This document shows positions 1 through 26,935 of a DNA stretch of 26,935 nt, one piece after another. The stretch covers positions 1 to 26,935 of the forward strand of contig JAITOG010000033.1 of assembly GCA_031290075.1 (NCBI GenBank), in the 5' to 3' direction. The position numbers and the translations under genes were made by a program. The stretch is from Holosporales bacterium. GTDB taxonomy: Bacteria > Pseudomonadota > Alphaproteobacteria > BNTO01. The notes under the pieces were generated by a model that was given only the letters and a program-made list of their open reading frames with translations, was not told the DNA's origin and searched no databases. Within the stretch, counting starts at the first letter, position 1; each line of letters starts with the position of its first letter.

Positions 1-34
1 TGTGTTCTGAATTGCAGTGCGGACAGTTTTTCAT
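1..34 (-). CDS. Possible 5' end of a CxxC zinc-ribbon protein running off the window (MKNCPHCNSEH...)
   Basis: ATG at 34-32 reads MKNCPHCNSEH to the window edge. M-x-x-CPxC-x-S resembles the zinc-ribbon starts of several transposases and regulators. Only 11 codons are visible and there is no clear RBS. Confidence 0.3.
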   Translation of the reverse strand, partial: MKNCPHCNSEH

Positions 35-343
35 AAGTAAAGATTTGTAAAATGAGTTGCTCTAAGAAAAATATAGCACATATTCATTACGCGCGCCAAC
101 TAGTTAAGTAAATGTCTCACATTTTTGATATGTTTAGCACACACAATTACAACATTTGTAGGTTTTTTTAAAGTTTTCTAAAAGAAAAAAATCCAAATCA
201 TTATGCCGGAATCTTAGCTTATTTTCGATTGGAAGGGAAATTATAAAGAGGTATACAAATCGAATTTTTCGAAAATTTGAAAAATGGTTTACTTCAAAAT
301 CAAAAAGAAAATGTTTGAGATTTAATCTTGTAGGGATGTAAGC

Positions 344-371
344 TTAAAATATCCATGAAGACAGCTTCTTA
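344..371. repeat. Solo terminal arm of the type-A2 palindromic element, overlapping the acs stop codon
   Basis: ttaaaatatccatgaagacagcttctta is nearly identical to the right arm of the 3138..3312 element. The final tta (369-371) is the acs TAA stop. Confidence 0.8.
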
Positions 372-2300
372 CTTATTTTTATTTAAAACTTGCATTATTA
401 TAGTCTCAATACAAGATGGATTTCCCAAAGTTGTAGTATCTCCAAGATTTTCAAAATCCTTTGAAACGATCTTCCGTAAAATTCGCCTTACTATTTTTCC
501 TGAACGAGTTTTAGGGAGATCTGAGACAAGTAGGATTACATCCGGAGTTGCAATTGGACCAATTTCTTTACGAATATTCTGCTTTATACCTTCGCATAAA
601 TGTTCGCTTTGAATAGAAACATTATTGCGTGGTATAGCAAAAACAAAAATCCCTTGTCCTTTTATATCGTGCGGATATCCTACAACACAAGCTTCTGAAA
701 CTGCTGGATGCGATATAACAGCTCTTTCTAACTCAGCAGAACTCATTCTATGCCCAGAAACATTCAAAACGTCGTCAATACGTCCTAAAACCCAAATATC
801 TCCGTCTTCATCAATTTTTGCCCCATCACCGCTATTATAAAAATTTTCCGAAGAATAAGATTGCTTAAAGCATTGTTGATCTCCCCAAACTCCCATAGCT
901 AACCCTGGCCAGGATTGTTTTATCCAAAGAGCCTCCTTTTCTTCAGGATTTCCCCCAACTTCGTGCAAAATGCGCGGCTCAATTCCAAAAAATGGTTTTG
1001 CTGCACAGCCAGGTTTTTGCGGCTGTTTAAGGAGAGGACAAATTAACACTCCACCAGATTCTGTCTGCCACCACGTATCCATTATTGGGCAATGGGATTT
1101 CCCAATTTTTTCAAAAAACCATTGCCAGGTTGAAGGATCAATTGCCTCGCCAACCGAAGCTAAAATACGTAACGATTCTAATGAAGCATGATTTACAAAA
1201 TCATCCCCCAAGCTACGCAAAGAACGTAAGGCTGTTGGTGCTGTATAAAAAATGGTTACCTTATTTTCATCAATGATTTTCCAAAACCTTGAAGCATCAG
1301 GATAAGTTGGAGTACCTTGAAATAAAACAGTTGTTGCTCCATTAGCAAATGGCCCATAAACACCATATGAATGCCCAGTAATCCAGCCTATGTCTGCCGT
1401 ACAAAAATAAACATCGTTTTCTTGTAAATCAAAAACAAATTTATGTGTTAATGCAACGTAAACTAGATACCCTCCAGTGCTGTGTACTATTCCTCTAGGA
1501 ATTCCCGCAGATCCTGAAGTATGTAAAATGAATAGTGGATCAGTAGCGCACATTTCCGCGTAATCATACACAGGTTGAGTTAGCTTAGAGAGACTTTCAA
1601 AATTAAACTCTTTAATATTTATACTAACAGAATCTGTATTTTTATTTTCCAAAGATTGTCCGACTAATAATACTTTTTCAACTGTATTATTTTTGTTCAA
1701 TAGATTTTCTTTTAGAGCTTCATAAACATTTTTTTTCAAAGAAAAAGTTTTTCCACCACGTGAATTAGTTTCTGTTGTTATAATTAACCTTGGTTTAGCT
1801 TGAACTATGCGAGAAGCCAATGCTGTTGCTGAAAATCCTGCAAAAACAACCGAATGAATTGCGCCAAGTCTGGTACAAGCAAGCATTGCATAAATTGTTT
1901 CTGGAATCGTTGGAAGGTATAAAGTAACAACATCACCCTTTTTAACCCCTAAAGCTTTTAAAACCCCAGAAAATTGACAAACTTTCTCATAAAGCTCGCG
2001 ATATGTTATATGAATGGTTTTTCCTGGCTGATCTGCTTCGAAAATAATAGCAGTTTTATGGGGAGTTTTTTGAGCATGTCTATCAACACAGTTATAACAA
2101 GCATTCAATTTTCCATCTTCAAACCACTTTACATCGGTACTTTTGCTAAAATCTGAACCATTAGCAATTGTTGGTGGCTGAATCCAGTCAAGAATAGAAG
2201 TTTGTTTTAGCCAAAAAGCATTATTATTTTCTAAAGATTCATTATATTCTTTTTGGTAAGAAGCTGGATTTTTAAGGGGATTAAAATTATTTTTAGTCAT
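369..2300 (-). CDS. acs: Acetyl-CoA synthetase (acetate--CoA ligase)
   Basis: WFEDGKLNACYNCVDRH, CTADIGWITGHSY, DTWWQTESGG, GRIDDVLNVSGHR and LPKTRSGK motifs. The ORF opens at 2450, but ATG 2300 (643 aa) gives the usual Acs length. ATG 2360 is an alternative start. Confidence 0.95.
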   Translation of the reverse strand: MTKNNFNPLKNPASYQKEYNESLENNNAFWLKQTSILDWIQPPTIANGSDFSKSTDVKWFEDGKLNACYNCVDRHAQKTPHKTAIIFEADQPGKTIHITYRELYEKVCQFSGVLKALGVKKGDVVTLYLPTIPETIYAMLACTRLGAIHSVVFAGFSATALASRIVQAKPRLIITTETNSRGGKTFSLKKNVYEALKENLLNKNNTVEKVLLVGQSLENKNTDSVSINIKEFNFESLSKLTQPVYDYAEMCATDPLFILHTSGSAGIPRGIVHSTGGYLVYVALTHKFVFDLQENDVYFCTADIGWITGHSYGVYGPFANGATTVLFQGTPTYPDASRFWKIIDENKVTIFYTAPTALRSLRSLGDDFVNHASLESLRILASVGEAIDPSTWQWFFEKIGKSHCPIMDTWWQTESGGVLICPLLKQPQKPGCAAKPFFGIEPRILHEVGGNPEEKEALWIKQSWPGLAMGVWGDQQCFKQSYSSENFYNSGDGAKIDEDGDIWVLGRIDDVLNVSGHRMSSAELERAVISHPAVSEACVVGYPHDIKGQGIFVFAIPRNNVSIQSEHLCEGIKQNIRKEIGPIATPDVILLVSDLPKTRSGKIVRRILRKIVSKDFENLGDTTTLGNPSCIETIIMQVLNKNK

Positions 2301-2564
2301 AACGCAGGAAATCAATGTTATTGGCAATAAAATGGAACTCTTTCTTATTATGTTTAACATAACAGATTTGCTAATACACAACAAAAAAGTATTAAAATAT
2401 TTTGAAGACATAGATCTCGAAAAAACAAGGATTCCTAATTTAATATGCAATATTTTTTAATAGATTAAAAAGAAATAGGGGAATTAAAAAAAATATTGCA
2501 TTCCAAATGAATTACACATAGTATATATATTATCATTTTGTTTTTAAAAAAAAGGTTTAGTTTT

Positions 2565-2942
2565 ATGAAAATGTTTAAGATTTGTTGTTTATTATTAGGT
2601 GTTGCTATTGTTAGCGGATCTAGCCAGGCAGTATTAATTAGTTGGGAAAGAGCAGCAACAGCTGCTAATTTTGTTTTACCTGTCTTTGAACATTTTTTGG
2701 GAAATAGAGTACCGAAAATAGCAGTAGGTGTTAAAGTGGGTTTAGGAGGAATATTAATGGTTGAAGATGGTAGAAATGCTCTTTTAGAATTTAAAAAATG
2801 GAGAAATGAGGAAGAAAATTGGGGAAAATTTTCATTATTCTGTGAAGGTTTTACGCATGTAGGCTTTGCTTTTTCTAGACTATTTACTATAGTCAGGCAA
2901 GCAGTGCCTTTAATTTTTAAAATTGTAAGTAAACTTTCCTAA
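2565..2942 (+). CDS. Hypothetical exported or membrane protein with an N-terminal signal peptide
   Basis: MKMFKICCLLLGVAIVSGSSQA has basic, hydrophobic and small-residue cleavage regions. Fills an otherwise empty interval. The ORF track starts at TTG 2538. Confidence 0.65.
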   Translation: MKMFKICCLLLGVAIVSGSSQAVLISWERAATAANFVLPVFEHFLGNRVPKIAVGVKVGLGGILMVEDGRNALLEFKKWRNEEENWGKFSLFCEGFTHVGFAFSRLFTIVRQAVPLIFKIVSKLS

Positions 2943-2963
2943 ACAAAAGTATAAAAGAATAAT

Positions 2964-3088
2964 TAGGCCCTGTGAGTATACCTCTTTACTAAAGATTGAG
3001 GATTTTGGCTGGAGGAAGATGTAGAAAAAAAAAGCTTAATCTTCTTTTTAAATCTTAATCATTAGGTGGAAGGGTTTCACAGGACCTA
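2964..3088. mobile_element. MITE-like element (about 121 bp) with terminal inverted repeats and TA flanks
   Basis: aattaggccctgtga (2961-2975) and tcacaggacctaatt (3077-3091) are inverted repeats with 1 mismatch. TA flanks both ends of GGCCCTGTGA...TCACAGGACC. The interior is non-coding. Confidence 0.6.
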
Positions 3089-3137
3089 ATTTTTATGAAA
3101 AAATAGAGTTTAAATGTATGGTTTATTTTCAAAATTC

Positions 3138-3312
3138 TTAGAAGCTGTCTTCATGGATAATTTTAACCGGTGCTCGAATCCTCGTGAGGTTTGGGGGAAA
3201 TCTGTGATTTTCCCCCCCAATGCCCCTCACGTACGTCAAAGTACACTCCGGTTCTGCGCTCCGTTTTTCCTTAAAAACCCTCCCTTAAAATATCCATAAA
3301 GACAGCTTCTTA
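3138..3312. repeat. Palindromic element type A2 (RPE-like core with agaagctgtcttcatggata arms)
   Basis: Arms agaagctgtcttcatggataattttaa / ttaaaatatccataaagacagcttct. The core is nearly identical to the 26270 copy and homologous to the type A1 copies. Confidence 0.9.
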
Positions 3313-3314
3313 GC

Positions 3315-3806
3315 TTAATTTTCCAAATCAGGGCGAACTCTATTTTTAACCACAAAATGATTATATGAAATATCTTGCCACGTTTTCACATTCGCTTCTA
3401 ACAAAACCAATTCACAAGTAGAAAGTTTATTGCTTTGCCCTGGAATAATATCATTTAGAAATTGTGAGAGCCCTGGATTATGCCCTACAATGAGGATTTT
3501 GTTGTAAATTGAGGGAGTCCATTGAATTTTATCTAAAAGTCCTATAGAAGATATTTGAGGCAAAGAATCATCAAACATAAATCTTGTTTTAGTGGGAACA
3601 ACAGAATATATTGCTTGAAATGTTTGTTTGGCTCGTTTTAATCCTGAGCACAAAACAAAATCAACATCTTTAAGGATGTCATGAGTAGAAGCTACAATTT
3701 GTTCAATTTGTAGAAGACCTGTCATACTTATAGATTTTTCTTTTTCATATCCTGAAAAATTTGCTGGATATGAATCTGCATGTCGCATAAGTATAACAAT
3801 TTTCAT
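3315..3806 (-). CDS. sixA: Phosphohistidine phosphatase SixA (histidine phosphatase family)
   Basis: N-terminal LMRHADS (RHG-type motif), CSGLKRAKQT and VGHNPGL; 163 aa. Confidence 0.85.
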   Translation of the reverse strand: MKIVILMRHADSYPANFSGYEKEKSISMTGLLQIEQIVASTHDILKDVDFVLCSGLKRAKQTFQAIYSVVPTKTRFMFDDSLPQISSIGLLDKIQWTPSIYNKILIVGHNPGLSQFLNDIIPGQSNKLSTCELVLLEANVKTWQDISYNHFVVKNRVRPDLEN

Positions 3807-3918
3807 TTATTTACCCCAAAATTTGTCATTCGTTTTTTATTAATACTTTCTCTTCTATACTAATTGTAGGATGCTTTTTTGTATTGAGTAAAGAGTGTTT
3901 AAAAATTGTAAAGAAAAA

Positions 3919-4971
3919 ATGGATATTGAAGAAAAGATTCCCTGGATTCGATTAGCAATTTCAAAGGGAATTGGACCAATTACATTTTGGAATTTACTGA
4001 AAAAGGCAAATGGGTCTGCGAAAAATGCTTTAAATTTGGTGGATGAAATTTCTTCAGAAGAAGCTGCAGAAGATCTATTAATACAACATAATAAATCTGG
4101 ATTTTGCATACTTACAGCTTATGAAAAATATTTTCCTCAAAAATTAAAGCTAATAAAAGATTGTCCACCTATACTCAGTGTAAAAGGGAATTTGGAATTA
4201 TTAAATAAGCGTTCAATTGCAATAGTTGGTGCAAGAAACGCATCTTTATTAGGAAAAATTTTTGCATTGAAAATTGCCAAAAGTATTGGAACAAACGGTT
4301 TTGCTGTTGTTTCTGGAATGGCACGTGGAATTGATTGTTCTGCTCATGAAGGAAGCATCGAAACTGGAACTATTGCCATTTTTGCAGGAGGGCTTGATAT
4401 TATATATCCTCCCGAAAATGCTAACCTTTGCGACTCAATTTTAAAAAATAAAGGAGTAATTATTTCCGAAATGATGCCAGGAACTCCTATAGATCCTTCG
4501 CTTTTTCCAAGACGTAACAGAATTATTGCAGGTGTTTCTGAAGGAGTTGTTCTTATCGAAGCCGCAATAAAGTCTGGCTCTCTTATTACCGCAAAATTTG
4601 CACTTGAACAAGGAAAAGAAGTTTTTGCAGTTCCTGGAAACCCATCTGATCCACGTTCAAAAGGATGCAATTTGCTTATAAAACAAGGGGCCGTTCTTGT
4701 TGATTCTGTTGAAGATATTTTAAGCTGCTTTAACCTGAATTCCCCAAAGGTGGAGCAAATACAAGAATCTGTGGATATATTTCCCATAAAAGAGGATACC
4801 CTTTCTTTAAAAACATCCATTTTATCAGAACTTAGTACTACGCCAATTTCCATAGAAATATTATTTCAACACCAAAACTGCGGTTTACCAAATCTTTTAG
4901 TTGCTCTTGGAGAGCTAGAAGCAGAAGGAAAAATAAGAAGATATGCAAATAGCGAGGTTTCTTTGTTGTAG
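3919..4971 (+). CDS. dprA: DNA-processing protein DprA/Smf
   Basis: IAIVGARNAS, VVSGMARGIDCSAH, SEMMPGT, FPRRNRIIAG, SGSLITA, EVFAVPG and a C-terminal winged-helix region. The ORF track starts at GTG 3895; ATG 3919 is preferred. Confidence 0.95.
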   Translation: MDIEEKIPWIRLAISKGIGPITFWNLLKKANGSAKNALNLVDEISSEEAAEDLLIQHNKSGFCILTAYEKYFPQKLKLIKDCPPILSVKGNLELLNKRSIAIVGARNASLLGKIFALKIAKSIGTNGFAVVSGMARGIDCSAHEGSIETGTIAIFAGGLDIIYPPENANLCDSILKNKGVIISEMMPGTPIDPSLFPRRNRIIAGVSEGVVLIEAAIKSGSLITAKFALEQGKEVFAVPGNPSDPRSKGCNLLIKQGAVLVDSVEDILSCFNLNSPKVEQIQESVDIFPIKEDTLSLKTSILSELSTTPISIEILFQHQNCGLPNLLVALGELEAEGKIRRYANSEVSLL

Positions 4972-4992
4972 TATTAAAATCAAAGGTATTTA

Positions 4993-6522
4993 ATGAGCTT
5001 TAAGAATTTTTATTTTTCAGATTTTTTTGCTAAAGATCGCCGGTTTTTGAATGCTATCTGGAATCAAGATTCATTTTTTTGTGCAATTAAAGAACAGTAT
5101 TTTATTTTCCAAGAACAAACATTACAATGTATTTCACAATTACCAATTTCTACAAAGGAAAAGAAAAGAATATTTTTTTGGACTAAATTTTTATTTGATG
5201 CTTATTCTCCAAGCAATTTCCCTTTTACAAATCCGGAGGTTTTACAAAAAACCATTTTGCAAAAGGGGGAAAACTTTTTAGCTGGAATTAGAAATTTTTT
5301 GAATGATGTACTAGTAACTCCGGGCCTTTTTCCTCCACTTACAAATACTCAACCCTTCAAATTAGGGGAAAACATTGCAACAACAAAAGGGGGAGTTGTT
5401 TTTCAAAATGACCTTTTCCAACTAATTCAATATAATCCAACTAAAAAGTATACGCATAAGGCTCCTATTTTGCTTATTCCTGCATGGATTAATAAATATT
5501 ACCTTTTTGATCTATCCAATGAAAAATCGTTTGTAAAATTCAATTTAGAGCAAGGCAGAACTGTATTTGTTTTATCCTGGGTTAACCCCAAAAATTCAAA
5601 ATTTACTCTAGAAAATTATTTGAATTTAGGAATTAAAACAGCAATAGATGCTGTGTGTAGTATTAATAAAAAATATCTTAATACTTTATCAACAGTTCCT
5701 GTAAACATTGTTTCAATGTGTGTAAGTGGAACATTTTTGTTAATGAAATTAGCTGAATTAGCGGCTACTGAAAGCTTAGCCCAAGTTGGCTCCGTAACAC
5801 TTCTTATGTCTCCATTTAATTTCAAGTACCTTGAATGGATGCAACTTTTTATTTCCAAGGACATGCTAAATTGCTTTAAAAAGCAATTAGATAGCACAAA
5901 AGATAGCGTGCTGATTGGTACAGTTTTAACAAAGATTTTCTGCTGTTTGCGCGCTAATGATTTAATTTGGCCAAACTATGTTGAAAGATATCTTTTAGGT
6001 AATGAATTGCCCACTATAGACTTTTTATATTGGAACCACGATTCCCCGCGAATTTCCCTTCAGCTATTGTATAACTATTTAGAAGATGTATATTTCAAAA
6101 ATTTGTTTTTCTCGAAAAAAAAGGATAAAAAAACTATTTTTTTTCGAAAAAACTTAAAAAAAATAAAAAATCCCTTTTTTATATTCGGAACTGAAAAAGA
6201 CCATCTTGTCCCTTGGAGATCATGCTACTCTGCAGCTCAACATTTGGAAAATGCAAAGTTTGTTTTGGGGGGAGCTGGGCATGTTGTAGGTTGTATGAAT
6301 TCGCCAAGTTCGGAGAAATATCATTATTATGAGAATTGCGAACAAAATGTAAGCGCTAATCTTTCTTCAAAAGAATGGTTCAAGTCTACAAAAAAAAAGC
6401 CTGGTTCTTGGTGGGTTTCTTGGAATGATTGGCAAAAACAATTTGATTTAGAAGAAATTCCTGCTTTTGCCAATTTTCCATATTTTGAAGCTGCTCCAGG
6501 AAGTTATTGCCAAGCCCCATAA
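4993..6522 (+). CDS. phaC: Polyhydroxyalkanoate synthase (class I-like, N-terminally short)
   Basis: SPSNFPFTNPEVL, GENIATTKGGVVFQNDLFQLIQY, PAWINKYYLFDL, LYWNHD, catalytic-type Cys (SMCVSG), Asp (EKDHLVPW) and His (GAGHVVG), plus GSWW and EAAPGSY. Confidence 0.9.
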   Translation: MSFKNFYFSDFFAKDRRFLNAIWNQDSFFCAIKEQYFIFQEQTLQCISQLPISTKEKKRIFFWTKFLFDAYSPSNFPFTNPEVLQKTILQKGENFLAGIRNFLNDVLVTPGLFPPLTNTQPFKLGENIATTKGGVVFQNDLFQLIQYNPTKKYTHKAPILLIPAWINKYYLFDLSNEKSFVKFNLEQGRTVFVLSWVNPKNSKFTLENYLNLGIKTAIDAVCSINKKYLNTLSTVPVNIVSMCVSGTFLLMKLAELAATESLAQVGSVTLLMSPFNFKYLEWMQLFISKDMLNCFKKQLDSTKDSVLIGTVLTKIFCCLRANDLIWPNYVERYLLGNELPTIDFLYWNHDSPRISLQLLYNYLEDVYFKNLFFSKKKDKKTIFFRKNLKKIKNPFFIFGTEKDHLVPWRSCYSAAQHLENAKFVLGGAGHVVGCMNSPSSEKYHYYENCEQNVSANLSSKEWFKSTKKKPGSWWVSWNDWQKQFDLEEIPAFANFPYFEAAPGSYCQAP

Positions 6523-6600
6523 ATGTGGGAATCAAACAATCAGACACTTTTGAGATTTTTTAAAATAGATAAATGCTTGAACACCCTGCATTTTACTCGA

Positions 6601-8439
6601 CTATTTTCCTAAGACACTTTGCAAGGTATTTGCTTCAGCATTATTTTTAAAAGGGCCAACTAATACTTTATAGTAAACTTGCCCATTTGGATGCTTTTCA
6701 AAACGAACATTTATATTATATTTACTTAATATCGTATGCTTTTTTCTTAGGTTTAAAATTTCTTTATTTGCCTCTTGCTTAGAGGTAAAAATACCTAACT
6801 GAACATAAAAAAGCTTTTTAGGAGAAACATTATTTTTCTCCGTTTTTTCTCCCCGTTTTTTGATTTTGGAAGCACTTTTTTCTTTTTTTATTAATGTTTT
6901 CTTTTCAACAGTATTATTGGTTGTAAGTGGTTTTCCTTCCAAAGAATTATTTAAAAAAGGAGGAGGCGTTTTTACTTTAATCTTTTCTTCTTCTTTTTTC
7001 TCTAAATATTTTTTTAAATTCTCTTTTTTTGATGATTTATTTGAGTAATCTAAATATTCATCACTTTCAACTTCTTCTTTTTTTTCTTCCCCTTCTCCTT
7101 CATCTTCCCCTTTCTCTTCATCTGTTGGAATATTTGGAGCAAAATTGGTTGTTGGAAGAATATGTTCTTCGCTTTTTTCCTTTTCCTCATTGTGATCAAG
7201 TTTGCCATAAATAAGCTCATCTTGATAAGGAACAAGCTGCATTTCAGATTTTTCTGGTTTTACTTTTATTTTACTTGGAGTTTTAATAACAATTAACTCA
7301 TCATTATTAGATGTAGAAACACCATTGTATACTTTCAAAAATATAATCCCACAAATTATTGAAGACAAAAGGAAAGAGGAAAAAATTATTTTTGCTTTTA
7401 ATATTCCATTAATTTTATAAGGTTCACTTATAGCTTGGGCTTTCTGAAATGAAGACTTTTTCTGTTCTTTCGGGTTTATAATAGGAACTACTTTTTCTGG
7501 GGGATCTAATTTTAGGTTTTTAAAATCGCGAATTTGTTCATTTAAAACTTCTGCTTGAGCATTATTATTATTAACGCTCTTTTTATTTTCCTCATCAAAT
7601 GAAAAGTCTAGTAAACGTTGTTTAAGATCGATTTTGAATGGTTGCGGTTCTTGGCCTAGATTTTTTAATGGCCATGTTGTTGTTTCTTTATATTTTTGCT
7701 GAGAATACGAAGTATTATTCAGGTATGGCGAAGTAGCAAGAGAGAGTTTATTAGACTTTCGTAATTCAATAGGCTTCTTTCGTAACTCAATTTCTTCTGG
7801 GAATTTGTTAGTTGCTTCGATACTCGAATCCTCATGGGGTTTGGGGGGAATCTGTGATCCCCCCAAATGCCCCTCATGTATATTTAGCATACTCCGGTTC
7901 TGCGCTTCGGATGCTCCTTCAAATTTGCCAGAAAAAATAGGTTTCGAAAGTCTATTATAATTATAATTATTATTATCTGAGAAACCTGTTGATGGAAGTA
8001 TACAATCATGGCTTGAGGGAAGGGGAGGAGGAAGTATTTCTTTGTGTATAGATTCTTCTGTAACTTTAGGTGATGGCTGAATTGTAGGAATGAAAACTTG
8101 AGGCTCTTTTCTATTTTTTAAACTACCATTAATCCATTCGGAAAAAGGATCATAATTTTGTTTTTCTTTTAATTTTCCCTCTTTTTTAGTTAGTTTAGGT
8201 GAAGATTTTTTCAAAATAGCGCTACTTTTTGATGCCTTTAATTCGGGGAACAAAGTGTTATGTTCTAAGAAATTATTTTTTTCTGTAGCTTCAATAGGAA
8301 GGTCAGAAAAACTATTTTTTTTTGTTTTTTCTCCTTTTAAAAAATCTACAGACGACGAATCCCATGGATCTTTATCATTCTCTAGAGTATCAGAAAAATA
8401 CGAATTTTTTTCTTCTAGAAAAAAAAATCTCATAACCAC
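6601..8439 (-). CDS. SPOR-domain cell-division protein, FtsN-like, with an in-frame palindromic element insert
   Basis: Single TM (IIFSSFLLSSIICGIIFL) followed by IKVKP..VPYQD..IY. C-terminal SPOR motifs FYVQLGIF...YYKVLVGPF. Long low-complexity N-terminal region. Confidence 0.85.
   Translation of the reverse strand: MVMRFFFLEEKNSYFSDTLENDKDPWDSSSVDFLKGEKTKKNSFSDLPIEATEKNNFLEHNTLFPELKASKSSAILKKSSPKLTKKEGKLKEKQNYDPFSEWINGSLKNRKEPQVFIPTIQPSPKVTEESIHKEILPPPLPSSHDCILPSTGFSDNNNYNYNRLSKPIFSGKFEGASEAQNRSMLNIHEGHLGGSQIPPKPHEDSSIEATNKFPEEIELRKKPIELRKSNKLSLATSPYLNNTSYSQQKYKETTTWPLKNLGQEPQPFKIDLKQRLLDFSFDEENKKSVNNNNAQAEVLNEQIRDFKNLKLDPPEKVVPIINPKEQKKSSFQKAQAISEPYKINGILKAKIIFSSFLLSSIICGIIFLKVYNGVSTSNNDELIVIKTPSKIKVKPEKSEMQLVPYQDELIYGKLDHNEEKEKSEEHILPTTNFAPNIPTDEEKGEDEGEGEEKKEEVESDEYLDYSNKSSKKENLKKYLEKKEEEKIKVKTPPPFLNNSLEGKPLTTNNTVEKKTLIKKEKSASKIKKRGEKTEKNNVSPKKLFYVQLGIFTSKQEANKEILNLRKKHTILSKYNINVRFEKHPNGQVYYKVLVGPFKNNAEANTLQSVLGK
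7770..7954 (-). repeat. Palindromic element type A1 (RPE1-like) inserted in frame in the SPOR gene
   Basis: Homologous across its length to the intergenic copies at 15476 and 21037. Translates as RLSKPIFSGKFEGASEAQNRS...HEDSSIEATNKFPEEIELRKKP. An 18-nt end duplication extends it to 7752. Confidence 0.9.
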
Positions 8440-8470
8440 CTATAGCTTCTGCTTAAAATTAAAACAAAAA

Positions 8471-8495
8471 AAATATCCATGAAGACAGCTTCTTA
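8471..8495. repeat. Solo terminal arm of the type-A2 palindromic element
   Basis: aaatatccatgaagacagcttctta is identical to the arm at 347-371. Confidence 0.8.
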
Positions 8496-8666
8496 TAAAG
8501 ATTCTCCTATTCAATACGATAATACATTTATTATTACGATTTTTCAAAGAAAGATATTGATATTAAAAAATACTAAATATATAATTTATGAATGGGGTCG
8601 GGTTATGACGAACTTGTTTTATAAGTAAATTAAAAGCTTGTTTTATAATTTAAGGAGTATTGTTCT

Positions 8667-8834
8667 ATGGCTAAATCTACTAGTATTTTAATTAAGTTGG
8701 TAAGTAGTGCAAAGACTGGATATTTTATTGTAAAAAGTAAAAATGCAAGGAAAAAACCTGAAAAACTTGAGCTAAAGAAATATGATCCAGTTGTACGTAA
8801 ACATGTCTTATTTAAAGAAGCAAAAATAAAGTAA
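8667..8834 (+). CDS. rpmG: 50S ribosomal protein L33 (not in the ORF track)
   Basis: [55 protein letters not shown] (55 aa). AAGGAG RBS at 8652-8657. Confidence 0.97.
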
Positions 8835-8896
8835 AGATAAAAAATCAGAGAGTTTTTTATTTAAGCTTATTTTGGTTATTTATTTTTTCGTTCTAT

Positions 8897-9766
8897 TCAA
8901 GTAAGGTTGTTTAGTCTTTTTAAAAGATTTTTAAATTCTTGAGCTTCGAAAAAATCTGATAAAGTTTCTTTATCTATTTTCATAGGAAATTCTAGTTTTT
9001 CTTCATTAAAATCTATTTCAATATCGCTTCTTAGCGTTACAAGTTTTTTGGCTAATATTGCAAGGTTTGCGTATTTGGTTAATAATTCTCTGCGTTTTTT
9101 TTGCGGAATTACATGGATGTTATTTAATAATAAATCTAAAGAACCAAATTTGTTAATTAATTCTGCTGCAATTTTTACTCCTATACCAGGAATCCCAATA
9201 ATACCGTCTGAAGGGTCTCCTGCTAAAGCCTGTACCTCAATAACTTTTTCAGCATGAACACCAAATTTATCTAAAATATCGTTTTCAGTAACCCATTTTT
9301 CTTTTACAGGATTAAAAATTAAAGTATTTTCATCGTAAAGTTGCATAAGATCTTTGTCTGATGAAATAATAACTATGCGAATCCCTTTAGTTTTAGTTAT
9401 TTTTGAATAGGTAGCAATTATATCGTCAGCTTCAAATCCGGCCTTTTCTATTATCGGACAATTAAATGCCGTAGTTGCTTGTCTTATTATTGAAAACTGA
9501 TGCTGCAAATCTTCGGGAACTTCTTTCCTATTAGATTTATAGCTAGGATCTATTTCATGACGAAAATTTTTTCTAGAAACATCAAAAGCACCTGCCCATA
9601 AAGCATTGTTGCTATGCTGGCAAATTCTTTCCCTTAGCTTTAGCATCATACTGCAAAAACCTAGAACAGCGCCAATTGGCGCTCCATCAGTACGAGTAAC
9701 GGCAGGTAAAGCGTAATATGCCCTATAAATAAAACCGGAAACGTCGATAAGGTAAAGTGTTTTCAA
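8897..9766 (-). CDS. Stand-alone 5'-3' exonuclease (PolA N-terminal/flap endonuclease domain)
   Basis: LYLIDVSGFIYRAYYA, YKSNR, GFEADDIIATY, SSDKDLMQL, ALAGDPSDGIIGIPGIGVKIA; 289 aa with no polymerase domain. TTG start. Confidence 0.92.
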   Translation of the reverse strand: MKTLYLIDVSGFIYRAYYALPAVTRTDGAPIGAVLGFCSMMLKLRERICQHSNNALWAGAFDVSRKNFRHEIDPSYKSNRKEVPEDLQHQFSIIRQATTAFNCPIIEKAGFEADDIIATYSKITKTKGIRIVIISSDKDLMQLYDENTLIFNPVKEKWVTENDILDKFGVHAEKVIEVQALAGDPSDGIIGIPGIGVKIAAELINKFGSLDLLLNNIHVIPQKKRRELLTKYANLAILAKKLVTLRSDIEIDFNEEKLEFPMKIDKETLSDFFEAQEFKNLLKRLNNLT

Positions 9767-9780
9767 TTTTATTTACCAAT

Positions 9781-11118
9781 TTACTCGTTTTCTTCTTCTT
9801 CTTCTTCTTCTTTATCTTCGAAAAGGCCTCTTAATTCTTCGTCTATGCAATCATCAACTAAAAGATCAAAAATAAATTCTTCGCAGTCCTCTTCATTTTG
9901 AGAAATTTCTTGTCCAGCTTTAAATTCTCCCAAATCTTTTAAAAATTTTATATTGACTGTTTTTGTTTTAACCTCGTCTTCTCCGATTATTATAGCAAGC
10001 AACACATCAGCTTTATCGCAATACCTAAGTTTTTTGGTAAGTTTGTCGTGTGTGGGAAATAGAATAGAGCCTATTGATTTGGTCCGTAAATCAGTGGCTA
10101 TTTTGAAGGCTTCGTACAACTCAGCTTCAGTAACATTCAAAACCGCAATCTTAATACCAGAACTACCATATTTATCTCCACATGCCACTATAAGTCTATC
10201 TACACCAAAGGCCATTCCAACTGCTGAAATATCAGGCCCTTCAAGATTTTTTACAAGGCTATTATATCTTCCTCCACCACACAAAGCTAGACCATCTTGG
10301 TCAATAAACTCAAATACTGTGTGATCATAATAATCAAGCCCTCTAACTAGGCGTTGGGTATAATCATACTCTATCCCCAATGTTTTCAAGCCTTTTGTAA
10401 CTTGAGATATAAAATTTATAGCATTTGCAGAAAGGTAATCAAAAATTAAGGGAGCCCCTTCACAAATTTTTTTATCACCGGAATCTTTAGAGTCTAGTAT
10501 TCTTAAGGGGTTTTCCTTTAACCTGCGTACACTATCCTCGGATAAATCCTTTTCATACTTTTTCAAATACTCTACTAAAACTTGTTTGTATTTTTCTCGT
10601 GTTTCCTTATCTCCAACTGTATTTACAATCAATTTTGCATGTATTTTTAATTCATCAAGTGCGGATTTTGTAAATGCAATAATTTCAACATCACTAATTG
10701 GGGAATCAGAACCAATGCATTCAATACCAAATTGATAAAATTGCCGATAACGTCCTTTTTGAGGGCGGTCGTATCGAAACATTGGCCCATAATAAAACAG
10801 TTTTTGAGGAAGATCTTGAGTAAGATTATTAGAAATTAAGGCACGTACAGTAGATGCTGTTCCTTCTGGACGTAAAGATAAACTGTTTTCTGAACGATCC
10901 AAAAACGAAAACATTTCTTTTCCCACAACATCTGTTTCTTCTCCAATTCCTTTTACAAAAAGACTTGTCTTTTCAAGAATTGGAGTTTCTAGAAAATTAT
11001 ATCCATAGTCCAAAGCCAATTTTTCAAGTTTTCGTATAATAAACCGAAAGGAATTAGCATCACTACCAATTAAATCTCTCATGCCGCGAACAGTTCCAAA
11101 TTTTTCCAGATTAGACAT
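9781..11118 (-). CDS. hisS: Histidyl-tRNA synthetase
   Basis: VRGMRD, LRPEGTA, YYGPMFRYDRPQKGRYRQFYQFG, LVRGLDYY, GGGRYN and GMAFGVDR. GGAG RBS 8 nt before the ATG. Confidence 0.97.
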   Translation of the reverse strand: MSNLEKFGTVRGMRDLIGSDANSFRFIIRKLEKLALDYGYNFLETPILEKTSLFVKGIGEETDVVGKEMFSFLDRSENSLSLRPEGTASTVRALISNNLTQDLPQKLFYYGPMFRYDRPQKGRYRQFYQFGIECIGSDSPISDVEIIAFTKSALDELKIHAKLIVNTVGDKETREKYKQVLVEYLKKYEKDLSEDSVRRLKENPLRILDSKDSGDKKICEGAPLIFDYLSANAINFISQVTKGLKTLGIEYDYTQRLVRGLDYYDHTVFEFIDQDGLALCGGGRYNSLVKNLEGPDISAVGMAFGVDRLIVACGDKYGSSGIKIAVLNVTEAELYEAFKIATDLRTKSIGSILFPTHDKLTKKLRYCDKADVLLAIIIGEDEVKTKTVNIKFLKDLGEFKAGQEISQNEEDCEEFIFDLLVDDCIDEELRGLFEDKEEEEEEENE

Positions 11119-11144
11119 TGTTGAAACTCCAAAATATAAAAAAA

Positions 11145-11228
11145 TGCCCAGAAGAAGACTCGAACTTCCAAGAACAAAAGTTCACTAACACCTGAAGCTA
11201 GCGCGTCTACCAATTCCGCCATCTGGGC
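11145..11228 (-). tRNA. tRNA-Leu (anticodon CAG)
   Basis: GCCCAGA/TCTGGGC acceptor stem, GGCGGAATTGGTAGAC D-arm, CTAGC-TTCAGGT-GTTAG anticodon arm, long variable arm, GTTCGAGT T-loop. CCA is not encoded. Confidence 0.95.
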
Positions 11229-11240
11229 TACGTCTTCAGC

Positions 11241-11269
11241 ATTATCTTCGATTTTAGTTAATTTATCAA
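11241..11269 (-). promoter_or_regulatory. Putative sigma70 promoter for tRNA-Leu and downstream hisS
   Basis: On the minus strand, TTGATA-N17-GATAAT ends 12 nt before the tRNA 5' end. The AT-rich background lowers specificity. Confidence 0.5.
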
Positions 11270-11311
11270 TAGGAAGATTAGCTAAGATTTTTTTCCGATA
11301 AAAACCGCTGC

Positions 11312-11406
11312 TATATTGGGGGCCCCAAAGAATGCGGATTTTAATTACTGCCAATCCTTTTTAATCCAAGAAGTTTGAATCCGCAATTTTTTGGGGTTTG
11401 GGTATA
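11312..11406 (+). repeat. 95-bp palindromic element type B, copy 1
   Basis: tatattgggggccccaaagaatgcggattttaa...aatccgcaattttttggggtttgggtata, with internal IR tgcggatt/aatccgca. Four copies in the window, all 95 bp. Confidence 0.9.
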
Positions 11407-11511
11407 CACTAGCAATTGCACAAAATAAAGTTTTTGGTAAATTTCTAGTAAAAATGGTACATAACGTATCTAATAAAAACCAATAAAATTGATCTAAAAT
11501 TTCGCGTTTTT

Positions 11512-12633
11512 TTATTTATTTTCCTTTGTTGCAATTAAAGCCGCTTCTAAAAAGCAATCAATATTGCCATCAAGCACCCCAAGCGCATTTCCAATTTCCA
11601 CGTTCGTCCTTGCATCCTTTACAAGTTGGTAAGGTTGCAAAACATAAGATCTAATTTGGCTTCCCCAAGCAATGTCCGCTTTATTTTTTTCTTGTTCATC
11701 AACTTTGGCCTGTTTTTTTCTTTGCTCTGCTTCATAAAGCTTAGCTTTTAGCATTGCCATTGCTGTTGCCCTATTGCGGTGCTGAGAACGGTCAATTTGG
11801 CACGAAACAATAATTCCCGTTGGAATGTGGGTTATTCTAATTGCGCTATCCGTTTTATTTACATGCTGCCCCCCGGCTCCGGAAGAACGGAAGGTATCGA
11901 CGTGTAAGTCTTTTTCTTCAATTTTAATATCAATACTTTCGTTGATTTCAGGGTATGTCCAAACGGAGGCGAAGCTTGTGTGACGGCGAGCGTTGGCGTC
12001 AAAAGGAGAGATTCTTACAAGTCTATGAACCCCATTTTCTGTTTTTAGCCAGCCATAGGCTTGAGAGCCCGAAATTTTCAGATTTATTGACTTAAACCCG
12101 GCTTCTTCTCCAATGGTTTCGTCAATTATTTCTACTTTAAAATGGCGCTCCTCAGCCCACCTTGAATACATCCTGGCAAGGATAGCAACCCAGTCTTGGG
12201 CTTCTGTTCCTCCAGCTCCTGAATTTATTTCTAGAAAACAATTACAAAAATCGGTTTCTTCAGATAACAAAAGCTCAATGCGAAGTTTTTCAAGTGTTGC
12301 TTCTAGGGATTGCAAATCTTGGCAACAAGTATCGAAGACCTGCTCATCATCTTCTTCCTTTGCAATTTCCAATAGGGCACACAAATCTGTGAAATCACGT
12401 ATATGCGCAGAAATTTTTTTAACTTCATCCTCAAGGTGAGACTTTTTCTTCATAATTTTATTGGCTTTTTGTGGATCATCCCAGAAGGAGGAAGATTGAA
12501 CCAATTCTTTATAACCAGACAACTCCCCTACTTTTCTCTCAAAATTTGAAGAAATTTTTATATCTTCAAGCTTTTTTGTAATATTTTCAATAAGCAGAGG
12601 AGCGTTAAAGTTATTTAGTCAAAACTGCGACAT
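11512..12633 (-). CDS. prfB: Peptide chain release factor 2; true start uncertain, in-frame TGA at 12619-12621
   Basis: GAGGTEAQDW, SPF (RISPFDANARRHTSFASV), GGQHVNKTDSAIRITH and WGSQIRSYV. The frame is open upstream of the track start (TTG 12522) to TGA 12621-12619. In-frame ATGs lie beyond it at 12633 and 12669. Confidence 0.95.
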
Positions 12634-12791
12634 GTGGAATACCTGTGAAACAAAGGAATGAAATCTCATTAACTCAATAGTCCCTATTTTTCAAACGAAA
12701 TGCAAGAAAAAAATAGATAAGAAAAAATAAACATTTTTTTTATTTATCTAAATTATAATTATACTTATGAATAAATATTTCAAATATAGCA

Positions 12792-14441
12792 ATGCTTTTT
12801 AGTACTGAAGAATTTTTTCAAGAAATATTATTAAATAGAAATTTAGTTTCTATTGATCAAACACTTATTGTTCAAAAAGAATTGAAAAAGAAAAAAAATA
12901 GTTATTCTTCAATTAATACTCCTTTAAGGTTAGATGAAATATACATTAAATTTGGTTTTATTTCTCAACAGGCAGCCCAACAAATCCTTACAGAAATAAC
13001 AGGCTTTCAATATATTGATCTTAATGAATTACGTCTTAATAAAGATATTTTTCGATTAATTGATGAAAAAATCCAAAAAAATTGTTTTTCTGTTGTTTTT
13101 GATTACTTTGAACAAATATTGAAAATTGCGATGTATGATCCTGAAGATTTATCTTTAAAGGATGTTCTTTTACAAAGTATTTCCTCTTCTAATGTTTTTG
13201 GGCCAAATACAAAAATTACATTTTTTTATGCAAATAAGGTAGAAATTTTAAAAATTTACAAAAATTTTTGCGTTTTTGATGAAAAAAATGAAAAAAACTA
13301 CATTTCTGAAAATAACGCCGATCTCAACTATTATAATGTAGTTGATTCGATTGATACCATTTTACAAGAAGCTGTTGCTAATAATGCTTCTGATGTACAC
13401 TTTCACCCAGAGCAATTTGTTGTTCGCGTACGACAAAGGATTGATGGGATTTTGCACACAGATTGCAGTATTCACAAAGATGTTTGGCGTAATTTTTTAG
13501 TCCGTTTTAAAATCCTTTCTAATTTGGATATTTCAGAATCGCGCCGCCCGCAATCAGGACATTTTGAAAAAGAAGTAAATGGAAAAATGTGTGATTTCCG
13601 AGTTTCTACACATCCAACGGTTTTTGGAGAAAGTATAGTTATTAGGATTCTTCAAAAAAATAGAAAGATACTTACGCTTGACCAGCTAGGATTTGAAGAA
13701 AAAGTTGTGGAGCAATTAAAAAATATAATAAAAGCTCCACATGGGTTGATCTTACTTTGTGGTCCTACAGGTTCTGGAAAGACTACGACTTTATATACTT
13801 TGTGTTCTTGCTTAAATTCAGAAACTCTAAATGTTATGACTTTGGAGGATCCTATTGAATCTTTGTTAAACGGCATAAGGCAAACAGAAATAAGAGAAAA
13901 CGGCGTTTTGAGTTTTACAGAAGGAATTCGCTCTATTTTAAGGCAAGACCCTGATGTAATTTTTATTGGGGAAATTCGAGATGAGGATACGGCTCAGATT
14001 GCTTTAAGAGCTTCATTAACGGGGCATCTTGTGCTATCTACCTTGCATGTTAATGACGTTCTTCATATTCCTAATCGCCTATATGATCTCGGCTTAAAAC
14101 CTTTGATGCTTTCTGGGCAGCTTTTGTTTTTAATGTCTCAACGTCTTGCAAGAAAAATTTGCGTAAATTGTAGTGGAAAAGGGTGTAAACAATGTAAAAA
14201 TAGCGGGTTTAAAGGGCGCTTTGCTATTACTGAAACGCTGGAAATTAATGCTGAAATAGACAGATTAATTTTAGAGCAAGCGTCTATTCAAACACTTTTT
14301 GAAACAGCTAGAAAATATGGATTTAATACAATGTATGAAGGTGGCATGGAAAGAGTTAAGCAAGGCCTTACAACTAGGCAGGAAATTGATAGGCTAGTAA
14401 AAAATGTATATACTGGGGTCCCCAAAGAATGCGGATTTTAA
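12792..14441 (+). CDS. GspE/PilB-family secretion or pilus assembly ATPase
   Basis: ASDVHFHP, RQRIDG, RRPQSG, Walker A GPTGSGKTT, TLEDPIE, LRQDPDVIFIGEIRD, TGHLVLSTLH and a CxxC..CxxC zinc motif. Confidence 0.93.
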   Translation: MLFSTEEFFQEILLNRNLVSIDQTLIVQKELKKKKNSYSSINTPLRLDEIYIKFGFISQQAAQQILTEITGFQYIDLNELRLNKDIFRLIDEKIQKNCFSVVFDYFEQILKIAMYDPEDLSLKDVLLQSISSSNVFGPNTKITFFYANKVEILKIYKNFCVFDEKNEKNYISENNADLNYYNVVDSIDTILQEAVANNASDVHFHPEQFVVRVRQRIDGILHTDCSIHKDVWRNFLVRFKILSNLDISESRRPQSGHFEKEVNGKMCDFRVSTHPTVFGESIVIRILQKNRKILTLDQLGFEEKVVEQLKNIIKAPHGLILLCGPTGSGKTTTLYTLCSCLNSETLNVMTLEDPIESLLNGIRQTEIRENGVLSFTEGIRSILRQDPDVIFIGEIRDEDTAQIALRASLTGHLVLSTLHVNDVLHIPNRLYDLGLKPLMLSGQLLFLMSQRLARKICVNCSGKGCKQCKNSGFKGRFAITETLEINAEIDRLILEQASIQTLFETARKYGFNTMYEGGMERVKQGLTTRQEIDRLVKNVYTGVPKECGF

Positions 14442-14503
14442 TTACTGCCAATCCCTTGAAACCCAAGAAGTTTGAATCCGCAATTTTTTTGGGTTTGGGT
14501 ATA
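14409..14503 (+). repeat. 95-bp palindromic element type B, copy 2 (supplies the last codons and stop of the ATPase)
   Basis: tatactggggtccccaaagaatgcggattttaa encodes YTGVPKECGF*, the end of the 12792..14441 ORF. Confidence 0.92.
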
Positions 14504-14599
14504 CGGAAGCATGAGAGAAAGAGAGACTGTAAAAAATTTGCGTAAATTATAATTCTCGTTTTAAAGGAGTAGTATCCTTTTTAAGAAGCAGCATCACTT

Positions 14600-15079
14600 T
14601 TAATTATTAATTATTATCTTCATAACTGCGTGCGTTGCTAATACATCAGCCCGTTCATTATCTGGATTTCCGTTATGCCCTTTAACCCAAGCCCAAGAAA
14701 TTCTTTTACCTTGGCATATATTATCCAGTTCAACCCATAAATCTTGATTTTTTACGGGGCTCTTATCTGCAGTTTTCCAGCCATTTTTTTTCCATTGTAC
14801 AATCCATTTTTCGATACCATTTTTTAAATATTGGCTGTCAGTAGTTATAAGTATATTATTACATGATTCTAATAAAGAAAGGACTTTTATTGCAGCCAAT
14901 AATTCCATTCTATTATTTGTAGTGTTATTTTCACCACCAGATATTTCAGCATCATAATTGCCTTGCTTAGCTATTCCTCCCCAGCCACCTGGTCCTGGAT
15001 TTCCACTGCAAGCACCATCAATAAATACGGAAACCGTCTCTTCTTTATTTATAACTGTTAAAAATTCAGAAAATAACAA
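14600..15079 (-). CDS. rnhA: Ribonuclease HI
   Basis: DGACSGNPGPGGWG, TTNNRMELLAAI, TDSQY, WKKNGWKT, VKNQDLW and WVKGHNGNPDNERAD. GAGG lies 5 nt before the TTG start. Confidence 0.97.
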   Translation of the reverse strand: MLFSEFLTVINKEETVSVFIDGACSGNPGPGGWGGIAKQGNYDAEISGGENNTTNNRMELLAAIKVLSLLESCNNILITTDSQYLKNGIEKWIVQWKKNGWKTADKSPVKNQDLWVELDNICQGKRISWAWVKGHNGNPDNERADVLATHAVMKIIINN

Positions 15080-15100
15080 AACAACCTCATAAAAAATAAG

Positions 15101-15349
15101 TTAAGCGATTATGTCAGGAGGAGCACAATTAACGAGCTCATCAATTTTCTTTTTTAAAAAAATGTATTGCTGCTTTAAAAAAGATACTTTAGAACTATTA
15201 ACAAAATTTTCCGAATTACTTTCTAAATCAAATATTGATTTCTCAATTTCATTTAAATCATTTTTTAAAGATTCTAGTTTTTTAAAAATAAAATGCTGAG
15301 GATTATTTTTGTTAACAGATTTTCCACAAGTTTCACAAATAGTCATCAT
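15101..15349 (-). CDS. DUF465/YdcH-like small coiled-coil protein
   Basis: 82 aa from ATG 15349, with a coiled-coil LESLKNDLNEIEKSI...LKQQYIFLKKKIDEL and the C-terminal PDIIA typical of alphaproteobacterial DUF465 proteins. The 174-aa track ORF is extended upstream into a repeat. Confidence 0.65.
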   Translation of the reverse strand: MMTICETCGKSVNKNNPQHFIFKKLESLKNDLNEIEKSIFDLESNSENFVNSSKVSFLKQQYIFLKKKIDELVNCAPPDIIA

Positions 15350-15475
15350 TCTAATAGAAAAGTAATTAACAAAGGCTCTCTTCAAAATTCTATGAAAAAA
15401 AATATAGAAAGTAAAAGAAAAAAGTAAATTGTGTGTGTTATTTTTTTTGTTCTCTTCATTTTCCGTATTTTTGAA

Positions 15476-15659
15476 TAGATTTCCTTCGAAACTAATTTCT
15501 TCTAGCAAAGTTGAAGGAGCATACGAAGCGCAGAACCGGAGTGTATAAATACATGAGGGGAATTTGGGGAAATCTGTGATTCCCCCCAAACCCCATGAGG
15601 ATTCGAGCATCGAAGCGACGAACAAATTTGCAGAAGAAATTAGTTTCGAAGGAAGTCTA
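15476..15659 (+). repeat. Palindromic element type A1 (RPE1-like), intergenic copy
   Basis: Arms tagatttccttcgaaactaatttcttct / agaagaaattagtttcgaaggaagtcta. Nearly identical to 21037..21221. Confidence 0.93.
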
Positions 15660-15698
15660 ATTTTAGATTACAATTTTTCTTTCTAAATTAGAAAATAA

Positions 15699-16514
15699 TT
15701 ATTGCAAGTAATTTATTAGTATTGAGGAAATATCAATAATTTTTATTTTGTTTTTAAATAAGATATTATGGATATTTGTAGTAAATAAAATTTTAATATT
15801 TTCCATAATTTTATAAAATACTTCAGTTTGGCTTTCAGCTAGTACATGAGTTACGATAACGACAATTTCACTAATTCCCATTTCTTGAATCTCTTTAATT
15901 GCTGCCCATATTGTTTGCCCAGAAGAAATCATATCATCTACGATTATACACTGTTTGTAATCATCTATTTTTTCTGGCAAAGAGATAATGCATTCATTTT
16001 TTCTGCGTTTTTTTATTGCTGTAAACGTGTTCAACCCTAATTTTCTGGCAAAAAGTGCCGCTCTATGGCGCGCCCCTTCATCTGGCGCTAAAACAAAAGT
16101 TTTCTTGCTAATAAACTCCTTAAAGTCACAACCGCTGAAAATCTCGGCTAAAGAGATATTATTAACATTTCCTGCAAAAAATTCATGAAAATCGCAAGTA
16201 ATCATCTTTTTTCCGATTTTTTGTAAAAAAATATCGTATAAAGCTTTTTCCCTAGAATACGGCATGTATGGCATACAAATTGTTTCAAAGCTTAGCTGCC
16301 TTCCTAAAGCCAAAGCACCAACAATCCCATCGTTTGGCATTTCGTAAGGTAATTGAAGCAATACCTTTTTCTTCCTTTCTTTTGGCAATTTCCAAAAAAT
16401 CTCTCCATCAGGATGATACTCATGCTCAACGTATACACAATCAATATTGCGCGTTTCACACAACTTTATAATAGAATAAAGTAAATCTGATTTTTTCCCA
16501 GTTAAAAATATCAT
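15699..16514 (-). CDS. prs: Divergent ribose-phosphate pyrophosphokinase (PRPP synthetase)-like protein
   Basis: HPDGEI, PYMPYSR, TCDFH, LAPDEGA and the PRT motif IIVDDMISSGQT, plus IVTH. Short (271 aa) and lacks a recognisable RQDR loop. Confidence 0.75.
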   Translation of the reverse strand: MIFLTGKKSDLLYSIIKLCETRNIDCVYVEHEYHPDGEIFWKLPKERKKKVLLQLPYEMPNDGIVGALALGRQLSFETICMPYMPYSREKALYDIFLQKIGKKMITCDFHEFFAGNVNNISLAEIFSGCDFKEFISKKTFVLAPDEGARHRAALFARKLGLNTFTAIKKRRKNECIISLPEKIDDYKQCIIVDDMISSGQTIWAAIKEIQEMGISEIVVIVTHVLAESQTEVFYKIMENIKILFTTNIHNILFKNKIKIIDISSILINYLQ

Positions 16515-16972
16515 TTTATATTTGCTTGTACTGTAAATGAAACCTGTTCTCTAACCTTTTCGGTCACAACACTTCCCTCAATTTTTAGAATCAATGTTTG
16601 ATTCTTGGGGGCAAATTCTTCAATTTTGACTTTTACCCCTTGCAGCCTTGGCTCAAATAGTCGAATTATAAGCTCACACTTTTCCTCTAACTTTCCCCAA
16701 CTTGCAGTATCTTCTATAAAAATATTTTCTGTTACTGGGAAACCAAGAAGTCCAGGGATCCCGGCTAGCTTTGTTTCGTCTTCATCAGCTTTTTGTAAAA
16801 ACTCATCTACTTCATGTATAGAAAAAGATGATCTTGTTTCAAATATTTCCGTTAATTCTTTTTGTATTGATTCCAAAAGTTCGTTAAAAGTAAAGAGGAT
16901 TTTTGTTGCTTGTTCGGCATTGGCTGTTAGCTGGTCGAAAAATGGGGCAATTGCAACAAATTGTTTTTTCAT
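16511..16972 (-). CDS. tssE: Type VI secretion baseplate subunit TssE (gp25-like)
   Basis: LLESIQKELTEIFETR, LGFP and IIRLFEPRLQGVKV follow the gp25/TssE pattern. 153 aa from ATG 16972 (the track starts at 17077). Confidence 0.75.
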   Translation of the reverse strand: MKKQFVAIAPFFDQLTANAEQATKILFTFNELLESIQKELTEIFETRSSFSIHEVDEFLQKADEDETKLAGIPGLLGFPVTENIFIEDTASWGKLEEKCELIIRLFEPRLQGVKVKIEEFAPKNQTLILKIEGSVVTEKVREQVSFTVQANIK

Positions 16973-25426: not shown

Positions 25427-26269
25427 AGTTTTTAGGGGGAACAGAAGAATTTGGTTACTGTTAAAAAATATTTGGTTTAAATTGTTGTTTTGATAGAATC
25501 ATATATTGATTTTATTATGAAATAAATTCGCATATGGATTCAACACGTCGTTATCGTGAAAATATATTAGTGGGAAAGCCGGCCAATAGGAATTCTTTGC
25601 CTAAAAGTATAATTTTAAAAAAAATAGGAAAATGGGGAATTATTGTTAGTTTTGCACTAATTGCATTTTATTTTTTATTTTTTTAAAGTAAAATTATTTT
25701 AATATAAAAGAATAAATACTATTATAATAAATTGTATAAAAATATATCATAAACAAAAAATGCTTTTTAAAAATACATAATACCTTATTGACTTTAAATA
25801 GGCGGAATTCCTAATAAAAAGGCAATAGGATATTGGTACCATTTTCGTTTTTTTTGAAGATGGTTTGGAGAAATTTAGATAATGTTATTTTCAGATTATT
25901 TTTTTCAGAGCTTCTTATCTGAAAAAACTTTTTCCCCTTAGATTTTATTTTTATCTGAAAAAAAAATTCTTAAGAATTTTTTTCTATCTGAAAACTTTTT
26001 TAAATTTTAACTTTTTCATTTTTTTCCCCCTTTAAACACTCATATATATTATTGTTTATGACTATGAAATATGACTGAACCCAAACAAAACCTAAAATAA
26101 ATAAAACAAAAACCTAAAACCGAAACACAAAACGAGCAATAAATAAAATGCAGGGCGCCCTAACACACAAGGTGTATGAGCATAAATTTTCAAGCTTGAA
26201 CTGCTCAACTTCTAAAGAAGCCACAAAGAATTAGCGAATGTTATGTCATGATTAATCCCCCTATAAAAA

Positions 26270-26460
26270 TAAGAAGCTGTCTTTATGGATTATTTTAACT
26301 GGTTTTTTTACGTCAAATCCGGTGCTTGAATCCTCACGGGGTTTGGGGAAAATCATAGATTTCCCCCAATGCCCCTCACGTACGTCAAAGTACGCTCCGG
26401 TTCTGCGCTCCGTTTTTCCTTAAAAACCCTGAGTTTAAATATCCATGACAACAAGCTCTA
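26270..26460. repeat. Palindromic element type A2, second full copy with a degenerate right arm
   Basis: taagaagctgtctttatggattattttaa...cccctcacgtacgtcaaagtacgctccggttctgcgctccgtttttccttaaaaaccct...aaatatccatga, matching 3138..3312. Confidence 0.88.
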
Positions 26461-26851
26461 AAATCCCTAAACCGAATAACGTTATTAGCGAGCCAAAGAA
26501 ACTGTGTCCAGACAACGAATCGCAATTTCCCTCACTAATTTCATGATCCTCCTTTTAAGTAATAGATTCAATAATTAAAATAGCCCATACAGAAAAAATA
26601 TTTTTTTTATAAGGTATTATTTATATTTTTAATAAAATGCAATATACTTATCAAGTAAAACTGGGGGATTCAAGAGATCATTATGTTTTTGAGATTTTTA
26701 AAATATATAAAATTTTAGATAAATACTTACGAACTACACATCTTACTCTTGACTTTTTAAAAAAAATTCCATTTTTACTTGAAATGTAAAAAAACATCAT
26801 TATATATACTATATGTAATTGTTTGTTTAATTATTTTAAAGGAGATATAAA

Positions 26852-26935
26852 ATGAAAAGATTTTATAAAACTATGCTGTTACTTGTTGTTGGAGTGAACA
26901 TCTTCACCTACGAGACAGCTAATACAATGATGGCG
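26852..26935 (+). CDS. 5' end of a hypothetical protein with a signal-peptide-like N-terminus (runs off the window)
   Basis: AAGGAG RBS at 26839-26844, then MKRFYKTMLLLVVGVNIFTYETANTMMA... open to the window edge. Confidence 0.7.
   Translation, partial: MKRFYKTMLLLVVGVNIFTYETANTMMA

What the first reader, a model, noticed from the sequence alone, without database searches (positions are those of the whole stretch)
7752..7954. RPE1-like palindromic element translated as an in-frame insert in a cell-division protein
Seen: a full A1 element (185 bp; 183 net if one TA is a target duplication, i.e. 61 codons) lies inside the SPOR ORF without breaking it. It encodes roughly residues 163-223 (RLSKPIFSGKFEGASEAQNRSML..HEDSSIEATNKFPEE), and an extra 18-nt end duplication (IELRKKP-IELRKS) also keeps frame. 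The two intergenic copies have stops or frameshifts in this reading. Established: Rickettsia palindromic elements insert in frame into proteins. From memory, RPE1 peptides read like FEGDTERRTAAY..VREDSSTGSTYKLP, which this resembles. Inference: RPE-type protein accretion is operating in a lineage that appears not to be Rickettsia itself, given the T6SS genes.
Basis: partly seen in the sequence, partly recalled or inferred. Interest (0 to 1): 0.8.

Follow-up and report, generated by a model that had tools for sequence, protein, structure and literature searches.

The report
RPE1-type repeat translated inside SPOR protein
A 185-base mobile palindromic repeat of the Rickettsia RPE1 family sits in frame inside a SPOR-domain cell-division gene, and in about 27 other genes, of a termite-gut Holosporales-like symbiont, so this way of adding peptides to proteins is not confined to Rickettsia.

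Summary
Window 7770-7954 (minus strand) is a 185-nt palindromic element, followed by an 18-nt duplicated end (7752-7769). It lies inside an unbroken 612-aa SPOR-domain ORF (6601-8439).

It belongs to a family with 174 loci, 2.2% of this 820-kb MAG. Thirty-five loci in 27 ORFs of 150 aa or more carry it, and 34 of the 35 use the same strand and phase. Hosts include DapF, GatB, MurD, Lgt, PheT, GltX and BioD.

- **Insertion, not ancestral sequence:** family orthologues of the SPOR protein, GatB and DapF lack the segment.
- **Read through:** copies in ORFs have only 3n indels (10 of 10). Intergenic copies mostly do not (12 of 13 are not 3n).
- **Start upstream:** a conserved N-terminal motif lies upstream of the insert.

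The RPE1 reading holds, with one exception. TIGR01045 does not score this copy. A Rickettsia helvetica RPE1 protein aligns end to end (BLASTP 2e-8, hhalign 98%, DNA 70.6% identical), with one 14-codon gap that is a nested 42-nt hairpin. A sister genus passes the TIGR01045 cut-off.

A family member is deposited as "Holosporales bacterium", and the GTDB order holds 10 species. NCBI already labels RPE1 domains in related MAGs automatically. I file it as a new member of a known kind. The earlier scan notes I saw all come from this same window.

The parts
6601..8439 (-). SPOR-domain ORF, FtsN-like in layout, 612 aa. The probable start is the ATG at 8433, preceded by AGGTGG.
   Evidence: orthologues in all 9 family genomes
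7770..7954 (-). RPE1-family palindromic element, 185 nt from TAGAC to GTCTA, translated as aa 163-224.
7752..7769 (-). 18-nt duplicate of the element's end, which adds 6 codons in frame.
7837..7878 (-). Nested 42-nt G+C hairpin module flanked by a CCTCATG repeat. It encodes GHLGGSQIPPKPHE (aa 190-203) and matches the single 14-residue gap against Rickettsia RPE1.
8341..8370 (-). Conserved N-terminal motif DPWxxxSVxF (aa 24-33), upstream of the insert. D, P, W and F are invariant in 9 orthologues.
7603..7638 (-). Second conserved cytoplasmic motif (I-D-x-x-Q-R-L-x-D, aa 268-279), downstream of the insert.
7336..7389 (-). Transmembrane helix (aa 351-368).
   Evidence: (AF2 helix, pLDDT 81-91)
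6610..6819 (-). SPOR domain (aa 541-610).
15476..15659 (+). Intergenic copy of the same element, broken in the coding frame by a TAA and a -1 indel.
21037..21221 (+). Intergenic copy of the same element, frameshifted by -2 and -1 indels.
3168..3274 (-). Core of a second element type with other arms. In another frame it reads TERRTGVYFDVRE, as Rickettsia RPE1 does.
26307..26423 (-). Second copy of that second element type.

Best explanation
A non-autonomous palindromic mobile element of the RPE1 family inserted into the cytoplasmic N-terminal tail of an FtsN-like SPOR protein and is read through as 61 extra residues, plus 6 from a duplicated end. The mechanism is survivorship, not design in each gene. 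The element is stop-free in only one of its six frames. Its length from TAGAC to GTCTA is 3n+2 (188 nt, or 146 nt without the nested hairpin), so if one terminal TA is a target duplication the net gain is 62 or 48 codons. Insertions in that strand and phase keep the host gene open. The others break it and are lost. Afterwards only the frame is under constraint, and the peptide drifts. In this protein the insert sits in a poorly conserved segment that is predicted to be unstructured, between two conserved motifs, so it is most likely a tolerated passenger. Shown here: homology to RPE1, the insertion itself, frame maintenance, and a start upstream of the insert. Inferred: actual translation, the TA duplication, and neutrality.
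For: Family census: 174 loci by nhmmer, 2.2% of the genome. Only one of the six consensus frames is open. 35 loci in 27 ORFs of at least 150 aa, 34 of 35 in the same strand and phase. Hosts split by the insert: DapF, GatB, Lgt, BioD and PheT each match their family model in two stretches; GltX, MurD, an EngB-like GTPase, a family-4 uracil-DNA glycosylase and a cation-efflux protein also carry it. GatB and DapF orthologues are contiguous across the site in every family genome where they were found. Internal indels are 3n in 10 of 10 cases in ORF copies and non-3n in 12 of 13 in intergenic copies (Fisher p = 1e-5; p = 1e-3 if the three end gaps of the BioD copy are counted). Substitutions by codon position are 53/40/39 in ORF copies, with no third-position excess. 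(length - 2) mod 3 = 0 in every full-length in-ORF copy. SPOR orthologues lack the insert, and the N-terminal motif upstream of it is conserved. AF2 gives pLDDT 35-42 and no secondary structure over aa 1-340, against 81-95 for the TM helix and SPOR domain. RPE1 homology.
Against: There are no RNA or peptide data for this organism; the only run found holds DNA contigs. TIGR01045 does not score this copy or any translated insert of this genome. No empty site was found, so the TA duplication is not shown. The AF2 alignment has only 9 rows, so low confidence is weak evidence of disorder. No single Logan contig bridges 7853-7890.
Confidence: 0.85

Rival explanations
1. The gene is functionally split. 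Translation of the working protein starts downstream of the insert, or the N-terminal part is dispensable, and the long open frame upstream is a leftover.
For: The N-terminal 340 residues are poorly conserved and predicted to be unstructured. TTG and GTG codons exist between the insert and the TM helix.
Against: The D-P-W...F motif upstream and the Q-R-L-x-D motif downstream are conserved in orthologues and lie in one frame. The insert, its 3-nt deletion and its 18-nt duplication all preserve the frame. 26 other genes carry the element inside conserved domains where no restart could rescue them.
Confidence: 0.07
2. The element is removed after transcription, by hairpin-guided cleavage and joining or by ribosome bypass, so it never appears in the protein.
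For: The RNA would form a very stable hairpin (-64 kcal/mol, z = -5.7).
Against: If the element were excised, indels inside it would not need to be multiples of three, yet 10 of 10 in ORF copies are. The element matches no Rfam family; the best match in 7650-8050 has E = 0.21. From memory, not checked here: Ogata et al. 2000 found RPEs retained in Rickettsia mRNA.
Confidence: 0.03
3. Assembly artefact: two loci were joined through a shared repeat.
For: The element has more than 100 copies, and Logan contigs break in its core.
Against: Both halves belong to one orthologous protein in 8 relatives. Both junctions are supported at similar depths of 9.2 and 8.2.
Confidence: 0.02
4. The segment is ancestral or convergent protein sequence, not a mobile element.
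For: None found.
Against: It is 85-90% identical in DNA to dispersed copies in the same genome, while the rest of the protein is 22-31% identical to its orthologues. It is absent from all orthologues at this site.
Confidence: 0.01

Closest known systems
RPE-1 of Rickettsia (Ogata et al. 2000, Science 290:347; TIGR01045), as summarised in PMC10969869 and PMC1779305
   Same: It is homologous in sequence, with matching ends (TAGAYTTCTTTC...GAAAGAARTCTA) and a shared core. Without the nested module the unit is 146-147 nt, or 48 codons. It is dispersed in intergenic DNA and in frame in unrelated housekeeping genes, always in one frame.
   Different: The host is a Holosporales-labelled termite-gut lineage, not Rickettsia. 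This subfamily carries a nested 42-nt hairpin (14 codons). It also has a +1/-1 pair of indels that re-reads about 10 codons (AYEAQNRSVL in place of DTERRTAAY), so the curated model no longer scores it.
Protein-coding palindromic repeats of Wolbachia (Ogata, Suhre and Claverie 2005, cited in PMC1779305)
   Same: It is an RPE-like, in-frame palindromic repeat outside the genus Rickettsia.
   Different: Those are in Rickettsiales. I could not read that paper or compare sequences.
RPE1 domains labelled by NCBI's automatic annotation in Holosporaceae MAGs (P0021, P0034)
   Same: They are the same element family in related genomes and share the GAxxAQNRSV reading. They match the profile of this genome's inserts at E 1e-10 and 2e-7.
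   Different: Those are short stand-alone ORFs named by a pipeline. I found no paper describing in-frame inserts in this lineage.
Other bacterial MITEs that make in-frame fusions (ERIC, BOX, QMITE1; review PMC10969869)
   Same: They are small non-autonomous inverted-repeat elements that can extend or fuse ORFs.
   Different: There is no sequence relation. According to that review, such fusions are occasional there, whereas RPEs make them at an unusually high frequency.

Membership tests
RPE1 (TIGR01045) | The translated insert scores at least 30 bits on TIGR01045. | tested here: not met
   No hit at E <= 10 on the SPOR insert or on three inserts without the hairpin, and none at E <= 1 on whole host proteins. 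The best six-frame hit in this genome is 27.8 bits, with stops. It is met in sister genus G005: 40-44 bits, and 37.8 bits inside MurF.
RPE1 (TIGR01045) | Sequence homology to a bona fide Rickettsia RPE1. | tested here: met
   R. helvetica P0045 against SPOR aa 164-224: BLASTP E 2e-8, 21 identities. hhalign against the insert profile: 98.3%, E 2.6e-14, 50 columns. DNA: 70.6% identity over 143 positions, end to end.
RPE1 (TIGR01045) | A palindromic unit of about 100-150 bp with inverted ends. | tested here: met
   The unit is 146 nt without the nested module and 185-188 nt with it. It has inverted ends, and the fold has z = -5.7.
RPE1 (TIGR01045) | Many dispersed copies, both intergenic and in frame in unrelated genes. 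| tested here: met
   174 loci; 27 host ORFs; 34 of 35 in one strand and phase.
RPE1 (TIGR01045) | The insert is retained in mRNA and protein. | not testable with these tools
   No RNA run holds the locus. Indirect support comes from the 3n-only indels.
MITE mobilised by an IS630/Tc1-mariner transposase | Terminal inverted repeats. | tested here: met
   TAGACTTCTTTCGAAAC... at one end and ...GTTWCGAAAGAAGTCTA at the other.
MITE mobilised by an IS630/Tc1-mariner transposase | TA target-site duplication. | tested here: inconclusive
   23 of the 25 copies with both ends listed begin and end with TA, and (length - 2) is a multiple of 3 in ORF copies. No empty site was found.
MITE mobilised by an IS630/Tc1-mariner transposase | An autonomous element with matching ends. 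| tested here: not met
   This genome holds only DDE_3 relics. IS630-type copies in relatives have unrelated ends.
SPOR-domain division protein (FtsN-like) | A C-terminal SPOR domain. | tested here: met
   PF05036 at 39 bits against a cut-off of 21. AF2 pLDDT 84-95 over aa 541-610 of the model.
SPOR-domain division protein (FtsN-like) | A cytoplasmic N-terminus, one TM helix and a periplasmic linker. | tested here: met
   A single confident helix at aa 343-370 of the model.
SPOR-domain division protein (FtsN-like) | A role at the septum. | not testable with these tools
   'Cell-division protein' is inferred from the domain alone.

The most novel reading that the evidence does not exclude
RPE1 is not a Rickettsia invention. 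It may be a long-lived element that moves between intracellular alphaproteobacteria. Copies in a Holosporales-labelled lineage and in Rickettsia are still about 70% identical in DNA and equal in length, which is more than neutral vertical descent across orders should leave. In this lineage it is still evolving as a peptide cassette, by picking up a nested 14-codon hairpin and re-reading 10 codons through a compensated frameshift. If so, these genomes, which also hold IS630-type transposases, are a place to look for the unknown enzyme that moves RPEs.
Probability: 0.3. Interest if true: 0.65.

Novelty: new member of a known kind. Interest (0 to 1): 0.5.

Why it matters
The one review I read that covers the topic (PMC10969869) describes in-frame palindromic elements in Rickettsia only and leaves other prokaryotes as a possibility. 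PMC1779305 adds a single family shared with Wolbachia. Here the same RPE1 family has entered at least 27 genes of a very small genome in another order, including core enzymes of translation and cell-wall synthesis. This widens the host range of the phenomenon. It gives independent replicates for asking where proteins tolerate 48-62 added residues. It also bears on whether RPEs are ancient or transferred. In practice, the curated RPE1 model misses this subfamily, so annotation pipelines will leave such inserts unexplained.

Tried and rejected
- **TIGR01045:** no hit on the SPOR insert, on three hairpin-less inserts, or on whole host proteins.
- **Plasmid collection:** no match with the element's DNA, and none with G005's RPE1 peptide.
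- **Finding a Rickettsia genome in the held set:** five small class-level genomes had no RPE1 hit. In an even sample of 401 genomes of the class, only G005 passed the cut-off. One sub-threshold hit there is in the unpublished genome G048.
- **Exact look-up of the SPOR protein:** it is not on record.
- **PMC186582 (Ogata 2002):** the paper is not held.
- **Empty-site search:** joining the flanks of 25 copies gave no spanning match in this genome.
- **Autonomous parent:** Pfam Transposase_1 found nothing, and its control was silent too. DDE_3 found only relics here, and IS630 copies in relatives have unrelated ends.
- **Rfam:** no family matches the element.
- **Read laying:** no empty-site allele appeared. 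Contigs drop rare variants, so this is not evidence of absence.

Full report
**The observation**

The minus strand of window 6601-8439 is one open frame of 612 codons. Its last 70 residues match Pfam SPOR at 39 bits against a cut-off of 21. Inside it, 7770-7954 is a 185-nt unit that begins TAGAC and ends GTCTA. The next 18 nt, 7752-7769, repeat its end, so the protein reads IELRKKP followed by IELRKSN. The unit encodes aa 163-224.

The unit is 85% identical to two intergenic copies in the window, at 15476-15659 and 21037-21221. Both are broken in this frame by a stop or by indels that are not multiples of three. As RNA it folds at -64.4 kcal/mol, z = -5.7.

Contigs that Logan assembled independently from one termite-gut run enter the element from both flanks without a mismatch and at like depth. 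They stop only in the repeated core at 7853-7890.

**The family in this genome**

The window is contig C106 of an 820-kb, 33% G+C, 78%-complete MAG. A nucleotide profile built from 22 full copies finds 174 separate loci, which is 2.2% of the genome. The consensus is stop-free in only one of its six frames.

Thirty-five loci lie inside 27 ORFs of at least 150 aa, with at least 20 aa of ORF on each side. Thirty-four of the 35 are in that strand and phase. The hosts fall into two groups:

- **Matched in two stretches around the insert:** DapF, GatB, Lgt, BioD and PheT.
- **Also carrying the insert:** GltX, MurD, an EngB-like GTPase, a family-4 uracil-DNA glycosylase and a cation-efflux protein.

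One 634-aa ORF holds two copies.

In the family genomes where they were found (8 of 9 for GatB, 7 of 9 for DapF), the orthologue is contiguous across the site. Conserved sequence lies on both sides of a clean gap of about 60 residues.

**Evidence that the copies in genes are read through**

Against the consensus, internal indels in ORF copies are +3, -3 or +9 in 10 of 10 cases. In intergenic copies, 12 of 13 are not multiples of three. Fisher's test gives p = 1e-5, or 1e-3 if the three end gaps of the truncated BioD copy are counted.

Substitutions in ORF copies fall 53/40/39 on codon positions 1/2/3. The frame is kept, but the peptide is not conserved.

From TAGAC to GTCTA the two size classes are 188 and 146 nt. 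Every full-length ORF copy has (length - 2) divisible by three. That fits a TA target duplication and a net gain of 62 or 48 codons. No empty site was found, so the duplication remains an inference.

**The SPOR protein**

All nine other genomes of the family encode a matching protein, and eight were fetched and aligned. They share four features:

- an N-terminal D-P-W...F motif, at aa 24-33 here;
- a Q-R-L-x-D motif, at aa 268-279 here;
- one TM helix with a conserved periplasmic stretch;
- the SPOR domain.

The insert lies between the two cytoplasmic motifs, and none of the eight has it there. The motif upstream is in the same frame, so translation starts before the insert.

G003's orthologue carries its own RPE-like insert at a different place, after the Q-R-L motif. 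That is a second, independent insertion in the same tail.

AF2 on the 9-row alignment is confident only for the TM helix and the SPOR domain. The first 340 residues, insert included, have pLDDT 35-42 and no secondary structure. This is weak evidence given the shallow alignment.

**Relation to RPE1**

TIGR01045 does not score this insert, three hairpin-less inserts, or the host proteins. Other evidence links the element to RPE1:

- A six-frame scan of this genome gives 27.8 bits at a short variant that reads TERRT-AYFDVREDSS in another frame.
- Sister genus G005 has at least 16 hits of 40-44 bits. One scores 37.8 bits inside a 597-aa MurF-like protein.
- A profile of 16 in-frame inserts finds proteins named "palindromic element RPE1 domain-containing protein". 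These come from Holosporaceae MAGs and from Rickettsia helvetica (P0045, E 1e-4 in 5.8 billion sequences).
- P0045 aligns with SPOR aa 164-224 at E 2e-8, with one 14-residue gap. hhalign gives 98.3% over 50 columns.
- The R. helvetica element is 147 nt and 70.6% identical to the SPOR copy end to end. The same single gap falls at the 42-nt hairpin module, 7837-7878.

Two changes explain why the model fails on this copy. One is the nested module. The other is a +1/-1 pair of indels that re-reads about ten codons.

**Lineage**

The GTDB order holds only ten species, all with genomes of 0.8-1.3 Mb. G003 is 100% identical over 2733 nt to a contig of "MAG: Holosporales bacterium isolate Cd354_bin47". 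The run that holds the window is labelled termite gut metagenome. I did not check the T6SS argument.

**What is known already**

A 2024 review describes in-frame RPEs in Rickettsia only and calls it conceivable that something similar occurs elsewhere (PMC10969869). PMC1779305 cites a 2005 report of such repeats in Wolbachia. Full-text searches found no paper that links palindromic elements to Holosporales. The library held is incomplete. NCBI's pipeline has already put the RPE1 name on small ORFs of related MAGs. On that basis I file this as a new member of a known kind.

**Mobility**

This genome holds only relics of IS630-type (DDE_3) transposases. One of them is itself cut by a copy of the element. 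IS630 copies in relatives have ends unlike the RPE1 arms. The enzyme that moves the element remains unknown.

Noticed in passing
L034:2053-2205 (G003, = JAIRNU010000070.1): The SPOR orthologue of a sister genus has its own RPE-like in-frame insert (reads ...GAHEAQNHSVLDVREDSSIGAT...). It lies after the Q-R-L motif, not before it as here, so this is an independent insertion in the same protein tail.
   Followed up: partly
G000:C64:7165-7358: An IS630-type transposase relic (LPPYSPELNPVERFW...) is cut short by a copy of the element. A second relic lies at C30:2437-2520.
   Followed up: partly
window 7798-7891: One Logan contig (depth 8.2) runs from 8400 to 7891, then adds 2 letters and 30 nt that match 7769-7798. 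That is a net loss of 90 nt, or 30 codons. It may be a shorter in-frame allele, or a graph path through another copy. With only 30 nt on the short side it is not evidence.
   Followed up: no
G000:C30:2938-3124: An intergenic copy with this family's arms still reads TKRRTGVYFDVHE, as Rickettsia RPE1 does. It is an intermediate between the RPE1 frame and the re-read frame of this subfamily.
   Followed up: partly
G000:C39:2023-2316, C18:10713-10989, C61:802-1075, C62:9020-9298: A subfamily has about 80 extra nt after model position 50. This looks like a second nested insertion inside the element.
   Followed up: no
window 15101-15625 (-): A 174-aa ORF begins inside the antisense strand of the copy at 15476-15659. 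Either the element supplies a start or N-terminal extension, or the ORF call is too long.
   Followed up: no
L072, L085, L086 (JALRGP01, 'Alphaproteobacteria bacterium MDM.26'): Another MAG carries elements of about 150 nt with the same GAHEAQNRS reading, so this reading is not private to one genus.
   Followed up: no
L062, L063, L066, L067 (G070, G240; another family, 2.5-Mb genomes): Elements here have ends nearly identical to this family's (TAGACTTCTTTCGAAAC...GTTTCGAAAGAAGTCTA) but a different interior. They score 25-28 bits on TIGR01045.
   Followed up: partly

What the first reader, a model, noticed from the sequence alone, without database searches (positions are those of the whole stretch)
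12520..12669. prfB has no +1 frameshift site but carries an in-frame UGA-CUA: candidate RF2 autoregulation by readthrough
Seen (minus strand): AGGGA-N11-ATG AGA TTT CAT TCC TTT GTT TCA CAG GTA TTC CAC ATG TCG CAG TTT TGA CTA AAT AAC..., continuing in the same frame into RF2. At the position homologous to the usual CTT-TGA-C shift (about 21 codons before FWDDP) the sequence is plain TCT TCA AAT TTT. A +1 slip at TTT TGA C gives GAC TAA, a dead end. No ATG, GTG or TTG lies between the TGA and TTG 12522, which would give a 336-aa RF2 missing its first helices. Readthrough from ATG 12633 gives 373 codons, a normal RF2 length. Established: RF2 reads UGA, many prfB genes autoregulate through an internal UGA plus +1 frameshift, and UGA-C is a weak termination context. 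TGA is a true stop here (potB, tssE), so the code is standard. Inference: feedback by frameshift may have been replaced by feedback through UGA readthrough. Alternatives are a non-AUG start (CTG 12597 or ATT 12591) or a sequencing error.
Basis: partly seen in the sequence, partly recalled or inferred. Interest (0 to 1): 0.8.

Follow-up and report, generated by a model that had tools for sequence, protein, structure and literature searches.

The report
RF2 gene gated by same-frame UGA
In a whole lineage of small-genome alphaproteobacteria, the gene for release factor 2 (the protein that ends translation at UGA) begins with ATG, one to four more codons, then a UGA in the same frame as the rest of the gene. 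Full-length RF2 can therefore apparently be made only when that UGA is read through, a self-regulating design that a 2016 review said had never been found.

Summary
On the minus strand, ATG 12633-12631, TCG CAG TTT, TGA 12621-12619 and CTA run in one frame into a complete RF2 that ends at 11512. Both other frames close within a few codons.

The decisive evidence is comparative. All 10 genomes of the window's GTDB order (7 genera) and 8 further assemblies carry ATG, 1-4 more codons, TGA, CTN in frame with RF2. The stop is TGA in 18 of 18, and TGACT is the only invariant run. The Shine-Dalgarno signal lies before this ATG. The first canonical start after the TGA wanders from codon 3 to codon 54. 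The sister lineage has the classic CTT TGA C +1 frameshift. One nested lineage keeps the ATG and leader in frame but lacks the TGA.

TGA is an ordinary stop genome-wide. A complete relative has one normal tRNA-Trp(CCA) and no UGA-reading tRNA.

Best reading (about 0.7): RF2 negative feedback through UGA readthrough has replaced the frameshift. No experiment exists yet. Atkins et al. 2016 state that no such prfB was known, and I found no later report. Earlier notes of this scan flagged similar cases on other DNA. This is a new variant of a known kind, interest 0.8.

The parts
12631..12633 (-). Initiation codon ATG of prfB, 4 codons before the UGA
   Evidence: An in-frame ATG lies 2-5 codons before the TGA in 18/18 clade members. 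Anti-SD pairing is strongest before this ATG: mean -4.9 kcal/mol, against -1.0 before CTN and -2.2 before the first downstream canonical start. In G000 itself the SD is weak (CAGGT, AGG at 12644-12642, -3.9 kcal/mol).
12622..12630 (-). Leader sense codons TCG CAG TTT (Ser-Gln-Phe)
   Evidence: Leader length is 2-5 codons across the clade. The codon before the UGA is TTT in 10, ATT in 5, and TTC, GCT and TCG in 1 each.
12619..12621 (-). In-frame UGA, the proposed RF2 sensor and readthrough site
   Evidence: The stop is TGA in 18/18, never TAA or TAG. It is part of the only invariant run, TGACT, in alignment A1. A Logan contig of the probable source run reproduces it.
12616..12618 (-). CTA Leu codon 3' of the UGA (UGA-CU context); first residue of the conserved RF2 N-terminus
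   Evidence: The codon is CTA in 5, CTC in 8 and CTG in 5. In the genome, C follows only 3 of 67 genuine TGA stops. Residue 10 after the TGA aligns with E. coli RF2 residue 11.
11515..12618 (-). RF2 coding sequence after the UGA (368 codons; PCRF and RF-1 domains, SPF and GGQ motifs)
   Evidence: Codons 1-20 after the UGA show coding-type diversity at codon positions 1/2/3 (0.57/0.38/0.71), the same pattern as codons 21-45.
11512..11514 (-). TAA stop of prfB
12538..12546 (-). Position homologous to the ancestral CTT TGA C shift site; now AAT TTT GAG read in frame, with no SD-like element upstream
   Evidence: It aligns with the GGIFD motif of relatives that carry the frameshift.
12520..12522 (-). 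TTG that gene callers use as the start (336-aa product lacking about 32 N-terminal residues)
   Evidence: P0001, 336 aa, is the called product. The position of the first canonical start is not conserved in relatives: codon 3 to codon 54.
12667..12669 (-). Upstream in-frame ATG (AGGGA-N11-ATG); not conserved and probably not the start
   Evidence: Relatives have stops or unrelated sequence at that distance.

Best explanation
prfB of this organism is translated from ATG 12633. After three more codons the ribosome meets UGA followed by CU. If RF2 is plentiful it releases the tetrapeptide there and no RF2 is made. If RF2 is scarce, a near-cognate tRNA decodes the UGA in frame and the ribosome goes on to make a 373-residue RF2. 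Ordinary tRNA-Trp(CCA) is the most likely decoder. This gives the same negative feedback as the classic +1 frameshift, but through stop-codon readthrough. The arrangement arose once, in an ancestor whose relatives carry the frameshift cassette. It is kept throughout an order-level clade of small-genome alphaproteobacteria that NCBI labels Holosporales or Alphaproteobacteria bacterium; this genome comes from a termite gut metagenome. Shown: the cassette, its conservation, its frame, the position of the SD signal, the coding signature after the UGA, the standard genetic code and the absence of a suppressor tRNA. Inferred: that readthrough happens, which residue is inserted, and that the yield depends on RF2 level. 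A further inference is that the UGA lies so near the start because this keeps the abortive product, 2-5 residues, cheap when readthrough is inefficient.
For: 1. The cassette ATG, 1-4 codons, TGA, CTN is in frame with RF2 in all 10 genomes of the GTDB order (7 genera) and in 8 further assemblies.
2. The stop is always RF2-specific TGA followed by C. TGACT is the only invariant run, while neighbouring third codon positions differ in about 70% of pairs.
3. The +1 and -1 frames close within a few codons. GCT-TGA and TCG-TGA are not slippery.
4. Anti-SD pairing peaks before the conserved ATG.
5. The first canonical start after the TGA is not conserved, ranging from codon 3 to codon 54. Sequence from the first codon after the TGA evolves as coding sequence. 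It aligns with RF2 helix 1 from E. coli residue 11 onward.
6. L194, nested inside the clade, keeps ATG GAT GCC CTC in frame without the TGA. The leader is therefore part of the ORF.
7. The sister lineage L202 has AGGAGG TCT CTT TGA C. The RF2 tree needs one origin (SH-aLRT 87; 99 with the sister).
8. TGA is a normal stop: 92 of 548 long ORFs in G000 and 132 of 551 in G001 end in it. Extensions past TGA match those past TAA and TAG, and there is no excess of in-frame TGA.
9. The complete relative G001 has 46 tRNAs, one tRNA-Trp(CCA) with a 5-bp anticodon stem, and no UCA or Sec tRNA.
10. Atkins et al. 2016 (PMC5009743) describe exactly this design as once entertained and never found.
Against: There is no direct evidence of a readthrough product or of RF2 dependence. 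No stimulatory RNA structure was found downstream. The tRNA-Trp looks ordinary, so readthrough may be only a few percent or less. That figure is from my own knowledge of UGA leakiness in E. coli. In 2 of 18 genes a canonical start lies within 5 codons after the UGA (ATG at codon 3 in L004, GTG at codon 5 in L009), so UGA-independent initiation cannot be excluded there. The SD before the ATG is weak in G000 itself. The genomes are related, so the counts are not independent events. The origin is probably a single one.
Confidence: 0.7

Rival explanations
1. The ATG...TGA unit is a separate 2-5 codon mini-ORF. RF2 is initiated independently at or just after the codon following the UGA, at a non-canonical start such as CTG or by termination-reinitiation. 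The mini-ORF tunes this initiation according to how fast RF2 clears the UGA.
For: The CTN codon sits exactly where Met1 of unshifted RF2 aligns. CTG, a weak start, is present in 5 of 18. RF2-specific TGA would be selected under this model too.
Against: CTA and CTC, present in 13 of 18, differ from AUG at two positions and are not known starts (own knowledge). Anti-SD pairing before the CTN averages only -1.0 kcal/mol. L194 has lost the TGA but keeps the leader fused in frame.
Confidence: 0.12
2. RF2 starts at a downstream canonical codon (TTG 12522 here), giving an N-terminally shortened factor. The upstream ATG-TGA is incidental.
For: Gene callers produce this model (P0001, 336 aa).
Against: The first canonical start moves from codon 3 to codon 54 among relatives. 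The region between evolves as coding sequence and matches RF2 domain 1 helix 1. The SD is weaker there. An incidental feature would not keep ATG and TGACT in 18 of 18.
Confidence: 0.04
3. The UGA is decoded by dedicated machinery: a UGA-reading suppressor or Sec tRNA, or a code change under way (UGA = Trp).
For: G000 is incomplete, with only 22 tRNAs found. Alphaproteobacterial symbionts with UGA = Trp exist (own knowledge).
Against: The complete relative G001 has no UCA or Sec tRNA, and its tRNA-Trp(CCA) has a 5-bp anticodon stem. TGA ends 17-24% of long ORFs with normal downstream behaviour, and there is no excess of in-frame TGA. RF2 itself is conserved.
Confidence: 0.03
4. The UGA is passed by a non-standard ribosome movement: a stop-hop or bypass from the codon before the UGA to a matching codon downstream, or paired frameshifts.
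For: In G000 a second TTT lies 5 codons after the first. In-frame stop-hopping has been shown in synthetic E. coli constructs (PMC5009743).
Against: A matching landing codon is not conserved; there is none near in L004, for example. Both other frames close at once. The residues between evolve as coding sequence.
Confidence: 0.03
5. The gene is a pseudogene, or the TGA is a sequencing or assembly error.
For: The genome is a MAG of moderate depth (about 8x word depth).
Against: The same TGA is present in 18 independent assemblies across 7 or more genera. The ORF is intact with SPF and GGQ. An independent assembly of the run agrees.
Confidence: 0.01

Closest known systems
Classic prfB autoregulatory +1 programmed ribosomal frameshift (SD-like element, N3, CUU UGA C; E. 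coli codon 26)
   Same: An early RF2-specific UGA followed by C lies inside RF2's own gene. RF2 therefore competes with a recoding event and limits its own synthesis. There is a U before the UGA in 17 of 18 genes.
   Different: The downstream ORF is in the same frame, not +1. There is no internal SD-like stimulator. The shift codon is not conserved (GCT and TCG occur). The UGA is at codon 3-6 instead of about 26. The +1 frame is a dead end.
Programmed UGA readthrough by near-cognate tRNA-Trp in bacteria (for example phage Q-beta coat/A1 extension; own knowledge)
   Same: An in-frame UGA is decoded at low efficiency by a normal tRNA, in competition with RF2.
   Different: In Q-beta it adds a C-terminal extension at a fixed ratio. 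Here it gates the whole protein from codon 5, and the product is the competing factor itself.
Plant eRF1-1 autoregulation through readthrough of its own stop codon coupled to NMD (PMC5397192, listed)
   Same: A release factor senses its own abundance through termination efficiency at a stop codon in its own mRNA.
   Different: It is eukaryotic and acts at the normal stop codon through mRNA decay, not through an early in-frame stop that gates protein synthesis.
Release-factor gene of a giant amoeba virus that needs readthrough and, separately, a frameshift (mentioned in PMC5009743)
   Same: Readthrough is required to express a release-factor gene.
   Different: It is a viral eRF1-type gene in a eukaryotic host, with two recoding events and no demonstrated feedback.
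UGA-to-Trp reassignment (code 4) in reduced bacterial genomes
   Same: UGA is read as sense in small AT-rich symbiont genomes.
   Different: Those lineages lose prfB and gain tRNA-UCA or a 4-bp-stem tRNA-Trp. Here prfB is kept, TGA is a normal stop, and only this one site is read through.

Membership tests
Classic prfB +1 PRF cassette | Early UGA (rarely UAA) inside prfB, followed by C | tested here: met
   TGA-C in 18/18, but at codon 3-6.
Classic prfB +1 PRF cassette | The main ORF continues in the +1 frame from a slippery CUU_U (or UUU_U) | tested here: not met
   RF2 continues in frame 0. The +1 frame reads GAC TAA here. GCT and TCG precede the UGA in two members.
Classic prfB +1 PRF cassette | SD-like stimulator 3 nt upstream of the shift codon | tested here: not met
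   The only SD-like signal lies before the ATG, 16-25 nt from the UGA.
Programmed stop-codon readthrough | The ORF continues in the same frame after a conserved stop, with a coding signature | tested here: met
Programmed stop-codon readthrough | Conserved leaky stop context | tested here: met
   TGACT is invariant. C is the rarest base after genuine TGA stops: 3/67 in G000 and 17/132 in G001.
Programmed stop-codon readthrough | Downstream stimulatory RNA structure (present in some systems only) | tested here: not met
   RNAalifold on 18 sequences predicted 0 pairs.
Programmed stop-codon readthrough | A readthrough protein is demonstrated | not testable with these tools
   This needs a reporter, mass spectrometry or Ribo-seq.
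Bacterial class I release factor RF2 | PCRF and RF-1 domains, SPF tripeptide, GGQ | tested here: met
   (SPF, GGQ). (PF03462, PF00472). (E = 9e-114 to E. coli RF2 1gqe).
UGA reassignment (code 4 or 25) | TGA not used as a stop, in-frame TGA genome-wide, tRNA-UCA present, prfB lost | tested here: not met

The most novel reading that the evidence does not exclude
This is the first natural case of the long-hypothesised RF2 feedback loop that works by in-frame UGA readthrough. It evolved from, and replaced, the near-universal +1 frameshift. It has been stably kept across an order-level bacterial clade with a minimal cassette: ATG, 1-4 codons, UGA-CU, no RNA structure and no special tRNA.
Probability: 0.65. 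Interest if true: 0.85.

Novelty: new variant of a known kind. Interest (0 to 1): 0.8.

Why it matters
The prfB frameshift is the textbook case of autoregulatory recoding. Why evolution uses frameshifting there rather than simple readthrough is a standing question. Atkins et al. 2016 state that no organism is known to have substituted readthrough. This clade appears to have done exactly that. The question becomes testable by comparing gain, cost and sensitivity of the two designs in sister lineages, L202 against the clade.

It also has practical value. It is a very small natural RF2 sensor of under 25 nt. It also corrects annotation, because public gene calls for these prfB genes are N-terminally truncated.

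Tried and rejected
- **+1 or -1 frameshift.** Both frames close within a few codons, and the codon before the UGA is not always slippery.
- **Stop-hop.** There is no conserved landing codon.
- **Conserved RNA structure around the UGA.** None was predicted.
- **Special tRNA-Trp.** I looked for a 4-bp anticodon stem as in PMC13092985 and for a Hirsh-type 11-24 pair. The stem has 5 bp in G000 and G001, and 11-24 is C-G.
- **Suppressor or Sec tRNA.** None is present in the complete relative.
- **Code change.** Rejected by stop-usage and extension statistics.
- **JGI metagenome scan for more relatives.** It returned only distant RF2 of 57% identity or less, all of the classic type.
- **Promoter scan.** I hoped it would choose between ATG 12669 and ATG 12633, but it was uninformative: 1 site against 4.3 expected.
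- **Raw reads.** Only Logan contigs of the probable source run were available, so per-read support for the TGA could not be counted. No RNA run was found.
- **Literature searches.** I found no report of an in-frame-UGA prfB.

Full report
**Observation**

The minus strand of the window reads ATG (12633-12631) TCG CAG TTT TGA (12621-12619) CTA AAT AAC and so on. It then runs 368 codons in the same frame to TAA 11514-11512. This encodes a complete RF2 with the SPF and GGQ motifs. The +1 frame after TTT reads GAC TAA, and the -1 frame closes after six codons. The first ATG, GTG or TTG after the TGA is TTG 12522, at codon 33. That is the start gene callers chose, giving a 336-aa product (P0001). 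At the position homologous to the classic shift site the sequence is TCT TCA AAT TTT GAG, read in frame.

The window is contig C106 of an 820-kb MAG with 115 contigs, 78% complete and 33% GC. The one public run that holds the sequence is a termite gut metagenome, probably the source sample. Logan's independent assembly of that run is identical over 12300-12900.

**Conservation**

I located prfB in 40 relatives. The window's GTDB order is the same set as its family: 10 genomes in 7 genera. All ten carry the same arrangement. G007 is split over two contigs, and its 5' part reads ATG ATG GCA GAC ATT TGA CTA.

A protein search followed by contig look-ups gave eight more examples from other assemblies, L195-L201 and L203. 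Across the 18 genes:
- The leader is 2-5 codons including the ATG; it is 4 codons in 13 genes.
- The codon before the stop is TTT in 10, ATT in 5, and TTC, GCT and TCG in one each.
- The stop is TGA in all 18.
- The next codon is CTA in 5, CTC in 8 and CTG in 5.

In the nucleotide alignment the only invariant run is TGACT. I screened about 200 RF2 loci from other alpha-, beta- and other bacteria. None has the cassette. They have the classic GGIFD signature of AGGGGG-N3-CTT TGA C, or an unshifted ATG start.

**Where translation starts and what is translated**

Pairing to the anti-SD is strongest in the 15 nt before the conserved ATG, with a mean of -4.9 kcal/mol. It is -1.0 before the CTN codon, -2.2 before the first downstream canonical start, and about -2.4 inside the ORF. 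Paired Wilcoxon tests give p from 0.0003 to 0.005, but the lineages are related.

The first canonical start after the TGA lies anywhere from codon 3 to codon 54. Codons 1-20 after the TGA differ between pairs at positions 1/2/3 by 0.57/0.38/0.71. This is the same coding pattern as codons 21-45. Against E. coli RF2 (1gqe), residue 10 after the TGA aligns with residue 11. The TGA therefore sits where Met1 of an ordinary RF2 would be, and the leader adds five N-terminal positions.

**Evolution**

In an RF2 tree the cassette-bearing genes form one group (SH-aLRT 87). Its sister, L202, has a classic AGGAGG TCT CTT TGA C site (99 for the two together). The remaining alphaproteobacteria are mostly of the classic type. 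The in-frame UGA therefore most likely replaced the frameshift once.

L194 sits deep inside the group, next to L195. It reads ATG GAT GCC CTC TTT ACG. That is the ATG, two leader codons and CTC, with the TGA simply absent, and the same spacing to the conserved LLKKL motif as its sister. This natural in-frame loss shows that the leader is tolerated as part of the RF2 protein. That is what the readthrough model predicts and what a separate mini-ORF model does not.

**Is UGA special in these genomes?**

It is not. In G000, 92 of 548 ORFs of 150 aa or more end in TGA. The distance from a terminal TGA to the next TAA or TAG has a median of 11 codons, the same as for ORFs ending in TAA or TAG.

I fetched the complete 1,326,212-bp genome of relative G001. 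In it, 132 of 551 long ORFs end in TGA, with the same extension statistics. Long open frames separated by a single stop show no excess of TGA in either genome.

G001 has 46 tRNAs. It has one tRNA-Trp(CCA) with a normal 5-bp anticodon stem, no tRNA with anticodon UCA, and no tRNA-Sec. The G000 tRNA-Trp is likewise ordinary. C is the rarest base after genuine TGA stops: 3/67 in G000 and 17/132 in G001. It is invariant after the prfB-internal TGA.

**Mechanism proposed**

Ribosomes start at the ATG and reach UGA-CU after 1-4 more codons. RF2 then competes with a near-cognate tRNA. I take this to be tRNA-Trp(CCA), from general knowledge of bacterial UGA leakiness. Termination releases a di- to pentapeptide, and readthrough yields full RF2. 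Because only RF2 reads UGA, the output falls as RF2 rises, which is the logic of the classic cassette.

The exclusive use of TGA is the strongest sign that RF2 sensing is what selection maintains. Only 17% of genuine stops in the genome are TGA, yet the cassette stop is TGA in 18 of 18 genes. No conserved RNA structure accompanies the site.

I suggest the UGA sits so close to the start because readthrough is likely to be inefficient, and a very short abortive product keeps the cost low. That is inference. None of the steps after initiation has been observed.

**Rivals**

- A separate mini-ORF with initiation at the next codon. This is disfavoured because 13 of 18 genes have CTA or CTC there, because no SD precedes it, and because of L194.
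- A downstream canonical start. This is disfavoured by the lack of a conserved start and by the coding signature and RF2 homology of the intervening region.
- A dedicated tRNA or a code change. The complete relative excludes this as far as its genome shows.
- Hopping or frameshifting. These lack conserved landing codons or open frames.
- Error or pseudogene. This is excluded by conservation.

In two genes (L004 and L009) a canonical start lies within five codons after the UGA, so some UGA-independent synthesis cannot be excluded there.

**Comparison with what is known**

Atkins et al. 2016 (PMC5009743, sections 29 and 45) make two relevant statements. First, an early in-frame UGA read through when RF2 is scarce was entertained before prfB was sequenced, but none of the sequenced RF2 genes has it. 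Second, the regulatory frameshift has not been substituted by readthrough in any known organism.

The survey of 12,751 genomes by Prince, Lin and Feaga (bioRxiv 2024 and mBio 2025) does not mention such a case. A 2026 preprint on loss of prfB autoregulation also does not. Further full-text searches found nothing.

This scan had flagged related things on other DNA:
- Note e1-5289965 describes what appears to be the same cassette (ATG, three codons, TGA, CTG) in another alphaproteobacterial genome.
- Note e1-1393426 describes an in-frame UGA at the canonical position in other uncultured gut bacteria, and pointed to the 2016 statement, which I then read myself.

**Verdict**

It is a new variant of a known kind of system, RF2 autoregulation through an internal UGA, and not a member of the +1 frameshift family. 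Interest is 0.8, and confidence in the readthrough-feedback model is 0.7.

Noticed in passing
window 16511-17077 (-), 18696-21017 (+), 12792-14441 (+): The window carries contractile-injection or T6SS-like genes. These are a gp25/TssE-like baseplate wedge protein (PF04965) and a VgrG-like spike (Phage_GPD, Phage_base_V and Gp5 C-terminal domains). A T2SSE-family secretion ATPase is transcribed divergently from prfB.
   Followed up: partly
window 12538-12546 (-): At the ancestral frameshift position the in-frame codons AAT TTT GAG still spell TTT TGA G in the other register. This is a vestige of CTT TGA C, kept because the Phe-Asp/Glu residues are conserved. There is no SD-like element and no open upstream frame.
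   Followed up: partly
L194:1501-1520 (assembly ERZ27293309 k141_489332): One lineage nested inside the clade has lost the TGA codon but keeps the ATG and leader fused in frame (ATG GAT GCC CTC ...). It is a natural constitutive variant, useful as a comparison.
   Followed up: yes
P0001-P0019: Public gene calls for prfB in this clade start at arbitrary downstream TTG, GTG or ATG codons, giving products of 290-368 aa. The annotated proteins are therefore N-terminally truncated by up to about 80 residues.
   Followed up: partly
G001 whole genome (L204-L270): ARAGORN found no tmRNA gene in the complete 1.33-Mb relative, nor in G000. This may be a detection failure for two-piece alphaproteobacterial tmRNA. 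It was not checked with Rfam.
   Followed up: no
L195:1440-1460, L194:1440-1470, L201:1300-1330: Three related assemblies share a TTATACT-like motif 30-45 nt upstream of the prfB ATG. It may be a -10 promoter element.
   Followed up: no

What the first reader, a model, noticed from the sequence alone, without database searches (positions are those of the whole stretch)
14409..14441. A mobile repeat gives the same C-terminal tail to two unrelated proteins
Seen: the ATPase ends ...KNV-YTGVPKECGF* and TrcR/DUF1013 (24676-24708) ends ...TEK-YTEASKECGF*. Both tails and both stops are encoded by the 95-bp element in the same frame. Inference: either this frame is tolerated best because it gives the shortest tail, or the element acts as a mobile C-terminal tag (degron, interaction motif, free Cys) plus a 3' hairpin. 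It is not a CaaX motif, since the Cys is at -3.
Basis: partly seen in the sequence, partly recalled or inferred. Interest (0 to 1): 0.7.

Follow-up and report, generated by a model that had tools for sequence, protein, structure and literature searches.

The report
Jumping element gives proteins one tail
A small non-coding jumping element that always lands on the letters TA has landed on or near the stop codons of several unrelated genes in a termite-gut symbiont, so they all end in the same ten amino acids; this is a known, probably accidental side effect and not a purpose-built protein tag.

Summary
Observation confirmed. The secretion-type ATPase (12792-14441, +) ends ...KNV-YTGVPKECGF* and TrcR (24676-25245, -) ends ...TEK-YTEASKECGF*. 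In both, the tail and the stop lie in the same frame of a ~95-nt hairpin repeat.

The repeat is a MITE: 168 hits and 147 full copies in this 820-kb, 78%-complete genome. Nine ungapped empty-site comparisons show that it duplicates a TA target. Landing on the TA of a stop or Tyr codon gives TA+T = Tyr, then nine element codons, then TAA.

Six ORFs of at least 100 aa carry the tail. Five are recognisable housekeeping genes: the ATPase, TrcR, TrmD, RecD2 and FabD. Removing the element plus one TA restores a stop for TrcR exactly where its orthologues end.

Stop-codon hits number 3-4. TA-site density alone predicts about 4. All gene-end overlaps are in the orientation that stops soonest (7 vs 0). 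Intergenic copies show no orientation bias (54 vs 65). The tail peptide shows no sign of protein-level constraint.

A mobile functional tag is therefore unsupported; "shortest tail is tolerated" is supported. The same effect is published for Coxiella QMITE1, and this scan has met it before on other DNA. The element is a new, lineage-restricted MITE family of a known kind.

The parts
14409..14503 (+). MITE copy (95 nt, TA...TA included) inserted in a TAC (Tyr) codon near the 3' end of the ATPase gene
   Evidence: (I2, I4, D3)
14409..14441 (+). Element-encoded tail YTGVPKECGF plus TAA stop of the ATPase (the finding's coordinates)
12792..14441 (+). Type II/IV secretion-family ATPase gene (PF00437), 549 aa with the tail
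   Evidence: orthologue C-termini
14504..14552 (+). Presumed displaced native 3' end: read from the 3' TA copy it gives Y-GSMRERETVKNLRKL-stop (inferred, not shown)
   Evidence: a 16-codon open frame is not by itself significant
24614..24708 (-). MITE copy inserted in the stop codon of trcR; 3' end degenerate (GTGTG instead of GTATA)
   Evidence: (I4, I5)
24676..24708 (-). Element-encoded tail YTEASKECGF plus TAA stop of TrcR
24676..25245 (-). trcR / DUF1013 gene (PF06242); the public gene call starts at Met13 (177 aa)
   Evidence: orthologue ends
11312..11406 (+). Intergenic copy of the same MITE
18505..18599 (-). Intergenic copy of the same MITE

Best explanation
A 93-95-nt non-autonomous transposon (MITE) has recently multiplied in this termite-gut Holosporales-like genome. 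Its terminal inverted repeats pair into a long hairpin. It inserts at TA dinucleotides and duplicates the TA (shown). Every TAA or TAG stop codon and every TAY Tyr codon offers a TA at codon positions 1-2. A hit there turns the codon into TA+T = Tyr and continues in one fixed phase of the element. In one orientation that phase reads ACT GGG GCC CCC AAA GAA TGC GGA TTT TAA, giving a 10-residue tail and a new stop (shown). In the other orientation, and in the other phases, the reading runs 15 to more than 31 codons. Insertions that add only the short tail at, or just past, the end of the conserved domain are mild enough to survive; the others are purged (inferred). The shared YTGAPKECGF tail is therefore a by-product of target choice plus purifying selection, not a selected tag. 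KECGF looks conserved because those bases form the stem of the hairpin in all copies, coding or not.
For: The element is a MITE: 168 hits and 147 full copies, about 95% alike, with sharp ends TATAC...GTATA. The arms pair in the fold. The TA duplication is shown by 42 copies nested in other repeats. In 9 of them the flanks joined by a single TA match an uninterrupted copy without a gap, at three or more distinct sites. Removing the element plus one TA restores a stop for TrcR (TAA), RecD2 (TAG), a 159-aa ORF (TAA) and an IcmF-like gene (TAG), and a Tyr codon for the ATPase, TrmD and FabD. TrcR orthologues end 0-4 residues after the insertion point. ATPase orthologues have short, unconserved tails of 4-13 residues there. 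Six ORFs of at least 100 aa end in KEC-x-x, five with clear Pfam families. With 16,686 intergenic TA sites, 129 intergenic copies and 514 TA-containing stop codons, about 4.0 stop-codon hits are expected; 3-4 are observed. Gene-end overlaps are 7 forward and 0 reverse (binomial p=0.016). Intergenic copies downstream of genes are 54 forward and 65 reverse. 97 of 147 copies keep the 11-codon frame wherever they lie. Identity to consensus over the tail-coding 33 nt is 0.96 in coding copies and 0.92 in non-coding copies, and the coding copies carry 5 non-synonymous and 1 synonymous change. IS630-type DDE_3 relics are present in the genome. Published precedent: Coxiella QMITE1 gives pntAA and CBU_2058 the same tail (PMC5896051). 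RUP of pneumococcus is a TA-targeting MITE attributed to IS630-Spn1 (PMC2229807).
Against: No empty-site allele of trcR or the ATPase gene itself was found, so the pre-insertion states are reconstructions. Gene calls are crude (ORFs of at least 100 aa, chosen greedily). The numbers are small (5-7 genes). The genome is a 78%-complete MAG in 115 contigs that break at repeats. For the three Tyr-codon cases the neutral expectation for this phase and orientation is about 1.4, and about 21 for the other phases or the reverse orientation within the last 20 codons. None of those others was seen among Pfam-recognisable genes except one truncated copy in a Metallophos gene. That skew is stronger than a 10- versus 15-codon difference would obviously explain. 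No intact transposase with matching ends was found. The left flank shows an unexplained A preference at -1. Nothing here tests whether the tail affects the proteins.
Confidence: 0.85

Rival explanations
1. The element is built as a 'safe-landing' cassette. Selection among element lineages favoured a variant whose phase-0 frame (the one forced by landing on a stop codon) ends after ten codons, so copies in gene-dense DNA survive. The tail has no use to the host, but the early stop is an adaptation of the element.
For: The TA target forces phase 0 at stop codons. Phase 0 in the forward orientation is the shortest of six frames, and all gene-end copies use it. The genome is compact, about 78% coding by crude calls.
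Against: The reverse orientation has no such early stop, so half of all stop-codon landings would still be harmful. The TAA sits in the conserved hairpin stem-loop junction and needs no extra explanation. The related element in genus g7 shares the termini, but its frames were not analysed. No comparison across element families was made.
Confidence: 0.1
2. The tail is a functional mobile C-terminal tag (a degron, an interaction or localisation motif, or a reactive Cys) that the host has recruited on several proteins.
For: Six ORFs share it. All overlaps use one frame and orientation. The tail ends in an apolar residue and carries a Cys.
Against: The count of stop-codon hits equals the neutral expectation. 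The tagged proteins (secretion ATPase, TrcR, TrmD, RecD2, FabD) have nothing in common. The tail is absent from every orthologue examined, including 120 TrcR homologues. Three of five tails carry non-synonymous changes, including GF to RS at the very end of TrmD. The motif is equally conserved in about 140 non-coding copies. The element was found in no other genome searched.
Confidence: 0.04
3. What matters is the RNA. The hairpin at the 3' end of these mRNAs acts as a terminator, stabiliser or RNase III site, and insertions at gene ends are kept for that reason. The peptide is incidental.
For: The arms pair over about 30 bp. Such effects are reported for Correia and ERIC elements and proposed for QMITE2 (PMC5896051; PMC2229807).
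Against: Downstream of genes the two orientations are equally common (54 vs 65). Fold energy is only z=-1.4 against shuffles. There are no RNA data. This reading would not explain the frame restriction.
Confidence: 0.1
4. Assembly artefact: contigs of this MAG were joined wrongly through the repeat, so the gene-to-element junctions are not real.
For: The genome is a fragmented MAG, and independent contigs of the one holding run break inside every repeat copy.
Against: An independent contig of the run covers 24666-25398, that is trcR, the whole tail and the stop, with 43 nt on the element side. Another covers 11380-14434, reaching 26 nt into the ATPase copy (table 8). Each junction has its own unique flank and its own point differences.
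Confidence: 0.02

Closest known systems
QMITE1 / QMITE2 of Coxiella burnetii (PMC5896051)
   Same: Small hairpin MITEs in a reduced intracellular genome overlap the 3' ends of unrelated functional genes and supply C-terminal residues plus the stop. Two genes (pntAA, CBU_2058) share one QMITE1-derived tail.
   Different: No sequence similarity and a different host lineage (Gammaproteobacteria). A TA target and a fixed entry phase are not described in the passages of that paper that I read. Here one frame accounts for nearly all cases.
RUP (repeat unit of pneumococcus), attributed to IS630-Spn1 (PMC2229807)
   Same: A roughly 100-bp MITE in about 100 copies that inserts at TA. It often lands in other mobile elements; here 42 copies sit inside RPE1-like repeats.
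   Different: RUP is reported to have stop codons in all six frames and to lie intergenically. For RUP a resident IS with matching ends is known. Here only IS630-type transposase relics were found.
Rickettsia palindromic elements (RPE; Ogata et al. 2000, as summarised in PMC2229807 and PMC10969869)
   Same: Palindromic repeats of an alphaproteobacterial endosymbiont that are translated as part of housekeeping proteins.
   Different: RPEs are about 150 bp and sit in frame inside genes as internal inserts. This element mostly adds a terminal tail plus stop. Its commonest length adds 92 nt, which is not a multiple of three. Its open frames do not match the NCBIfam models, including RPE1 TIGR01045.
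Correia elements (CREE/NEMIS) of Neisseria
   Same: From my own knowledge, only partly checked in PMC2229807: TA-flanked hairpin MITEs with ends beginning TATAG, found at gene ends, that affect transcripts and sometimes fuse to ORFs.
   Different: No sequence similarity was tested. Correia elements carry IHF sites and promoters, and none was looked for here.

Membership tests
MITE (miniature inverted-repeat transposable element) | Small size, under about 300 bp, with no transposase coding capacity | tested here: met
   93-95 nt. The longest internal frame is 31 codons, with no family match.
MITE (miniature inverted-repeat transposable element) | Terminal inverted repeats | tested here: met
   TATACTGGGGCCCCCAAAGAATGCGGATT pairs with AATCCGCAATTTTTTGGGGTTTGGGTATA.
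MITE (miniature inverted-repeat transposable element) | Target-site duplication shown against empty sites | tested here: met
   A TA duplication. Nine ungapped matches of flank+TA+flank to uninterrupted repeat copies, at three or more distinct sites.
MITE (miniature inverted-repeat transposable element) | Many dispersed, similar copies | tested here: met
   168 hits and 147 full copies on most contigs, about 94-98% identical.
IS630 / Tc1-mariner-derived MITE | TA target duplicated on insertion | tested here: met
IS630 / Tc1-mariner-derived MITE | A resident IS630-family element whose ends match the MITE ends | tested here: inconclusive
   Only two short DDE_3 relics were found (C64:7260-7358, 32.5 bits, motif LPPYSPELNPVERFW; C30:2437-2520). 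No intact gene and no matching ends were found in this 78%-complete MAG.
Rickettsia palindromic elements (RPE1-10) | Sequence similarity to an RPE family | tested here: not met
   The two open frames of the ATPase copy (one per strand) match nothing in NCBIfam, which holds TIGR01045 RPE1. There was no DNA match in 400 sampled genomes of the class.
Rickettsia palindromic elements (RPE1-10) | In-frame internal insertion that keeps the downstream protein | tested here: not met
   No internal in-frame insert was found in a Pfam-recognisable gene. The 'inside' cases are 103-146-aa ORFs without families, plus one truncated copy near a gene end.
CaaX prenylation box | Cys at position -4 from the C-terminus | tested here: not met
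   The tail ends C-G-F, with Cys at -3.
Selected C-terminal tag (for example a degron) | Peptide-level constraint, or enrichment beyond insertion opportunity | tested here: not met
   3-4 stop-codon hits were observed against about 4 expected. The five tails carry 5 non-synonymous and 1 synonymous change, and the non-coding copies are equally conserved.

The most novel reading that the evidence does not exclude
The early stop in the one frame that a TA-targeting element is forced into when it lands on a stop codon is an adaptation of the element: a built-in 'safe-landing' terminator. It would let the element colonise the only abundant harmless TA sites of a gene-dense endosymbiont genome. Alternatively, and less likely, the ten-residue tail has been recruited as a tag.
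Probability: 0.12. Interest if true: 0.5.

Novelty: new member of a known kind. Interest (0 to 1): 0.22.

Why it matters
The finding shows in one clean case how a target preference (TA) plus the genetic code (stops and Tyr begin with TA) fixes the reading frame in which a mobile element is translated. Identical tails on unrelated proteins therefore need no functional explanation. For annotation, about six proteins of this genome carry a non-native C-terminus, and homology-based end points should be preferred when modelling them. The nested copies give exact empty sites, so the family can be described properly. It is not a new kind of biology: the effect is published for Coxiella QMITEs, and this scan has met it before in chlamydial, Saccharibacteria and CPR genomes.

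Tried and rejected
1. The scans of genome contigs and metagenome contigs used the gapped pattern AATGCGGATT..AATCCGCAATT. They returned only unrelated inverted arrays of the heptamer AATCCGC in Acidobacteriota, Latescibacterota and others. nhmmer E-values against the element model were 0.015 or worse. The pattern was badly chosen and both scans are spent, so the wider distribution of the element rests only on the genome search.

2. A search for a same-species TrcR without the tail, which would give an empty site, failed. The nearest other homologue is 68-70% identical.

3. Sequencing runs: one termite-gut DNA run holds the region and no RNA holder is listed. Its contigs break in every repeat copy and show no joint that skips an element. 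This gives no information on empty-site alleles or on expression.

4. The plasmid collection had no match. Rfam found only three tRNAs in the window.

5. The reverse-orientation phase-0 candidate (C77:4145-4570, 141 aa) overlaps a 691-aa gene on the other strand and was treated as spurious.

6. Several 103-146-aa ORFs that contain whole copies have no Pfam family and were treated as artefacts of the element's open frames.

7. The open frames downstream of the element (16 codons after the ATPase copy, 58 after the FabD copy) were considered as displaced native ends. The first is not significant by length, and the second looks like junk sequence. Neither is claimed.

Full report
WHAT IS THERE

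The window is AT-rich DNA from an 820-kb, 33% GC, 115-contig genome that is 78% complete. The only public run that holds it is a termite-gut metagenome. Its proteins are closest to MAGs labelled Holosporales or Alphaproteobacteria.

The ORF at 12792-14441 (+) is a type II/IV secretion-family ATPase (PF00437, E=6.8e-111). It ends ...DRLVKNVYTGVPKECGF*. The ORF at 24676-25245 (-) is TrcR/DUF1013 (PF06242). It ends ...DCLTEKYTEASKECGF*.

The last 33 nt of each gene are the first 33 nt of a repeat copy, at 14409-14503 (+) and 24614-24708 (-). The two copies are 91% complementary over 93 nt (I4). They are read in the same frame.

WHAT THE REPEAT IS

Two further copies lie between genes in the window, at 11312-11406 (+) and 18505-18599 (-). 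A profile built from the four copies finds 168 hits in the genome, 147 of them full length. Alignment of 141 copies with their flanks shows sharp borders. Conservation starts at TATAC and stops at GTATA. The outer roughly 30 nt of the two ends are inverted repeats that pair into a long hairpin. Lengths are 94 nt (73 copies), 95 nt (38 copies) and 93 nt (23 copies).

The target-site duplication could be read directly. Forty-two copies sit inside other repeats, mostly the RPE1-like family noted earlier on this window. For nine of them, the left flank plus a single TA plus the right flank matches an uninterrupted copy of the host repeat with no gap. Examples are CTTCG-TA-TGCTCC and CATG-TA-TATCT.

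The element is therefore a MITE that inserts at TA and duplicates it. It was not found in the nine other genomes of its order, nor in 400 sampled genomes of its class. One genus (g7) has a different element with the same roughly 28-nt ends. Its open frames match no NCBIfam model, including RPE1.

The genome holds two short relics of IS630-type (DDE_3) transposases, one with the motif LPPYSPELNPVERFW. No intact gene was found. An IS630-like parent is plausible but not shown.

WHY THE SAME FRAME

A TA target at codon positions 1-2 exists in every TAA or TAG stop and every TAY Tyr codon. After insertion the codon becomes TA (host) plus T (element), which is Tyr. The ribosome then continues in a fixed phase.

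- Forward orientation: ACT GGG GCC CCC AAA GAA TGC GGA TTT TAA, that is ten residues and a stop.
- Other entries, in the 94-nt consensus: two stop after 15 or 20 codons, and the rest, including phase 0 in reverse orientation, run through the whole element (and direct reading of the consensus).

Removing the element plus one TA gives these pre-insertion readings:

- TrcR: ...LTEK-stop.
- RecD2-type helicase (G000:C18:17278-19497): ...LQVL-stop.
- A 159-aa ORF: ...FFRK-stop.
- A 1461-aa IcmF-like gene: ...GGV-stop.
- ATPase, TrmD (C18:14478-15200) and FabD (C34:695-1636): a Tyr codon a few residues before the end.

TrcR orthologues from eight genomes of the same family and 30 database homologues end 0-4 residues after the insertion point. 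None of 120 homologues has the tail. ATPase orthologues end 4-13 unconserved residues after the last conserved block, and the element sits 4 residues after it. The insertions are therefore at, or just beyond, the end of the conserved protein.

A six-frame scan finds six ORFs of at least 100 aa ending in KEC-x-x. They are the ATPase, TrcR, TrmD, RecD2, FabD and a 282-aa ORF that was not scanned against any family library.

I made crude gene calls: 621 ORFs of at least 100 aa, covering 78% of the genome. Against these, the 147 full copies fall as follows: 129 between genes, 7 over a gene's 3' end, 7 inside ORFs and 4 over ORF starts. All 7 at a 3' end are in the forward orientation. Six of the 7 enter in phase 0. 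The seventh, on the IcmF-like gene, has its stop at the junction itself.

The ORFs that contain whole copies are short and have no Pfam family. The one clear exception in another frame is a Metallophos gene that runs through a truncated 71-nt copy.

Opportunity was estimated as follows. There are 16,686 intergenic TA sites carrying 129 copies, and 514 stop codons containing TA. This predicts about 4.0 stop-codon hits, or 2.0 per orientation. Three to four are seen forward and none reverse. The number of tagged genes is therefore what chance landing predicts.

What is not random is the orientation and phase: 7 vs 0, binomial p=0.016. Downstream of genes but outside them, the two orientations are equally common (54 vs 65). 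The bias is therefore specific to copies that are translated, as expected if long read-through tails are selected against.

NO SIGN OF A SELECTED PEPTIDE

97 of 147 copies keep the 11-codon frame wherever they are. The tail-coding 33 nt are 96% identical to consensus in the five coding copies and 92% in the non-coding ones. The coding copies carry five non-synonymous changes and one synonymous change: G to E and P to S in TrcR, A to V in the ATPase, G to R and F to S in TrmD. KECGF is encoded by AAAGAATGCGGATTT, which is the best-conserved part of the hairpin stem in all copies. The tagged proteins share no pathway or location. Cys is at -3, so the tail is not a CaaX box.

COMPARISON WITH WHAT IS KNOWN

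- Coxiella burnetii QMITE1 and QMITE2 overlap the 3' ends of functional genes and confer C-terminal residues and stops. pntAA and CBU_2058 share one QMITE1-derived tail (PMC5896051).
- RUP of pneumococcus is a roughly 107-bp MITE that targets TA and is attributed to IS630-Spn1 (PMC2229807).
- RPEs of Rickettsia are translated inside housekeeping proteins (PMC2229807, PMC10969869).
- This scan has also reported TA-targeting MITEs on stop codons in other genomes.

The present element is a new, lineage-restricted family of this known kind. The small addition is the explicit link between the TA target, the codon phase and the shared tail.

LIMITS

The genome is a fragmented MAG, the gene calls are crude and the numbers are small. 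No empty-site allele of the two genes themselves was found, no RNA or protein data exist, and no intact transposase was found. My two large pattern scans were wasted on an unrelated heptamer hairpin repeat. Independent contigs of the holding run confirm the trcR-tail junction fully and the ATPase junction partly.

VERDICT

The 'shortest tail is tolerated' reading is supported and is completed by the TA-target mechanism. The 'mobile functional tag' reading is unsupported.

Noticed in passing
G000 contigs, e.g. C59:2315-2409, C76:955-1049, C79:1512-1606; in the window, the RPE1-like copies at 7788-7950, 15470-15660 and 21030-21225 are uninterrupted examples of the host repeat: 42 of 147 MITE copies are nested in other repeats (mostly the RPE1-like family) at three recurring TA sites: CATG-TA-TATCT, CTTCG-TA-TGCTCC and GACG-TA-AAAA. 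These are either insertion hot spots or composite units that were later copied as a whole.
   Followed up: partly
G000:C64:7260-7358 (-) and G000:C30:2437-2520 (-) (loci L260, L261): Short relics of IS630-type DDE_3 transposases (LPPYSPELNPVERFW). The first lies next to an RPE-like fragment and a full MITE copy (C64:7078-7173). No intact transposase gene was seen.
   Followed up: partly
L002 (G009:C137:2279-2396), L004, L254: A related genus has a different small element with the same roughly 28-nt ends (TATACACCGGGGTCCCCAAAGGATGCGAATC) but another core, partly in tandem. This suggests one transposase type serves several MITE families in this bacterial family.
   Followed up: partly
L033-L250 (genome contigs and metagenome-contig hits): More than 200 contigs from Acidobacteriota (Pyrinomonadaceae), Latescibacterota, Planctomycetota, Nitrospirota and others carry hairpins built from inverted arrays of the heptamer GCGGATT/AATCCGC, with many copies per genome. 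They are unrelated to this MITE, and I did not identify them.
   Followed up: no
G000:C34:5729-10114 (+), element at 10111-10205: A 1461-aa IcmF-related gene stops at a TAA formed exactly at the junction with a TATAAC variant of the element end. It therefore escaped the tail. The same variant end occurs at C105:3153.
   Followed up: partly
G000:C19:12283-13890 (+), element remnant 13760-13830: A Metallophos-family gene reads through a truncated 71-nt copy in another frame and orientation, which gives it a 42-residue tail. It is the only clear translated copy outside the KECGF frame.
   Followed up: partly
flanks of 74 full copies genome-wide: The base just left of the 5' TA is A in 55 of 74 copies and the one before it is T in 38 of 74. 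The right flank is unbiased. This asymmetry is unexplained. It may come from the shared nested sites or from a longer left end.
   Followed up: no
window 14504-14552: Read from the 3' TA copy, the DNA after the ATPase element stays open for 16 codons (YGSMRERETVKNLRKL-stop). It is possibly the displaced native tail, and it is longer than any orthologue's tail.
   Followed up: partly
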